From the NCBI GenBank assembly GCA_023418995.1, contig JAEZYP010000037.1, positions 48,041-112,040 of the forward strand: a stretch of DNA of 64,000 bases, read 5' to 3'. The notes under the pieces are model-generated. The model was not told the DNA's origin. It searched no databases and saw only the letters and a program-made list of their open reading frames with translations. Made by a program: the position numbers and the translations under genes. This document shows, in pieces, positions 1-64,000 of the stretch (the first letter of the stretch is position 1; each line of letters begins with the position of its first letter). The stretch comes from Bacillota bacterium (GTDB taxonomy: Bacteria; Bacillota; Clostridia; Oscillospirales; Acutalibacteraceae).

Positions 1-1171
1 GTAGTCGTATTTCATGTCCTAAACTTGTTAAGTCTATGGACGCTGATAGATCAAGGCCAGTAATAACTTCGCATCCTTCGGTGTTTGGAAATGGGTTTTC
101 TTTTGTAGCTCCGCATTTGTTCCATTTATCCATTTGCATATAGCCGGATTCGCGCTGATTTACCCATACGTCCATCGTTTTTGTCAAAAAATCACGCATC
201 TTTTCTGGCTTGTCTTTGGCAACCAGTAATTCGGAACGCGTGTTTTCAAGTACAATAGGGTCATTATATGTGATCGGGTTTGATTTTCTCCAGAGCGTTT
301 CGTCGTTAATGTCATCAATCAAATTTCCGTCAGCGTCTTTGTCCAGTTCATAGATAACAGCAAAATAACGGTCGTTCTCAACTGGATTATCCGGGTCAAG
401 AATTTTTGACACATAGGTATATTCTTCTTTGTAGCATGGAGAATTGAGATTAACTCCTGCGGTCGTTATGATAATTAAAATCGGCTGCTTACGGGTTTTC
501 ATACCGGAAGTTAAAAGGTCATAATATTCTGATGTTTCATGTTCGTGGTATTCGTCTAATATTCCGCACTGAGGATTAGACCCGGAGCCTTTTTCACGGT
601 CGTCTTTTGACAATCGGATAAAAGTAGACCCGCTTTTCGGATGCTCTATTGCGCCGTACCGGGTGACAAATTTATCTTTTAGAAAGTCACACCGCTTATA
701 AATCAAATTTGCTTCATTCCAGACATATTTAGTCTGCTCTCGTTTTGTTGCGCCGATGTAAACTTCTGAACACGGTTCACCAAATGCGGATTCTTCATAA
801 AGTGCTACGATTGCCAAGTCCTGTGACTTAGCGTTCTTACGGGCCTTTTGAATGTAGGCGTTACGGAACCGGCGCAATCCGTTGTCTTTGCGTATCCATC
901 CATAAATTTGCCCAAACTCAAATTTTTCTGTAATATGCGGTTCTTTGTATGTACCCTCTAATTGTCCTTTGGTATGTTTGAACAATCGCATCCAGTCGAA
1001 GAATGTGTTTGCTTTTGCTTCTTCGAATATATATGGAAAATCCTCCGTTCCCTGTCTTTCAAGGTCTCGGAGGAATCTCATGCAAGCCCAATTATTCTTT
1101 TTGCAGGAAACTATTTCTCCGCTGATACAGTCATTGCAGTATTGAATAAGTTCGCCGGTTAGATTAGACAT
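1..1171 (-). CDS. terL: Terminase large subunit (N-terminal ~390 aa; C-terminus lies beyond the window start)
   Basis: Absent from the ORF track because it runs off the window. My translation from ATG 1171 gives MSNLTGELIQYCNDCISGEIVSCKKNNWACMRFLRDLERQ...GILDEYHEHE..., typical of Terminase_1-type large subunits. AGGAAG RBS; 8-nt overlap with the terS stop. Confidence 0.88.
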   Translation of the reverse strand, partial: MSNLTGELIQYCNDCISGEIVSCKKNNWACMRFLRDLERQGTEDFPYIFEEAKANTFFDWMRLFKHTKGQLEGTYKEPHITEKFEFGQIYGWIRKDNGLRRFRNAYIQKARKNAKSQDLAIVALYEESAFGEPCSEVYIGATKREQTKYVWNEANLIYKRCDFLKDKFVTRYGAIEHPKSGSTFIRLSKDDREKGSGSNPQCGILDEYHEHETSEYYDLLTSGMKTRKQPILIIITTAGVNLNSPCYKEEYTYVSKILDPDNPVENDRYFAVIYELDKDADGNLIDDINDETLWRKSNPITYNDPIVLENTRSELLVAKDKPEKMRDFLTKTMDVWVNQRESGYMQMDKWNKCGATKENPFPNTEGCEVITGLDLSASIDLTSLGHEIRL

Positions 1172-1673
1172 TTCCAAACTTCCTATCTAATTCAGTTTTT
1201 TGCGGCTCTTCCTGCTTCTTCGGTACGTTTTTTACTCTTGCCGTAGGATTTAGAAACAAGCGATCCTCCATTTTCAGCAGCATATCGCGTGACCGGTTGA
1301 GATTTCCTTCCATTCCGCTAATAGATTTATACATTGTTACCATCTGGCCAGAGTTTTCGCATTTATCAATATCACTTTCCATGCGTTGAAGTAATTGTTC
1401 CATTGCATCAACCTCAGAAGTAAGCAGGCAATACCGGTTAATTATGTTTTCATCCAGTCCGTCAACATAGTCGATTTTTTTATAGAGCTTTTGAAGCTTC
1501 ATAAACATTTCAAGAGCAACCGGATTGCTTTTTACTTTCTTATTTGGCTGATAAGGAGAATCTGATTTTAAGGACTCCTCTTTTTTCTTTCTTTCTGCAA
1601 TTTGTTTCTTTGTAAGATGTGTTTTACCTTCCAATAAAATCAATTCCACAGGCTTTGACGGGCGTCCTGCCAT
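1164..1673 (-). CDS. terS: Terminase small subunit, P27-like
   Basis: MAGRPSKPVELILLEGKTHLTKKQ... N-terminus is typical of the P27 small-terminase family. Sits immediately upstream of terL and overlaps it. Confidence 0.8.
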   Translation of the reverse strand: MAGRPSKPVELILLEGKTHLTKKQIAERKKKEESLKSDSPYQPNKKVKSNPVALEMFMKLQKLYKKIDYVDGLDENIINRYCLLTSEVDAMEQLLQRMESDIDKCENSGQMVTMYKSISGMEGNLNRSRDMLLKMEDRLFLNPTARVKNVPKKQEEPQKTELDRKFGNV

Positions 1674-1794
1674 GTTTTTAGCTCCTTTCTATCATTTTTG
1701 AGTAGCTTCTTAAATTAATCCATAAAAGGAAGTTTTTACACAGATTAGGCCAGCGCGGTCTTTTCTTGCAATGCCCAGAGGATTTTATACCCCC

Positions 1795-2082
1795 CTACTT
1801 CTTTTTAATTTTTAGAAATTGATTGCTAATTTTTTTCAAATGTAAATTCCCGTGAATATCACAAATGATTTTATAAGTTTTCCCGTTGTCGTCATGCACT
1901 ATAACGCGGTCAAGGTCAATCAGGTCAACGTCTGGCTCTTTGTAGCTTTTACTTGGAATAAATAATTCTATTGGGTTTAAGACTAATGGGCCTTTGCATA
2001 TAGGGCAATTTCTTCCATCAGTTATTGTTCCATCAAGCATAAATGTACGTCCGCATTTTAAACAAACATATTCTTTTTTCAT
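1795..2082 (-). CDS. Zinc-ribbon protein, unknown function
   Basis: 95 aa with CLKCG...CPICKG (two CxxC pairs). Abuts the HNH gene stop. Confidence 0.55.
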   Translation of the reverse strand: MKKEYVCLKCGRTFMLDGTITDGRNCPICKGPLVLNPIELFIPSKSYKEPDVDLIDLDRVIVHDDNGKTYKIICDIHGNLHLKKISNQFLKIKKK

Positions 2083-2084
2083 TG

Positions 2085-2429
2085 CTATTCTCCCCTCATC
2101 GTGCGCCTAGAATGGCACTCATGGCACAGTCCCATCAAATTACTTTCCTCATACTTCAACGCTGGATAGTTTCTGAGCTTTCGAACGTGGTGAACTTCTG
2201 TTGCCGATATGTACTTGCCTTGCTTAACACAATCAACGCATAGCGGATGCTTGCTCAAGTATTGAAGTCTGAACCGTCCCCATTGCGAATCATATCCGCG
2301 CTGCCTAGAGTTCTTACGGTAATGGTCACGCTGTCTGTATTCCTCTATGTGATCGTCACAGTATCCAGATACATTGCGTGTAAGATTAGGGCAACCAGAA
2401 TGTTTGCATGGGCGTAATGGTCTATTCAT
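2085..2429 (-). CDS. Phage HNH endonuclease (terminase-associated type)
   Basis: CVDCVKQGK...EVHHVRKL...NLMGLCHECHSRRT is an HNH/zinc-finger signature. Position upstream of terS/terL is as in cos-type phages. Confidence 0.85.
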   Translation of the reverse strand: MNRPLRPCKHSGCPNLTRNVSGYCDDHIEEYRQRDHYRKNSRQRGYDSQWGRFRLQYLSKHPLCVDCVKQGKYISATEVHHVRKLRNYPALKYEESNLMGLCHECHSRRTMRGE

Positions 2430-2580
2430 TTCGATTCCCTTCTACCCTATTTTGTTTTCTTAAATGTTTTGGTTTATATCTTTTTGTCCACATTAAAGAA
2501 ATGATTTGCATTATTGTTTCAGCAACGCAAAATGAAATAAAAAGAATTCCAAAATGAATCAAATCTATTTGATTAAACAT
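2422..2580 (-). CDS. Hypothetical small membrane protein (52 aa)
   Basis: Own translation: MFNQIDLIHFGILFISFCVAETIMQIISLMWTKRYKPKHLRKQNRVEGNRNE, a hydrophobic helix plus basic tail. Its ATG overlaps the upstream stop. Below the ORF-track size cutoff. Confidence 0.3.
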   Translation of the reverse strand: MFNQIDLIHFGILFISFCVAETIMQIISLMWTKRYKPKHLRKQNRVEGNRNE

Positions 2581-2782
2581 TTTTTCCCCTCCCGCACCAC
2601 ATTAACCTATCCCATTCCGCTTGCAATTCAGCAAGTTTTGCATTCTCATGGATTGACCGGCGTGGCTTGTTTTTGAGATTCAGTATTTCCCGATATAAGA
2701 TTCTGCGGCGTTGCGGTATATCCATGTTTGTTCCTCCAATACGCATCGGCCCGTCTTTCTGCTGCTCCAAATACTTTCGCAT
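2573..2782 (-). CDS. Hypothetical small protein; start uncertain
   Basis: ORF-track ORF. The internal ATG at 2725 (MDIPQRRRILYREIL...) is the one preceded by GGAGG. A second frame, 2646-2810, overlaps it (see findings). Confidence 0.4.
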   Translation of the reverse strand: MRKYLEQQKDGPMRIGGTNMDIPQRRRILYREILNLKNKPRRSIHENAKLAELQAEWDRLMWCGRGKNV

Positions 2783-2821
2783 TGAATTTTGGTTTATACT
2801 GTGGTTTCATCGTAATCCTCA

Positions 2822-2860
2822 TAAAAGAACCAGCGGCAGTAAATTAATACCGTCGCTGGT
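2822..2860 (-). terminator. Intrinsic terminator closing the RNA island
   Basis: Minus strand reads ACCAGCGACGG-TATTAATTTA-CTGCCGCTGGT, an 11-bp stem with 1 mismatch and 1 G-U. It is followed by TCTTTTAT. Confidence 0.6.
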
Positions 2861-3312
2861 TTGGTTTGTTATCGGGCAGACTTCGATATCTGCGCGTACG
2901 TTCCAGAACGTACAAGATTGTGCGTATTCCTTTTCGCCACCGATAACTATTCAGTTTGTTCCCCTAGTACAAGCAAAGACATAGGAGAAACGGCAGTTGA
3001 TAAAGCCGTTTGGTGCCAACATCACGTTCCGACCGTGATTCTGTCGCTTATAAGGCAACCGCACTACCATTGTGCTATATTGGCATACGCCCAGCTTTCG
3101 TATCGTTTTCCCTTTCGGTACTCTGCCGGTCTACTTGCTGGGTTAATGTCAGTTTCGTACCCACACCATTAAAGCGGCTATTCCTGACTGGCGCCAATCG
3201 TGGTATCATTGCAACCTTGTTTGGCATATATGCGCCCGGAGAAAGAATAAGCCGGGCGCATAGGGAATATCTAAATAATACTTTTAGGCATACTTTTACA
3301 CTATGAATTATA
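2861..3312 (-). ncRNA. ORF-free structured RNA island (unclassified) surrounding a tRNA-like gene
   Basis: No minus-strand ORF of 60 aa or more across ~500 nt inside an otherwise gap-free operon. More GC-rich than the flanking phage genes. Readable elements: 10-bp hairpin 3230-3261, closed ~108-nt domain 3087-3194 with three CGAAA motifs, hairpin 2988-3011, four-way junction 2868-2947. Confidence 0.4.
3011..3084 (-). tRNA. tRNA-like gene, anticodon UAU (Ile), CCA encoded; non-canonical T-loop
   Basis: Minus strand: GCCAATA-TA-GCAC-AATGGTA-GTGC-G-GTTGC-CTTATAA-GCGAC-AGAA-TCACG-GTCGGAA-CGTGA-TGTTGGC-A-CCA. It has a 7-bp acceptor stem, a D arm with GG, U33, A37 and a 5-bp T stem. Its two G-U pairs would be C-A mismatches on the + strand. 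The T-loop deviates from TTCRANN. Confidence 0.55.
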
Positions 3313-3624
3313 TCACGGAATTATTGATTCTGTCAAGAGAATTTCAATTTCTTTTGGAAATAAACTTCTAAAATCATCGTCTCTTAAATTACCAATAAAA
3401 TAACAAGTTCCAAAACATTTTTTTCCTTTTACATGAGTGTTTTTTATGTAATCATTATTTTTTCGATTTGTAGCAATAATTACTTTTTTATAATACTCAA
3501 AGTTAGCTTTCCCTGATTCTAAGACTCTTTCCATGCTGTTGATATCGCTTCGTATAATTTTTTTATAAGGTTTTTTGTCAGGTGGTACTACTAAAATTAA
3601 AAATTTCGATTGGCAGTTTTCCAA
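3313..3624 (-). CDS. DUF3846-like protein (recalled family), very AT-rich
   Basis: KFLILVVPPDKKPYKKIIRSDINSMERVL...FIGNLRDDDFRSL resembles the DUF3846 pattern as I recall it. TTG start. Much lower GC than its neighbours. Confidence 0.4.
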   Translation of the reverse strand: MENCQSKFLILVVPPDKKPYKKIIRSDINSMERVLESGKANFEYYKKVIIATNRKNNDYIKNTHVKGKKCFGTCYFIGNLRDDDFRSLFPKEIEILLTESIIP

Positions 3625-3908
3625 TTTATTTTACCCCTTTTTATAATTATTCCTTTAAGCATTGCGGAAGCTTTAATTTTAACCAATTCGTCAATGCACC
3701 AATTTATTTCGTTTTCGATTTCAACAATTTTTTCAACAGCAAACTGAATTTTGTTTGGCTGTTCTCCACCCTTTGGCATATCTGACAATGTAGGCGTAAT
3801 TTTGGTTGCCCTTGCCATCCATTCAGCGCGCTCCTCAAGTAAACGATCGATTCTGCGGCTAATTGCTTTATATCGCCCTAAATACTCAATTTTTTCTTGG
3901 CTTGTCAT
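3597..3908 (-). CDS. DUF1492-like phage regulator, apparently N-terminal half only
   Basis: From ATG 3908 (AAGGAGGG RBS): MTSQEKIEYLGRYKAISRRIDRLLEERAEWMARATKITPTLSDMPKGG...VEKIVEIENEI. This matches the N-terminal pattern of DUF1492-type late regulators. No sigma-r4-like HTH half follows. Confidence 0.4.
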   Translation of the reverse strand: MTSQEKIEYLGRYKAISRRIDRLLEERAEWMARATKITPTLSDMPKGGEQPNKIQFAVEKIVEIENEINWCIDELVKIKASAMLKGIIIKRGKINWKTANRNF

Positions 3909-3919
3909 ATGCCCTCCTT

Positions 3920-4201
3920 TTAGCACTTCTCAAACTCAATTTTCATACCTTTTGCTGTTGCATACTCAAATTCCATCCGTGCGCCTTTGCTATTCTCCCA
4001 TCCGTGAAGAAAATACACTGTGTTACAAGCATCTATCATGGCGTAACAGATAGGCATATAGGCATCGTGTGGCAATCCCTCTGGCATAAATGCCGGATTA
4101 AAAACAATATGGTTTTCTGATAACATACGGTCTACACGGTCAAAGTTTTCGCGATAGTCTGGCTCTCCGGTAATTGGGCCCGCTATGTAAATTACACTCA
4201 T
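3920..4201 (-). CDS. DUF4406 / nucleoside 2-deoxyribosyltransferase-like protein
   Basis: MSVIYIAGPITGEPDYRENF...NPAF...LHGWENSKGARMEFEYA matches the DUF4406 pattern as I recall it. Confidence 0.55.
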   Translation of the reverse strand: MSVIYIAGPITGEPDYRENFDRVDRMLSENHIVFNPAFMPEGLPHDAYMPICYAMIDACNTVYFLHGWENSKGARMEFEYATAKGMKIEFEKC

Positions 4202-4632
4202 GGTTCACGCTCCTTTAAAGCAACTTCGGCTTCGGAACGGGTAAAATAACACTTTCCGTTAATTCCCGAAAACTGTTCAAGCCCTTCATATCCCCATTCT
4301 CCGGGCAATGACAATTCCCATTTTTTATTTTTATTTTTGGAAACTTCAAAACCCTCTGGAATATGTTCTGAAATTACATAGGGGCAATGCTGATTTTCTC
4401 TGTCACAGCATACTCTGCCAATTTCCTTATCATAATGAGCTTCATTCCCGTATTGGCAGTTTTCACAATCGAAATAACTTTCTTTGATGGTATAAACCGT
4501 ATCCCCTGCATTGCACGGCAACACCACAATCAACCCGTTCTCGTACTGCTTAATCAGCTCCGGTATCAGTTTGAGCGCAGCGGCAGGATTTTCAGAGTAC
4601 GCGTCGCGGATTTGTTGAATAATGTCAGGCAT
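4198..4632 (-). CDS. Hypothetical phage protein (Cys-rich centre)
   Basis: ORF track. I prefer ATG 4632 (MPDIIQQIRD...), which overlaps the upstream stop. Confidence 0.5.
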   Translation of the reverse strand: MPDIIQQIRDAYSENPAAALKLIPELIKQYENGLIVVLPCNAGDTVYTIKESYFDCENCQYGNEAHYDKEIGRVCCDRENQHCPYVISEHIPEGFEVSKNKNKKWELSLPGEWGYEGLEQFSGINGKCYFTRSEAEVALKEREP

Positions 4633-5011
4633 GAGGTTCACCGTCCCTATCGTTACGCATATGGTAATCATAAATGGCGTTGAGTCGGTCAGAATAACAT
4701 TTTAAATCGCGCACCGTTATTTGTTGGAGCTTTACCATTGCCTTGTGCATCTGCTCTGAATGCTCAATTTCTATGTAGTCTGTGCTTTCCGTGGTAAAGC
4801 GATAATAATAATTTAGCATTCCACCGTATAATGATTCATTTAATGTGCCTTTCAGAAACCTACGCCCTGCATATCTACCTTTTGAATAATCAAACTGCGA
4901 ATTACTGCTAGCGTAATAGTGCGTTTCTGTTTCTTTGGTAACATCAAAATAATCTACTTTGGGCTTTGCATTTGGATTTTTGAGATCAAATCTCACTTCA
5001 ACAACTTTCAT
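4625..5011 (-). CDS. Hypothetical phage protein
   Basis: ORF track (4625-5020). ATG 5011 (MKVVEVRF...) is preferred. Confidence 0.5.
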   Translation of the reverse strand: MKVVEVRFDLKNPNAKPKVDYFDVTKETETHYYASSNSQFDYSKGRYAGRRFLKGTLNESLYGGMLNYYYRFTTESTDYIEIEHSEQMHKAMVKLQQITVRDLKCYSDRLNAIYDYHMRNDRDGEPHA

Positions 5012-5156
5012 TCCGCCCATCCTTTCGTATTCCGTAACCTTTCCATGCGTTACAAATTCCTATTTTTTCTCCGTGCTCTCCTTTGTGATGATATGTACCT
5101 TCCCACGGGCAGGACGGCTTTTTATTGTGTACACAGTTTTCGCAGCTGTTACTCAT
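4998..5156 (-). CDS. Small Cys-rich protein (52 aa)
   Basis: Own translation: MSNSCENCVHNKKPSCPWEGTYHHKGEHGEKIGICNAWKGYGIRKDGRNESC. Overlaps both neighbours. Below the ORF-track cutoff. Confidence 0.35.
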   Translation of the reverse strand: MSNSCENCVHNKKPSCPWEGTYHHKGEHGEKIGICNAWKGYGIRKDGRNESC

Positions 5157-5514
5157 GGCTATCATCCTTTCCGTCCATCAGAGCCGCGCAAGTAGGACAA
5201 CGCCGCATAGCCTTTCTAAGCTTTAGCTCTTCTATTTCATCATGGCATGAAGAGCATTCCAATATAGGTTCGTGATGTTGACCATAAAATCCCGTATCAA
5301 TCCAGTGTGCGTGTATTACTTCCCGAACTTCACCGGATTCGATGCAGCGGAGGATGTTTTGAATCTTGTTTTTAGCATTCTGCCATTCACAACCCGAGCA
5401 ACCTGTTTCTGAATAATGGCAGGCATAAGCTTCGTGCGCGGCATCACAAAACGATACTTTTTCAAGCACTTTCAATATTTCCGCCGCTTCACCGGCTGTC
5501 ATTTTATTTGGCAT
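5149..5514 (-). CDS. Hypothetical Cys-rich phage protein
   Basis: 121 aa with CSGC, CSSC and CPTC pairs. Translationally coupled within the operon. Confidence 0.5.
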   Translation of the reverse strand: MPNKMTAGEAAEILKVLEKVSFCDAAHEAYACHYSETGCSGCEWQNAKNKIQNILRCIESGEVREVIHAHWIDTGFYGQHHEPILECSSCHDEIEELKLRKAMRRCPTCAALMDGKDDSHE

Positions 5515-5830
5515 GGTTGGCCTCCTTTGAACGTTTCAATACGTCTACAAGTGCCGCAATTATGGTTACATCTAATTCGCTGATATCTTGTGGCTTATGC
5601 TCTTTCCTAAACTGATATTTGAAAATTTCAGAGTTAAGCGCGGAAGATACTTTTATGGGTTCAAGTGGATTGTTTATATCGGCTATCCATTGTTCAGCGT
5701 GGTGATATTTTTCAAGTTGCTTTGACTGTTCGTCAATTACTTCCGTAAGCTGTTTGGAATATCGCGCCGCCACAGAACTATAATTCTGATTTTTTGCCCA
5801 TTCATAAGCTGTTTGCTGTTCTCTAGTCAT
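5504..5830 (-). CDS. Hypothetical phage protein
   Basis: ORF track. Start and stop overlap the neighbouring genes. Confidence 0.5.
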   Translation of the reverse strand: MTREQQTAYEWAKNQNYSSVAARYSKQLTEVIDEQSKQLEKYHHAEQWIADINNPLEPIKVSSALNSEIFKYQFRKEHKPQDISELDVTIIAALVDVLKRSKEANHAK

Positions 5831-6333
5831 TTTTCCGCCTCCCCTTGCATCTTATTTCCGTGCGGTTCCTGCGCCTGCTGAATTCCGCGCCATTCAAAGT
5901 GGCACGGCTTATCATCGTGGCAAATTCCTTTGCAAACATCGCATCTTCCAAGTTTTAAGGCACTTACTTTTTCCGTACTTATGGAAAGAAATTCTTTACA
6001 ATCTGCTATTTCGTTTGCAATATGATTTATATCCTTAATTGCCATTTCCAGCTCCTTTTTCAGCGTGGAATTTTCTGCCTCCATCCGTTTCACCTCGGCA
6101 ATAAGTGCCGGAATATCTGTTCGGGCGTGGGCGATAAAATCTATATTGGAAAATACTTGATCGTTAAAGTCTGGTGCATTAGGATAAACCGCACGTTCTG
6201 TGACTAAATAGCGCTCATCTTGTGAAATAACTGCATTTCTGCCATTGAAAAGCGACTGATGCGTTCCGTCTCCAACTTTCCACGGTCCCCGCGTTGCCGC
6301 CTGCTCACGGGCCTTGATTTCTTCAATGTTCAT
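5827..6333 (-). CDS. Hypothetical phage protein with coiled-coil segment
   Basis: 168 aa; ...ATRGPWKVGDG...IPALIAEVKRMEAENSTLKKELE. Family not recognised. Confidence 0.5.
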   Translation of the reverse strand: MNIEEIKAREQAATRGPWKVGDGTHQSLFNGRNAVISQDERYLVTERAVYPNAPDFNDQVFSNIDFIAHARTDIPALIAEVKRMEAENSTLKKELEMAIKDINHIANEIADCKEFLSISTEKVSALKLGRCDVCKGICHDDKPCHFEWRGIQQAQEPHGNKMQGEAEK

Positions 6334-6500
6334 TTCGTCCTCCTTGTCATTATTCGGGCAAACAGCCCTCTTGATTTACCCTCTTTTTGCTTATAGCACT
6401 CATTGCAGTAGCTGTACTCCTGATATGTCATATGTTTCATAGCCCAAACTGGAATGTTATATCTTTTTTTGCATTTCAAGCAAATCAAATACATTCGCAT
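6330..6500 (-). CDS. Small zinc-ribbon protein (56 aa)
   Basis: Own translation: MRMYLICLKCKKRYNIPVWAMKHMTYQEYSYCNECYKQKEG.... ATGA overlap with the next gene. Confidence 0.4.
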   Translation of the reverse strand: MRMYLICLKCKKRYNIPVWAMKHMTYQEYSYCNECYKQKEGKSRGLFARIMTRRTK

Positions 6501-6596
6501 TTCTTTTTCCTCGCTTTCTTCCGGTCTTTTCCCGGCTTAACGTACATTGACTTCATCGTTTGCAATCGACGGTAGGAACCTCCGGAATTGCGCTGT

Positions 6597-6935
6597 TTAC
6601 TTTTCATATGGCGTCACCAAAACAGTAATACAATCTCCATCGTAAAATTCATGGACAATTTTTTTGACAAATTTCCGGTTATCGTCATGAATTATCCAGC
6701 CTTTTAAAGCGTCCTCTACCATTTTTGCTATGTAAGCGTGATTACTGCAATCCAAACCGTCATTCCAGTAAAATGTGATTGTTACAGGATTATCACTCAT
6801 TCTCTGTGGAACGTTCTGACGCATCAATTCCGCGTGTACAGTAGAATGCCAAAAGTTGCTATCTTTTTGCCTTGCGCGGTAATGCTTGCCTGCGTAAATA
6901 GCATTTAAGCTGAATTGCTTGGAAAACTGTTTCAT
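6597..6935 (-). CDS. RusA-like Holliday junction resolvase (tentative)
   Basis: SLNAIYAGKHY... and GLDCSNHAYIAKMVEDALKGWIIHDDNRKFV parallel RusA PSNNRYY... and DLDNLQKAAFDAL...LDDAQV. One catalytic Asp position appears to be substituted. Confidence 0.45.
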   Translation of the reverse strand: MKQFSKQFSLNAIYAGKHYRARQKDSNFWHSTVHAELMRQNVPQRMSDNPVTITFYWNDGLDCSNHAYIAKMVEDALKGWIIHDDNRKFVKKIVHEFYDGDCITVLVTPYEK

Positions 6936-6969
6936 ACCGGATTTTGTTTTTGGATATTGAATTGTAAAT

Positions 6970-7308
6970 TTAATTATTAGTCACCGGCTTTCTCAAATCA
7001 CGCCCACAGTTTGGGCAGAATTTAAACCTTTCAGGCTCTGTAGACGTTCCCCCACTATGCAACGCAATTTTGGGAACTCCAAAAATCTTAGTTGTAACCG
7101 CTCCGTTGAGTGCTTCCCCGTTGCAATACTCGCAGCCTTTTTCGCGCTCGGATTTCTCCTGCAAAGCTGATAAAATTTGTTTTCGGTTATTTCTGACTGC
7201 ATTAGCAATAATTATAAGAGATTGCCGAAACTGCCGAACTGTTCCAACCGAAAATGATTTGTCTGCTTCTTCAATCGCTTTTTCAACTACGCTTTTAATC
7301 TCGCTCAT
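6970..7308 (-). CDS. Hypothetical zinc-ribbon phage protein
   Basis: 112 aa with CEYCNG...CPNCG. Confidence 0.5.
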   Translation of the reverse strand: MSEIKSVVEKAIEEADKSFSVGTVRQFRQSLIIIANAVRNNRKQILSALQEKSEREKGCEYCNGEALNGAVTTKIFGVPKIALHSGGTSTEPERFKFCPNCGRDLRKPVTNN

Positions 7309-7469
7309 AGTACCACCTCTTCCGGCAGCTCATGCAATTTATCAAACAACTCAGATAAATCCATGTTTGCCTGTATTAATTCACGCTTGGATGGAATTTT
7401 TCCTTTATGGATTCCGGTTATTAAGGCTTTCAAGTCAATAATTGCTTTACCAGCCTGTATGTTTGTCAT
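7305..7469 (-). CDS. Hypothetical small protein (54 aa)
   Basis: Own translation: MTNIQAGKAIIDLKALITGIHKGKIPSKRELIQANMDLSELFDKLHELPEEVVL. ATGA overlap with the downstream gene. Confidence 0.4.
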   Translation of the reverse strand: MTNIQAGKAIIDLKALITGIHKGKIPSKRELIQANMDLSELFDKLHELPEEVVL

Positions 7470-7473
7470 AAAA

Positions 7474-8205
7474 TCACCCCATTAAAATATCGTTTACGCT
7501 TTGACGCTCGTACTCGTCAATGTCAAATGTAGTTTGCTTTTTAGGTTTTTGCGGAGCGTCCTTTTCAGCCCATTTCAAAATTGCCAAATAATGATTTTTG
7601 TATTTATAACCTTTCAATTCAATCCCCTTGGAAAGCGTTTCAATCTTATCTTGCCAATCAGTAAACTTCACTTTCAATTTTTCAATGTCAGAATCAGACA
7701 ACAATACATTTTGATATTCGCCGTATTTGTGTTTTACAGTACGCGCAGCGGACGAAATATCTTCTATACTTTCCTTTACTTTACTATACTTTACTTTACT
7801 TTCCTTTACTGGCATAGGGTCGGCATTGCCGTGGCATTGCCGTGGTAATGCCGGGGCATCGTTCCAACGCTTTAAAGCCTTTTTTCGTTGGCTTTCTCTG
7901 AATGTTGACAGGTTTTCCATGCGCCGGTTTAAACTATCCGAATAGAAAAATTCATCATTTTCTATCTCAAAAAGTCCGTATTGCATCACAACGGTTTTTA
8001 CCTTTTCGGAAGTCGTATTGTACCGACGCGCTAGAGCCGGAATAAGTGCAAGAGGATATTTATATTCCGGCTGGTCGCGCAATGTTTCAATCAGCACCCA
8101 AAATATGCCGTATCCCTCCATGCCTAGCTGCTCAATAAGCAAAACGCATTTCGGATCGTCTTTTGCGTTGCTGTCGTGAGAAAAATAGTAAGCGTCCTTT
8201 GCCAT
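7474..8205 (-). CDS. Replisome organizer / replication initiation protein (DUF4373, Lin1244/Lin1753-like N-terminus)
   Basis: MAKDAYYFSHDSNAKDDPKCVLLIEQLGMEGYGIFWVLIETL... is the characteristic N-terminus. The linker region carries iterons. Confidence 0.6.
   Translation of the reverse strand: MAKDAYYFSHDSNAKDDPKCVLLIEQLGMEGYGIFWVLIETLRDQPEYKYPLALIPALARRYNTTSEKVKTVVMQYGLFEIENDEFFYSDSLNRRMENLSTFRESQRKKALKRWNDAPALPRQCHGNADPMPVKESKVKYSKVKESIEDISSAARTVKHKYGEYQNVLLSDSDIEKLKVKFTDWQDKIETLSKGIELKGYKYKNHYLAILKWAEKDAPQKPKKQTTFDIDEYERQSVNDILMG
7765..7865. repeat. Iteron cluster (candidate phage ori) inside the replisome-organizer gene
   Basis: 7765-7810 holds about six copies of CTTTAC(T). 7811-7865 holds five tandem 11-bp units: GGCATAGGGTC, GGCATTGCCGT, GGCATTGCCGT, GGTAATGCCGG, GGCATCGTTCC. 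Confidence 0.6.
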
Positions 8206-8214
8206 TTTACCCTC

Positions 8215-9000
8215 CTAAAAGAGACTTGACTGTTTGAACTTTTGCTCTTCTCGCGCAGGATTAAGCATTTTTTCCTGTGCGTCCTTATAAAAATTTTTGT
8301 CAACCTCAAACCCAAACGCATTCCTGCCAGTCTCATAAGCCGCCCTAAGCGTTGACCCACTTCCGGCTACCGGGTCAATTACAACGTCTCCAGCATCTGT
8401 AAAAATTGTTATAAGCTGCTTTAAAATTCCTATTGGCTTCTGCGTTGGGTGTATTTTGGGGTATTCTTTTTTGTTGTCTCTCTTCCATTCAAACCAGTCG
8501 TAAATCATGTGCCCATTGTTATTGAACTTAGGCAACTTGTCACGATAAAGCACAACGGCTTGTTCTGTTGCACCTACAATTTTCATGTTTGCCTTTAGTA
8601 CTTGGGCTGAATAATTTTTACAGAAAAATAGCGGATAAGAGTGCATAAACCCATATTTCTTCCCGTATTCAGCTACCATTTGCGCCTGATCAAACGCGCA
8701 AAATACAATCATTGCTGGTGCTTTGCCTTTTTCTTTTGGCTCTTTTATTAGCAAACGGCTACAAAAATGCATATATTCTGCAATCTTGAAATTTCCATCT
8801 GTGTTAAAAAAATTCTTTCCAGCCTTTTCGCTTTCACCATTTTTATTGTCTCCGCCTTCATACCATGTCGGGTTTGAAGCATAAGCATTATTCCCAAGGT
8901 TATATGGAATATCAGCAATTACCAACTGCGCTTTTGGAATATTGTATCCCTTAAAATTTTGAAAATTGTCATGGTAAAGTTCTAATTTTAATTCTCCCAA
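8215..9000 (-). CDS. Site-specific DNA methyltransferase (N6_N4 MTase, beta-class)
   Basis: N-terminal VIADIPYNLG (DPPY-like motif IV) and C-terminal VIDPVAGSGST (motif I). Confidence 0.8.
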   Translation of the reverse strand: MGELKLELYHDNFQNFKGYNIPKAQLVIADIPYNLGNNAYASNPTWYEGGDNKNGESEKAGKNFFNTDGNFKIAEYMHFCSRLLIKEPKEKGKAPAMIVFCAFDQAQMVAEYGKKYGFMHSYPLFFCKNYSAQVLKANMKIVGATEQAVVLYRDKLPKFNNNGHMIYDWFEWKRDNKKEYPKIHPTQKPIGILKQLITIFTDAGDVVIDPVAGSGSTLRAAYETGRNAFGFEVDKNFYKDAQEKMLNPAREEQKFKQSSLF

Positions 9001-9016
9001 TTATGTAATTCTCCTT

Positions 9017-9439
9017 TCAAAACGGCATATCCCCCATGTCCGGCATTTCCTCAAAATCTCCTGTGCCACCTGTAGCGTATTGCGTCGGTTCATCGTGCTT
9101 TGTAGATGGATTATTGTTGCCGTCTTTTTTTGACTCCGCAAAATGCACGTTATCCGCGACGACCTCAAAAGCCTTTCGCTTGTTGCCGTCTTTGTCGGTA
9201 TAACTACGGGTTTGAATACTGCCTTGAACGATGATTGCAGAGCCTTTTTTGAACCACTTGCAAACCAGTTCCGCCGTACCGCGCCATGCAACGATATCAA
9301 TGAATGATGTTTTCTTTTTGTCTCTGATGCCCTGGTCATTGGCAATCGTAAAACTGCATACTGCGATATCATTTGCGGTGTGTTTTAGCTCAGGATCGGA
9401 AACTAAACGCCCCATTAAAACAGCTATATTTAAGCTCAT
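9017..9439 (-). CDS. ssb: Single-stranded DNA-binding protein
   Basis: MSLNIAVLMGRLVSDPELKHT... OB-fold N-terminus and an acidic ...DMGDMPF tail. Confidence 0.9.
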   Translation of the reverse strand: MSLNIAVLMGRLVSDPELKHTANDIAVCSFTIANDQGIRDKKKTSFIDIVAWRGTAELVCKWFKKGSAIIVQGSIQTRSYTDKDGNKRKAFEVVADNVHFAESKKDGNNNPSTKHDEPTQYATGGTGDFEEMPDMGDMPF

Positions 9440-9714
9440 TCTTCTTCCTCCTCAATGTCAATTCCATGTTCATCTTCTGTAGACCCAGTAAAAAAGCAAC
9501 AATTCCCATGGCATTTGCTTTTAAACTCCCATTCCACGTCAATTGCTTCATCTTTGTTTTCCTCCAGAAATGCATCGATGCGCAATTTATCTTGTAGTTT
9601 TTCACGTGCATCTTTTTCAGATTCAGCTTCAATGCTCCCGTACATAGTACCGCAAAAATCAGCGGTAAAATTATAAGTTTTCATAGCTATCCTTTCAGCC
9701 ACAAAATGCGGCAC
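9436..9714 (-). CDS. Hypothetical acidic phage protein
   Basis: ORF track. Overlaps the ssb start. Confidence 0.5.
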   Translation of the reverse strand: MPHFVAERIAMKTYNFTADFCGTMYGSIEAESEKDAREKLQDKLRIDAFLEENKDEAIDVEWEFKSKCHGNCCFFTGSTEDEHGIDIEEEEE

Positions 9715-9992
9715 TATAAATAATTTTTTCCGTACTCTCTGATAAAGTCGTCGGTGGTTGCTTCGGGGTGTTCATCAAGCCATTTGCGTTCGCCGTACTC
9801 ATGCAGCTTTTGCATATTGATTTTGTTGTTATGTACCGCCTCTTTCCCAAACTCGTGACATTTGAAATGGCAAAGATAAACATAAAGTCCGTCGCGCTCT
9901 GATTTATCGCGCCGCCCGTTGCCTCCGAAAATATGATGTTTGTCAAGCGGATCACCGTTTCCGTTTGCGCCGCAAAGCCAACACTCTTTCAT
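9714..9992 (-). CDS. HNH-like / zinc-finger small protein (conserved phage type)
   Basis: From ATG 9992 (ATGA overlap): MKECWLCGANGNGDPLDKHHIFGGNGRRDKSERDGLYVYLCHFKCH.... Confidence 0.4.
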   Translation of the reverse strand: MKECWLCGANGNGDPLDKHHIFGGNGRRDKSERDGLYVYLCHFKCHEFGKEAVHNNKINMQKLHEYGERKWLDEHPEATTDDFIREYGKNYL

Positions 9993-10507
9993 ACGCCCCA
10001 CTCGCTTTTCAGTCTTGAGAGTTCTTCCGGCGTGCGTGTTTCGATATCCATTTCTTTGCACTCGCTCACAATTCCATCAAGCAATCGAGCCATTTGTTTT
10101 GTGTCGTAAGTGGAAGAACCGAAATACACTTGAAATTGATGTCCTGTCGTGCCGTTCACGGTGATTTCTCCCAAGTCCTTGCATAGTTTGTACTCTCGCA
10201 TAAACATGTCCTTAGCGGCCGTCTTGACGACAATATGAGTAAACACGCCGTACCGTTCAAGCATTACAAGGTAAACTTCATCTTTGCTGGCGTTCATCAG
10301 AGCCGCCATTTCTTCGAGTAGCAACCACATATAAGCGTTTGCGTTTAAGGATCGCTTTTCTCGGTATTCTTTGATGTCAACAACGTAAAGTTTGTCTTTC
10401 ATGGACTCAATAAATTTTTTGATTACGGACGGAAATTTGACTCGAAGCATGAGCCAAACTCCGTCGCCGTCCTGCATCCATTTTGCGCGGTCAAACTGCG
10501 TAATCAT
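9989..10507 (-). CDS. NinB/Orf-like recombination mediator (tentative)
   Basis: RSLNANAYMWLLLEEMA and GSSTYDTKQMARLLDGIV parallel lambda Orf RSLDQNRKLWACLGDVS and GQSTSRMRVGEFAELLE. Adjacent to erf. Confidence 0.45.
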   Translation of the reverse strand: MITQFDRAKWMQDGDGVWLMLRVKFPSVIKKFIESMKDKLYVVDIKEYREKRSLNANAYMWLLLEEMAALMNASKDEVYLVMLERYGVFTHIVVKTAAKDMFMREYKLCKDLGEITVNGTTGHQFQVYFGSSTYDTKQMARLLDGIVSECKEMDIETRTPEELSRLKSEWGV

Positions 10508-11124
10508 GATTTAACTGCCTTCGTTTGGGATTTCTCCAAAGAATTCATTGACCATTCATATTGCTGCGGGGTAATGGTGTCAAGAGACTTAGGGGGATTC
10601 TTTGGAAACTTTTCAGAGAGATATTCAATCCATTGGGGAACGCTCCCGCCGACTCTCAAAAGCTCTGTTTGCAACGATGCCTGGTCAACCTTGCTTATGT
10701 ATTTTGGTTGCTTGTCAGGTTGCTGCTGCAGCTTTCCAAATTCGTCCGTATCTGCGTCTTTTGTGTCGTCAATCAGAAACATTCCATTCAATGCATACTT
10801 TCGGGCATAACTAGAAGCGGCTCCGGTTATTTGGCTGTCGTCCATGCCTTTTTTAATTTCAGATTCACGAGCAAAAGCGTGATTTTCGATGAATTCACCG
10901 TCTGCATTTTGCAGCCTTGCAGTAGCTTTGACATAAATTCTGGTTCCTGCCGACTCAATAGCATCGTCAAGTGTAAGAGTTAATGCGTTTTCTTTCAAAA
11001 TCGGTTTCAATGCTTCCAAAATATCTTCGCAACTGCGGTAATTGTAATTACCAAAATTGTTGTGCTGACCTTTTGGAGCTTTTAACGCAATCTGCGCAGC
11101 GGCAAGCTGTTCAACTATTTTCAT
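10504..11124 (-). CDS. erf: ERF-family single-strand annealing protein
   Basis: ...NFGNYNYRSCEDILEALKP...ITGAASSYARKYALNGMFLIDD... is the ERF signature. Confidence 0.8.
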   Translation of the reverse strand: MKIVEQLAAAQIALKAPKGQHNNFGNYNYRSCEDILEALKPILKENALTLTLDDAIESAGTRIYVKATARLQNADGEFIENHAFARESEIKKGMDDSQITGAASSYARKYALNGMFLIDDTKDADTDEFGKLQQQPDKQPKYISKVDQASLQTELLRVGGSVPQWIEYLSEKFPKNPPKSLDTITPQQYEWSMNSLEKSQTKAVKS

Positions 11125-11336
11125 TTATTTTCCTCCAATACTACCGGGCATTCGTTTCCGACACTCACAAATGGATAAACAAGATATTCTCCGGTTAATA
11201 GGCATTTCCAGCGCTTAAGACTGTCCTCGTTGCGGCAAAATGGGCAATACTGACAGACTGTCTTATCCTCTGGAAAATTGATCGTGACGTTCACTGTGCC
11301 CTTTGTATAATAAGACACGCCCTTTTCAAATGCCAT
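11121..11336 (-). CDS. Hypothetical Cys-rich phage protein
   Basis: 71 aa with CQYCPFC...C...C. Confidence 0.5.
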   Translation of the reverse strand: MAFEKGVSYYTKGTVNVTINFPEDKTVCQYCPFCRNEDSLKRWKCLLTGEYLVYPFVSVGNECPVVLEENK

Positions 11337-11446
11337 TATTCGTCCTCCGCCGGCGGTTCTAAGGGTTCTTCATGTTCAAACGGGTCTGGCCCCTCCTGCC
11401 GGTCATACTGTGCCTGCGCCCATGACATACCGTAATCATCAATCAT
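11336..11446 (-). CDS. Small acidic protein (36 aa)
   Basis: Own translation: MIDDYGMSWAQAQYDRQEGPDPFEHEEPLEPPAEDE. Start and stop overlap both neighbours. Confidence 0.3.
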   Translation of the reverse strand: MIDDYGMSWAQAQYDRQEGPDPFEHEEPLEPPAEDE

Positions 11447-11633
11447 TAATATCCTCCAAAGCTTTTACGGTTTCTTCCATCGTTTGCGGCACAACTGAAA
11501 TAGAATTCCTAAATTGTCTGCATTTTTGACATTCATCATACCAATAATTTGATAACTCTGTTTGTTTCTCCAGTTTGTCGCGCAATTCAAAATTTTCAGC
11601 GGCAAGGCGGGCAATCAAGTCTTTATCGTTCAT
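11439..11633 (-). CDS. Hypothetical phage protein
   Basis: ORF track; coupled within the operon. Confidence 0.5.
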   Translation of the reverse strand: MNDKDLIARLAAENFELRDKLEKQTELSNYWYDECQKCRQFRNSISVVPQTMEETVKALEDIND

Positions 11634-12301
11634 TTCATTTCCTCCACAAACTCACCATTTTTAAGAAAGTAAAATGTATCTGACTTAATAGCGGAACCGT
11701 CTACCTTGGCGCACTGGACGTCAATTATGTGCTCTGCATCTTCATCCCATTCAGCAACGACAATCCAGCAACCTAATGCTCCTTTTGCTTTGCTTTCATA
11801 ACCGGTAGCAACGGCAACAGATTCTTTACCTTCTACGGTAGCCGCAGACCGGTTGCCTGTGTTGGTAGCCGCAGACTGGTAGCCTGTGTTGGTAGCCGCA
11901 GACCAGTCACCTGTGTTGGTAGCCGCAGACCGGTAGCCTGTGTTGGATTCTTTTGCGTTATCCCAATCCACTTTTTCAAGAATAAATTTCACGCTTGCAT
12001 CAATAATGCCTTTTAATCCGATTTCAGCGCCAATCTTTATTTTCTTTCCGCAGCGCTTGCTATCGTCATCGGTTTTTAATGAAACTCCATCGAGTTCAAC
12101 CTCACAATAACGGCTATCAGCCGGAGCATAATAACCAAAAACATCAATTGGATTCTCGCAAGCATGAAAACCGGAACTGCATAAATCCGCTTCTGATTCC
12201 TCGTATGACTTTCCGACTTCATATTGAAAAACCTTTCCACTCGGCGTACATTGAAGTTTAGAGTTAAAACCTTTGAATGCTTTCATCTTGACAATCTCCA
12301 T
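11630..12301 (-). CDS. Repeat-containing phage protein (DUF7666-like as recalled) with 4x SAATNTGxx
   Basis: N-terminus ...GFNSKLQC...YEVGKSYE...CSSGFHACENPIDVFGYY, followed by SAATNTGDW, SAATNTGYQ, SAATNTGNR, SAAT. Confidence 0.5.
   Translation of the reverse strand: MEIVKMKAFKGFNSKLQCTPSGKVFQYEVGKSYEESEADLCSSGFHACENPIDVFGYYAPADSRYCEVELDGVSLKTDDDSKRCGKKIKIGAEIGLKGIIDASVKFILEKVDWDNAKESNTGYRSAATNTGDWSAATNTGYQSAATNTGNRSAATVEGKESVAVATGYESKAKGALGCWIVVAEWDEDAEHIIDVQCAKVDGSAIKSDTFYFLKNGEFVEEMK
11837..11944. repeat. Tandem 27-bp repeat x4 (in-frame, inside the CDS)
   Basis: GGTAGCCGCAGACCGGTTGCCTGTGTT and three near-identical units read directly from the sequence. Confidence 0.9.
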
Positions 12302-12307
12302 TTCTCA

Positions 12308-12643
12308 CTATAAAATAGTGGCATAAGTTATTTCTTGCGCGCCGTTTTCAGACTGCAATCTGGAAGCGGCTTTTTTCTTTTCATAAGCACGTCGCTTCAA
12401 TGCGTTTCTGTGTTCTCTCTTTTCTTCCGGAGTAAGCAAAACGCGCTTTGGCTTTCTGGAATTTTTGAGAATGATATCTGTTTTCTGGTTCCATTTTTTC
12501 CCGGAATTTGTATACCTGGTGCATTCGGCGCCGGCTGGGCAACCGCGTTGCCGTCCTGTAACAAACATATAATCGCAGGTATTATAATCCGTTCCGCCTT
12601 TTGACCGGTAGATGCAGCCCTTGCATTCTGGATTGCCTACCAT
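12308..12643 (-). CDS. Hypothetical Cys-rich protein with basic C-terminus
   Basis: ORF track; CKGC...C...C...C followed by a Lys/Arg-rich tail. Confidence 0.5.
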   Translation of the reverse strand: MVGNPECKGCIYRSKGGTDYNTCDYMFVTGRQRGCPAGAECTRYTNSGKKWNQKTDIILKNSRKPKRVLLTPEEKREHRNALKRRAYEKKKAASRLQSENGAQEITYATIL

Positions 12644-12870
12644 GCTTTAACACCTCTCAGTTTGCGCCCGTGAGCCTTAACCACGTGCTTTATATAGCTG
12701 TTGGTTTCGTTCTCTACAAAGCCTGCAACAATTGCTTTCTTTGCGTTTAGCTCTGCATTCTTGCGATTTTCTTCCGCTTTCCATTGCTTATGCGTAAGGC
12801 AAGCTGAATCGGCGTGACATCCAACAAAACGCATTGTGCAATCTTTGCATGGCGGCGGTGTAAACGTCAC
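12637..12870 (-). CDS. Hypothetical Cys-rich phage protein
   Basis: GTG start preceded by AAAGGAGAG. Contains CKDC...C...C. Confidence 0.5.
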   Translation of the reverse strand: MTFTPPPCKDCTMRFVGCHADSACLTHKQWKAEENRKNAELNAKKAIVAGFVENETNSYIKHVVKAHGRKLRGVKAW

Positions 12871-13014
12871 TTTGCTCTCTCCTTTCTGATTTCACACGCT
12901 GAAAAGTAGCATATCAGCGCGGATAGAATAACCGACGACCAGTTTTCATAAGTGCAAAATATTACGATTAACGCAGGAATAACGCAAATGAAAATTTTAC
13001 ATAATACCAATTTT

Positions 13015-13230
13015 TTACTCGCCATAATAAAGTTCATATCCTTTCGCTTTTAATTTTTCGGGTGTTAAATCTCCGTTTATCAGCTCCTTTGCCGCGCCTT
13101 TAATTGACAGTATTTTCCCATCAGGAGATAATGTCCGTTCAGCTGCAATGTGATGCAATGGGTCAATGATCTGATATTCGTGGATATAGGTTCCGCAGTT
13201 TTTGCGCCAGCGTTCAAACATTGGAATCAT
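13015..13230 (-). CDS. Hypothetical phage protein
   Basis: ORF track. Confidence 0.45.
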   Translation of the reverse strand: MIPMFERWRKNCGTYIHEYQIIDPLHHIAAERTLSPDGKILSIKGAAKELINGDLTPEKLKAKGYELYYGE

Positions 13231-13235
13231 CCTTT

Positions 13236-14303
13236 CTAGTACTTTACGTTTATGTAATCTAAAACTTTGCCAAGCCCTAACCCATTTTTTGTGTGCTCTA
13301 TTTCGTCCAAAGTTAATTCGCCATTGTCACCAATATACGGTATATATTCGATGTAGCTATACTCGTCTTTGATGCAATAATCATACTGTTTCGGATGAGT
13401 GATCTTCATTCGCTGGAATCGGTTTGGTTCTTTTTCAAGATGAACACCAAACATACAGAACATGCAGCCTGTACGGTCTAACCCGGTACAGTGATAATGT
13501 TTTGTGGTTTCAAACAGTTCTGTCTGTCCCTCATTATCTGCCACAACATCACCGTAAACGGAGCAATAAGGCAGTCCGGTAATTTTGAGATATTGCAAAA
13601 CGTCTTGTTCAGTCCAGAAAGCCATTGGTGTAGATTGCGGATGATTCGTCGTAAAAGCATTGCAACCTTGTCTATACCATTTTGATTCTCTCTGCTGACT
13701 TTCTTCTGTCATAACCCCTACTAATGGTTTTTTCCCGGAATTCCTTTCATATTGATGGAATGGATTTTTCTTCATTATTCCGCAACATCTGTCTGTTATT
13801 TTAAAAGGAGAATCTATAAGAAAAGCCCACTTTTCCATATTGTAGATTGACGGATTTCCGTTTTTGTCTTTTTCATCCCCTCGGAGTTGGCGATATCTTA
13901 AGCTATCAGTCCCACTTGAAATGTTGTACCTTGCTTCTGAAATTGCGTTTGAAACCGCCTTACTAATAACCGGATACCCATACTTTTTAATCACCTCGTC
14001 AAATCGCATCTTAGGCCGCAGAATCGTGACATTTTCATGCTGTTTGACAAACTGCCTAATTTCTGGATATTCAAGGCCTGTATCAACGAAAACCGATTCA
14101 ATGTCTGGATAAACACGTCGCGCAAGGTCAAGCAATACGGTTGAATCTTTTCCTCCACTGAATGAAACATAAACCTTTCCATTGTAATGCTCATACCATT
14201 CCATAATGCGGAGCTGTGTAACTTGAATTTTCCGTTGTAAACTCCACGCTTGCATTGTTTTTAAATCATCCCGTGTCGTTTTATCACTCTCCTTTACTCT
14301 CAT
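13236..14303 (-). CDS. PAPS-reductase-family PP-loop enzyme with CC...CxxC cluster (DndC/IbrA-like)
   Basis: VSFSGGKDSTVLLDL PP-loop motif. DRCCGIM and GCMFCMF match the CC...CxxC 4Fe-4S pattern of APS reductase and DndC. Confidence 0.7.
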   Translation of the reverse strand: MRVKESDKTTRDDLKTMQAWSLQRKIQVTQLRIMEWYEHYNGKVYVSFSGGKDSTVLLDLARRVYPDIESVFVDTGLEYPEIRQFVKQHENVTILRPKMRFDEVIKKYGYPVISKAVSNAISEARYNISSGTDSLRYRQLRGDEKDKNGNPSIYNMEKWAFLIDSPFKITDRCCGIMKKNPFHQYERNSGKKPLVGVMTEESQQRESKWYRQGCNAFTTNHPQSTPMAFWTEQDVLQYLKITGLPYCSVYGDVVADNEGQTELFETTKHYHCTGLDRTGCMFCMFGVHLEKEPNRFQRMKITHPKQYDYCIKDEYSYIEYIPYIGDNGELTLDEIEHTKNGLGLGKVLDYINVKY

Positions 14304-14481
14304 TTGCCGCGATATTTACGATTTTGAACACATCGTAAACAGACAGGTATTTTTCGGATATTACGCTCTCGACAAACACGCCTAGCATTGCGCATAGTGC
14401 CTCAGTGCTATTGGTTCGGATATCGCAGCCGGTTGTATCGTCGTCAAGATGCATCAGTAAAACAGTTGATTTATTGGACAT
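14284..14481 (-). CDS. Hypothetical small protein (65 aa)
   Basis: ORF track 14284-14571. I prefer ATG 14481 (MSNKSTVLLMHL...), which overlaps the upstream stop. Confidence 0.4.
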   Translation of the reverse strand: MSNKSTVLLMHLDDDTTGCDIRTNSTEALCAMLGVFVESVISEKYLSVYDVFKIVNIAANESKGE

Positions 14482-14620
14482 AGGCAAGCACCCACGTAAA
14501 CATGCCAGCGTACAAAACATTAATTGCAACGTGATTCCAGCGTGATGCCGGTACGCGGTCTTTCCCGACAAGATACAAAACCCACAAACCTAAAACAATA
14601 ATTATCGCTGGAATTTTCAT
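14471..14620 (-). CDS. Small membrane protein (49 aa)
   Basis: Own translation: MKIPAIIIVLGLWVLYLVGKDRVPASRWNHVAINVLYAGMFTWVLAYVQ. ATGA overlap with the upstream ORF. Confidence 0.4.
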   Translation of the reverse strand: MKIPAIIIVLGLWVLYLVGKDRVPASRWNHVAINVLYAGMFTWVLAYVQ

Positions 14621-14778
14621 GCTTTCCCCTCCCGAATCAATCTCAGGCAGTTTTCAAAGATACCTACATAGATTTCGTTATCGCAATGGTCAATCATGCT
14701 TTGTAAGGTTTTAACCAGGTTAATGTGAGCCGCCTGTGCTTCGATTTCTTCCATAGGGTCGTACTTGAATTTGTTCAT
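14617..14778 (-). CDS. Hypothetical small protein (53 aa)
   Basis: Own translation: MNKFKYDPMEEIEAQAAHINLVKTLQSMIDHCDNEIYVGIFENCLRLIREGKA. AAGGAG RBS. Confidence 0.45.
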   Translation of the reverse strand: MNKFKYDPMEEIEAQAAHINLVKTLQSMIDHCDNEIYVGIFENCLRLIREGKA

Positions 14779-14828
14779 AAAAGACACTCCTTAATAAAAT
14801 TTGGGGTACTTTTTGAACGTCCGATAAT

Positions 14829-15458
14829 TTAGTTTTTATCTGCTAATCGTTTTACGCTGTTTTCAATGCCTTGGTATGTTTCGCTTGCCATAAGCACATT
14901 TAAAACAGTGTTAGAAAGCAAATCTTTTGTCTGCTGGTCAAAAAGCGTTTTCAGTTTAACGTTAATTGACTTACGGATTTCATCAACATTATTGCTCATA
15001 AAGTTTTCAATCTCTGAATTGACACAATTTTTCGTAAAATAATCTTCAAAAGTAGTAGAATATCCTTTGCTGTCCTTAAACTTTCCGGATTGAATAATAT
15101 TTTTTATTTCGCGTTTTACAAATTGTTCAAAAGTGAGTTCCTCACGGTTTTTATCCCACACGCCTCCAATGGTAATTTTTTCATTTTTGTAAATATCATC
15201 AACCATACTTTTTACAATTTCGTGTGTATGATTGGTAATCTCCTGCTTTAAAGCTGGAATAATTTCCGATTTTGCCTCTGCAAGAACAGCAGATTTTAAT
15301 GAAGAATAAAGTTCTGCATGCAATTCGTTAAGAATAGACCGTTTCAATATTTTAGTTTCTACCTGAACCGTAATTTTTGCTTCTTCGGTTTTAATTGTAG
15401 TGCTTTCCGTAGGGTCTTCGGCTACCTCATATTCTTCGTAATCACAATCGTAAGACAT
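14829..15458 (-). CDS. Hypothetical phage protein
   Basis: 209-aa ORF with an acidic N-terminus. Family not recognised. Confidence 0.55.
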   Translation of the reverse strand: MSYDCDYEEYEVAEDPTESTTIKTEEAKITVQVETKILKRSILNELHAELYSSLKSAVLAEAKSEIIPALKQEITNHTHEIVKSMVDDIYKNEKITIGGVWDKNREELTFEQFVKREIKNIIQSGKFKDSKGYSTTFEDYFTKNCVNSEIENFMSNNVDEIRKSINVKLKTLFDQQTKDLLSNTVLNVLMASETYQGIENSVKRLADKN

Positions 15459-15517
15459 TATATAATCTCCTTTTAATAATTTTTGGAACGTCTGTTTACT
15501 TTAAAAGTTCCGGGCTG

Positions 15518-15709
15518 TTACCGCCTAGGGATAAGGTCGTATTCAAGCTGTGCGCCTTCAAGGGTATCAAATACTTTTTCAGTACCGCCCATCCGGTCAA
15601 CAACAGTAAAATTGACTTCTTTGGATATAACATTGACATTGACATACAGATACTTTCTATATCCGCCGCCAATATGTGCCGCCCATTCCGTTTGGATGCT
15701 ATTGTTCAT
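15518..15709 (-). CDS. Hypothetical phage protein
   Basis: ORF track; overlaps the upstream gene stop. Confidence 0.45.
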   Translation of the reverse strand: MNNSIQTEWAAHIGGGYRKYLYVNVNVISKEVNFTVVDRMGGTEKVFDTLEGAQLEYDLIPRR

Positions 15710-15945
15710 TCCGTCTCACCTACCAATTTTGATATAGGCATTTTTATTGCCTTGCTGATCGCGCGGAGTTCTCTCAGGGTAATATCGTCGGGGTTCTTTC
15801 TGCGCCGATAAAGGGTCATGCGCGTTTCGTGCATTGCTTTTGCAACATCTTCATAGGAAAGATTGCTTATTTCCATGCCGTATTTCAGAACAGCATTAAA
15901 CGTTCGCTTCAACTTTACGTATTCATACTCTTTTACTTTCGGCAC
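15706..15945 (-). CDS. HTH DNA-binding protein (XRE/Cro-like)
   Basis: ...LSYEDVAKAMHETRMTLYRRRKNPDDITLRELRAISKAIKMP has a helix-turn-helix pattern. Confidence 0.55.
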   Translation of the reverse strand: MPKVKEYEYVKLKRTFNAVLKYGMEISNLSYEDVAKAMHETRMTLYRRRKNPDDITLRELRAISKAIKMPISKLVGETE

Positions 15946-16121
15946 AAATTTTTACCCTCCAATTCTTTAATAATCTTTCGGATTTTTGCTTTCTCGTCCG
16001 AATCCAGCTCTTTTCTGAATTTCCGTGTCATAGTCGGCTCACTGATTCCCATTTCGTCGGCAATCATCCAGAGCGTTATACCGCGAGATTTTGCAAAACT
16101 CCGAATATCGGTATTCCTCAA
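15933..16121 (-). CDS. Small HTH DNA-binding protein
   Basis: ...GITLWMIADEMGISEPTMTRKFR has a helix-turn-helix pattern. Confidence 0.5.
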   Translation of the reverse strand: MRNTDIRSFAKSRGITLWMIADEMGISEPTMTRKFRKELDSDEKAKIRKIIKELEGKNLCRK

Positions 16122-16831
16122 ATTTTGTCCTCCTTTAAAAATTTGTTGATAAAGTACTGCTGACCTTTGCCGGTAATCTTTGTGGTTTTAGTTGTAATTA
16201 CTGAGCCGTCAGGGTTATTCACTGTGCGTTCCTTAATTTCCATCAAGCCGCGTTCCATGCTATATTGCGTTGGCATATTGTAGCTCTCTCCGCGAGACAT
16301 TAAGTAACCGTTATCGCGAAGCCATTGAAATAAGCGCTTTTGCCCGATCTCATGACCGTTCTGCCGTATCATTTTAGCCAAGTCGCCAATCAGTATTGAG
16401 CTTTTTGCGGTTGCTACTGCGTCCGCGAACAATATCTTTGGTGCGTCCTGCTGTACCTTTTCTTCAAGATTGTGCAGTTTACGGTGTGCAATTTCTAGCG
16501 CCCTCGCCATAACCTTTTCAGGACTGTTCCAATCCTTTTCAAGACCGATAAAATACTGCCGCGCCTGCTTGCCTTTTTCGGTACGCTGAATCATGCAGAG
16601 TTCTTTCGCCATGTCTATTGTTATTTGAGCATCTTCTCCTGGTCTGCCTCCGGTACTTTCGGTCAAAAATGTCCGAAAGTCTATCCCATCTGTAAACCCA
16701 TATTCGCACATACGTGGGAACCAATGGCGGAAATCTGTTTCAACTTCCAGAAATTTATGTAATTCTCTTGCCGACACCGTTGGCCGGTCTGAATCATAAT
16801 TGATAGCGATTAAATCGTTCGTGTTTATCAT
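16118..16831 (-). CDS. Phage antirepressor (AntA-type N-terminus plus KilAC/ANT C-terminus)
   Basis: ...VSARELHKFLEVETDFRHWFPRMCEYGF... followed by ...ILIGDLAKMIRQNGHEIGQKRLFQWLRDNGYL. Confidence 0.75.
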   Translation of the reverse strand: MINTNDLIAINYDSDRPTVSARELHKFLEVETDFRHWFPRMCEYGFTDGIDFRTFLTESTGGRPGEDAQITIDMAKELCMIQRTEKGKQARQYFIGLEKDWNSPEKVMARALEIAHRKLHNLEEKVQQDAPKILFADAVATAKSSILIGDLAKMIRQNGHEIGQKRLFQWLRDNGYLMSRGESYNMPTQYSMERGLMEIKERTVNNPDGSVITTKTTKITGKGQQYFINKFLKEDKI

Positions 16832-16855
16832 CCTTTCTTATCTGCGGCGCTCCGG

Positions 16856-17362
16856 TTAAGGAGTCCGCGCAAATTTTAATTTTGTGCTTAAATCTCGGTT
16901 TGTTCTTCCCGGCCTGTTTTCCCAACTTCCGTTTTCGCTTTTTGTTTCAGATACTTTAAACCATCCATCAGCAAGATAAATCGTTCCTTTGTGCTTTTCT
17001 GCCGTGGATGAATACGCAAGAATCCCGATTATTTGAGGCTTGTGCTTCCGTATGTACTTCCGTGCCATGCTAAGTGCATGACTTTCAGTGCAATGCGGTG
17101 TATCGTCAATAAAAACCATCCGGGTAAGTTCAAGCATATGTTTTTGGTCAATCTTAGGGCTGTTAGGTCTGCCCCACATCATTGCGCCGATTCTCTGACG
17201 GTTATCATCTAAAAATTCAAGTCTTAAAACTGCTCCAGCAGGTGTCGAATGCAAATAGTGATGTTCTACTATCCACTTATCTAATTCCGTGGAATGAACT
17301 TCTTGCAAAATTATGTTATCTCCCTCTTTCTGTCTGCGGCGATCCGTTGCAGAACGCCGCAA
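16856..17362 (-). CDS. Mom / XF1762-like GNAT-fold protein (candidate DNA-modification enzyme)
   Basis: KWIVEHHYLHSTPAGAV...IGAMMWGRPNSPKID...LELTRMVF...TESHALSMARKYI...GTIYLADGW...W..RPGRTNRD follows the recalled family pattern (..HHRHH.P..G...GRP.AR....E.TR....S.LY....GW...W...GRR.D). TTG start is uncertain. Confidence 0.5.
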   Translation of the reverse strand: MRRSATDRRRQKEGDNIILQEVHSTELDKWIVEHHYLHSTPAGAVLRLEFLDDNRQRIGAMMWGRPNSPKIDQKHMLELTRMVFIDDTPHCTESHALSMARKYIRKHKPQIIGILAYSSTAEKHKGTIYLADGWFKVSETKSENGSWENRPGRTNRDLSTKLKFARTP

Positions 17363-17430
17363 TATTGCACAATAATCCGTAACTATTTTGTTACAATAGT
17401 AGAATCTTCCCCCTTTCGTGCATTAAAGCA

Positions 17431-17459
17431 TTGACATATAAAACGACACGATGTATCAT
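17431..17459 (+). promoter_or_regulatory. Sigma-A-type promoter reading toward the repressor gene
   Basis: TTGACA, 17-nt spacer, TATCAT. Confidence 0.5.
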
Positions 17460-17555
17460 ATTTGGTGTTGAGCAAAATAAATAAACCGCGCTTTTAAAAT
17501 GTCATGTTTTAAAGGTGTTCTTTGTTATTTAATCATCATCATTGAATCTGTTATT

Positions 17556-17584
17556 AGTATATCCAAAACAATCTTGGAAGTCAA
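17556..17584 (-). promoter_or_regulatory. Sigma-A-type early (lytic) promoter reading toward the Mom-like and antirepressor genes
   Basis: Minus strand: TTGACT, 17-nt spacer, TATACT. The spacer coincides with the left arm of the operator palindrome. Confidence 0.5.
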
Positions 17585-17609
17585 TGGATTTTCCAAGATA
17601 GTTTTGGAT
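17561..17609. promoter_or_regulatory. Operator-like 19-bp inverted repeat
   Basis: ATCCAAAACAATCTTGGAA, 11-nt spacer, TTCCAAGATAGTTTTGGAT; 18 of 19 positions complementary. Confidence 0.6.
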
Positions 17610-17640
17610 TCTACTTTTATCACAAAGCGGTGGAAAATTT

Positions 17641-17997
17641 ATGTTAAATATATCTAAAATCAGACTATTGCTAAAAGAACAAGGGTGGAGCGCTTCTTAT
17701 TTAAGTCGAGCGTTTGATAAAGGCCCTACATGGATTGCAGATATGGAGCGTGGGCGCGGATTACCTGATGAAACAACACTTCGTGCAATTGCTGAAAAGC
17801 TTGGCACTACTGTAGAATATCTGACTGACCAAACTGACAAAAAAGAGCAAAAAAATAAGCCCGCCGCTGAAAGCGACGAGCTAAGTAAAATGGAAAAAAA
17901 CATTGTTGAATTGTTTAGGCTGATTCCGTCTGAAAAGCAAGAAACAGTTTATCGGATGATAGAGGCTGCTCTAAAGAGTCAAGGATTATTGAAATAA
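17641..17997 (+). CDS. XRE-family repressor (CI-like; no S24 peptidase domain)
   Basis: HTH_3 pattern ...KEQGWSASYLSRAFDKGPTWIADMERGRGLPDETTLRAIAEKLGTTVEYL. Divergent from the early operon. Confidence 0.75.
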   Translation: MLNISKIRLLLKEQGWSASYLSRAFDKGPTWIADMERGRGLPDETTLRAIAEKLGTTVEYLTDQTDKKEQKNKPAAESDELSKMEKNIVELFRLIPSEKQETVYRMIEAALKSQGLLK

Positions 17998-18291
17998 CAA
18001 TTTCCGCAGATTTTACCGGGTCTGATGATTTCTCAATCATTTGTATGATATTTTCCTCATATTCGTTTTCCAATACAATTACCCCATTCGTATTTTTTCA
18101 TTCCCCTACAGTTTACGCTCCATGGGTTGGTCACTTCCTTAAAAATATCTTTTAATGACAATATCGGCATTTTGCTGATATTTTTCACAGGAAAACATTT
18201 CCTGTGAACTTATGTTCTATTATATCACAAATTTTAAACTTTTCAAGCACTAAATATAGGTTTTAAAGTCTATATATTGGGGGGTTATAAT

Positions 18292-19368
18292 ATGGCCAAC
18301 GCAAAAAAACTGCCAAGTGGAAAATGGCGTACTCTTGCATACGGTGGAAAAGATGAAACAGGCAAAAGGATATACAAATCGTTTACTTCTGCTGATAAAA
18401 AACAATCCGAATTCCTGGCGGCAGAATACGAATTAAAGCATAAGGCTGAAAACAAATCCTCAAAATTAACATTCCAAAAGGCTGCGGATCGTTACATTGA
18501 AAACAAAACCAATCTTCTTTCACCGGCAACAATCCGTGGATACCGGATAATGCAAAAAAATTGTTTTGATCTGATGCTTAACAAAGAATTAGAATCTATA
18601 TTTTCCAGCGATATCATTCAGAAGCAAATGAATGAAAACGCAAAAGAGTACGCGTCCAAAAGTCTTAAGAATCAATTTGGCTTTATCTCTGCTGTGATGG
18701 GATATCACAAATATCATATTGATAATGTAACGCTTAAACCGTCTGAAAACAAGTCGCTTAAAGTTCCCACCAAAAGCGAATCATTAAAAATCATGAAACT
18801 TTTGGAGTCCGCGCCGGAAATTGAATGTCAGGTGTTGCTTGCACTCACTTGCAGCCTGAGGCAGAGCGAGATCGCCGCAATTAAAACAGAAGATATAAAC
18901 GGAGACCAAATATTTATACACGCTGCACTTGTCCCCAACGAGAATAATGAATGGATATATAAATTAACCAATAAAACAAAAGCCAGCACACGGACAATTG
19001 ATATGCCAAAATACCTTTCTAAAAAGATTGCTAAAATAGCAGAGTCAAAAAAAGATGGTTATATTTTTAACACAAGCCCTATAGTTGTTTTAAAACGGTT
19101 CAAAAAATTGTTGCGTGAAAATGGTATGCCTGAGTATACGATACACAGTTTAAGGCATTGCTTTGCCGCTACATTACACGCTCAAAACGTACCGGATAAA
19201 TACGTAATGAAAATGGGTGGATGGGCTAGTGACCACGTTTTAAAAAAGGTTTATCAATACGCTTTTGACGATGAAACAAGCAAAATTAAAGTCGAAACGA
19301 ATAAGTATTTTGACAGCATTTTAAATCAAGATGCAACACAAAAAGCAACACAAAATAAAAACACATAG
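18292..19368 (+). CDS. int: Tyrosine-type phage integrase
   Basis: MANAKKLPSGKWR... start; HSLRHCFAATL (HxxR) and ...GGWASDHVLKKVYQY (catalytic Tyr region). Confidence 0.9.
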   Translation: MANAKKLPSGKWRTLAYGGKDETGKRIYKSFTSADKKQSEFLAAEYELKHKAENKSSKLTFQKAADRYIENKTNLLSPATIRGYRIMQKNCFDLMLNKELESIFSSDIIQKQMNENAKEYASKSLKNQFGFISAVMGYHKYHIDNVTLKPSENKSLKVPTKSESLKIMKLLESAPEIECQVLLALTCSLRQSEIAAIKTEDINGDQIFIHAALVPNENNEWIYKLTNKTKASTRTIDMPKYLSKKIAKIAESKKDGYIFNTSPIVVLKRFKKLLRENGMPEYTIHSLRHCFAATLHAQNVPDKYVMKMGGWASDHVLKKVYQYAFDDETSKIKVETNKYFDSILNQDATQKATQNKNT

Positions 19369-19395
19369 GTTCAGAGCCAATTATAGGCTATTTTT

Positions 19396-19423
19396 GAGGG
19401 TTCAAATCCCTCTTTCTCCGCCA
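19396..19423 (+). other. attR core: 3' fragment of a tRNA-Ser-like gene (T arm, acceptor 3' strand, G73, CCA)
   Basis: GAGGG-TTCAAAT-CCCTC-TTTCTCC-G-CCA. No D or anticodon arms upstream, because the integrase CDS occupies that space. Confidence 0.7.
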
Positions 19424-19550
19424 AACAGCTAATAAAGTCGCATGAATGCTGAATTATTTCAGTAAACCATGCGGCTTTTGTTTTGCCTAAAAGTGTTATT
19501 TTGAGTATCCAAAAGTCAATAAATAGCACTTTATTGCTACTGTGTATCCA

Positions 19551-19580
19551 AAAAAATACCCGCCAATTTTTCAGCGGGTA
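19551..19580 (-). terminator. Intrinsic terminator downstream of the diguanylate cyclase gene
   Basis: Minus strand: TACCCGC, 10-nt loop, GCGGGTA, then TTTTTT. Confidence 0.55.
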
Positions 19581-19786
19581 CATAAATTATCCCAAAGCTT
19601 TCCGGTTTGCTTTCAAGCATCCCGATTCTTTGGTCATGGTTTTTAAGGATATCCCCCATCGGATTGAAAGTGATTCCATTTTTTCAGACTTATCCTCAAC
19701 TTTGTCCAGCCGCTCTTAAAGCAACCAGCCAAGGCAGCCAACTATTTCCATCCATTTAATAATCCCCAATAGCAGAAATGAATCTT

Positions 19787-21325
19787 CTAAAATTCGGCGG
19801 TAACGCAGTTTTTGCCTTTCGCCTTTGAACGATAAAGCGCTTGATCTGCCCGTTTAATAGAATTAAGACAATCCATATCCGTATCCGTAAAATAAGATAT
19901 CCCTACTGAAATGGTAATGCGCCGCCTTACGTTATCGGTTGCACATTCAAATTCAGGCTCCATAACAACTTCACTCAGCTTGTTTGCAAAAGAGACCGAA
20001 TTCTCTTTTCTTAATCCGTTGCATATAATTAAAAACTCATCTCCGCCCCACCGGCACAAATAATCCGTGCTGCGTATGTTTTGATTCAGTATTCCCACTG
20101 TTTGCTTAAGCACAAGATCTCCTTTGTCGTGTCCGCACAAATCATTTACTTGTTTGAAATTGTCAATATCAAACATAATAACCGCAGCATTTTGCCCAGT
20201 GGTTTTGTAATGTAAAAAAGCGGAATTCAAGTGGTTATCTGCGCCTCTTCTATTGTAAGCTCCGGTTAGAGAATCCTTATACAGCCCATCGCTATACGCT
20301 TTGCTGGTTTTTTTAAAGTACCATTTTTCCATCAGGGTAAAAAACACCAAAACTAAGACTACTAAAAATAGTGTAATCGCTGCTACCGTAATTACATTGT
20401 TTTTTAAACTTTGTTCATGCTGGAGTGCCGATTTATCCACATAAGCTGTAATATCATCCAGGTGCATACCCATCGCAATAATCCAGTCATACTTCTTATA
20501 CAGCTTTGCGTAGGTTATTTTTTCAGAAACGATATCGCTATTTTTCTTAACAAAGAAGTAGTTAAAAAATAGCTCGCCGTCCTTCTTAACCCCTTCAAGC
20601 TCAGTCAAGTAGGGGTGATTTCCCTTAATATCCGTCATGCTCGTTGAAAGATACATACCCTCGGTATTTTTAAGATTTGGGTGAATCCGCCGAATCGCAT
20701 AATTTTCCCCGCCATCATAGTTGACAACTTCGTTTACCCAAATGTATGCATTATTAGAGAACTTGTTCCGATATATTTCATCATAAATTTGAGATTTTAC
20801 CCGATCATCAATAATTTGCTGGCTGACATAAAAAACAATATGAACATTTTCATTTGTGAATTCAGTAAAAACGGGGCAGGAGGTTTTTATCTGCAGCATA
20901 TCGTCTGCACTTAAAATGCTGCTGCTATGATTAATTCCTTTGGATTGGTATCGGATTTTTTCAGTTTGAGGATCAATTATAAACACAGAAAAATCTTCAT
21001 TTTCATCAAAAAGCTTGATGCTTGCGTCTAAAAAGATATCATTTGTGGAATAGCTCAGACCTGCCAGCGAATTTTTAATACTATTGGCCAGATTAAGGTA
21101 GTATTTCGCTTGATTATTTTGCATCTGTTCAATATCCACTATAACATTATTTACCGTATCCTTAATAAAGCTTTTCTTTGTCTCTATAATACTCTCTCTT
21201 ATTGTCTCATAATTCTCTTTTTCTATTTTACTAACGGAAGTAACATAAGCTATACTATTAGCTATCCCCAAAGCTATTAGCGCAGAAATGATTAGGGCAC
21301 GATATTTAGTCCTGATCTGCTCCAT
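19787..21325 (-). CDS. Sensor diguanylate cyclase (TM, Cache-like extracytoplasmic domain, TM, GGDEF)
   Basis: RWGGDEFLII active site with an RSTD I-site 5 residues upstream. Two hydrophobic segments flank a ~280-aa domain. ATG 21325 is preferred (GGTGGGAG RBS). Confidence 0.85.
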   Translation of the reverse strand: MEQIRTKYRALIISALIALGIANSIAYVTSVSKIEKENYETIRESIIETKKSFIKDTVNNVIVDIEQMQNNQAKYYLNLANSIKNSLAGLSYSTNDIFLDASIKLFDENEDFSVFIIDPQTEKIRYQSKGINHSSSILSADDMLQIKTSCPVFTEFTNENVHIVFYVSQQIIDDRVKSQIYDEIYRNKFSNNAYIWVNEVVNYDGGENYAIRRIHPNLKNTEGMYLSTSMTDIKGNHPYLTELEGVKKDGELFFNYFFVKKNSDIVSEKITYAKLYKKYDWIIAMGMHLDDITAYVDKSALQHEQSLKNNVITVAAITLFLVVLVLVFFTLMEKWYFKKTSKAYSDGLYKDSLTGAYNRRGADNHLNSAFLHYKTTGQNAAVIMFDIDNFKQVNDLCGHDKGDLVLKQTVGILNQNIRSTDYLCRWGGDEFLIICNGLRKENSVSFANKLSEVVMEPEFECATDNVRRRITISVGISYFTDTDMDCLNSIKRADQALYRSKAKGKNCVTAEF

Positions 21326-21560
21326 TTTTCTCCCACCTATCACTACACTCTGTACGACGACTGAAACGGCAATTTAAAAAGTATGACAAATTGCCAGCAA
21401 AGATATCATGAAGGAGCTTTCATTCTGCTCGCTTGCATTTCTTCCAAATACCTGTTGCTTCATACCTGTTTATTCAAAAGGAGAAAAGCTACCTGCCGTA
21501 TTTGCTGAATTTTATCTGTACTACTTATTTTTATTTGATTATTTCAATTGTTATGGTTTA

Positions 21561-21589
21561 ATTATAACGGCTTATCAACTATTTTTCAA
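21561..21589 (-). promoter_or_regulatory. Near-consensus sigma-A promoter for the cyclase gene (~210-nt leader)
   Basis: Minus strand: TTGAAA, 17-nt spacer, TATAAT. Confidence 0.55.
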
Positions 21590-21675
21590 CAATTTTCGAC
21601 AGTATTGGAAGGCACTCTTTCAATGAGCAAGCCCGAATTGATTACTCTGCTGAGAAAAGGGTTGCCTTAATGCCA

Positions 21676-21715
21676 GAGCGGCGGCTTTGAATGCATCAAT
21701 TCAAAACCGCCGCTC
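21676..21715. terminator. Long hairpin downstream of the DUF5107 gene (possible bidirectional terminator)
   Basis: GAGCGGCGG...CCGCCGCTC with an inner TTGAAT/ATTCAA stem. The T-rich tract lies only on the + side. Confidence 0.4.
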
Positions 21716-21734
21716 ATTATTCTTTGATTTCTGT

Positions 21735-24700
21735 TTATTTCTTGCCCGGGCCGCTGTTCTGGAACAGCTTTTGATGCAGCACGGCCCCCATATGGGCACA
21801 ATCAATTTTTAATGTCTCATCGCAGGCTTTTACAGCTCTGTTCCGATAGCCAAGCCCGCAGCAGCCAAGCGCAATCAGATACAGGCAATGCGCACGGTTG
21901 CGTTGGTTCAAATCCTCGTCAAACAACTGTAAATCCGGCAGAGAAACCGCGAAATAATCAATGCGTACATCATCAAAGATATGCTTTTCGCCGTAATCAA
22001 CGAGCTTATTAAAACGACTGAACGCTTTTTCTGCTTGGCCAAGCCTTTGAAGGGCAAGACCCTGATAAAAAATCATGTCGGCAGGCTGATCATTGTAGTA
22101 CATCATCCCCGCAGGTTCCTGGTCACCAGCAGCCGCAAGCTCCCAGCTCCGTTTTGCCCCCTCCGTGTCACCCAGAGCTTCGCAGGCACATCCGAGATAA
22201 TAATAAATATCGTTATTCTTTTCGCCTTCCAGCTTTCCCTCGCCCAGATTTTCGGGGAAAATAAGCGCTTTTGTCAGCAGTTCCTTCGCTTTTGCCGCCT
22301 CACCCGCTTCCAGCGCTTCCCTTGCCAGCTCCACCAGCGCGAGCATATACTGTTTGGTTACCTTTCCTTCACCGCCCTCCCATGGATGGAACTTGCGGAT
22401 TTGGGTGTGCTCATAAGCCTCTTTATGACGTCCGAGCAGATTAAGCAGTGTAATATACTCCACACACAGGTCGTCCCGCTGCTCAAATACGTCTTTGTTC
22501 GCGTCATAATTTCTGACGCGCTCGGCGGGTGACATACCGCGTTTTTTATAAAGCTGGTCAAGCTCAAGAAACACGCGCGCATCGGTTCTATCCAAAGCAA
22601 ATGCGGTTTCCAGTGCCTTCTGCGCTTTGTTCGGGTCATGCTCCTTATTGTAATAGGCCAGAGAAAGATTGCGCCACGCAGTCGGAAAACTGTCGTCAAG
22701 CTGTACGGACTTTTCCCAAAGCTCACGTGCCTTTTTATACTGCCTGCGGTCGTACCAGAGGTTGCCCAGATAATAGGGTGCCTTTGCGTCTGACCGAGCA
22801 GTTTCGATGGCAAACTCCAAAACGGGGATATCGTCCAGCCGGTTCGGGAAGCAGTACAGCGGGCTGCGTCTCACGGCTTCTGCAAGAGCCGCCTGACTTG
22901 CTTCGTCATTGCCGAACAACGCCTGATAATAAGCTTCGTAATAAGCAAGCATCGGATGTTCCGCAGTGCACAGGTTCAAAACACCAATCGCTTCCTCAAG
23001 GCAGCCACAGGAGGCATATTGGGAAGCAGACGCAAGAAAGGTCTCCGGCTCGTTGCGCATTAGGGCAAGCGTTTCCCCGTGACCAATTCCGGTCAGGGAA
23101 GCCTGCTCCAGGCTGGAAACATAATCAAACGGGTCCAGGCGGAGATTTTCCGCCAACCATATCTTCGCTTCTTCCGTTTTCCCAAGCTTCCGCAAAATCA
23201 GTGCCTTCAGGGCGCGTGCTTTGATATTGTGAAGGTTCTTTACCAAAGAACGCTCCGCGTAGCCCAGAGCCTCCTCCCAACTGCCCTTGCCCGCAGCGAT
23301 CGCGGCAAGGTGATAGAAGGACATTTCCTGCTGCGCACTGGTCCAGGTAGCCTTGTAAAACGCATCGAAGGCTTCGTCATTTCGTTTCTGATACAGCAGA
23401 CTGAGTCCCAGATTATAATAAGGCTCACTGTCATACGGATTCGGATTTTTCCATATGATACGTTCTACCGCTTTGCGGAAATACGCTTCGCTGTCGCGGA
23501 ACAATCCCCTTCGGAACAGCAGCAAACCGTAAGCGTTGTTCAAGCGGCTGTCTCCCGGGTCACGCCTTAGACCTTCCAGATAATACGGGTCGGGAAGGTA
23601 GGTTGCGTGGCGGTACTGCTCGATATGTAACCCGGTCAGGTAGAGCTCTTCATTAGTCGGAATTTCCTTTGGGTCCTTCGCGGGTTGTGCCGGTTCGGGG
23701 ATTTTCTCAATCTTATCCGGCGAAGGGGTGTAGCTGAGCATCAGACGCCCCGCTTCATCGAAAACAGATAAGGTCAGTTCCTCTTTTCGAATCCCTTCCG
23801 CTGGAATTCTCGCGGTCAGAACATCGTTTGGTGAAATGGTTTGAACCGCTTCGTACAGAGTGGTACTCCCAGCTTGCAAAAGAATTTTTGTTTTATTGTA
23901 AACGCCGGTAGCGTATACGCAAAGCTCTGCGGCTTTTCCGTCTGCTTCCAGATTCAGAACAACCTCTGTGTTTGCGTTTTTAACACTTCCGGCCTTTTTG
24001 TAGGGCATAAAATACTGGGTAAAGCATTTTTCCTCGAAGGGCTTGAGCCATGTAAAATCCGGCTGGTTGTCGGTAAACATGCCGGTCATCAGCTCAATGT
24101 AGGGACCGTTTTCATCCGTGAGATTTCGGTCCCACGCCTTTCCGAATTCGCCGCTGCCCCAGGTCCACTGCTTTTTGCCCGGCGAAACATGGTGATCGGC
24201 GATATGCAGAATGCCCGCTTCTACGCTGTAGTCATAGCCGCCAACAAAATTAAAGTCGGAATGGTATGCCATATAAGAGGTCGGCACGGGGATGTTCTTA
24301 TAACGGGAAATGTCCACACCGGCGCCGTAATCATGCTTGTAATACACACCCGTGGCTACGGGAAATTTAGAGACATCACGCTTTCCATGATCCATGACCG
24401 CGTGAACGTCCGGCGGAAAAATGGATTGGGTGTAATCATTCACGCTTACGGCAGGATTCGCCCACCACAAAAACGTTTGCGGCATATCCGTAGGATTATA
24501 GAGCTGCCCCTTAATTTCTATATAAGCCCGGTCTGGATAGAGGGTGAAGCTTGCCATGCCCTTCGTCCCGTTAATTTTGTCCGTTTCGCTGACACGCACA
24601 GTCCTGCTTCCGTCGGAGTTTTCGCACAGCGTGTAATCCACGGGAGAGAAGGTGGAGGGGCGGTGATGCTGCGGCCAGTTGAATTCAATTCCGCCGCTGA

Positions 24701-25043
24701 TCCAAGGTCCGGTAAGTCCCACCAGCGCCGGCTTGATTACCTCATTGTAATAGACGAAATCATAGCCGTTCGTTTTATCGTACGCGCGCTGAATCCGCCC
24801 GCCAAGCTCCGGCAAAATCATAACCTTAAGATAATCATTTTCAAGAAAAACAGCGCTATAGGTCTGATCTTTTTTCTCATCATATATTTTATCAATGACA
24901 GGGATAGGATACACCTTCCCGGAGCTGCCCTGGTAAACACGCTTTTCTAAAAACATGGGGTTTTTATCAGCGGCGCCCACTCCGTAGGTAGGTATTGTCA
25001 CTTCTTCCTGCCATACTTCCACTTGTTTTGCAATATGCTTCAT
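21735..25043 (-). CDS. DUF5107-domain protein fused to a long TPR region (1102 aa)
   Basis: N-terminus MKHIAKQVEVWQEEVTIPTYGVGAADKNPMF...GPWISGGIEFNWPQHHRPS matches the recalled DUF5107 pattern. The C-terminal ~600 aa is TPR-like. No signal peptide. Confidence 0.7.
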   Translation of the reverse strand: MKHIAKQVEVWQEEVTIPTYGVGAADKNPMFLEKRVYQGSSGKVYPIPVIDKIYDEKKDQTYSAVFLENDYLKVMILPELGGRIQRAYDKTNGYDFVYYNEVIKPALVGLTGPWISGGIEFNWPQHHRPSTFSPVDYTLCENSDGSRTVRVSETDKINGTKGMASFTLYPDRAYIEIKGQLYNPTDMPQTFLWWANPAVSVNDYTQSIFPPDVHAVMDHGKRDVSKFPVATGVYYKHDYGAGVDISRYKNIPVPTSYMAYHSDFNFVGGYDYSVEAGILHIADHHVSPGKKQWTWGSGEFGKAWDRNLTDENGPYIELMTGMFTDNQPDFTWLKPFEEKCFTQYFMPYKKAGSVKNANTEVVLNLEADGKAAELCVYATGVYNKTKILLQAGSTTLYEAVQTISPNDVLTARIPAEGIRKEELTLSVFDEAGRLMLSYTPSPDKIEKIPEPAQPAKDPKEIPTNEELYLTGLHIEQYRHATYLPDPYYLEGLRRDPGDSRLNNAYGLLLFRRGLFRDSEAYFRKAVERIIWKNPNPYDSEPYYNLGLSLLYQKRNDEAFDAFYKATWTSAQQEMSFYHLAAIAAGKGSWEEALGYAERSLVKNLHNIKARALKALILRKLGKTEEAKIWLAENLRLDPFDYVSSLEQASLTGIGHGETLALMRNEPETFLASASQYASCGCLEEAIGVLNLCTAEHPMLAYYEAYYQALFGNDEASQAALAEAVRRSPLYCFPNRLDDIPVLEFAIETARSDAKAPYYLGNLWYDRRQYKKARELWEKSVQLDDSFPTAWRNLSLAYYNKEHDPNKAQKALETAFALDRTDARVFLELDQLYKKRGMSPAERVRNYDANKDVFEQRDDLCVEYITLLNLLGRHKEAYEHTQIRKFHPWEGGEGKVTKQYMLALVELAREALEAGEAAKAKELLTKALIFPENLGEGKLEGEKNNDIYYYLGCACEALGDTEGAKRSWELAAAGDQEPAGMMYYNDQPADMIFYQGLALQRLGQAEKAFSRFNKLVDYGEKHIFDDVRIDYFAVSLPDLQLFDEDLNQRNRAHCLYLIALGCCGLGYRNRAVKACDETLKIDCAHMGAVLHQKLFQNSGPGKK

Positions 25044-25091
25044 GAAAATGCCTCCTGTTTATCGATTCAGATGATACCGTAAAATACGTAT

Positions 25092-25120
25092 TTGACTATT
25101 CTGATTTAAATATCTATAAT
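25092..25120 (+). promoter_or_regulatory. Near-consensus sigma-A promoter for the AraC-family gene
   Basis: TTGACT, 17-nt spacer, TATAAT. Confidence 0.55.
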
Positions 25121-25165
25121 TAAAGAAAAGATTTCTGTTTTTTCAAACTCAAAGGAGAATCTGAC

Positions 25166-26041
25166 GTGAAAATAAATGACCAAGGCGTTCTGGAAGCTTC
25201 CGATATTTATTTCCACACGCACAGCTCGCAGGCTAAAGAAATGTATTTTTACCCGCTTTGCACCGGTCATTATTTTTGCGACAGCACCTATTCGGTAAAT
25301 CGGCAAAGCTATAACAGCTTCCTGATTATTTATGTTCGCAAGGGCAACGGCTTTGTAGAGCAGAACGGACGTCACATTCCGCTTAACGAAGGTTCCCTGG
25401 CGTTTATTGACTGTTATTTGCCTCATCAGTATTATACAAACAGCGGATGGGAAATTTACTGGGTTCATTTAGACGGGGTTCTCGCCAGACCGTATTTTGA
25501 AACCGCTACGCGCGGCGGCATTGTGTTTGCACCACAAAACCCCTATAATGCAGAGCACTGCATGACCAAGATTTTTGAAGGCTACAATGGGCACCGGAAG
25601 ATCAGCGAGGTCGTTGTTTCAAAAATTATTACGGATCTGCTAACGGAGTTGATCCTGTGTGCCAATAAGGTAGTCTCTAATTATAATAACGCGAGTGTGA
25701 TTGAAGAGGTTTTAGCTTATATTTCAGAAAATGCGGACAAACCGCTGACTCTTGGTCAGTTGGCCAAAAAAGCCTCTCTAAGCCCATACTATTTTACAAG
25801 GGTGTTTAAAAAGGAAACCGGTTTTACACCGCATGAGTATATTATTCGAGTTCGCGTTGAATTTGCGAAATTTCTGCTGACAACAACGGATGCCCGAATT
25901 AAGGAAGTCGCTTTTCGCAGCGGGTTTGAAAACGAAAGCAGCTTTTGCACCTCTTTTAAAAAGGCTACCGGTACAACCCCTTTGAAATTTAAAGGCAGCA
26001 ACTCAAAAATTTCAAAAAATAACCGCCCTGCAGGTAACTAG
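25166..26041 (+). CDS. AraC-family transcriptional regulator (cupin sensor plus HTH_18)
   Basis: C-terminal ...LTLGQLAKKASLSPYYFTRVFKKETGFTPHEYIIRVRVEFAKFLL...IKEVAFRSGFENESSFCTSFKKATGTTP. GTG start. Confidence 0.85.
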   Translation: MKINDQGVLEASDIYFHTHSSQAKEMYFYPLCTGHYFCDSTYSVNRQSYNSFLIIYVRKGNGFVEQNGRHIPLNEGSLAFIDCYLPHQYYTNSGWEIYWVHLDGVLARPYFETATRGGIVFAPQNPYNAEHCMTKIFEGYNGHRKISEVVVSKIITDLLTELILCANKVVSNYNNASVIEEVLAYISENADKPLTLGQLAKKASLSPYYFTRVFKKETGFTPHEYIIRVRVEFAKFLLTTTDARIKEVAFRSGFENESSFCTSFKKATGTTPLKFKGSNSKISKNNRPAGN

Positions 26042-26061
26042 AACAGGGCGGTTTTCTTTTT
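26021..26061 (+). terminator. Intrinsic terminator of the AraC-family gene
   Basis: AACCGCCCTG, loop, CAGGGCGGTT, then TTCTTTTT. Overlaps the stop codon. Confidence 0.7.
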
Positions 26062-26150
26062 GAAACCACTGTACCGTCCCATGAAGGTGTGCTTTACACA
26101 TCCACTCTGGTAATTTTCAGCGGCCGGTTTGAATTGCAGCTAAGCTCTGC

Positions 26151-27194
26151 TTAGTTTGCGGCGGCACCCATAACCTGCTTGTAGTTTTCAGAGGTAACGA
26201 TTTCGGCGCTGACCGCTGTTTCCTGCTGCACTTCTTTGCCTGAAATCTTATCAAGAAGCACCTGTACGGAACCGGCACCTACGGAATCCGAGGAGAAATA
26301 TGTGGCCGCTTTCATCGGGGAGCCGTTTGCCTTTTTGAATTCGTCTTTTGCAAGGTAAGCGCCAAGACCCACTACACACGCGTTTTTATCCAGCCCGGCA
26401 CTCTCAAGCGCACGGCACGCGCCTACGGTACCCTCTTCGTTGGCACCGGTAACCAGCCAAGTCTTGATTTCAGGGTGCGCGGTAAATACTGCCGAGGCCG
26501 CAGTGTTTCCCTTGTCGGTCGTTCCGTCGTAATCTGCCTTAAAGATTCTGCTCTTGTTAAAATCGGCACAGTTTTTTACAAACGCATCCTCTTCGCCCTT
26601 TGCCCGTGGTACGCAGCTGGAGACCGTATCCATGGTCATAATCAGCAGGCCGACATCGGATTTGGCGGCAAGGCTGTTTTTATTTGCGTATTCCGCCAGC
26701 CATTTGCCGTTGGCCTCGCCGATTTTGTAAGCATCAATGCCAACCCAGGGAGCGATTTTTTTACCGCTTCCATCCTGCAGCGCGTCATCGGCGGCTATAA
26801 CCGGGATATTTGCCGCACTCAGCTTGTCCACAACAGACTGGGACATCGTCTGGTCAGGGATGCAGGTAACCACGCCGGAGGCTTTGTTTGCGATTGCGTT
26901 GTCGATTGCTTTCAGGTATTCTTCCGGGCTCATTTTGGCGTCGACATAAATAAATTCGCCGCCGGCTGCCTCAACCGCCTTTTGAGCTGCTTTGCCTTCA
27001 TCGATAAACCAGGTTTGATCGCCGGCCTTGTAGATGCCGTATACGGTCAGCTTTGCGGATTTTGATGTGGCAGAAGCCGCTTCAGAGGGTGCTGCGGCAG
27101 ACGCAGCCGCTGAGCTTGAGGGGGCGCTGCTGCAACCTGTAAACGCGGTGACAGCCATTGCTACTGCTAAAATCAGAGATAATGCTTTTTTCAT
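26151..27194 (-). CDS. Sugar ABC transporter substrate-binding lipoprotein, AraF-like
   Basis: Lipobox LILAVAMAVTAFTGCSS. VIAADDALQDGSGKKIAPWVGIDAYKIGE and HPEIKTWLVTGANEEGTVGACRALESAG parallel E. coli AraF segments as I recall them. Confidence 0.75.
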   Translation of the reverse strand: MKKALSLILAVAMAVTAFTGCSSAPSSSAAASAAAPSEAASATSKSAKLTVYGIYKAGDQTWFIDEGKAAQKAVEAAGGEFIYVDAKMSPEEYLKAIDNAIANKASGVVTCIPDQTMSQSVVDKLSAANIPVIAADDALQDGSGKKIAPWVGIDAYKIGEANGKWLAEYANKNSLAAKSDVGLLIMTMDTVSSCVPRAKGEEDAFVKNCADFNKSRIFKADYDGTTDKGNTAASAVFTAHPEIKTWLVTGANEEGTVGACRALESAGLDKNACVVGLGAYLAKDEFKKANGSPMKAATYFSSDSVGAGSVQVLLDKISGKEVQQETAVSAEIVTSENYKQVMGAAAN

Positions 27195-27261
27195 ATACTT
27201 TTCCTCCTAAATGATTTTTTATTTTATTCACATACCTTATGTATGTTGGCTGACAAAAAGA

Positions 27262-28269
27262 TCAGGCATTTTTCATGCTGGCCGCGAGCAGCTGCTTGTT
27301 GCGCTTTTCCTTACGCAGGTAGTCTGTGGTAAGTGCAAACAGCAGAAGTGCGCCGCGGGCGACATACTGCCAGAACGAGGGTACGTTTACCATGATCAAA
27401 CCTGTATTGAAGGCCTGGATCAAAATAATACCGAGTACGGTACCCCCCATGTTCCCGACGCCGCCGGTAAAGGAAACGCCGCCGAGAATAACCGCTGTAA
27501 TAGCGTCAAACTCAAGGTTGACATTCGCGGCGGGCTGGCCGCTGTTCATTCTGGCGGCAAACACGATTCCGCCGATTCCGCAGAACAGACCCATCATAAT
27601 AAAGCAAATCGTAATAATCTTCTGGGGGTTAAGCCCTGCAAGACGCGCGGCGTCCTTGTTTCCGCCAATTGCGTAGATACTGCGCCCGAATTTTGTTTTT
27701 GCAAGGATAAAACCAAAAACCGCAATGGAGATTACCATAATCCATACGGAAAGGGGAATATCAAGAAAGCGAGCTTTCCCGATCTCGATGAATCCCGTAT
27801 CGCTGATTGCAACCGGCTTGCCGTCGCAAATGATATAGGCGAAGCCGCGAAGGATTGCCTGCGACACCAACGTTGCGATAAACGGGTCAAGCCTGATTTT
27901 GTTGACCATCAGCGCGTTGCAGACGCCGACAGCAGCGGCAACCGCCAGAGTAATCAGAATGGATACCACCAGCGGAACCTTCCAGCTTACCAGCAGCGCG
28001 CAGAGCGTTCCGGAAAGAGCGGCTAGCGAACCAGGCGACAGGTCGTTCTGTGCCGCAATGATCAGGTATGTATGACCGATTGCCACCAGACCGACCAGAG
28101 AAGCCGCAACCAGAAGGTTAACGATATTTGTAACAGAAAAAAAGTTGGAATTAATGGATGAAAAAAGGATAAAAACCAGAACGATAGCCCCCATCAGTAC
28201 TAATTTTTCACCACCGATTGCACCGAGTGCATTCTGCAATCCTTTTTTCTCTTTTGATGTTTCGTTCAT
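27262..28269 (-). CDS. Sugar ABC transporter permease (AraH/RbsC type)
   Basis: 335-aa polytopic membrane protein. 4-nt overlap with the ATPase gene. Confidence 0.8.
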   Translation of the reverse strand: MNETSKEKKGLQNALGAIGGEKLVLMGAIVLVFILFSSINSNFFSVTNIVNLLVAASLVGLVAIGHTYLIIAAQNDLSPGSLAALSGTLCALLVSWKVPLVVSILITLAVAAAVGVCNALMVNKIRLDPFIATLVSQAILRGFAYIICDGKPVAISDTGFIEIGKARFLDIPLSVWIMVISIAVFGFILAKTKFGRSIYAIGGNKDAARLAGLNPQKIITICFIMMGLFCGIGGIVFAARMNSGQPAANVNLEFDAITAVILGGVSFTGGVGNMGGTVLGIILIQAFNTGLIMVNVPSFWQYVARGALLLFALTTDYLRKEKRNKQLLAASMKNA

Positions 28270-29771
28270 TGTGTGTCCTCCCCTATCATGCCCATACTGA
28301 GAAGCCTATCCTCGGTTGCCTCATCATGGGAAATTTCGCCCACAATTTTAAGCGACTTCATTACAATAATGCGGTCGGAAAGTCCCATAACCTCGGGCAT
28401 TTCCGAAGAAATCAGGATAACGCCGAGCCCCTGCTTTGCAAAGGCGCATATCATGCGGTAAAATTCCGACTTCGCGCCCACGTCGATTCCCTTGGTGGGC
28501 TCGTCCAGAATCAATACCTTCGGGTTTGTCGCGATCCAGCGGGCTACGATACATTTCTGCTGATTTCCGCCGGAAAGCTCAATGATTTTTTTATCTGCCG
28601 ACGGGGTTTTAATTTGAAACTCCTCAATTCCCCTTGCGGCAACTTCCTGTTCCTTCTTTTTATCTACCACCCCAAAGCGATTGGAGTTTTGATTAAGCAT
28701 GGAAATATTGATGTTCCCCCGAACACTCAGGTTTGCGAGAATCCCCTGCATTTTCCGATCCTCCGGCACAAGCACGATTCCGTTGTTCATTGCATCCTTT
28801 GGGGAATGGTTTACTATTTTTTGCCCCTCCAGGTAAACCTCGCCGGTACGCAGTTTATCCGCGCCGATAATTGCGCGCATCAGCTCCGTGCGACCCGCGC
28901 CAACCAGCCCGCTGAACCCAAGCACCTCACCGCGCCGAAGTTGAAAGGAGTTTTCTTTCACGTAATCAGAGGAGACATTTTTGACATCCAAAAGAACGTC
29001 ACCGATTGTTTTCTCCCTGTCCAGACTCTTATACACATCGCCCAGATCACGACCCACCATCATTTTAATCAATTCCTTTTCAGGAACCTCCCCGTTCACT
29101 ACGGTACGCACATACCGTCCGTCCTTGAAAATGGCAACTTTGTCGGTAATCTGCCTGAGCTCATCCATTCGGTGCGAAACATAAACAATGATTTTATTTT
29201 CGCTTTTCAGCTTACGAATAATCGCGAACAAACATTCAATTTCAGAATCACTCAGGCTGGCGGTCGGCTCGTCAAAACATATCACCTTCAGATTGTCACG
29301 GCTGTAGGCTTTCATGATTTCCACCATCTGCTGGTAAGCGATGCTTAAATCCTTTACCTTTGTCTGCGGAGAAATCGGCAACCCAAAATCGTTGATGATT
29401 TTCTGCGCCATATGGTTTGCCTGGCGCGTACTGATTACGCCAAACTGATTAACCGGCATCCTTCCAAGGTAAATATTTTCGGCAACGCTCAGCTCCAGCA
29501 AAATTTGGCGTTCCTGATAAATAACGCTGATGCCTTCTTCTATCGCTTCATGCGGGGAATGAAAATGCTTTTGAACCCCATCCAGTAAGTACTCCCCTTT
29601 ATCCGGCTGATAATCGCCGTTGAGAACCTTTAACAGTGTTGATTTACCTGCTCCGTTTTCTCCGAGGAAAGCCAGCACTTCGCCGCTATGTGCCTGGAAA
29701 CTAATATCATCCAGTGCAATTACACCGGGAAAATATTTGGAAATGCTTTTGAATTCCAGTACACTTCCCAT
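28266..29771 (-). CDS. Sugar ABC transporter ATP-binding protein, tandem ABC domains (AraG/RbsA type)
   Basis: GENGAGKSTL Walker A, LSGGNQQK signature, 501 aa. Confidence 0.88.
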   Translation of the reverse strand: MGSVLEFKSISKYFPGVIALDDISFQAHSGEVLAFLGENGAGKSTLLKVLNGDYQPDKGEYLLDGVQKHFHSPHEAIEEGISVIYQERQILLELSVAENIYLGRMPVNQFGVISTRQANHMAQKIINDFGLPISPQTKVKDLSIAYQQMVEIMKAYSRDNLKVICFDEPTASLSDSEIECLFAIIRKLKSENKIIVYVSHRMDELRQITDKVAIFKDGRYVRTVVNGEVPEKELIKMMVGRDLGDVYKSLDREKTIGDVLLDVKNVSSDYVKENSFQLRRGEVLGFSGLVGAGRTELMRAIIGADKLRTGEVYLEGQKIVNHSPKDAMNNGIVLVPEDRKMQGILANLSVRGNINISMLNQNSNRFGVVDKKKEQEVAARGIEEFQIKTPSADKKIIELSGGNQQKCIVARWIATNPKVLILDEPTKGIDVGAKSEFYRMICAFAKQGLGVILISSEMPEVMGLSDRIIVMKSLKIVGEISHDEATEDRLLSMGMIGEDTQ

Positions 29772-29992
29772 TCACTTATCCTCCTGACCATGTTAATTTA
29801 CTAAATTTATTTCACACAGCTTTTATATTTTGTTGACATTATGATAGCATAAACAAAATCTGTTTTGTTTTTTAAAATTGCGTAAATATTTTGAAAAATT
29901 GCTCTTTTGAACCTTCTATCTTGTTTTTTTCATAGAAAACTGTAAACTGACTATACAATTCCTAATTTTTTTAAAAACCCGAGGTACTTTAT

Positions 29993-31045
29993 ATGAAACT
30001 AACAAATATTACATCTTCATCCCCCGATTACTGCAATAATCAGCCAATATACTGCATTGAAAACAATTCGATGAGCCTTGGTATAATGGCCTTCGGCGCG
30101 ACTGTCACTTTCGTCCGAACTCCTGACAGAAACGGAAATATTAAAAATATTGCACTCTCTTTATCAGACGAAAATTCCTATTTTTCAAGCGATACCTATG
30201 CGGGCGCAACGGTAGGACCCGCGGCAGGGCGGATAAAAGGAGGTGTTCTTGCCATTCACAGTAAAAAATATCTTCTGCCGAAAAACGACGGAGAAAACAC
30301 CCTTCACAGCGGACCGAACAATCTGGGGCTTTCCCTTTGGGAGGTACGGGAAACCTTTTGCCGTGGCGGTGAAGCAGGTGTAATCTTTACACAGCACCTA
30401 TGCGACGGTCAAAACGGCTTTCCCGGAGAACGTGACATTTCCGTGCGCTACTCACTTTTTGATAATAACACATTGGAGATATCCTATTCTGCCGCTACAG
30501 ATAAAGAAACCTGGATGAATCTGACGAACCACACTTATTGGAATCTGTCGGGAGATTTTACAAGACCCGGCGACTTTCAGGCTCTTCAAATAAACGCGGA
30601 CAGTCTGTATTACAATGACCAGTCTCATCTTCCGGTATCCCGCGAAAGTGTGAAAGGTACTCCCTTCGATTTCACTTCGCCGCGTTCAATCGCGGATGCG
30701 GTACAAAGCGACCCCTCTCACCCTCAGCTACTCAACGCCCGCGGCTATAATAATGCTTATCTGTTGAAGCAAAACTGCGAACCCGCCGCCGTTTTGCACG
30801 ACCCCAACAGTGGTCGGCGTGTTACGGTGAGAACGGATTATCCTAGCCTTGTGTTTTATTCCGGCGGTTATCTTGATCATTCCGGTTATACGGATGAGCA
30901 TCAGAAAATCGCCGCCGGAGGCGCCTATGCTCTGGAAGCACAGTATTTACCCGACGCGCCCCGCCTGCTGGGTGACACCGCCCCTTTTCTTCGACCCGGA
31001 GAAGAATATCGAAAAAGCATTTCTTTTCACTTTGATACTGTGTGA
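29993..31045 (+). CDS. galM: Aldose 1-epimerase (mutarotase)
   Basis: 350 aa; ...NTLHSGPNNLG...WMNLTNHTYWNL... are typical aldose-epimerase motifs. Confidence 0.8.
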   Translation: MKLTNITSSSPDYCNNQPIYCIENNSMSLGIMAFGATVTFVRTPDRNGNIKNIALSLSDENSYFSSDTYAGATVGPAAGRIKGGVLAIHSKKYLLPKNDGENTLHSGPNNLGLSLWEVRETFCRGGEAGVIFTQHLCDGQNGFPGERDISVRYSLFDNNTLEISYSAATDKETWMNLTNHTYWNLSGDFTRPGDFQALQINADSLYYNDQSHLPVSRESVKGTPFDFTSPRSIADAVQSDPSHPQLLNARGYNNAYLLKQNCEPAAVLHDPNSGRRVTVRTDYPSLVFYSGGYLDHSGYTDEHQKIAAGGAYALEAQYLPDAPRLLGDTAPFLRPGEEYRKSISFHFDTV

Positions 31046-31140
31046 GCTTTCCAGTCCTACTATGAATTATGTACCGGCATGGGCAGACCCTTGATTTGGG
31101 ACGAATAGAGTCCCGCATTTTTTCAGCCAATATCGTTCAA

Positions 31141-31177
31141 ATCCCCATGACTGCTGGATTCATGGGGATTTTTTTAT
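31141..31177 (+). terminator. Intrinsic terminator after galM (convergent with ku)
   Basis: ATCCCCATGA, 9-nt loop, TCATGGGGAT, then TTTTTTATT. Confidence 0.75.
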
Positions 31178-31209
31178 TCTTGTCAAATTGTTTAACAAAC
31201 AACGGCATT

Positions 31210-32028
31210 CTACGCGCCTTGCTTTTTCTTTGTTTTCTTTTTTGCGGGTTCTTTATTCGCTTTCCCCTCATTCTGCTTTTCTATGCTGGCTTTCAGCGCG
31301 TCCATAAGATCAATCACTTTTCCCGCCGGTTCCTGCGAAGTGGCGGCCACAACTTCTTTTCCGGCAATTTTTGTCTCAATTAGCTCTTTGAGCCTTCCCT
31401 GATATTCGTCCTGATACTGTGACGGATCAAAAGGCGTGTCCATTGAATCAATTAATACCTGCGCCATTTTCAGCTCCTGCTCGGTCGGTACCGGAACGTC
31501 ATAGGATTTTTGCAGTTCCTTAATGTCATCCTGATAAAACATGGTTGAAATCAACATCCCATTTTCTCGTGGGATAATTGCCATTAGAGTATCCTTTGTC
31601 CCCAATACGGTCTTACCGATGGCAATTTTCTGCTCCCGCATTAAGGCCGATCTCAGAAGTTCAAACGCCTTTTCCCCTCCCTTATCCGGAATCGCCTGAT
31701 ATGTTCTGTCATAATAAACCGGAGATATCTGGTTTAACTGTGCAAAGTGCAGGATTTGAATTGACCTTTCCTTTTCGGTCTTAATTTTCTCTATTTCCTC
31801 ATCTGAAACGACGACATACTGGTCTTTATCATATTCATAGCCTTTGATGATATCCTCGCTTTTCAGTTCCTTGCCACAATGCGCACAGGTTTTTTTATAC
31901 CGCACACGGCTCTGGTCCTCTTTGTGCAGCTGATTAAAATGAATATCGTTATCCTGCGTTGCTGTGTACATTGATACGGGAATCGCCACAAGTCCAAAAG
32001 AAATAACGGAATGTTGTGCTGCCGGCAT
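31210..32028 (-). CDS. ku: Ku protein (NHEJ)
   Basis: ...ISFGLVAIPVSMYTAT... Ku core and a basic C-terminal tail. ATG 32028 is preceded by GGAGGTG. Confidence 0.88.
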   Translation of the reverse strand: MPAAQHSVISFGLVAIPVSMYTATQDNDIHFNQLHKEDQSRVRYKKTCAHCGKELKSEDIIKGYEYDKDQYVVVSDEEIEKIKTEKERSIQILHFAQLNQISPVYYDRTYQAIPDKGGEKAFELLRSALMREQKIAIGKTVLGTKDTLMAIIPRENGMLISTMFYQDDIKELQKSYDVPVPTEQELKMAQVLIDSMDTPFDPSQYQDEYQGRLKELIETKIAGKEVVAATSQEPAGKVIDLMDALKASIEKQNEGKANKEPAKKKTKKKQGA

Positions 32029-32106
32029 AAATTCCACCTCCGCGTTTAGTTTAACCAGAGTACCGAAAAATACAATGACGCCTTGGAAGCAGATTTCAAC
32101 TTTATC

Positions 32107-32137
32107 TGAATAAACCGCAAAGGAGCAACGGATAATA
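32107..32137 (+). promoter_or_regulatory. Forespore-type (SigG/SigF-like) promoter candidate upstream of ligD
   Basis: TGAATA, 18-nt spacer, GATAATA, compared with the recalled consensus TGAATA-N17/18-CATnnTA. Confidence 0.3.
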
Positions 32138-32189
32138 ACCAGAAGCTTCCAATTTTAAATCAAGCATATAATTAACAAGGTGAATATCA

Positions 32190-34625
32190 ATGGCTAATCT
32201 GGAAGAATACAACCGAAAAAGGAATTTTGAAAAAACCGGGGAACCCGAAGGTACAGCGAAACCGCCCGAAGGTCATCTAAAATTTGTCGTTCAGCATCAT
32301 CTTGCCCGAAGAGAGCATTATGATTTTCGGCTTGAGTGGAATGGCGCACTGTTAAGCTGGGCGGTTCCCAAGGGACCTTCCTATAATCCCCGTGATAAGC
32401 GGCTTGCCGTGCAGGTAGAGAACCACCCTCTGGAATACAGAAACTTTGAGGGGCTGATTCCTCAAGGAGAATACGGCGGCGGCGCCGTTATGCTCTGGGA
32501 TGAAGGAACCTGGGAGCCTCAGCCGGATACGGAGGAAGGGCTCCGGACAGGCTCGCTTAAGTTTACTCTGAAAGGCAGAAGACTTAAAGGAAAATGGGCA
32601 TTGGTCCGAATGAAGGCAAAAGAAGGGGAGTCCAAGAAAAACTGGCTATTACTGAAGGAAAAAGACGCCTATGCCCAAGCTGACAGCGGAATTGATATAT
32701 TTAACACCAGCGTCAGAAGCGGTCGAAGCATGGAAGAAATCAAAAATGGCGAGGCTGAAAAAATCACCCGTAATCCTTTTGAAAAAACCGATGTGCAGCT
32801 CGCAAGACTTGTAAACGATGCTCCGGAAGGCGAGGACTGGCTCTACGAAGTTAAGTATGACGGTTACCGGATTTTAGCGTTTCTGGAAGGCAATCATGTC
32901 CGTCTTATCACGAGAAACGGCAACAATTATACGGACAGGTTCTCTGATGTCTCTGCCTCCCTCCTGGATTGGTCTGCCGGAAGGGCGATGGTTTTGGACG
33001 GGGAAATGGCGGTTACAGACGAGCGAGGAAAGACGGATTTTCAGGCGCTGCAAAATTATTTGAAAAATCCGAAGGGCAAAAACCTGACCTATATCGTCTT
33101 TGACCTTCTGGCATTGGATGGCGCTGACCTAAGGGGGCGCAGTCTGATTGACCGAAAAAAGGCACTGAAGACCCTGATGAAAGACGCGCCGAAGAACCTC
33201 TACTACAGTCAGCATCTCAGAGGAAAGGGGAAAGAAAGCTTCGCCGCAGCTTGTCGGGAAAATCTGGAAGGAATCGTCGGCAAGAGAGCAGACTCCGTAT
33301 ACAGCGGTACAAGAAACGGAGACTGGATCAAGCTGAAATGTGATAAACGGCAGGAATTTGTAATCGGAGGATATACTCTCTCTGATAAAAGAGTGTGTGG
33401 AGTTAGCTCGCTGCTTCTCGGTGTCTACGAAGGTGAAGTGCTCATTTATGCCGGTCGGGCCGGAACAGGTCTCACCACCCGAGGCATGGCGGAGCTTGAG
33501 AATCAATTTCTGAGAATTAAAAGGGATACGTCCGCCTTCAAGCAGCCTCCCCGGGTAAGAGCCCATGAAAAAACAACCTGGCTGGAGCCTTGGCTGGTTG
33601 CAGAAATCAAGTTTGCCCAGTGGACCGACGATCATTTGCTGCGGCAGGCAAGCTTTAAGGGCTTGCGAACTGATAAAAATCCGAAGGACATCAGAAAGGA
33701 AGGAGCGGACGAAGAAGCGCCGCTTCAAACACAAACAGAAAATATGGAAAATCCAGAGATAACCGGAAACACCCTCATTATCAGTGGAATTAAGATCACC
33801 CACCCTGAAAAGATAATAGATAACGACCCCGTAATAACGAAGGCGGACGTAATACACTATTACGAAAGAGCAGCAGAACGCATGCTTCCCTATGTATCCC
33901 ACAGGATTTTAAGTATTGTACGCTGTCCCAAGGGAATATCGCAATCCTGCTTCTATAAAAAGCATCCGGGCACGGAAAGCAAAGGGGTTGTTACGATATC
34001 TGTCCCAGCCAAAGACGGAGGATCAGAAAATTATTTCTATATTGAAAATATATCTGGTCTAATCTCCGAAGCACAGATGGGAACGCTGGAATTCCATACC
34101 TGGGGAAGCCGCGCGGAAAATCCGGAGAAGCCTGACATAATGGTGTTTGATCTCGACCCGGATGAGGGTATGGATTTGGAGCAGATTCGTCAGGGCGTGA
34201 AGGATGTTAAAAACATTCTTGCAGAGCTTTCCATCCATTCCTATTTAAAAACTAGCGGCGGCAAAGGATACCATGTGGTGGTTCCCTTTAAGCCCGCTGT
34301 TTCTTGGGATGTATTTCATGATTTTGCGAAACGGGTCGCCGAAGTGATGGAACAGAAATGGCCTGACCGCTATACAAGCAATATCAGGAAGGAAAGACGA
34401 AAAAACAAAATCTTTATTGATTGGATTCGCAACGGCAGAGGCGCCACCAGTATTTCACCCTATTCCATAAGGGCGAGAAAAGGAGCCAAAGTTTCCATGC
34501 CCATTGCTTGGAGTGAATTGGAAACGGTAGCGCCAGACGGCATCAGCATGGCAGATGCTCTTCTGAGAATCAAGGAAAATGACCCGTGGATGGATTTTTT
34601 TCAAAACAGTCAGGCGTTAAAATAA
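32190..34625 (+). CDS. ligD: DNA ligase D (phosphoesterase, ATP-dependent ligase, primase-polymerase domains)
   Basis: N-terminal FVVQHHLARREHYDFRLE...WAVPKGPS (PE domain), EVKYDGYR ligase motif I, and a C-terminal LigD polymerase region. 811 aa. Confidence 0.9.
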   Translation: MANLEEYNRKRNFEKTGEPEGTAKPPEGHLKFVVQHHLARREHYDFRLEWNGALLSWAVPKGPSYNPRDKRLAVQVENHPLEYRNFEGLIPQGEYGGGAVMLWDEGTWEPQPDTEEGLRTGSLKFTLKGRRLKGKWALVRMKAKEGESKKNWLLLKEKDAYAQADSGIDIFNTSVRSGRSMEEIKNGEAEKITRNPFEKTDVQLARLVNDAPEGEDWLYEVKYDGYRILAFLEGNHVRLITRNGNNYTDRFSDVSASLLDWSAGRAMVLDGEMAVTDERGKTDFQALQNYLKNPKGKNLTYIVFDLLALDGADLRGRSLIDRKKALKTLMKDAPKNLYYSQHLRGKGKESFAAACRENLEGIVGKRADSVYSGTRNGDWIKLKCDKRQEFVIGGYTLSDKRVCGVSSLLLGVYEGEVLIYAGRAGTGLTTRGMAELENQFLRIKRDTSAFKQPPRVRAHEKTTWLEPWLVAEIKFAQWTDDHLLRQASFKGLRTDKNPKDIRKEGADEEAPLQTQTENMENPEITGNTLIISGIKITHPEKIIDNDPVITKADVIHYYERAAERMLPYVSHRILSIVRCPKGISQSCFYKKHPGTESKGVVTISVPAKDGGSENYFYIENISGLISEAQMGTLEFHTWGSRAENPEKPDIMVFDLDPDEGMDLEQIRQGVKDVKNILAELSIHSYLKTSGGKGYHVVVPFKPAVSWDVFHDFAKRVAEVMEQKWPDRYTSNIRKERRKNKIFIDWIRNGRGATSISPYSIRARKGAKVSMPIAWSELETVAPDGISMADALLRIKENDPWMDFFQNSQALK

Positions 34626-34758
34626 CGCACAAATTTTTCATGGTGTTAAGCAAAGATGTTACGAATTATTTTATTTCTGCGCACAAACCGACAAGATTTA
34701 TATTCGAAACCGTTTATGCTTTAGATATAGCACTTGCAGCATTGGCAAGCGGGTGCAA

Positions 34759-34798
34759 AACGCTCTTATGTGTCACTGGTAGGACACATAAGAGCGTT
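34759..34798 (+). terminator. Perfect 16-bp hairpin downstream of ligD (weak T tract)
   Basis: AACGCTCTTATGTGTC, 8-nt loop, GACACATAAGAGCGTT, followed by ACTCTTT. Confidence 0.45.
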
Positions 34799-34928
34799 AC
34801 TCTTTATGAATGAAAAACAGGATTTTCCAGCTGTAATTTTTATGGTAATGTCTCATAGCGCAATCGCCCCGGCTTGCTGTTGTGTATGTTTGCCTTCAAA
34901 TGAGGTAAGCTAATTTCGAGGTGATAAT

Positions 34929-35084
34929 ATGATTCCTTACTGCGGATGGAATAAAAATTCCGGTAATAACATGGAAGCAACGGGCGATTACGATTTTTTA
35001 GAAATTAATGAAGCTTTCAGCAAAAAAGAGGAAACAAAAAAAGAAGAGGACGAATCAGACGAAATCTCTGTTCCTCCGCTGTGA
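34929..35084 (+). CDS. Small acidic-tailed protein (51 aa), hypothetical
   Basis: GAGGTG RBS 5 nt upstream. MIPYCGWNKNSGNNMEATGDYDFLEINEAFSKKEETKKEEDESDEISVPPL. Below the ORF-track cutoff. Confidence 0.4.
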   Translation: MIPYCGWNKNSGNNMEATGDYDFLEINEAFSKKEETKKEEDESDEISVPPL

Positions 35085-35364
35085 TACCAACTGTTATTCA
35101 CTTAGGTATCACTCTGAAATAATACAGCTTTTTTAACAGGCTGTGTGACGTCTACTTTAGCATCTTATTCTATTTGTTTTATTTCTCTACTTCTTCCATC
35201 TTTAGAAAAATAAAACTGAAACGGTTTAGCTGGCGATTTTCCAATATTGTATTAATACGGAAAAATTTCAAGCACTATAACTAAGTTTAACAAGAAATCA
35301 ATTTGTTTTTTTACAAATGATTCAATATCTTACCATATTTTATATAACTTTCCATGATTTGCAT

Positions 35365-35501
35365 TTGCAAAACATTTTAATATTTTATAATATATAAATG
35401 TGCTATGAGAGATGATGGAGGTGAAGTGATCGGCAAGTTCTTTGACTGTAGAGCTTGACAAAACCCATCAAATTGCCGCCCCTGAAAAGGGCGGCATTTT
35501 T
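35365..35501 (+). ncRNA. Orphan promoter-to-terminator unit (~100-nt candidate sRNA or micro-ORF transcript)
   Basis: TTGCAA, 15/17-nt spacer, TATAAT/TAATAT at 35365-35393. Strong terminator TGCCGCCC-CTGAAAA-GGGCGGCA-TTTTT at 35474-35501. No ORF longer than 17 aa lies between them. Confidence 0.35.
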
Positions 35502-35770
35502 ATTACAAAAAATATGGATTTATCTATATTTTGTGCCGAAAACAAGACTTCAATCATTATCTTCCATTATACATTGAAAATGTCTTATTTTTGTCTTATT
35601 GTCTCTAAAATCTTTAGTATTATATTGAATTATTTATGAAAATCTCCTATTTTTACCTATTCTTCAAAATGACTTTTAAACCGACTTTTTTCGCTATTGA
35701 TATTTCAAACAAATTCGACTAATATAAGAACCGTTGTGAAATTCATATAAAAAAAGGAGAAGATGAAAAA

Positions 35771-36010
35771 ATGGAAAAAATCAGTATCAGTGTTCGCTCT
35801 TTAAAAGAGAAATTAATAGAATTTGAAAAGGATGGCATGGAGCTTGCAGAGCTGCACTTCATTCCAAGCCAGATTGATGACGGCAACATGAATCCCGCAT
35901 TTATCCATTTGGAGGGAATCTCAAAAAATGGCGCGTATAAGGATTATGAGAGTATTGGTGAATACTCCGTGATGAATTACTTATTAATGCATATGGCCTG
36001 CAAGGCTTAA
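35771..36010 (+). CDS. Hypothetical small protein (79 aa)
   Basis: ORF track; AAGGAG lies upstream. Family not recognised. Confidence 0.5.
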   Translation: MEKISISVRSLKEKLIEFEKDGMELAELHFIPSQIDDGNMNPAFIHLEGISKNGAYKDYESIGEYSVMNYLLMHMACKA

Positions 36011-36093
36011 TAATAATAGAACCCGGTAATGACACGTCCCCTGTTTTGTGCTATAATTTTAAAAAAGCTATTATTGAAACAGAGGAGACGTCA

Positions 36094-36753
36094 ATGAACT
36101 GCCCACCTTTCGTCATCGGCGTCGCGGGCGGTACCGGTTCGGGGAAAACGACACTGGCCACAAAGCTTAAGAAAGCGATACGCGACGACGCAATTATTCT
36201 GTCCCATGATTTTTACTACCGGGACAACGCGAGCCTGACCTATGAGGAACGAACCAAGCTGAACTATGATCACCCGAACGCTTTCGATACCGACCTGCTG
36301 ATCGCGGATATTAAAAAGCTCAAAAGCGGACAGGCCATTCAACACCCGCAATATTCCTTTGTGAACCACACGAGGACGGATATCACCGTACACGTGGAAC
36401 CGACTCCGGTTATTATCGTGGAAGGAATCCTTATTTTTGAAAACAGAGAGCTGCTTGAGTTGATGGATATCAAGGTGTTTGTTGATACAGACGCGGATAT
36501 CCGGCTGATACGCCGCCTAATGCGTGATGTAAAAGAGCGCGGCAGAAGCCTTGATTCCGTAATAGAGCAGTATTTGGGCACCGTAAAGCCGATGCACGAG
36601 CAATTTGTGGAGCCCAGTAAAAAGAACGCCGACGTTATAATTCCCGAGGGCGGAGAAAACCTGGTTGCCCTCCATATGCTGATCGACCGCATTAACGCGC
36701 TGATCAACCACACAACTGAAAACGTCATCGATCAAAAAACGTCCCACGGGTGA
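36094..36753 (+). CDS. udk: Uridine kinase
   Basis: From ATG 36094 (GAGGAG RBS): MNCPPFVIGVAGGTGSGKTTLATKL...NYDHPNAFD... Confidence 0.9.
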   Translation: MNCPPFVIGVAGGTGSGKTTLATKLKKAIRDDAIILSHDFYYRDNASLTYEERTKLNYDHPNAFDTDLLIADIKKLKSGQAIQHPQYSFVNHTRTDITVHVEPTPVIIVEGILIFENRELLELMDIKVFVDTDADIRLIRRLMRDVKERGRSLDSVIEQYLGTVKPMHEQFVEPSKKNADVIIPEGGENLVALHMLIDRINALINHTTENVIDQKTSHG

Positions 36754-36787
36754 AAACCCGGGGACGTTTTCTTTCGCATAGTTACGC

Positions 36788-38050
36788 TCAATTGTCCGTA
36801 GTAACAAATCCAATTACATTGCCGCCCGATGTTTTCAAACGGTGGAAGGAATCCTTAAACTCCTGATACGCGGTCGAGCCATACTTTGCCACCATAATAA
36901 CCGAGCCTGCAAGCTTTGCGATGTTATCGGCGTCGGGATAACGTACCTCCGATGGAGCGCAGATTACGATTTCATCGTACTTCGGCGTAACTTCCTGCAA
37001 CAGCTCCATGAATTTATCTGACGCGAGCAAGTCGGCAACGTCACCCTCACTACTCTGAACTCCGGAGATTACGTCCATTCCGTTGACCTGTGCGGAACAT
37101 ACAGCCTGCTGTGCGGAACATTTTCCGGTAAGAATATCGACCAGGCTCTTTTCAATTTTTAGATTCAGGGCATTCGCAATCGTATGGGAACGAAGGTCCG
37201 CGTCAATAACCAAAACGGTTTTCCCGGAGCGGGCAATCGCACTCGCCAATCCGACCGCAACAGACGGTGCACCGTTGTTTAAGCAGACATCCGTTACCAG
37301 AAAGCTCTTTTTTCCGTTTGCCTGATTAACAGCGGCGGCACGAAGTTTGCGGTAGCTGTCCAGCTTTTTATCTTCGCCGCCCTTCTTGGGGACCGTGCCC
37401 AAAAGCTCCGTTTGGAGCGCTTCGCTGACATAGCGGCTGTTACGGATGGTCTTATCCAGAAGCACGACGACAATTCCGAAGCAAACACATAAAATAAAGC
37501 CAATGATGAGCCCAATAATTCCGGCTTTGACCATCGTTGATTTATTGGACTGAGGCTTCTGCGGAATGGCCTTGTCGCTGATTACCGCGCTAATTTTCGG
37601 TGACGGAAAGGCAGCGGTCAGCTTTTCCGAGATTACCTGCGCCGCCGTATCCGAGATCTGGGCGGCAAGCTCCGCGTTTGGCGTGCTGGCAGAAAGCTTA
37701 ACAGCCGGGGCGGTTCCCACCTGCGTACCGGTAATGGACGTAATCTCACTCTCTTTAATGCCAAGCTTTTGAGCAGTCTGCGTAATAATATCGCTGCCGG
37801 AAGCCATCGCAATAGCCGTCTGTACACGGCTGTTCAAAATGCTGGTGAACTGAAGGCGGTAGTCGGTTCCGGCGTTTTCCGGAATATCGCAGGTTACGAT
37901 GACGGTTGTGAACGTGGAATATTCGTTGTGCACAAAGCGGAGCGGCAAAAGCCCGCAAATGATGCCGAACAGCGCGATAACCGCGAAGAATTTGAGCAGA
38001 TTCCTTTTAAAGTACTCCATAATCTCCGTAAAGCTTACAAACAGTTCCAT
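36788..38050 (-). CDS. Polysaccharide co-polymerase (Wzz-like) fused to a degenerate BY-kinase-like ATPase domain
   Basis: Two TM segments flank a ~150-aa loop. Walker A' VLVIDADLR is present, but the P-loop reads CLNNGAPS (no GK[ST]). No C-terminal Tyr cluster. Confidence 0.65.
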   Translation of the reverse strand: MELFVSFTEIMEYFKRNLLKFFAVIALFGIICGLLPLRFVHNEYSTFTTVIVTCDIPENAGTDYRLQFTSILNSRVQTAIAMASGSDIITQTAQKLGIKESEITSITGTQVGTAPAVKLSASTPNAELAAQISDTAAQVISEKLTAAFPSPKISAVISDKAIPQKPQSNKSTMVKAGIIGLIIGFILCVCFGIVVVLLDKTIRNSRYVSEALQTELLGTVPKKGGEDKKLDSYRKLRAAAVNQANGKKSFLVTDVCLNNGAPSVAVGLASAIARSGKTVLVIDADLRSHTIANALNLKIEKSLVDILTGKCSAQQAVCSAQVNGMDVISGVQSSEGDVADLLASDKFMELLQEVTPKYDEIVICAPSEVRYPDADNIAKLAGSVIMVAKYGSTAYQEFKDSFHRLKTSGGNVIGFVTTDN

Positions 38051-38069
38051 AGGGATACCTCCGTTTTTA

Positions 38070-39236
38070 TTAATTGCAAAAGTCCAGAATTTTTTTCATT
38101 AATATCTTCCAGTCGTAGTTCTGTTCAGCAAATTCTCTTTCCTGACTGGTAATAGCCGGATTTCTGCGGCACTGCTGTACAAAATCAACGACCTGTTCCA
38201 TATCGACCGGCGTTGCGTCGTTCGGCAGCTTCAGCGCAAAGGGCGCTTTAGCGGCATCCAGCTTTTCATCCTCATAGGCGTAGAGAAACGGAAGCCCTGC
38301 GGCGCAATATTCCCTTGCCTTTAACGAGGAGCAGCCGGTAAGCCCCCTTCGGTAACAGCCGAGCGATGAGGCCCCCACATCCACCGTCCGATAGATATCA
38401 AACAGCTCTTTGCCCTTTTTAAAACCACAGCAGGTGACGTCCCCGGTCAGGTCAAGTCGCTCCACCAGCGCGTGGAATTCCGGCATCTCAGTGGCGTCGC
38501 CGCCGACCAGAACAAATTTTAAGGCGGGCTGCCCTGCTTTGCGGTTCTTTTGATACTCACTCATGCCCTGCAAAATTCGATCGTAACCCTGCCACCACAG
38601 TGTACCCGCAACTCCAAGTATCGCTATATCCTTCCCGGTGTCGCCGCAGTGGGGAACCGGCTCGATTTTATCGATATTGATTCCGTTGTCGCCGTTCATT
38701 GCCTTAACCCCAAAAAAGGAATCGGCCTTATTGCCATAGAGAATGACCGCATCCACGTATTTTTTCAGCAATAGGCCGGAGGTGCGGTCGATGGCGGTTA
38801 CTGCAGCGACCTTTGCGGCAGTAACCGCTCGGCTTTTTAGTGTCTTTGCGTATTTTATGTTACGGATATAATCGAACAAATACGGATAATTGGGTATTTC
38901 CACCGCAATGGTTTTCACATGGTTTTCCCGTGCCGTTTTGCAGATTTGGATCAGATCAAAGCTAATTCTATCCATGCGCAAATATAAAATGTCAAAGGAA
39001 TTCCGCTTGAGATATTCGTTTGCAATTGCAGCAAACTGCTTCATTTTGCCTTTTTTCGGATCGATTTCGTTTGTAACCGAATCGGCGCCAAAAAAAACAA
39101 ATTGATTTCCCCGCCACATGGAACAGGTAACCTCGTAGCCCAGCTTTTGAAAAGCCGCTGTTTGCCCTTCAATTTTATTTTTTACCCCAAGATAAAGCGG
39201 AGCATCCTCCTGAAAAGTGAGGTACATCAATTTCAT
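38070..39236 (-). CDS. Glycosyltransferase (GT-B fold, GT4-like)
   Basis: 388 aa; ...SLKAREYCAAGLPFLY... resembles the GT-B C-terminal motif. Sits in the polysaccharide cluster. Confidence 0.6.
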   Translation of the reverse strand: MKLMYLTFQEDAPLYLGVKNKIEGQTAAFQKLGYEVTCSMWRGNQFVFFGADSVTNEIDPKKGKMKQFAAIANEYLKRNSFDILYLRMDRISFDLIQICKTARENHVKTIAVEIPNYPYLFDYIRNIKYAKTLKSRAVTAAKVAAVTAIDRTSGLLLKKYVDAVILYGNKADSFFGVKAMNGDNGINIDKIEPVPHCGDTGKDIAILGVAGTLWWQGYDRILQGMSEYQKNRKAGQPALKFVLVGGDATEMPEFHALVERLDLTGDVTCCGFKKGKELFDIYRTVDVGASSLGCYRRGLTGCSSLKAREYCAAGLPFLYAYEDEKLDAAKAPFALKLPNDATPVDMEQVVDFVQQCRRNPAITSQEREFAEQNYDWKILMKKILDFCN

Positions 39237-40453
39237 CGGCTTATCTCCTCATAAAAGCGCCTGTAATTTTCCGCCGCGTTAAACTTTTTTGTCCACATTC
39301 CGCGCGCTCCGGCGCAAAGGCGGTCATATTCGTCCTCCGGTATGGATTGTAACATGCGAAGCTTTTCAATCAGCTCCTCCGGTTGAAAATCCGCCGGCAG
39401 CAGATAGCCATTTTCGCCGTCAAACACAGCCTCCCTGGTTCCACCCACATCGGTCGCGACAACCGGGATGCCAAATGAGCAAGCCTCCATGACGGAGACA
39501 GGAATTCCCTCACTGGAGCTTACATTGACGAACGCGGTAATATCATTATTCTGATAGTAACGCATGATGGCATCATGCTCCGTCTGTCCGAGGAAGTCGG
39601 TTTGAACCTTATCCGGGAGCTCCTTCGCCAGGTCTTTGATTTCTTTCTCCAGCGGACCGGAGCCGATATGCGTCCAGAGCACCGAAAAATCTATTTGCCT
39701 GAGCGCCTCCACAAGGAGGTGCAGCCGTTTGACCGCTACCATATAGGAGCAGGAAACCAGATGAAAGCGCGGGCTTCGGCTCCCTTTTTTTTCTCCGCAG
39801 TCAGAAGTTCCAAGAAAGGAGGTTTCAATTTTATGCGAAAACTCCGGGAACCGGTTGGCTATGGTCTCCACCCCGTTGACCGAACAGGGGTAAAGCCTGT
39901 CCACATGGGTGAGCAGAAACCGGCGCATCGGAAGATACCCGTGTTCGGAACGCTCTTCATGGACGTCAAACCCGTGCGCGCGTGAAACCTGTGTTACTTT
40001 TACCCCACGTTTACGCAAAGCCTGGGCAAGCAGAACTCCCGCGACTGCGGCGTCGTAAAACCAATAGCTGTAAATCGTTACCTTGCTTGCTCTTCCGATC
40101 TCCCTGATTGAAAGGAGCGACTCATATATTTCATGTGCATTTCTTAAAAAGAACAGCATCTCATGCACTCTGGCTGAGCTGAACCGCCCGGCTTGAACCA
40201 GGGAAATGATTTCGCCGAGTGCATACGGCTTTGCAAGCAGCTTTGTATAAGCGGATTTTTCCGTCGGCTTTCTTCGGAGCGGCTTGCAGGAAACGGATTT
40301 CGGCAGCTTCTTGGTAATCTTGGAATCCTTCTTTAAATTACACGGGCAGACCAGCACGCGGTCAAAGCCGTTGATATACTTGATCTCCTCGGAAAGAAAT
40401 TCCTCTCCGCTGTCGTAGGGAAACGCGGCGGTCAGCAAAATCAGCATTTTCAT
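39233..40453 (-). CDS. Glycosyltransferase family 4
   Basis: SSSEGIPVSVMEACSFGIPVVATDVGGTREAVFDGENGYL. ATG 40453 forms an ATGA overlap with the upstream stop. Confidence 0.8.
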   Translation of the reverse strand: MKMLILLTAAFPYDSGEEFLSEEIKYINGFDRVLVCPCNLKKDSKITKKLPKSVSCKPLRRKPTEKSAYTKLLAKPYALGEIISLVQAGRFSSARVHEMLFFLRNAHEIYESLLSIREIGRASKVTIYSYWFYDAAVAGVLLAQALRKRGVKVTQVSRAHGFDVHEERSEHGYLPMRRFLLTHVDRLYPCSVNGVETIANRFPEFSHKIETSFLGTSDCGEKKGSRSPRFHLVSCSYMVAVKRLHLLVEALRQIDFSVLWTHIGSGPLEKEIKDLAKELPDKVQTDFLGQTEHDAIMRYYQNNDITAFVNVSSSEGIPVSVMEACSFGIPVVATDVGGTREAVFDGENGYLLPADFQPEELIEKLRMLQSIPEDEYDRLCAGARGMWTKKFNAAENYRRFYEEISR

Positions 40454-42006
40454 AGCGTTTCCTCCATGCCGTACAACCGCTTTTCCAGAGGCTTCGCCGC
40501 ACGAATATGCGTCCCAACCCGGTAAAGCAGCAACGCTGCCAGGTACAGCGCGACAAAAAAGCAGACATAGGTAATATTGAACACCTCGGTTACCCACAGA
40601 AACGCAAAGCTGCGTGGCAGGTAAATAAAGTTTTTAATCGCGAGCAGAGAAAAGGTGATAACCACCCAGTTGCGGGTAAGCATCGATGCAAAGAAGCGGA
40701 AAATCAGGCCAATCAGCGCACTGACCAGAATTACCCCCAGAATACGGTAGGCGACATAAGCCTCCGCGATATAGGAGGTTCCGAAGCCACCGCCGGACAA
40801 ATAGCGATCCGGGTCGACCATATAGGTAAGCGCGTGGGCGAAATTATGCGTTGATTGCACAAAATCGGAATTTTGCACTTCAATAATCGGCTTTAATCCA
40901 AAAACTGTGCGGGTCACTACGTTGTTGTGCACAAACAGCTCAAACGGATAGAATAAATATTGATAGGACTTTGTAACCGGAAATAAGGCGATATGGTTGA
41001 CCGCCTGAATCACGACGCGGAAGCTTGCGCCCTGTGAATCGATAAAACTGACCATCATCTCACCGATACCCCGGTCAGTATTCAGATTTGATCGAATCAG
41101 CGCCAAAAGCTGCAGCAGATAGACGGCTATTACACCAAACAAACCGGAATAGGCAACCGTTTTCTTTTTAATGACCCGCTTTTCCTTCGGCAGTAGGGTA
41201 TCGCGCAGAACAAGGTAAGTAACCAACATAAGACCTTCCGTCACGATCGTGGTTCTTCTTCCGGTAAACAGAGAGGACAGCATATAAACACCGTAAACGA
41301 CCATTGGAAGCTTCATTTGCTTCTTATTGGGAAGCGTTGCCAGAAAGACCGCAAAGGATGGAACAAAGAACATGGCAAGCCGGCTGATAACACCCGGAAT
41401 TTGTACGGTACTGGTAAAGGAACTCTGATAACCGTGTCTTAAAACGTTAAGAGCAGTCAATAAAAGGGTATAAAAGAAGGGAATCGAACTTACAAAAAGC
41501 ACGATTTCACTAAGCTGGCGGATAATCGGTACCAATCCGTCATGGCTCACAGCATCCAGGCCGCGTTCGCGGATTGCCTTCTCTCTTTTGGCAAAAATCG
41601 GGGCGGCCATTCGGTATGCCAGAAATACACTTAGCAGGGAAACCGTTACAACCTGAAGCGCCTGAAACAAATTTTCAAAGCTGGTCGCTTCCAGAAGCAG
41701 CAAAATCTTGTGGTTATAATTGATCCATGAATTATAAACGCGGCCAAGTAAAAGAAGGTCGAAAGCACCGACAAATACCAAAAGCGCAAAATCGCGCCGG
41801 ATGTTCGTTATTAAACTGCTGAAAATGGATACATTCAGCATGATAATGGCGACAAGCATAATATTTACGCCGTACTTCCAGCAATCTCCGCCGAATACGG
41901 TAATAAAATTCGCGGTAAGAAGCAGAAGCAGGGACAGCCCGAATAAAACGGTGTCCCGGGCAAAGTCATTTGCCTTTATTTTGATCATTGACACACTTCC
42001 CATCAT
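40450..42006 (-). CDS. Polytopic membrane protein, Wzy-like O-antigen/EPS polymerase (tentative)
   Basis: 518 aa with more than 10 hydrophobic segments. Sits in the glycosyltransferase cluster. Confidence 0.5.
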   Translation of the reverse strand: MMGSVSMIKIKANDFARDTVLFGLSLLLLLTANFITVFGGDCWKYGVNIMLVAIIMLNVSIFSSLITNIRRDFALLVFVGAFDLLLLGRVYNSWINYNHKILLLLEATSFENLFQALQVVTVSLLSVFLAYRMAAPIFAKREKAIRERGLDAVSHDGLVPIIRQLSEIVLFVSSIPFFYTLLLTALNVLRHGYQSSFTSTVQIPGVISRLAMFFVPSFAVFLATLPNKKQMKLPMVVYGVYMLSSLFTGRRTTIVTEGLMLVTYLVLRDTLLPKEKRVIKKKTVAYSGLFGVIAVYLLQLLALIRSNLNTDRGIGEMMVSFIDSQGASFRVVIQAVNHIALFPVTKSYQYLFYPFELFVHNNVVTRTVFGLKPIIEVQNSDFVQSTHNFAHALTYMVDPDRYLSGGGFGTSYIAEAYVAYRILGVILVSALIGLIFRFFASMLTRNWVVITFSLLAIKNFIYLPRSFAFLWVTEVFNITYVCFFVALYLAALLLYRVGTHIRAAKPLEKRLYGMEETL

Positions 42007-42042
42007 GCGATTCTGTTATTATAGCAGAACAAATGGCGATTT

Positions 42043-43803
42043 TCAATTTACTTTTAAATCCTCTGCCAACCTTGCCTGTGGCGTAACATAAGCCGTTTTA
42101 TAGTTAACGTAGATCACCATTCCCGGCTTGGCGCCCTGCGGCTTGCTGACGTTGCGCACCTCGGTATAATCCACCGGCACCTGCGAGGAATCCTTCCCGC
42201 GGCTGTGAATCGCCGCAAGCATTGCCGCCTCGTAAAGCGCCTGCTCGGTCGGCTTTTGCCCGCCCGTTACCAGTATGGTATGGGAACCGGGGATATTTTT
42301 TGTATGAAACCAAATATCGTGATTGCTCGCCTGCTTCATGGTAAGTCGGTCGTTTTGGCGGTTATTACGTCCTACCAGAATCGGGAAACCGTCGGAGGAG
42401 GCAAACTCCAACGGACCTGAAATTGCGGGAGGCTTCTGCTTGCCTTTGGGTGCACGGATGTAGCCCTGCTCCGTCAGCTCCGCGCGGATTTCGGCAAGGT
42501 CGCGTTCCGTGGCGGCACGGCTCAGCTCTTCAAAAACAGAGTCGATATAGTTCAGCTCCTGCTGCGCCTGTTTAATCTGAACGGTTAGCATTTCTTCCGC
42601 AGTTCGTGCCTTATGATAAGCCTTATAGTATTTTTGTGCGTTTTGCGCCGGTGAAAGCATTGGGTCCAGTTTTATTTTAATTTTTCCGAGAGCTTCATCA
42701 TAAAAATTCTCGAGCTCGACCGAAGTTGCCCCCTTTTGAATCCGGTACAGATTGGCATTGACCAGCTCGCCGCTAATTCGCAGGCTTTCCCGTTCTGCGC
42801 AATGCTCCAGCTCCACCCGCTGAATGTTGATCTTCCGGCTCAGACGGTCGGAAGCGGTGGTCAGAATCCGCAATAAATCCTGTGAGCGGACGCGCATCCG
42901 GTCAATGCGGTCCCGCTCGTCGTAAAAAACGTCCAGAAGCTCAGAAAAGGCTTCGTATTGGGAAACGACCGTCGAAGTGCCATATTGGGTGATGTTCAGG
43001 AAGGAAAAATCCAAGGGCTTCTGATTGGGATTAGCTACCAGATAAGGTCGTCCCTCCCCGCTTTTCACCGTGTCACGGACCCTGCCGAGGAAAAAAGCAA
43101 GGCGCTCGTACTGTTCCTCCGTCATATCTTTTACGGTCAGCTCCAGCCCGCGTCCGGTTAAATGCTGCAACTCCCGGCAAACAACGGGTGAGACGCCCTG
43201 CAATGTGTTAAGCAGAGCCTTTGACAGCTCCATATCCGATGGAATTTGCTGAAGCCGCTCAATTATTTCGGGCACAGATGCCTCCAGCAGGCAAAGCTTG
43301 TCCTGCGGGGGTGGAAGCTGATAGGTCATTCCGGGCAGCACAAGACGTTCGGATGACATCTCGGCATCCACCCGTTTCAGTGCATCAATAATTTTCCCGT
43401 GTTCATCCACAAATATGATGTTGCTATAACGCCCCATAATTTCAATAACAAGCGTCAGCCGGACCTCATCGCCCATCTCGTTTGTCGCGTCAAAATCGAA
43501 GCAGAGCATTCGCTCAAGCCCGGGTTGACGGATTTCAGCCAGACGTGCACCTGCCAGCTTCTTCCGCAGAAGCATACAAAGCATGGGCGGCACCTTTGGA
43601 TTTTCCGGTACAAGGCGTGTAAAGTGAACACGCGCGCTGTTCGCCCGCGCGGACATCAGAAGCTTAAACGTTTCGCTGCGCGTGCGAAGCAGCAAAACCA
43701 TCTCCTCGCGGTTCGGCTGGTAGATTTTATCTACCTTTGCGCCGACCGCAAATTTTTCAATTTCATGCTTAATATGTTTTAAAAACGCTCCGTCCAGAGC
43801 CAT
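42043..43803 (-). CDS. rqcH: Ribosome quality control protein RqcH (NFACT / FbpA family)
   Basis: MALDGAFLKHIKHEIEKFAVGAKVDKIYQPNREEMVLLL... and a C-terminal ...DIWFHTKNIPGSHTIL.... Confidence 0.85.
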   Translation of the reverse strand: MALDGAFLKHIKHEIEKFAVGAKVDKIYQPNREEMVLLLRTRSETFKLLMSARANSARVHFTRLVPENPKVPPMLCMLLRKKLAGARLAEIRQPGLERMLCFDFDATNEMGDEVRLTLVIEIMGRYSNIIFVDEHGKIIDALKRVDAEMSSERLVLPGMTYQLPPPQDKLCLLEASVPEIIERLQQIPSDMELSKALLNTLQGVSPVVCRELQHLTGRGLELTVKDMTEEQYERLAFFLGRVRDTVKSGEGRPYLVANPNQKPLDFSFLNITQYGTSTVVSQYEAFSELLDVFYDERDRIDRMRVRSQDLLRILTTASDRLSRKINIQRVELEHCAERESLRISGELVNANLYRIQKGATSVELENFYDEALGKIKIKLDPMLSPAQNAQKYYKAYHKARTAEEMLTVQIKQAQQELNYIDSVFEELSRAATERDLAEIRAELTEQGYIRAPKGKQKPPAISGPLEFASSDGFPILVGRNNRQNDRLTMKQASNHDIWFHTKNIPGSHTILVTGGQKPTEQALYEAAMLAAIHSRGKDSSQVPVDYTEVRNVSKPQGAKPGMVIYVNYKTAYVTPQARLAEDLKVN

Positions 43804-43824
43804 TGGGATACCTCCTTAGGCGCA

Positions 43825-44598
43825 TCATGCCAGGTAATGCGCAGGACTGTGCATTTGCGCCGATTTCATAAACCGAACCGCGGAAAACTTGCTTTGCAAC
43901 CTGTGAAGCAGTGGTAAAATCACAACATCCTCCGTTGCAAAGTGTCCCGCGTCCACCAGCGTAATGCCTATATTTTCAGCGTCAAGCAGGATATTATGCT
44001 TACTTTCCCCGGTAACAAAAGCCTGGCAACCCGATTGCGCCGCCGCGTAAATCAAATCGGCGCCGCCGCCGCCGCAAAGCCCCACCTTTGTAATGGTTTT
44101 TACGCCGTCTGTATAGCGCAGACCGTCACAGCACAGCGCCTCTTTCACAAACGCGGCAAATTCGCGCGGCGCAAACGCTCGGTCGGTTTCCCCAACCAGC
44201 GCCTCCGCCAGGCCGGAGTTTTCATACTCCTTCAGCATACCGATGTTTTTCAATTGCAGGCGTTCTGCAAGACAGGAATTTACCCCGCCCGCAGCCATAT
44301 CCAGATTAGTATGAGCACAGATTGCGGCAATACGTTTGCACGCCAGCTGATACGGAACGGAATCAGAAGAAAGGTTTTTCAAGGGTTGAAAGATGACCGG
44401 ATGATGGCTGACAATGAGCTGAGCGCCAAGCTCCGCTGCCTCGCGAACCACTGCCGGAGTAATGTCCAGAGACAAAAGCACCGTATCTACCTCAGCCTTG
44501 AAATCACCCACCAGCAATCCCGGATTATCGAAATCCATTGCGGTGCAAAACGGCGCGAAGCTGTCGATAGCCTTATAAATATCACCCGATAAAACCAT
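43825..44598 (-). CDS. Nif3-like dinuclear metal-centre protein
   Basis: ...DFDNPGLLVGD...LIVSHHPVIFQPLK...; conserved partner downstream of trmK. Confidence 0.85.
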   Translation of the reverse strand: MVLSGDIYKAIDSFAPFCTAMDFDNPGLLVGDFKAEVDTVLLSLDITPAVVREAAELGAQLIVSHHPVIFQPLKNLSSDSVPYQLACKRIAAICAHTNLDMAAGGVNSCLAERLQLKNIGMLKEYENSGLAEALVGETDRAFAPREFAAFVKEALCCDGLRYTDGVKTITKVGLCGGGGADLIYAAAQSGCQAFVTGESKHNILLDAENIGITLVDAGHFATEDVVILPLLHRLQSKFSAVRFMKSAQMHSPAHYLA

Positions 44599-44601
44599 GG
44601 T

Positions 44602-45306
44602 TCAATACTCCCCCAGCATTGCTTTCAATTTTCTCAGAACACCGGTGAGTCGGTCAGCCTCCTCCGGCTTTCCGGATACAATAAGCCCGTACGCGCGTTT
44701 TTCCAGATTTATAACGCGGCGGCGAATATACGCCCGGTTGGCTTGCGTTGCGGCATCGAGCTTCCCGATATGCGGGTAAAGCTCATCCACCGCGATTTGT
44801 TCTCCGCTGTGCCGTGCAAGCAGCACCGAATAGACACGCGCGTCTTCCTCAACTGCCCGCTCCTCCAGCAGCTTAAAACCCTGCCCGGCCAAAAAAACGC
44901 GCAGCTGCTCCACGGAGGTCATCGGCTGAAGAATCAAGTGCTTTTGCTCGTTTTTCAGCCAGGGAGCCTCATCTATAATTTTCAGGATCATTTCTCCGCC
45001 CATTCCGGCAATCACAATATCGTCCGCCTCTGTGGGAAATATCGCGTTCAGTCCGTCGGACAGGCGTGCGGAAACGATATCCTGCACATGGTAACGGTTG
45101 ATATTGCTCTGCGCCTTTTGCAGCGGACCGACCCGGACATCCGCCGCGATTGCGCGGGAAATTCTGCTTTGCTTTGCGAGCCAGATTGGCAGATAGGCAT
45201 GGTCGGTGCCGATATCCGCCAGAGCGGCTCCCGAACGAACCATAGATGCACACATCTGCAGCCGCCCGCCTAATTGGAACAATGGAAGTAAACGCAACGC
45301 ACGCAC
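44602..45306 (-). CDS. trmK: tRNA (adenine22-N1)-methyltransferase
   Basis: ...LADIGTDHAYLPIWL...IVIAGMGGEMI... is the TrmK signature. GTG start is uncertain. Confidence 0.8.
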   Translation of the reverse strand: MRALRLLPLFQLGGRLQMCASMVRSGAALADIGTDHAYLPIWLAKQSRISRAIAADVRVGPLQKAQSNINRYHVQDIVSARLSDGLNAIFPTEADDIVIAGMGGEMILKIIDEAPWLKNEQKHLILQPMTSVEQLRVFLAGQGFKLLEERAVEEDARVYSVLLARHSGEQIAVDELYPHIGKLDAATQANRAYIRRRVINLEKRAYGLIVSGKPEEADRLTGVLRKLKAMLGEY

Positions 45307-45440
45307 CTCGCAGCGAAAGATATTTCCGGAGCGCGGAGCAACCGCGCGTGCCGGACCGTTCCCTTATACTTAACAGCCGCCCGGCAACTGTATTGTCGGG
45401 CGGCCACAGATACTTCTATTCTGCCGTATTGTTAAAATGC

Positions 45441-45644
45441 TTATTTGGTAGCTAGGTGATCGTTCAGTTTTTTGAGCATCTCATTGACATCCACACCGTG
45501 AACCATACATGCCTGCTCGAGGCTTTCACCGCGGGAAGCGGGGCAGCCAAGACAGTGCATCCCCATTTCCATAAAGAAAGGAGCCGTGGTTCTGTCCATA
45601 TCGAGAATATCGCCTATCATCGTTTCTTTTGTAATTTGAGCCAT
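45441..45644 (-). CDS. DUF1858 (hybrid-cluster-protein-associated redox disulfide) domain protein
   Basis: From ATG 45644 (GGAGG RBS): MAQITKETMIGDILDMDRTTAPFFMEMGMHCLGCPASRGESLEQAC.... Confidence 0.7.
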   Translation of the reverse strand: MAQITKETMIGDILDMDRTTAPFFMEMGMHCLGCPASRGESLEQACMVHGVDVNEMLKKLNDHLATK

Positions 45645-45894
45645 TGTTTTTATCCTCCAGCATATTGATACTTCGTAAAATAAGTCCATACGATTTAATG
45701 CATTTTTACGTTTATATTATAATACCCACTGAAAAGGTTTGCAACACCTTTTCGAATTTCCAGATCAAAGTAACCTCGCTTTTCTCGTGCGATACAATTC
45801 TCCGCGCTGTTGAACGGTTCATAATAATCAATATGAAAAAACGCCCCGGTGAAACACCGGAGCGTTCTGGTCACGAATAAGAAAAATCTATCGC

Positions 45895-46170
45895 TTATTC
45901 TTCCCTCATCTTTGCAAAGCACTCGCTGCAATACACAGGACGATCTTCACGTGGCTTGAAGGGGACCTTTGCTTCTTTGCCGCAGCTAGCGCAAATTGCA
46001 GTATACATTTCACGCTCCGGCTTTGCAGCATTCTTGCGGTTGTCACGGCAGGCTTTGCATCTCTGGGGCTCATTTACGAAACCCTTGGAAGCATAAAATT
46101 CCTGCTCACCGGCGGTGAAAACAAATTCAGCGCCACATTCTTTGCAGATGAGAGTCTTGTCTTCGTACAT
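45895..46170 (-). CDS. CxxC-x17-CxxC zinc-ribbon protein
   Basis: CKEC...CKAC followed by CASCGKEAKVPFKPREDRPVYCSEC, which has exactly 17 residues between the pairs. Confidence 0.7.
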   Translation of the reverse strand: MYEDKTLICKECGAEFVFTAGEQEFYASKGFVNEPQRCKACRDNRKNAAKPEREMYTAICASCGKEAKVPFKPREDRPVYCSECFAKMREE

Positions 46171-46295
46171 TTGATTTACCTCGCTTTATGGATTAAAGAT
46201 ATTTGCCCATAGACGGATTTGCACCGCCGCCTTTGATTACCAACGCTCTACTTAAGCTACCAGGGCATATTTAAGAATTGATTTTCATTTATATA

Positions 46296-46952
46296 TTATA
46301 AATCTATAACAGATAATCTTTTAAGCTTAAGACGAACGCGTTGCAGGGCGTTATCGGCAGCCTTTGAAGTAATCCCCAGCTTTTCCGCGATCTCGCTGTA
46401 ACAGCTGCCTCCTAAAAAAAGGACAAGTACCTTTTGCTCCAGCTCGGAAAGTGACTGTTCCAAATACTGACGAATTTGCTGAAGGTTCTCATTATCTATC
46501 AGAACGGTTTCGGGGTTTGCGGAGCAATCCACAACATCCATTGCCGTATCATCATCGCTAAGGGATACAAAATTGTTCATGGGAAGGTTTTTTTGACTTG
46601 CAACGGCACGGTAGGCCATAATAAGCCTGTTTTGAATACATACACACGCATAGGTTCTAAAACTGGTTCCGCTCTTTGCGTCATACGAACGAGCCGCATT
46701 CAAAAGACCCATCAGCCCTTCCTGATACAGATCGTCCGTATCGAGCATCGAGCTGCGGTAACGCGCCGCTTTTCCTTTAATCAGTGATAAATAGCGGGCG
46801 GCCAGTTCAACAAAAGCGTTAGAATTGTTTCCGTTTACAAGGCCGGCGAGTTGTTCATCGGAATACTCTTCCATTTCTTTAAAATGGTTCTGGATTTGCA
46901 AACAAAACACCTCATGACCTTTATTCATGATTCTTTCTATATCATAACTCAT
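46296..46952 (-). CDS. Sigma-70-family RNA polymerase sigma factor (group 3/4-like)
   Basis: Region 2: ...DLYQEGLMGLLNAARSYD...FRTYACVCIQNRL. Region 4: ...SYSEIAEKLGITSKAADNALQRVRLKLK. Confidence 0.75.
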   Translation of the reverse strand: MSYDIERIMNKGHEVFCLQIQNHFKEMEEYSDEQLAGLVNGNNSNAFVELAARYLSLIKGKAARYRSSMLDTDDLYQEGLMGLLNAARSYDAKSGTSFRTYACVCIQNRLIMAYRAVASQKNLPMNNFVSLSDDDTAMDVVDCSANPETVLIDNENLQQIRQYLEQSLSELEQKVLVLFLGGSCYSEIAEKLGITSKAADNALQRVRLKLKRLSVIDL

Positions 46953-47292
46953 TACATCTATTTAGTCAACAAATATTTTTCTATTATCAGCAAATATTTG
47001 TATATTTGGTTAAATTCATAGAAATGTTTGTGAACTTAAGATAGAAATCAAGCAAATTAATTATCATTTAAGAAAATTAACTGATTTCTCGACACGATTT
47101 TTAAGGACCGCATTTATAAACAGTCCCTCTATAATCTGACTCGTCACTGAAGGAATATAATTAATTTTTTTGATTATATCACACAACAAATAATAGAGTC
47201 ATCCTACGTTTTGGGAGTTTCATGTTACTGTTTGCCATATTTATTCGAATAGAGTATAATAAAAGGAGAAAACAGTGCGGAGGAAAAAAGAT

Positions 47293-48825
47293 ATGGTTTG
47301 TCGTTTATTTAGTATGGGGATTTACGGTATGGACGCCTTTGTTGTGGAGGTTGAGGCGGACATATCGCTTGGCCTGCCCGGCTTCGATGTTGTGGGACTG
47401 CCCGACGCAGCCGTAAGAGAGTCCCGCGACCGGGTACGCTCCGCTATGAAAAACTGCGGGTTTGAATTTCCCATTCAAAAAATTACGGTCAACCTGGCCC
47501 CTGCGGATAAACGAAAGGAAGGGCCGATTTACGACCTTCCTCTGCTGATTACACTGATTAAGGCCAGCGGCCAGCTCCGCGCGGAGCTGGATGACTGTGT
47601 ATTCATCGGGGAGCTTTCGCTTTCGGGAGAAATTCGTCCGGTTAAGGGAATCCTCCCCATGACAATAAAAGCAAAGGAAGAGGGCTTTCAGAAAATATTC
47701 GTACCCGAAGCAAACGCGGCAGAGGGCTCGGTAGTGGAAGGAATTCAGGTTTATCCCGTTCGGAATATGATCTCGCTTTTAGATCATTTGACCGGACGCG
47801 GCGAGCTCCTTCCGGCTTATCCGAATCACGACCCGGTGCAAAGTGAGCTGCCGATGCCTGATTTTTCTGAAGTTCGGGGGCAGTCGGAGGCCAAACGTGC
47901 GCTGGAGATTGCGGCGGCCGGCGGTCATAATGTTTTGTTGATTGGGTCACCGGGTTCCGGGAAAAGCATGCTTGCGAAAAGACTTCCCTCTATCCTGCCG
48001 GATATGACATTTGAGGAAATGATACAGACTACCAAGATACATTCGGTTGCCGGCACCATTCCGCAGGGCGTATCACTGATTAAAACAAGACCGTTTCGCT
48101 CACCGCATCATACAATCTCAGCCGCCGGACTGTCCGGGGGTGGAACCATTCCCCGGCCGGGAGAAATTTCACTGGCTCACAACGGTGTATTGTTTCTCGA
48201 CGAGCTTCCGGAATTTTCGCGCAACGCAATGGAGGTACTCCGACAGCCGGTTGAGGATGGAAGAGTGACAATCTCCCGCGTGAGCGGAACCATCTCTTAC
48301 CCCTGTTCGGTAATGCTAATCGCCGCAATGAACCCGTGCCCCTGCGGCTATTTCGGGCATCCGGCCAAGCCTTGTACCTGCTCGGCAAATACAGTTTCCC
48401 GCTACCTTTCCCGCGTTTCCGGCCCGCTTCTGGACCGACTGGATTTACATATCGAGGTACCGCCTGTTGAGTTTGATGAAATTGATTCCGAGGAGCGGGC
48501 GGAATGCTCCCAAAAAATAAAGGAGCGAATTGATAAGGCCAGAATAATTCAAAATGAACGGTTTCGAAATAACACCGTTACCTGCAACGCTCGGATTACA
48601 CCGGATATCCTGCATGATGTCTGCGGCTTAAGCGAGGATGGAAGAAGCCTGCTGCGCCGCGCGTTCGAAAAGCTCGGGCTTTCCGCCAGAGCGTATGATC
48701 GTGTATTAAAGGTCTCGAGAACAATTGCAGATTTGGATTCCTGTGAACAAATTATGCCCCGCCATGTTGCGGAAGCAGTACAGTACCGCAGCCTTGACCG
48801 GAAATACTGGCTTAAGGAACGATAA
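47293..48825 (+). CDS. comM: YifB/ComM-family Mg-chelatase-like AAA+ ATPase
   Basis: From ATG 47293 (GGAGGA RBS): MVCRLFSMGIYGMDAFVVEVEADIS...; Walker A GSPGSGKSM; ...GVLFLDELPEF. Confidence 0.88.
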   Translation: MVCRLFSMGIYGMDAFVVEVEADISLGLPGFDVVGLPDAAVRESRDRVRSAMKNCGFEFPIQKITVNLAPADKRKEGPIYDLPLLITLIKASGQLRAELDDCVFIGELSLSGEIRPVKGILPMTIKAKEEGFQKIFVPEANAAEGSVVEGIQVYPVRNMISLLDHLTGRGELLPAYPNHDPVQSELPMPDFSEVRGQSEAKRALEIAAAGGHNVLLIGSPGSGKSMLAKRLPSILPDMTFEEMIQTTKIHSVAGTIPQGVSLIKTRPFRSPHHTISAAGLSGGGTIPRPGEISLAHNGVLFLDELPEFSRNAMEVLRQPVEDGRVTISRVSGTISYPCSVMLIAAMNPCPCGYFGHPAKPCTCSANTVSRYLSRVSGPLLDRLDLHIEVPPVEFDEIDSEERAECSQKIKERIDKARIIQNERFRNNTVTCNARITPDILHDVCGLSEDGRSLLRRAFEKLGLSARAYDRVLKVSRTIADLDSCEQIMPRHVAEAVQYRSLDRKYWLKER

Positions 48826-48830
48826 AGCGC

Positions 48831-48880
48831 AACCGCCCGAAAAGCATTTTTCAACGCTTTTCGGGCGGTTGTTATTTTTT
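48831..48880 (+). terminator. Intrinsic terminator after comM
   Basis: AACCGCCCGAAAAGC, loop, GCTTTTCGGGCGGTT, then GTTATTTTTT. Confidence 0.75.
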
Positions 48881-48908
48881 CGGTTTTAAATGATTGGATA
48901 GAAGAGAA

Positions 48909-51074
48909 TTAATATTTCAGCGCCGCAGTCATATTGGCTGATATAGGGTATGAGGTACTGCTCCCGGGTACTTCGGCGTTACCGTTATCTCCGAAAGCCT
49001 CCATTTGGTTCGATTCATGCAACTCACCGGCATACTCGGTAGTACTATCCCGATCCTGCAGCTTTAACCGCGCCAGAACATTTTTTAATACCTGTGCCTG
49101 TTCTCTTAGCTGCTCGCTGGTCGCGGCGCTTTGCTCACTGGTCGCGGAATTGTTCTGCACTACGGCGGAAATCCGATCCACTCCAAGATTAATCTCATTA
49201 ATGGAAATCGCCTGCTTATTAGAAGCTTCGGAAATCTCAGTAATTAGATCGGAGGTCTTTCGGGTTGTTTCAATAATCGTCTGCAACGATTTTGCAGTTT
49301 CATCCGCAATTCTGGTGCCGTTATCCACCGCGTTCATAGAGGTTTGAATCAGCGCAGTGGTATTTTTCGCCGCCTGTGCGCTCTTGCTGGCGAGATTTCT
49401 CACCTCATCTGCAACAACCGCAAAGCCTTTTCCCGCTACGCCGGCACGAGCCGCTTCCACGGCCGCGTTCAGCGCCAGAATATTGGTCTGGAACGCAATA
49501 TCCTCGATCGTCTTGATGATTTTGCCAATTTGCCTGGACGATTGATTGATATCGGACATTGCCGAAACCATGAGCTGCATTTTATCGTTGCCACGGGCCA
49601 CCTCCAAAGTAGCCTCCTGCGAAAGTCCGCTCGCTATTTTAGCATTTTCCGCATTTTTGCTCACATCAATTCCGACCTCCGTCAAAGATGCCGAAAGCTC
49701 TTCAATGGAGCTCGCCTGCTCGCTCGCGCCCTCAGAGAGTGCCTGAGAAGCCCCTGCAACCTGCTGTGCGCTTGTAGACACCTGTTCGGCAGAAGCATTA
49801 ATCCTTGTAAAAATATCATTTAAATTCGTAATAATCGTATTTAGGGATGTTTTTATCTCCAGGAAATCTCCCTTGTAGTCCTGGTATGTATTGATAGTGC
49901 AGTCTCCAGCTGCGAGACTGTCCAACACGGTAGAAATTTCACTTACATAGGAATTCAACGTTGTGACTGTGCTGGAAAACGACTTTGACAGAATCCCGAT
50001 TTCATTTTGGCTGCATATTTCGGGAACCTCAGAATGCAAGTCTCCTTCCGCCAGCTTTTCAATCCGTTTCACCACACTGACAATGGGGTTGGCGATTGGA
50101 GTTGCAACCCGGAAAGCAATCAGGCACGTCAGTATTATCAACAGCAGTGTAATCCCGACTGTAATACCGATCGCTTTATAAAACCCATCCATCATTTCTG
50201 ATTTTTTAGCCGACACCGCGAGAGACCAGCCGTCCGTGTCCGGAATCGGCGTATAATGAATATATTGTTCCGCACCGTCGAGTATAACGGTTTGGGCGCC
50301 GGTCTTACCGGAGATCATGTTCTTTACAACGGAGGCCATTCCGCTGAGCGAAGAATCCTTTTTCCCTTTTTCAATATAGTTCACCGCATCCGTAACGTCT
50401 TTTTTGATGTGGTGGGCTATAATCGTACCCGAGCCATCGGTAATAAAGCTGTAACCGGACGAACCGATCGTCGCTTTATCAACCATAGAACTGAACGTAT
50501 CAATGCTCAGCGCACCGAAAACAATTCCTTTATAATCAGTGATATTATTTACTTTCGCCGCGACATAAACAACCTGCTTCTTATCAATTCGGCTTAGCAC
50601 CGGGCTTGAAATACAGGTTTTCCCGCTCATCGCCTGCTTAAAGTAATCTCGGTCTGCAATGCTGACGCCGTCTACTTCTGTTTTTCCTGTTTCATCAGCC
50701 AAATAAATTTTTGTAAAGCCATATTGCTTTGCAAGCCTTTCTTTGGTTGACCATATATTCACGGCAAACATTGGATTTGCTGTAATGGTATCGTTCGCCG
50801 CGATTTGTTCAATTGACATTTTATACTGGTTAATCTTATTTTGCACCGCCTGACTGTAGGCGCTGGACGCGAGAGCCGTTTCATCCTCCATTCCTTTGCT
50901 GTTGTTGCTGTAAAGTACCGCCCCGTTTGCCACCCCGCAAATAATACAGACCGCGACGGTTAAGCCTGTCATTCCGATTAAAAGCGTTCTTTTAATTGAT
51001 CTGGATTTTTCCTTTTCACTTTTCCTCATAAAATCACGTTCCTTTCCTACCGACCGTAATTTCTTCACCTGCAT
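48909..51074 (-). CDS. Methyl-accepting chemotaxis protein (dCache, HAMP, MA domains)
   Basis: ...[42 protein letters not shown]-flanked ~270-aa extracytoplasmic domain. The start may instead be ATG 51029 (MRKSEKEK...). Confidence 0.88.
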
Positions 51075-51101
51075 CAGGTATAATTATACAACTCAAACTA
51101 C

Positions 51102-51128
51102 GTATCGGCCAGATTTTAAAAAAATTAA
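51102..51128 (-). promoter_or_regulatory. Sigma-28/SigD-type promoter of the first MCP gene
   Basis: Minus strand: TTAAT, 14-nt spacer, GCCGATAC, compared with the recalled SigD consensus TAAA-N15-GCCGATAT. Confidence 0.55.
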
Positions 51129-51251
51129 TATGTATTTAAAAAATATTTATTAAGAAGTCATTTAATTTATTTGTAATAAATAATTATGATGCACAAAAAT
51201 AATTTGTATATTATCTACATGCAAACATTGGTCTGATTCGTTTTTAAGGAC

Positions 51252-51279
51252 AAAAAAACTCCCGGACGGCGTCCGGGAG
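51252..51279 (-). terminator. Intrinsic terminator of the second MCP gene
   Basis: Minus strand: CTCCCGGAC-GCC-GTCCGGGAG, then TTTTTTT. Confidence 0.8.
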
Positions 51280-51295
51280 AAAAAATATTTTTATA

Positions 51296-53371
51296 TTAAT
51301 ACTTATTGTCCGTTTGTTCTTTTTCTGGGAAAACATTATCATAATTTGCCGGCAAATCAGAAGCCTCATCAGCATCCTCCAGCGGTGACCGGGATTTTTT
51401 CAGTTTATACTGTGACAGCGTCTCTTTAAGAATCTGTGCCTGACTGCTAAGCTCTTGACTGGTGGCAGCGCTTTCTTCACTGGTTGCAGAGTTCGTCTGC
51501 ACCACCGCGGAGATTTGATCTACGCCGATGGTAACCTGATTCATCGAGGTCGCCTGCTCGTTGGAGGCACTTGAGATTTCTCCGATTAGATCTGCCGTTT
51601 TCTGCGTGGTTTCAATAATGATATTGAGGGATTTTGCCGTATTGTCTGCAATTTTGCTCCCGTTTTCCACCGCCCGCAGTGAATTTTCAATCAGCGTGGT
51701 CGTGTTCTTCGCGGCTTCCGCGCTCTTGCTGGCAAGGTTTCTCACTTCATCTGCCACCACTGCGAAGCCTTTGCCAGCCTCGCCCGCGCGTGCCGCCTCG
51801 ACCGCAGCGTTCAAAGCCAGAATATTGGTTTGGAACGCGATATCTTCAATGGTTTTAATAATTTTACCGATCTCGTTTGAGGTTTCACTGATTTCGGACA
51901 TCGCCTCAACCATCTGCTGCATTTGTTCATTTCCATGTCTGACTTCACCGGAAGCTTCCATTGAAAGCTGGTTCGCTTTTGCCGCGTTGGCTGCATTGTT
52001 GTTTACATTTGCAGCGATTTCCGTAAGGGAAGCGGAAAGCTCTTCAATTGAGCTTGCCTGTTCCGTAGCGCCCTGCGACAGCGCCTGCGACGCATTGGAT
52101 ACCTGCTCGGCCCCGGTGGCCACCTGCTCGGCAGACACATTGATATTGGAAATCATGGTATTCAGATTGGAAACCACCGCATTCAGCGCACCCTTAATTT
52201 CAACAAAATCTCCCTTGTAATTCTGCTTCGTTTCTACCGTGCAATCTCCGTTCTCAAGGCTTTTCAGCACCGAGGCTATTTCACCCACATACCCGTTCAA
52301 TGTGTTCACCGTTGAAGAAAAAGACCTGGATAGCGTGCCGATTTCATCATTTGTGTTTACCTGAGGCACTTCGGAATGAAGGTCGCCTTCCGCAAGACCT
52401 TCGATCCGTTTCACCAGTTTTATAATCGGGTTTACAATGGGATTTGCAATTCGAAAGGCAATAAATAGAGAAAGCAGGATAAAAAGCACTGTGATACCAA
52501 CATTCATAAAAATGGAAGTATTGTACTCTTTTTTCATTTCCGACACCCTAGCAGCCACACCAATGGACCAGCCGTCTGTTTCCGCAATCGGGCAATAAGC
52601 AGCATAATTCTGGCTACCGTTGACGGTATAAGCCTGACTGCCGGTCTTTAGGCTGATCATATTTTTTGTCAAATCTGCGGCATCCGCAAAACTGCTGTTT
52701 TCTTTTGCCTTATCCAGATAATTTGTAATCTGGTTGATATAGTTTCTGTCTTTATGAGCAACAATAGTGCCTGTTTTATCCATAACAAAAGCATAGCCTG
52801 TCTCTCCGACCGATATATTATCCAGCATTGAGCTAAATGTATCAGAGCTTAAGCCAACAAATACAATTCCGCTTTTCTTATCGGTGGTTCTCAGCTTGGT
52901 CGCGATATATATAGCTGCCTTGTTATCCCTTTTGCTGATAACCGGGCTGGATAAATAAGTTTCCCCATTCATGGCCTGCTTAAAATACTCTCTGTCGCTG
53001 ATATTGAGCCCTGGGACATCAGATTGCCCTTTGTCATCGGCTGTACTAACCGATAAAAAACCATATTTTTTAGCCTGTTCATCTTTTACGCTTTGCAGAT
53101 TTTCCTGCGATAGCGCGCTGTTGACAATATTATCGTTCGTTGCGATTTGTTCAACCATCATTTTATATTGAACAATTTTATTCTGAACAGTCTGACTATA
53201 AGCCTTGGAGGCAATTCGAACCTCGTCATCCATGCTCTTTTGGCTGTAATTGTTCAGGATTGTCGCAGACGCCACGCCGGAAAGAACGCTGACCGACAGG
53301 GTCAATCCCAACATACCAAGCAGAAACGCTTTCTTAATTGATTTCACCTTTGGTTGATCTGCTCTTTTCAT
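51296..53371 (-). CDS. Methyl-accepting chemotaxis protein (dCache, HAMP, MA domains), paralog of 48909-51074
   Basis: Same architecture as its neighbour. The signalling hairpin is nearly identical ([49 protein letters not shown]). Confidence 0.88.
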
Positions 53372-53599
53372 TTAGCATCACTCCTTTTGAAAATTTATAG
53401 TCGATTCCCTTTAAAAACAGCTAAGTATTTGTGCGAATATTTTCGTGATGTAGGGCGGACGACAAAGTCAGGCTGGCACCTGGCAAGCAACACAGCGACA
53501 CAGAAAATATACCGCAAAGACTAGTATTTTGGAGTTAATTGACTATATAAGAGTGTCACCACTCTAAGACCTATAGGACTCAGGCATCCTATAGCATAT

Positions 53600-53627
53600 T
53601 TATCGTAAAATTCGACAAATTATTTAG
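53600..53627 (-). promoter_or_regulatory. Sigma-28/SigD-type promoter of the second MCP gene (~220-nt leader)
   Basis: Minus strand: CTAAA, 15-nt spacer, TACGATAA. Confidence 0.55.
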
Positions 53628-53700
53628 TGCTATTTCGGTACGACGTAAAATATTTTATAACATATAACAAATTTTTCCAATTACTGTGCGCAATTTCCAT

Positions 53701-53727
53701 AAAAAAACCTGTGGCAGAACCACAGGT
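53701..53727 (-). terminator. Intrinsic terminator after cheB
   Basis: Minus strand: ACCTGTGG-TTCTG-CCACAGGT, then TTTTTTT. Confidence 0.75.
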
Positions 53728-53740
53728 TAAGTTTTTCAGT

Positions 53741-54778
53741 TTATTTGGTTTTGTTCAGTCTTTGAATAATCAGACTCGCGATAGACTGGCATGGCGCCTG
53801 CTTGACAACAGCGCCGATATCATAGGCAACCATCGGCATTCCATATACCACACAGGATTGTTTATCCTGACCGATGGTATAAGCGCCGTTTTGCTTCATT
53901 TCCAAAAGACCGTTAGCGCCATCCTTTCCCATACCGGTAAGAATTACACCGATGGCATTTTCCCCGGCGGTCTTAGCAACAGATCTAAACAGCACGTCAA
54001 CAGACGGGCAATGACCGCTCACCTTTTCACCGGCGGCACATTTCACATAGTATCCTCTATAATCCTTTTCCAAGGTCATATGCTTATCTCCGGCCGCGAT
54101 CAATGCTTGACCGGGTACTACGCGGTCTCCGTTCTGGGCTTCCAACACTGTAAAGCTGCAAATCCGGTTCAGACGGTCCGCATACATTTTTGTAAAACCC
54201 ACCGGCATATGCTGGACAATAACAATTCCAGGAATATCAGAAGGCAGCTGCTTTAATATTTCTAAGGTTGCCTCGGTTCCTCCTGTGGAAGCGCCGATTG
54301 CTATAATCCTTTCGCTGGAGCCATCTGACTTGAAAACCGGAATTGGAATTGTGGAAATTAATGACGCTGCTTTCTTGACCTTAGCGCAGGAAGCAATTTT
54401 AATTTTTACGGATAGCTCGTTGCAAAACAGCAGGAAGTCCCTGCTGTTTTTAATATCCGGCTTTTTAACAAAATCTACGGCACCGACATCGAGAGCCTCA
54501 AAAATGCCGATATTTGCGGAGCTGACCAGCACGACCGGAAGCGGTCTTTTCGGAAGCAGCTCCCGCAAAAAATCAGTCCCCTTTTTATCCGGCATTTCCA
54601 CATCCATGGTTACGACATCCGGAGATAGCTCCTTGATTTTCTTTTCAGCCTCCGTCGCACTGCCGGCACTTCCAACAATTTCGATGCTGGCGTCATTACT
54701 CAGTGCTTTTTGCAACGCGGTTCGAAAAAACAACGAATCGTCTACAATCAAAACCTTTATGATATGATTAAGCGGCAT
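53741..54778 (-). CDS. cheB: Chemotaxis response regulator protein-glutamate methylesterase
   Basis: REC domain (VLIVDDSLFFR...) plus a CheB esterase domain (AIGASTGGTEA, ...GMGKDGA...). Confidence 0.9.
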   Translation of the reverse strand: MPLNHIIKVLIVDDSLFFRTALQKALSNDASIEIVGSAGSATEAEKKIKELSPDVVTMDVEMPDKKGTDFLRELLPKRPLPVVLVSSANIGIFEALDVGAVDFVKKPDIKNSRDFLLFCNELSVKIKIASCAKVKKAASLISTIPIPVFKSDGSSERIIAIGASTGGTEATLEILKQLPSDIPGIVIVQHMPVGFTKMYADRLNRICSFTVLEAQNGDRVVPGQALIAAGDKHMTLEKDYRGYYVKCAAGEKVSGHCPSVDVLFRSVAKTAGENAIGVILTGMGKDGANGLLEMKQNGAYTIGQDKQSCVVYGMPMVAYDIGAVVKQAPCQSIASLIIQRLNKTK

Positions 54779-54781
54779 TTG

Positions 54782-55615
54782 CTAATATCCTTTCTGGTAA
54801 ATAGAAGGCTGAATATAAATGAATTTTGACGTATCCCTCTGCACGGTCTCTGAGTGTCCAATAAACAAATAGCCGCCCGGCTTTAACACGTCGTAAAACT
54901 TATTAATCAGGATATTCCTGGTAGGCTGGTCAAAGTAAATCATCACGTTCCTGCAAAAAATCAGGTCAAACGGCTGTCGGAACGAAAATGGCTCCATAAG
55001 GTTCAAGGGACGGAAGATTACTTGTTTGCGTATCTCTTCATTTAAAACATAATGTTCACTGCCCTGTTTTGTGAAATATTTATGCTCCCAGGCAAGCGGA
55101 ATATTCTTTAAGGATTCTTTGCCGTATAATCCCTCCTGCGCCTCCTGCATCACCTTGGCGGAAATGTCGGTCGCCAGAATCCGGTAATCCCACACCGCTT
55201 TCTGAAGTCCGAAATAATCCATAATTACCATGATGGTGGTGTAAGCCTCTTCGCCGGAGGAACATCCCGCGCTCCAAATTCGAATATCCTTCTTCGCATT
55301 CGTTTTTTCATGAACGGGGAGGATCGTATTTCTTAGAAAATCAAAATGTGCTTCTTCCCGCATAAAGTATGTATGATTCGTGGTGAGCTTATTCAGCATG
55401 ATCGTGACTTCATTGGTATTATTCTGCTTGATCAGCTTAAAATAGTCGGTAAAATTGGTGAGCCCCTTTTCCGTTAGAACGGAAAACATCCTTGCTTCAA
55501 TGAGCTGCCGTTTGTTAATCAGATTAATTCCATAGTTGCTTTTAATATAGGATACAATATCCTCAAATTCCTGATCCGTTAAATGTATCATCCTACCCTC
55601 CAACAGTTCCTGCAC
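54782..55615 (-). CDS. cheR: Chemotaxis protein methyltransferase
   Basis: 277 aa; ...IRIWSAGCSSGEEAYT...IFCRNVMIYFD... are CheR SAM-binding motifs. Confidence 0.9.
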   Translation of the reverse strand: MQELLEGRMIHLTDQEFEDIVSYIKSNYGINLINKRQLIEARMFSVLTEKGLTNFTDYFKLIKQNNTNEVTIMLNKLTTNHTYFMREEAHFDFLRNTILPVHEKTNAKKDIRIWSAGCSSGEEAYTTIMVIMDYFGLQKAVWDYRILATDISAKVMQEAQEGLYGKESLKNIPLAWEHKYFTKQGSEHYVLNEEIRKQVIFRPLNLMEPFSFRQPFDLIFCRNVMIYFDQPTRNILINKFYDVLKPGGYLFIGHSETVQRDTSKFIYIQPSIYQKGY

Positions 55616-55623
55616 AACAACCC

Positions 55624-57684
55624 CTAATTGTTATTATAAAGATTCACGATATCCAGGATAAGCGTGATACTCCCGTCGCCCAAAACTGCACAGCCGGCAA
55701 CTCCGGTCTCTTTCACCTCGAACTGGTTGAGATAAGAGGGAAGCGATTTCACAACAACCTGCTGTTCACCCAGAAGATTATCCGCAAAAATGCAATACGC
55801 CTTTTCATGGTTTTCCACCAGAATTACAATACCTTCCTCGATATCCTTCACGTTCGTGTCAATATTAAAGGTATCGTGCAGACGGATAACCGGAAAATAC
55901 TGATTTCTCACCATTATAATCTCGTTGCCGTTGGTGTCGTGAAGCATACTGCTCTTGCTTACCTTGAACAGCTGCTTAATATTGTTGATCGGAATAGTGA
56001 ACACGGAATTTCCGACAGAAATCTTCATGCCGTTTACAATAGCAAGTGTCAGCGGAATTTTAAAGAGTGTCTTGGTTCCTTTGCCCAGCTCGCTGTCTAC
56101 GGTTACATCGCCGCCGATTTTCTCCACGTTCTTTTTCACGACATCCATTCCCACGCCGCGCCCGGAGTACTCGGTAACAACTTCATTCGTTGAAAAACCG
56201 GGCATCAGAAGAAAATTGTATACTTCTCTTGGGGTGTAATCCTTTTCCGGCTTTTTCAGCATGCCCTGCCGCTTTGCCTTTTCAAGTACGGATTTTCGGT
56301 TGATTCCTTTTCCATCGTCCTGAACCGCAATCAGAATTTCTCCTCCGGTGTTGTGCGCAGAAAGGATAACCTTACCCTTCGGTGATTTGTTGGTGTTTGC
56401 ACGCTCCTCCTTGGTTTCAATTCCGTGATCCATTGAATTGCGAACCAGGTGCATAATTGGGTCGCCGATATTGTCGATGATCGTCTTATCTACTTCCGTG
56501 TCTTCACCGACCAAAATCAATTCCACATCTTTATCCAGCTTCTTACTCATATCCCTTACAATACGGTTCATTTTCTGAAAAATTCCGGAAATCGGAACCA
56601 TGCGGATAGACATTACAATTTCCTGCAGCTCGTCGGTCAGCTTGCGAAGCTGGCGGGAGGCCTTTGTAAAGTTGTTGTCAATGCCGGCATTCTGAGCGGA
56701 AGGAGCCGAGGTCACCATGGACTCGGTGATAACGATTTCTCCCATTAAATCCATCAGGTTGTCCAGCTTTGAGAGGTTGACATTGATCAGGTTTTGCTTT
56801 ACGGCAGAGTGACCCGGCGTGGCGTTTTCAGGGGACACATTCTCCGATTTTTCATCCTGAACTGCTGTTTTGTCAATAACAGGAGTGTCAATTACCGTAT
56901 AATTTTTTGTATACACAAAATTTTCGATCAGCTTCAGCGTCGCCTTTAAACCGGATTCCTCTTTGTAATAGATGGTAAATCCGTTCTGGATAATAACATC
57001 GGCGCTCTGCTTGTTGGTGTCGATATCCTTCGGCTCGTACCGGATATCGGGGTAAACCTCGGAAATTGCCTGCACCAGCATCAGAGCGCGGAGGTTTTCC
57101 ATTTCGGTTTCCTCTTCAAAGAACACTCTTACCGCGTAGGGATAATCTTTGTCGGTATTGACCGGAACAGCAGGTTTGACCTCGGCTACCTCCTGCGGCG
57201 CAGGCTGTTCGACCGGTTTCGGCTGAAGCTGAACAACAGTGGGAGCAACCGGAACCACGGCAGGCTTTTCAACAATTTCTGAATTCGAAATCTTTTTCAG
57301 GAAATCATTAATTTCCGCCTCAAAAGTGCCGATATTTGTAGTAAGCGGTTCATTATTTTCAACCTTGGACACTTCTTCCTTGATAAAGTCACTGGACTTG
57401 AACATCAGATCAAAGAGTTCATTGTAATACTTTGAGTTAATTCCGTGCTCTCTTACATAATAGAAAAGATCCTCCACCTTATGTGAAATCGTTGCAAGAC
57501 TGTTAAACTGCATCATAGCAGAAGAGCCTTTGATCGTGTGCATGATCCGAAAAATCTCATTTATGCTGTCGGTGTCAAAAGCATTTGCTTTTTCGCAGTT
57601 AAGCAATATTTCGTCAAGGTGTTCCAGCAAATCGTTTGCTTCAAACAAATATACTTCGAGCATAGATTCCATGTTATTATCCAT
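55624..57684 (-). CDS. cheA: Chemotaxis histidine kinase
   Basis: Hpt H-box FRIMHTIKGSSAMM, HATPase region (...HLVRNSMDHGIE...GRGVGMDVV) and a C-terminal CheW-like domain. Confidence 0.92.
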   Translation of the reverse strand: MDNNMESMLEVYLFEANDLLEHLDEILLNCEKANAFDTDSINEIFRIMHTIKGSSAMMQFNSLATISHKVEDLFYYVREHGINSKYYNELFDLMFKSSDFIKEEVSKVENNEPLTTNIGTFEAEINDFLKKISNSEIVEKPAVVPVAPTVVQLQPKPVEQPAPQEVAEVKPAVPVNTDKDYPYAVRVFFEEETEMENLRALMLVQAISEVYPDIRYEPKDIDTNKQSADVIIQNGFTIYYKEESGLKATLKLIENFVYTKNYTVIDTPVIDKTAVQDEKSENVSPENATPGHSAVKQNLINVNLSKLDNLMDLMGEIVITESMVTSAPSAQNAGIDNNFTKASRQLRKLTDELQEIVMSIRMVPISGIFQKMNRIVRDMSKKLDKDVELILVGEDTEVDKTIIDNIGDPIMHLVRNSMDHGIETKEERANTNKSPKGKVILSAHNTGGEILIAVQDDGKGINRKSVLEKAKRQGMLKKPEKDYTPREVYNFLLMPGFSTNEVVTEYSGRGVGMDVVKKNVEKIGGDVTVDSELGKGTKTLFKIPLTLAIVNGMKISVGNSVFTIPINNIKQLFKVSKSSMLHDTNGNEIIMVRNQYFPVIRLHDTFNIDTNVKDIEEGIVILVENHEKAYCIFADNLLGEQQVVVKSLPSYLNQFEVKETGVAGCAVLGDGSITLILDIVNLYNNN

Positions 57685-57719
57685 GTATATTTCACCGCCT
57701 AATTTACTTTATATCTTAT

Positions 57720-57746
57720 ATATCGAAACAATTCTGATAAAATTAA
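57720..57746 (-). promoter_or_regulatory. Sigma-28/SigD-type promoter of cheA-cheR-cheB
   Basis: Minus strand: TTAAT, 13-nt spacer, TTCGATAT; about 30 nt upstream of the cheA ATG. Confidence 0.5.
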
Positions 57747-57785
57747 CTCATTAAATACCAAAATTTTTATTTTTGAGGTGTTTTT

Positions 57786-59207
57786 ATGCCGGATAATCTA
57801 CGCATTACCACTCCAATTACAACAAATGAAGGACTAAATAAGCTTCAGCCCCCAAAACAGCCCATGCCTCCGCTTGCTGTAAACCCCTCGGTGCTGGACC
57901 ATCCCGGCGTAGAAAATCAGTCGGATCAAAACAATGCTTTTAACACCCTGATAAACCGTAATTCTGTTTTCAGCAAATTCGTTGAGCAGCTGAACCAGAC
58001 GCCGGGCCTTTCAGAAACCATGCAGCAAATCATGCTGGATCTTTTCAACCGGTCGGACGATATTCAGAATTCAAGAGTCTTTTCTCCCGCAATGAAGCAG
58101 CTTGCAGCCGCAATGAAAATGGGAAGCGCGGACATTTTGAAAAACCTGCTGTTCCAGAGCAGCAACCAGACAAAATTTTCCGCTCCGATATTCGCTATCT
58201 TCCGCCAGATTTCCCGCCAGTATCCAAACAGTGATTTCGACGCGCGCCTGATAAACCTGCTAAAAGCATATGATTCTTTTTTCTCCATCGGAGATACAAC
58301 AGAATCAATCGTAAAGGAACTGAGCACCCTGACCCGGCAGATTCCAAACTCCTACGGAACAAAAATACAGGAGCTGATCGGCGAGCTGAATACAAACCAG
58401 CCGGTGGAACGCCAGCAGGAAAATCTTACGGCTTTAAAGGAAAAAGTCATCCCGCTTTTGAGCAAATATGTTTCTGCCACAAATGATTTCGGCCGGGCAC
58501 GTGACAGTATTACCCTTGTCGTTCACGACATTGCAAGGCTGAATGTCGGTTCCCGGCAGGAGCTTGTGGATCAGTTCAACAATCTGGTTGATTACTGCCG
58601 GTACCAGTTAAACTTTACACCCGCTAAAATTGAGGAAATCAAAGCGATGTTTATCCAGCATCTGAATCAGGCCTCGCAGGAGCCTCAAAACAACTTTTTC
58701 TCCTCCCTGATCAGTGCGCTGGAGGAAAGCCCGAGGCAAAGCTCCTCCAACGTAAACCTAGCGGTCAACCGGGATACCATTACCTCCCTGCTTCTGAACA
58801 ACAGCGTGTTCATGCCCTTTACCCACCTGTTTTTGCCAATTAACTATAACGGACAGTTTCTGTTCTCTGAAATCTGGATTGAAAAGAACGACAAAGACAG
58901 CAATGCTTCCCCGGATTTTGCAAACCGCCAGCCAACCAGACTCCTGTTGAACTTTGATATCAAGGGACTGGGATATTTTGAAGCTTCCATTGAATTACTG
59001 GAAACAAAGGCAAACGTCAGTTTAAGCTGCCCGGTCTCCCTTGCCGACAAAAATATGGAGATTAGCAGAAAGGTCTCGGAAATTTTCTCCCAAAATGGGC
59101 TTACCGCCGAAAACGTTCAGATTTCCGCACAGCGCAGCCCAACCACCCCCAAAAAAATTCTCAAAAAAGTGAATGAGAGAAGGAGCGGTATCGATGTCAC
59201 AGTATGA
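57786..59207 (+). CDS. FliK-like protein (hook-length-control C-terminal-domain-like), function unknown
   Basis: Pro/Gln-rich N-terminus. C-terminal ...LLLNFDIKGLGYFEASIELLETKANVSLSCPVSLADKNMEISRKVSEIFSQNGLTAENVQIS resembles the FliK C-terminal domain pattern. Confidence 0.4.
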   Translation: MPDNLRITTPITTNEGLNKLQPPKQPMPPLAVNPSVLDHPGVENQSDQNNAFNTLINRNSVFSKFVEQLNQTPGLSETMQQIMLDLFNRSDDIQNSRVFSPAMKQLAAAMKMGSADILKNLLFQSSNQTKFSAPIFAIFRQISRQYPNSDFDARLINLLKAYDSFFSIGDTTESIVKELSTLTRQIPNSYGTKIQELIGELNTNQPVERQQENLTALKEKVIPLLSKYVSATNDFGRARDSITLVVHDIARLNVGSRQELVDQFNNLVDYCRYQLNFTPAKIEEIKAMFIQHLNQASQEPQNNFFSSLISALEESPRQSSSNVNLAVNRDTITSLLLNNSVFMPFTHLFLPINYNGQFLFSEIWIEKNDKDSNASPDFANRQPTRLLLNFDIKGLGYFEASIELLETKANVSLSCPVSLADKNMEISRKVSEIFSQNGLTAENVQISAQRSPTTPKKILKKVNERRSGIDVTV

Positions 59208-59556
59208 TAAAGCAAACCGTGCCGCGGCACTGAAATACTCACAGGATTCCGCTCACAGCGCGCCTGTTGTGGTTGCTTCCGGGCTGGGGTATGTCGCCCA
59301 GAAAATTATCTCTGTCGCTCAGGATAACAGCATTCCCGTTTACCAGGATGATTCCCTCGCCTCCCTTCTGACTCAGCTCAACGTCGGCAGTGAAATTCCG
59401 CCTGAGCTTTACCAGGCAATTGTAGATATTTACATATATTTTTTAAACTTTCAGGTGAAGGATTCGCAGCTACCACCTTCGGAAAAGACAGGTGATTTTA
59501 CATCGACCGGATTTCAAGAGACTGAGTTTACCGGCAAAAAACAAAATGAAGATTAA
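59194..59556 (+). CDS. FlhB C-terminal-domain-like protein (EscU/YscU/HrcU family; YlqH-like)
   Basis: From ATG 59194 (AAGGAG RBS): MSQYDKANRAAALKYSQDSAHSAPVVVASGLGYVAQKIISVAQDNSIPVYQDDSLASLL.... Confidence 0.7.
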   Translation: MSQYDKANRAAALKYSQDSAHSAPVVVASGLGYVAQKIISVAQDNSIPVYQDDSLASLLTQLNVGSEIPPELYQAIVDIYIYFLNFQVKDSQLPPSEKTGDFTSTGFQETEFTGKKQNED

Positions 59557-59614
59557 TCTGACAGAAAAATTCCATTAAATTACTGAAAAATGTAATTTTT
59601 CTATTCCGAAATGC

Positions 59615-59640
59615 TAATTTTTTTTAAATTGGGTCGATAT
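59615..59640 (+). promoter_or_regulatory. Sigma-28/SigD-type promoter upstream of cheW-pilZ-cheW-mcp
   Basis: CTAAT, 14-nt spacer, GTCGATAT. Same layout as the promoter at 51102-51128. Confidence 0.5.
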
Positions 59641-59740
59641 ATTTTATAACGGTTATCATTAAAAAATGAATTAGGATAACTGCGTCAAGTTTGCCGAAAT
59701 CAGTTGACAAAATTTATCCGTTACGGCAGCGGTAGAAACG

Positions 59741-60253
59741 GTGATAGACATGGAAAATAAAGTAGAAGATACATTGAGAATTAACAGCATTGACAATGAC
59801 TTCACGGAAAAATACCTGACCTTTTTTATCGGGGAACAGATTTTCGCGGTTCAAAGCAGCTCCGTCATTGAAATCATCCGAATGCAGCCCATTACTTTTA
59901 TGCCTAAGCTGCCTGCCTTTGTAAAGGGCGTAATTAATCTCAGAGGTAAGATTGTACCTTTAATTGATCTCAGAATCAAGCTTGGCAAGGAACCAAGGGA
60001 ATACGACGAACACACCAGCATCGTCGTACTGGATACAAACGAGACCAGTGTCGGGTTTATCGTAGACAGAGTTAATGACGTAGCGGATATTGCCAAATCA
60101 CAGATCAGCGAATCACCAAGACTTGCCAAGGATTCAGATAGCGGTTATGTTTCCGGCATCGCCACGCTTGACACCCAAGTGGCAATGATTTTGAACCTGA
60201 CCAGTATTTTAACGGAAGACAGCGAAGAGGCTAAAACCGCAAAGGCCATATAG
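59741..60253 (+). CDS. cheW: Chemotaxis coupling protein CheW
   Basis: ...[54 protein letters not shown].... The start is GTG 59741 or ATG 59750. Confidence 0.88.
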   Translation: MIDMENKVEDTLRINSIDNDFTEKYLTFFIGEQIFAVQSSSVIEIIRMQPITFMPKLPAFVKGVINLRGKIVPLIDLRIKLGKEPREYDEHTSIVVLDTNETSVGFIVDRVNDVADIAKSQISESPRLAKDSDSGYVSGIATLDTQVAMILNLTSILTEDSEEAKTAKAI

Positions 60254-60333
60254 GGCTCTTTCTTCAAGCTGGTCTCTGATTTTCTAAGCAATCTTGTTTT
60301 CTAAGGAAAAACTTTGTTTTGGAGGTACTCCTG

Positions 60334-60978
60334 ATGCAACCGATATCTCAACAGTATCTAAGGTCAAGTTGTGAAATCAGAACCCTCGATGATAAACGGC
60401 TTACCACCGGAACACTGAATGATTTTGATGAAAAGGATATAAAAATCGGAAAAGGAACCGATTTTCTTCCTACAATACATTGCGGAACACTCGTGAAGAT
60501 TATCATCAAGCCGGATAATCTGGATATGCTGGACTTAATCGGGAAGGTATATTTATCCTCGCCGGAAATGCTGCAAATTACGAATGTTCAGGATCAGAAT
60601 GATTTTGAACGCCGAAATTTTTTTCGGCTCAGGCTTAATTTACATACGCAGGCCTACCCATCCCAAAACGACGGATCTCCGATTCAGCCGGTTGAGGTAT
60701 TCCAGATTTATGTTAACGATTTGAGTTTGAGCGGTTTTTTCATAAAGACAAGAAAGACCTTGAGGATTGGAGACTATTTTAACGCAACTCTTCCCCTTGC
60801 TGATGTCCGGGTATCTTTCATCTGCAAGGTTCAGAGATTTCAAAAAGCAAACAGCCGGTCAAATGGCTACGGCTGCTCCTTCGAGAATAATACCAACCGC
60901 CAGTTTGATTTGCTTTGCAAGTACATATTTGAAAAACAGCGTGAGCAGATTAGAAGTGCCAGAAATGAATTGTACTAA
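60334..60978 (+). CDS. PilZ-domain c-di-GMP receptor (YcgR-like)
   Basis: RRNFFR (RRxxxR) and DLSLSG (DxSxxG) motifs with the expected spacing. ATG 60334 is preceded by GGAGG. Confidence 0.75.
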   Translation: MQPISQQYLRSSCEIRTLDDKRLTTGTLNDFDEKDIKIGKGTDFLPTIHCGTLVKIIIKPDNLDMLDLIGKVYLSSPEMLQITNVQDQNDFERRNFFRLRLNLHTQAYPSQNDGSPIQPVEVFQIYVNDLSLSGFFIKTRKTLRIGDYFNATLPLADVRVSFICKVQRFQKANSRSNGYGCSFENNTNRQFDLLCKYIFEKQREQIRSARNELY

Positions 60979-61010
60979 TCATTTATTATAATCTAAAATG
61001 AGGTGATCTT

Positions 61011-61529
61011 ATGGAAATTACACAAGAAATCGATACTCTGAACGAAGAAACCGTAATTGATGAGATGAAAGGGAAATACCTGACTTTTTGGACGGACAGC
61101 CAGCTTTTCGGCGTTCCGATTGCCGATGTAGTTCAAATCATCGGTATTCAGGAAATCACGCCTATTCCTGATTCTCCTGTGTACGCAAAAGGGGTTATCA
61201 ATCTTCGCGGCAATATCATTCCGGTGATCGATGTGCGACTCAGATTCAGTAAAACAGAAGAAGCCTACAATGAGAGAACCTGTATTATCGTAACAAGAAT
61301 TGACCAGAATTATATCGGCTTCATTGTCGATTCTGTCGATGAAGTTACCAACATAGGTGATGAAGATATTTCTCCCGCGCCGAAGGTTTCAAAAGACCGC
61401 ACTAACGCCTATCTTTCCGGTATCGGCAAGGTAGAGAACAAAGTGGTTCTCCTTCTGGATACGAGCAAAATTTTGAATGAGAGTGAGATTCAGCAGGTGA
61501 GCGACGCTGTCTCTGTGCTTAACAATTAA
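61011..61529 (+). CDS. cheW: Chemotaxis coupling protein CheW (second copy)
   Basis: ...[54 protein letters not shown].... Confidence 0.88.
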
Positions 61530-61549
61530 TAAATGAGGCGAATTTATCA

Positions 61550-62791
61550 ATGAAGGTTAAAACTAAGGTTTTCTTTGTCAATTTTCTCCTTGCCGTTTTA
61601 TCGGTTGTAAGCGGCGCGGGCGCAGTTCTTATGTTGCTGCAGTACCATTCTTCAATCGCCGCCGGCAGCCTGATTGTACTGCCGCTGGTTCTGGTTCTCA
61701 TTATCACAAAAGTCTCCTCTTCTCTTATCATAAAGCCAATCGAATACTTTCGGGAATCCTTTTTAAAAATGTCTCAGGGTGATTTGAATGTCACTGTCGA
61801 CTATAACGATACATTCGAATTTACTGAATTGGGACAGGCTTTAAACGCAACAATGGAATATCTGAGACGGTATATCAATGATATTAAAGCTACTTTAAAT
61901 ACGTTGGCAAATGGGAATTTTGATGTGGAAATCAACAATCACTACCAGGGCGAATTTGAAGAAATCCGCCAGGCTCTGGAAGGCATCGTATCCATGCTAA
62001 ACAACACGCTGTCCAAGTTCAGCAATACTTCCAGCCAGGTATCCATGTTCTCCGATCAGGTATCCAACGTCGCCCAGACACTTGCACAGGGCGCGACCGA
62101 GCAGGCGAGTTCAATTGAGCAATTATCCGCTACGATTTCTGAAATATCCGCTAATGTAAAACAAAACGCGTCCAGTGCGTCTGACGCAAATCGCTCTTCT
62201 ACAACCGCACAGGAAAAAATGCATGAAGTATCTGAGGAAATGGACAAAATGCTTCAGGCTATGTCTGAGATCAGCGAGATGTCCGCAAGGATTAGCAATA
62301 TTATTAAAACGATTGACGATATTGCCAGTCAAACCAACATTCTCGCCCTGAACGCAGCGGTTGAAGCTGCAAGAGCCGGAGCTGCCGGAAAAGGCTTTGC
62401 TGTTGTAGCGGATGAAGTTCGCAACCTCGCAAGCAAAAGCGCGGAAGCCGCTAAAAACACCACGGACTTGATTGAAAGCTCTATTCTGGCAATCGAAAAC
62501 GGAAAGAGAATTGCTGATACCACTGCGAAAACCTTAGATGAGGTTATCGACGCAACTTCAAAGTCAACTCAGTTAATCAATAATATTGCTCAGGCTTCCA
62601 ATGAACAGGCGACCTCCATCAGTCAGGTTACCCTGGGCGTTGAGCAAATATCCGCCGTTGTTCAGACAAACTCAGCAACCGCAGAAGAAGGAGCGGCTTC
62701 AAGTGAAGAAATGTCAAAGCAGGCAAAGCACCTGAAATCTTTGGTAAATGAGTTTTCACTGAAGCAGGCCGTTTATTCTGTTGCCGAGTAA
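61550..62791 (+). CDS. Methyl-accepting chemotaxis protein without a ligand-binding domain (TM hairpin, HAMP, MA)
   Basis: Two TM helices are separated by ~8 residues. The MA domain reads ...[39 protein letters not shown]. Confidence 0.85.
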
Positions 62792-62817
62792 TGTTTAAGG
62801 TCCTACATTAAATATAA

Positions 62818-62860
62818 ATCTCCCGTCGCGGTGTTGAACTCTGCGGCGAGAGATTTTTTA
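62818..62860 (+). terminator. Intrinsic terminator after the third MCP gene
   Basis: ATCTCCCGTCGC...GCGGCGAGAGAT (12-bp stem, 1 mismatch, 1 G-U), then TTTTTATT. Confidence 0.65.
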
Positions 62861-63141
62861 TTGCTTTACGCCAAATCACGGGAGAAATCAAAACTATTTC
62901 GCACTTTACAGGATTATTTTTCTATTCTATAATAGCTTTGATAATCAATTATTGTCACTCCTTGAAATTAACATACTTTCCTTTTCGTAATACAAGGCCG
63001 AGGTTCAGTCTGCCGCCTTGCGGCAACACAAAACCAGACGTAAAGGCTGCGCATTTTGGAGATGAAAGACTATAACTACCGAAAAATTGTAAATTTCACT
63101 GCCTCATTGAAATAGCATTAAACGGAAGGAGATTATCACAG

Positions 63142-63654
63142 ATGGGACATTTCGGATTTTCTTACATTGGCTTGATATTTTTATTGATGCTTATCATTCC
63201 AAACCTGATATGGGCTAAAAGCCTGCCAAAAGGATACGCCAATCAAAACGAAGCAAGGGTTCTGGTTATTTTAGAACGAGTCGGCCAAATTTGCGTTACT
63301 TGTACAAGTCTTATCTTTTCAGATTTTAATATTCAAAGCTGGTCGGCTTGGAGTATCTGGCTGATCGCAGCCATCATTCTTCTGATTTTATATGAGTGCT
63401 GGTGGATTCGCTACTTTAAAAGTAGTAAGAGGCAAAAGGATTTTTACAGCAGTTTCTGTGGAATTCCGGTGGCAGGGGCGACATTGCCGGCAGTCGCTTT
63501 TCTTCTCTTGGGAATCTACGGTAAAATTGTCTGGATGATTTTTTCTGCCCTAATTTTCGGGATAGGTCATATTGGTATTCATTTGCAGCATCAAAAAGAC
63601 TTGGCTCATGAAAGCAACCTTCCGCGGTCAGAAACCTCACGCAAGCTTAAGTAA
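63142..63654 (+). CDS. Hypothetical polytopic membrane protein
   Basis: 170 aa with 4-5 hydrophobic segments. GGAAGGAG RBS. Confidence 0.55.
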   Translation: MGHFGFSYIGLIFLLMLIIPNLIWAKSLPKGYANQNEARVLVILERVGQICVTCTSLIFSDFNIQSWSAWSIWLIAAIILLILYECWWIRYFKSSKRQKDFYSSFCGIPVAGATLPAVAFLLLGIYGKIVWMIFSALIFGIGHIGIHLQHQKDLAHESNLPRSETSRKLK

Positions 63655-63755
63655 ATCGCAGGTGACTCTCGCCGTTCTTAAGTCGTGCACAACTCTATAG
63701 ATGATAGAATCTATCCTGAATATAAAATACAGAATTGTTACAGGAGGAATAATCC

Positions 63756-64000
63756 ATGCTTGATTACAGGTTTGACACTCAGCTATTAATTGAAGGAACC
63801 GGTCTTTCGGAAGACGCAATCAGTGACTACATTACAAATCATATTGAAGGTGACTGTCTGATCGCCATCGGCGATGATAACTTGATCAAGATTCACTTTC
63901 ATACCAATACTCCATGGATAGTGCTTGAATACTGCGCATCTTTGGGAGACATTTTTGATATAGTTGTTGAAAATATGGAACGACAGGAAAACGGACTGCA
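63756..64000 (+). CDS. YloV/DAK2-associated C-terminal-domain-like protein (partial, runs off the window)
   Basis: AGGAGG RBS. MLDYRFDTQLLIEGTGLSEDAISDYITNHIEGDCLIAIGDDNLIKIHFHTNTPWIVLEYCASLGDIFDIVVENMERQ resembles the ...GDSLVVV.D..VKVHVHT..PG.VL......G.L..IKI.NM..Q segment of YloV as I recall it. Confidence 0.4.
   Translation, partial: MLDYRFDTQLLIEGTGLSEDAISDYITNHIEGDCLIAIGDDNLIKIHFHTNTPWIVLEYCASLGDIFDIVVENMERQENGL

Follow-up and report, generated by a model that had tools for sequence, protein, structure and literature searches.

A probable RNA-gene cassette with a tRNA-Leu-like element at the junction of late regulator and packaging genes in a Bacillota prophage

Genes for tRNAs are common and ordinary in phages. 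Phage T4 also makes species 1 and 2 (rnaC/rnaD), tRNA-like stable RNAs that are co-transcribed in its tRNA cluster. In Stx phage 933W the tRNA genes ileZ-argN-argO, including one for an AUA-reading tRNA-Ile, lie downstream of PR'. [quoted passage not shown]

Within the window, i.e. the whole 64,000-nt stretch of DNA that was analysed, a prophage carries a non-coding gap of about 0.5 kb on the minus strand. The gap is real, and it is best read as a self-contained RNA cassette rather than a single big ornate RNA. Consistent with the preliminary description, minus-strand ORFs of at least 60 aa are absent from 2823-3312 (the longest there are 50 and 39 aa), and GC content is 0.445-0.50 over 2801-3300, higher than just upstream (0.23-0.33) or just downstream (0.31-0.43). 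We read 2811-3340 (minus strand) as a prophage RNA-gene cassette that forms the promoter-proximal leader of the late (packaging) operon, between an Ltr-type regulator and small-ORF, HNH and TerS genes, and place the probability of this reading at roughly 55%. The features, following the minus strand, are:

3597..3926, minus strand: Ltr-type late transcriptional regulator (PHROG 36 'transcriptional regulator', 2.6e-7)
3313..3624, minus strand: AT-rich (23-33% GC) DUF3846-like ORF (Pfam DUF3846 E = 0.012, below the family cut-off)
3307..3336, minus strand: sigma70 consensus promoter, TTGACA, 18 nt, TG-n-TATAAT (12/12 hexamer matches and extended -10 TG)
3282..3306, minus strand: conserved initial transcribed sequence TCATAGTGTAAAAGTATGCC (ATTCATAGTGTArAAGT invariant in 8 loci)
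3230..3261, minus strand: GC hairpin of the leader, stem 10 bp, loop 12 nt (-18 kcal/mol, z = -4.9)
3189..3225, minus strand: decayed tRNA 5' fragment or minihelix, GCCAA...TTGGC then GCCA (alignment with the tRNA-like gene of L053)
3088..3188, minus strand: unique insert that carries the (U)AC(C)GAAA(G) repeat three times and forms the core of the previously proposed '108-nt domain' (no similarity in the fetched loci)
3011..3084, minus strand: tRNA-Ile(UAU) with encoded CCA (ARAGORN; Rfam RF00005 at 50.7 bits against a gathering score of 29)
2988..3011, minus strand: tRNA trailer hairpin, then UUUCUCC (z = -4.45)
2868..2947, minus strand: E2, a tRNA-Leu-like element (z = -3.1; matches in phage relatives; covariation)
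2822..2860, minus strand: intrinsic terminator closing the cassette (-17.4 kcal/mol, z = -5.5, U tract 2828-2823)

The island as a protein-coding remnant was rejected, with neither Pfam nor PHROG support, and the plus-strand ORFs of 98-105 aa in the gap are equally without it. At E<=10 the tRNA is the sole Rfam match in 2600-3500, and neither Rfam (RF00023) nor ARAGORN finds a tmRNA in the window. Searches of INPHARED phages by blastn gave zero matches for the island and the first 20 kb, as well as for the corresponding islands of two metagenomic relatives (L001 and L056). Exact-protein look-ups with HNH, TerS, the 93-aa protein, P0001 and P0021 returned no identical record. Exact-pattern scans of IMG/VR with pieces of the island gave nothing or chance matches, and the IMG/VR protein scan with an alignment of the DUF3846-like protein gave no matches. 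Among relatives sought through the HNH protein, those from genomes are too distant, and most of those from metagenomes are without the island, L043 being coding throughout.

The regulator upstream is short (109 aa) and is without the C-terminal part of full-length relatives; its homologues P0002-P0017 are 136-166 aa long and carry DUF722 or DUF1492, the latter being the LtrB family (PMC3753634). Between regulator and gap lies the DUF3846-like ORF, whose 3' end, stop codon included, overlaps the promoter at 3336-3307, a feature that had been missed before. Homologues of this ORF with 75-83% identity are each followed by the same promoter. From its position, transcription would start at about 3302-3300.

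Promoter conservation is 84-91% in the metagenomic phage loci L052-L057, L067 and L069, with 12/12 hexamer matches also in L054. The initial transcribed sequence is invariant in eight loci in which the sequence further downstream is otherwise unrelated, and it holds a TGT-AAAAGT element that is extended -10-like. The 10-bp hairpin that follows, already proposed from the sequence, folds well beyond expectation. It has a C/U-rich stretch before it and AUAUAU after it, and is found at the same position in 11 loci with unrelated loops. In a covariation test on few sequences and hand-picked stems, compensatory changes affect three of its six core pairs and pairing is kept in 97% of cells, a result equalled by 1 of 500 shuffles. 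The terminator was also predicted correctly, with a U tract after it; 12 nt separate it from the RBS and ATG (2810) with which the next ORF downstream begins, and equivalents are present in L052, L053, L054, L056 and L067.

The arrangement of the same promoter, leader and hairpin, a variable cargo and a terminator recurs in L052-L057, L067 and L069, as far as the sequences reach (L069 ends within the hairpin; L057 and L069 end before any terminator). The same layout with other promoter sequences is seen in L001, L046, L071, L073 and L075. Cargo ranges from nothing (L054) to a tmRNA (L001, 90.7 bits); a tmRNA is recognised in L001/L042, and the abiF RNA motif also occurs in the slot of relatives. 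Modules have been gained and lost independently between related phages. The minimal version, in L054, consists of the promoter, a 125-nt leader with the hairpin and the terminator, with terS 35 nt further on and no room for an additional promoter. Enrichment of the islands in acceptor-plus-NCCA modules is not statistically supported, since the loose 'acceptor stem + NCCA' descriptor is matched 35 times against 33 +/- 5 in shuffles.

At the level of sequence, this layout resembles lambda PR'-6S-tR' and 933W, in which a strong constitutive promoter and then a terminator lie upstream of the late genes and the interval serves as a tRNA cargo slot, including for an AUA-reading tRNA-Ile. Unlike those systems, the phage here belongs to a Firmicutes-type lineage, the adjacent regulator is Ltr-type (DUF722/DUF1492) and not Q, and antitermination would have to be postulated. 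The late-operon leader that the preliminary description had offered as a fallback fits the architecture of promoter, leader and terminator upstream of packaging genes. A stricter form of it would make the region essentially a cis-regulatory leader of the lambda PR'/qut/tR' type: the constitutive promoter loads an antitermination factor at the initial transcribed sequence, terminators silence the late genes in the lysogen, and the tRNA and tRNA-like pieces are near-functionless passengers. We hold this to be unlikely. In its favour, promoter, initial transcribed sequence and terminator are the only invariants across L052-L057 and L067 (L057 ending before any terminator); the terminator of L067 comes after the conserved sequence, at about +25; that of L054 lies close to terS; and the TGT-ArAAGT element is, in our reading, suggestive of the extended -10-like elements of sigma-dependent promoter-proximal pauses. 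The logic of Q, qut and PR' is as described in PMC6266700. However, no Q homologue or Q-family protein is found among the flanking proteins, the published account of Ltr proteins has them activate a terS promoter and does not make them antiterminators (PMC3753634), and the tRNA is intact.

That tRNA had been described as a tRNA-like cloverleaf with encoded CCA, and it is a bona fide tRNA by both ARAGORN and Rfam. Its 7-nt anticodon loop CUUAUAA gives the anticodon UAU, and it would read AUA, which is about twice as common in prophage as in host genes (18.5 against 8.9 ATA codons per 1000 in the respective ORFs). The T loop, GUCGGAA, is atypical, with G at 54 and 58 (canonical T54, Psi55, C56, R57, A58), and full function is therefore not guaranteed. 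Together with its trailer the tRNA is 76% identical over 89 nt to positions 937-1023 of L053, the trailer start ACCAAA(C)GGCTTTAT being common to both. In the homologue from L053 the anticodon loop is 8 nt long, and some copies of the tRNA are therefore decaying. The 7-bp hairpin at 2988-3011, likewise noted earlier, is well supported by its z-score and might serve 3' processing or weak termination. The T4 tRNA cluster is alike in having tRNA genes and tRNA-like RNAs in one unit, where RNase P would be guided by acceptor-type stems. It differs in that there is no sequence relation, that the unit here sits at the early/late junction of a temperate phage with its own consensus promoter and terminator, and that E2, as compared with species 1 and 2, belongs to a class defined by a D arm of tRNA-Leu type and by a T loop reading UGCAAAU.

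Between the leader hairpin and the tRNA, about 140 nt of the cassette (3225-3088) consist of a decayed tRNA piece and a unique insert, with no role assigned. A structured domain of 108 nt, with a suggested pseudoknot, had been proposed at 3087-3194, but the segment is not more stably folded than shuffled sequence (z = -0.55, equalled by 55 of 200 shuffles) and has no counterpart, and with that no comparative support, in any related locus. The 5' flank of this segment is a decayed copy of the 5' end of the tRNA: in L053, the tRNA-like gene lines up through its 5' acceptor strand and D arm with the fragment at 3189..3225, whose own fold is no better than shuffles (z = -0.02). In L053 the hairpin is joined directly to the tRNA, without the unique insert. 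Also overlooked was the direct repeat TATGCCAA, which flanks 3230-3087.

These results bear on whether the whole 0.5 kb could be one large, ornate new RNA of the ROOL or GOLLD kind. The whole transcript does fold better than shuffles (z = -4.2), and ROOL and GOLLD keep company with tRNAs in prophages, as does this island. The z-score, however, stems from the local hairpins, the tRNA and E2; the middle 108 nt are unstructured and unique; and in relatives the modules are independently present or absent. No match to RF03087 or RF01998 is found in 2600-3500 or in the related loci (E<=10), and, as the tRNA alone matches Rfam, the island is neither ROOL nor GOLLD. The about 490 nt here are separable modules as opposed to a single 580-800-nt fold, and the idea of one large RNA is already largely refuted. 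What stands of the preliminary description is thus the gap with its GC content and a minus-strand RNA island containing hairpins, a tRNA, a four-way junction that is a tRNA-like cloverleaf, and a terminator; the folded 108-nt domain does not, and one large RNA of the ROOL/GOLLD kind is not supported.

The element E2 is the 80-nt four-way junction, for which the minimum free energy structure is exactly the cloverleaf described earlier. Its acceptor stem is formed by GTTATCGG/CCGATAAC, then UG, with TTATCGG pairing with CCGATAA in the window. The D arm after this UG is GCG-AAAAGGAAUA-CGC, the class form being GCGG-AAUAGGUAGA-CGC, likewise after UG. An anticodon stem with a 7-nt loop is absent; the anticodon/variable region is replaced by a 7-bp hairpin with a 4-nt CUGG loop. 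The T arm, GCAGA-UAUCGAAG-UCUGC, occupies the position of the class T arm GCAAGG-UGCAAAU-CCUUGC with compensatory changes in the stem and a different loop sequence. The 5' end of E2 matches L046, L071, L073, L075 and L001, with 79-84% identity to L071 and L073 over 31-38 nt, and the 3' end matches the same loci and L053. The sequence GCCCGATAAC is not an independent DNA motif; it forms the 3' strand of the E2 acceptor.

Class II tRNA-Leu is among the closest known RNAs. The 5' part of E2, in its class form, matches annotated tRNA-Leu genes of cyanophages and an Erwinia phage, and E2 also has an acceptor stem and a T arm. It differs from tRNA-Leu in having no anticodon arm (a tetraloop hairpin in the window, 38-150 nt of unrelated sequence in other copies), an acceptor extendable to 8-9 bp in the window and metagenomic relatives, a T stem that is usually 6 bp, a UGCAAAU T loop in the class form and no encoded CCA. 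Searches of E2 against Rfam at E<=10, the tRNA model included, give no match, and ARAGORN finds nothing at default settings; with introns allowed it makes no consistent call across six E2 copies, and an intron-containing tRNA was rejected on that basis. A group I intron in a tRNA gene, an idea prompted by the PDDEXK_5 ORF of L001, was set aside as well, with no Rfam intron match and inserts of 28-150 nt in the other copies. The tmRNA is alike in its tRNA-like ends and large insert, and real tmRNAs fill the equivalent slot in L001/L042 and precede E2 in Enterococcus phage vB_Edu_21C1. E2 differs from it in having a D arm and no tag reading frame, and E2 as a tmRNA was rejected with no covariance-model or ARAGORN match.

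The 80-nt cloverleaf belongs to a conserved phage RNA class. Members occur in uncultured phages and in cultured phages of Listeria, Bacillus (SPP1), Enterococcus, Brochothrix and Paenibacillus, and Lactobacillus phages give partial matches; the window copy is the smallest. They have the tRNA-Leu-type D arm, the UGCAAAU T arm (with another loop sequence in the window copy), a covarying acceptor stem and no anticodon arm. Across 10 phage lineages, 10 of the 13 acceptor and T stem pairs (6 of 7 in the acceptor) show compensatory changes, 97.7% are paired and 0 of 500 shuffles do as well, on hand-extracted halves that carry a selection bias; aligned with MAFFT, neither the leader hairpins nor the small tRNA-like units came into register. 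Such strong purifying and compensatory evolution extends far beyond this promoter family, into the tRNA arrays of lytic phages, and argues that E2 is not a mere passenger of a PR'-type leader. In the cultured phage records examined, including SPP1 and B025, E2 either lacks an annotation or lies under nothing but hypothetical CDS calls, and it has no Rfam family.

Gene order around E2 varies. In Listeria phage B025 it is DUF722 regulator, E2, gp64, HNH, and in Brochothrix phage BtpYZU01 regulator, E2, two ORFs, terS; in vB_Edu_21C1 E2 comes directly after the tmRNA within a tRNA array. Listeria rliG (RF02415) and rli62 (RF01486) share the Ltr to HNH/terS setting, mapping to the same intergenic region of B025 directly upstream of its E2, where each scores just below its gathering threshold. 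They differ in that neither has a match in the window and E2 lies outside both models.

Could the inverted repeats act as DNA, as a cos/terminase recognition region or as inverted repeats bounding a small mobile element at its termini? The site lies upstream of HNH and TerS, like cos in HNH-cos phages, E2 stands at the physical end of the record of Enterococcus phage EG-TP1, and E2 of L001 is split by a PDDEXK_5 nuclease ORF. Such a role is nevertheless very improbable: the covarying stems contain G-U pairs on this strand only, the D-arm and T-loop sequences are tRNA-type, the 5' piece matches annotated tRNA-Leu genes, and E2 is also found in the middle of tRNA arrays and, in SPP1, upstream of the scaffold gene, far from pac or cos.

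E2 may be an undescribed, widespread class of tRNA-Leu-derived phage RNA in which the acceptor and D/T elbow are kept, the anticodon domain has given way to variable inserts, and the site is either between late regulator and packaging genes or in tRNA arrays. It would be a non-decoding tRNA mimic that might, for instance, regulate late expression, act as a decoy or provide a scaffold for processing or stability, and with the repeated unit of C/U-rich stretch, GC hairpin, AUAUAU and acceptor stem would make up a modular RNA-processing cassette system; we put this forward tentatively, as somewhat short of an even chance. Since the D/T elbow and acceptor are conserved and the anticodon domain is replaced, we think that E2 does not decode and works because some tRNA-binding factor takes it for a tRNA. 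By analogy, the tRNA and tRNA-like modules might instead be counter-defence RNAs, spare tRNAs or decoys with which the phage withstands nucleases of the host that target tRNAs, or defence systems that sense them. Evasion of anticodon nucleases has been suggested as a role of phage tRNAs (PMC10264068), E2 retains elbow and acceptor without an anticodon loop, and the slot of relatives also holds a tmRNA and the abiF RNA motif. The proposal is purely analogical, with no linked defence gene or nuclease target, AUA codon supply already accounts for the tRNA, and we regard it as improbable.

Under the RNA-gene cassette reading, a single precursor transcript would span the cassette and would probably be made even during lysogeny; expression of rliG in the lysogenic state of phi10403S offers a precedent (PMC7397523). 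Acceptor-type stems always come after 'hairpin + AUAUAU', and RNase P would cut at their 5' ends; the hairpins would then shield the new 3' ends, the products being a short C/U-rich leader RNA, the tRNA-Ile(UAU) and a stable E2 RNA. Late genes would be turned on only upon read-through of the cassette terminator(s), presumably under the Ltr regulator and by the logic of lambda PR'-6S-tR'; the reported activator role of Ltr proteins counts against this step. The slot would have become a landing pad for RNA cargo, empty in L054 and filled by a tmRNA in L001.

With a consensus promoter and then a terminator lying directly upstream of terS, one may ask whether Ltr-type 'activators' act through terminator read-through. 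The stretch from Ltr regulator to terS may, in a broad group of Firmicutes-type phages, be a dedicated RNA-cargo slot, expressible on its own as judged from its signals, for tRNA, tmRNA and tRNA-like RNAs. E2 itself is a strongly covarying tRNA-Leu-like RNA without an Rfam family, and as it occurs, unannotated, in cultured phages including SPP1 and B025, its function is directly testable in tractable hosts.

The island, an approximately 0.5-kb non-coding interval on the minus strand (about 2811-3340), is a modular RNA cassette in a late-operon leader, comprised of an ordinary tRNA, tRNA debris and a member of E2, a tRNA-Leu-like class found in other phages. Its surroundings are prophage:

18277-19368: integrase, then a 3' tRNA fragment
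3597-3926, minus strand: Ltr-type (late transcriptional) regulator
3313-3624, minus strand: DUF3846-like ORF
between the island and the HNH gene: two small overlapping ORFs
2085-2429: HNH
1164-1673: TerS

As the preliminary description stated, the minus strand carries no ORF of 60 aa or more (2823-3312) and the island is GC-rich, at 0.445-0.50 versus 0.23-0.33 for the AT-rich ORF that immediately precedes it. A frameshifted protein-coding gene is not borne out as an explanation, since family support was sought for the plus-strand ORFs crossing the island and none was found.

The overlapping frames at 2573-2822 (-), of 58 and 69 aa, correspond to one 82-aa ORF in comparison locus L001, and may reflect a frameshift, programmed or mutational. 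The tRNA fragment, GAGGGTTCAAATCCCTCTTTCTCCGCCA at 19391-19423 (+), directly follows the integrase gene and probably marks the att site and the prophage's right end; the matching intact tRNA would lie past the window's left edge. In just those loci where the AT-rich DUF3846-like ORF comes next (the window, L052-L057 and L071), the Ltr-type regulator has only 90-109 aa, its C-terminal helix-turn-helix part being absent; full-length relatives have 136-166 aa, with DUF722 or DUF1492. The short regulator and its neighbor may together be a split or replaced regulator.

Within the island the elements below were located, with folding z-scores relative to shuffles.

3336-3307, minus strand: promoter, perfect TTGACA-18-TG-n-TATAAT, previously overlooked
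3261-3230, minus strand: hairpin, z = -4.9
3011-3084, minus strand: tRNA-Ile(UAU), ARAGORN and Rfam in agreement (50.7 bits)
3011-2988, minus strand: hairpin, z = -4.45
2947-2868, minus strand: 80-nt cloverleaf E2, z = -3.1
2860-2822, minus strand: terminator, z = -5.5

Given the promoter and the stable terminator, the interval is a promoter-to-terminator unit. The five elements below the promoter had all been proposed beforehand, the tRNA as a tRNA-like cloverleaf and E2 as a four-way junction, and all were upheld. The tRNA-Ile has an unusual T loop and plausibly supplies AUA decoding, as judged from codon use: ATA makes up 18.5 of every 1000 codons in the ORFs of the prophage, against 8.9 in those of the host. 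Unlike the four stable elements, the proposed 108-nt pseudoknot domain (3087-3194) folds no better than shuffled sequence (z = -0.55). A permissive Rfam scan of 2600-3500 (E<=10) matched only the tRNA, which, within the reach of covariance models, excludes ROOL, GOLLD, tmRNA and the known ribozymes and riboswitches. There is no single ornate RNA and no 108-nt pseudoknot domain in the island; the preliminary description was largely right in its observations, not in its grand interpretation.

With the HNH gene as search handle, only mosaic relatives without the island were recovered. Homologues of the DUF3846-like ORF (75-83% identity) were found on metagenome contigs L052-L057 and L066-L069, and downstream of every one come the same promoter and initial transcribed sequence, ATTCATAGTGTArAAGT (84-91% identity). 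What lies 3' of this varies:

L067: terminator at about +25
L054: 125-nt leader that includes the hairpin; terminator 35 nt ahead of terS
L053: hairpin, directly followed by a homologue of the window tRNA (76% over 89 nt), then ~400 nt more
L052, L056: small tRNA-like units

Relative to L053, window positions 3225-3088 are an insertion between copies of the repeat TATGCCAA. Within this insertion the initial ~35 nt can be aligned to the 5' end of a tRNA and the other ~100 nt have no counterpart in the compared loci, so the 108-nt domain was rejected as a conserved RNA. The tRNA homologue in L053 (940-1010) has a canonical T loop and an 8-nt anticodon loop (GAUAUAAA), and scores 37.9 bits in Rfam without an ARAGORN call.

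Five further loci (L001, L046, L071, L073 and L075) share the island's layout with different promoter sequences. The order is promoter, leader, C/U-rich stretch (CCUCCUUUC-like), GC hairpin, A(U/C)AUAU, and an RNA opening with an acceptor-type stem (the tmRNA in L001). The leader hairpins keep their stems with unrelated loops; 3/6 core pairs are compensatory and 97% of cells paired, matched by 1/500 shuffles, figures that serve as an indication only, the sequences being few and their stems hand-extracted. The hairpin/acceptor-stem unit recurs several times in L073. A loose search for an acceptor stem plus NCCA gave no enrichment over shuffles, and therefore no statistical claim of a module array is made. 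Cargo in the equivalent slot of L001 (= L042) includes the tmRNA (1726-2051, 90.7 bits in Rfam, tag DKTYISERAAA) and a tRNA-Pro(AGG) (2584-2655); in L046 an abiF RNA motif (1127-1162, 43.2 bits) lies directly 3' of E2, and no AbiF gene is close by. Listeria B025 has an mcrA RNA motif upstream of its HNH gene (L078 1775-1825, 78.1 bits). L001 (2496-2580) and L056 (3459-3543), whose islands are otherwise unrelated, share an 85-nt module, CGGTACTACTTTRCGGAGTAGCAAGCGGATGAAA..., at 87% identity, and several further long non-coding blocks are common to L001 and L071.

The E2 ends, GTTAYCGG-TG-GCG at the 5' side and CCCGATAAC(C) at the 3' side, recur where the islands of the same five loci end. Between them lie 28 nt in the window, about 75-150 nt elsewhere, and up to about 400 nt in L001, whose copy (2908-3354) is interrupted by a PDDEXK_5 nuclease ORF (Pfam 1e-13). 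One member of the PDDEXK_5 family is a tRNA-intron homing endonuclease; no group I intron turned up in the L001 copy. By blastn with one copy as query, both ends at correct spacing occur in at least 15 cultured Firmicutes phage records, and 196 records carry at least one E2 piece at E<=10. In the six records examined, E2 either lacks annotation or falls under a doubtful CDS whose product is hypothetical or unnamed:

Listeria B025: DUF722 regulator, E2, gp64, HNH
Brochothrix BtpYZU01: regulator, E2, two ORFs, terS
Enterococcus EG-TP1: at the genome end, after a 'transcriptional activator' gene
Enterococcus vB_Edu_21C1: within a tRNA array, directly 3' of tmRNA
Bacillus SPP1: upstream of the scaffold gene
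Paenibacillus Pd_22F: in an intergenic gap

Directly after the SPP1 copy is a minihelix (L079 1623-1654, record about 6773-6804) with an acceptor stem and a GGGUUCAAUUCCC T arm, a weak match to the tmRNA model.

Strong covariation across ten lineages supports the acceptor and T stems of E2: 10/13 pairs are compensatory and 97.7% of cells paired, values attained on no measure by any of 500 shuffles, and slid controls drop to 27-44% paired. G-U pairs on this strand speak for RNA rather than a cruciform in DNA. Taken by itself, the 5' piece has matches among annotated tRNA-Leu genes, in cyanophages and in an Erwinia phage, and the D arm is therefore of tRNA-Leu type. E2 has no anticodon arm, and as a tRNA it was rejected, no tRNA finder calling it. 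The window copy is the smallest; its acceptor and D arm are those of the class and its T-arm hairpin is correctly positioned and shows compensatory changes in the stem, but the loop differs, so it is filed as a divergent member. The host portion of the window contains a second tRNA-like sequence (46204-46266 (-), Rfam tRNA 34.4 bits, no ARAGORN call), in which the anticodon arm is nearly missing and the T loop is the UGCAAAU of the E2 class; AAATAT precedes it and an RBS and ATG follow about 35 nt later. E2 may already have been described under a name that neither Rfam 15 nor the searchable literature contains; a search by sequence string returned nothing relevant. It is apparently an undescribed, widespread, covariation-supported class of tRNA-Leu-like phage RNA.

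The consensus promoter and terminator suggest expression of the cassette in the lysogen. In Listeria, the intergenic region that contains E2 is also where its neighbours rliG and rli62 map, and rliG belongs to the small set of phage transcripts seen in lysogeny (PMC7397523). As L054 has no space for a second promoter between cassette and terS, late transcription in this phage group probably starts at the cassette promoter and would have to pass the terminator. This resembles the lambda PR'/tR' logic of late transcription through a terminator (PMC6266700); no Q-like protein was found in the cassette surroundings, and the adjacent regulator is instead of the Ltr type, described as an activator (PMC3753634). 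From the layout, RNase P would cut at the acceptor-type stems and the hairpins would shield the upstream 3' ends. Retention of elbow and acceptor without an anticodon suggests that E2 is a non-decoding tRNA mimic.
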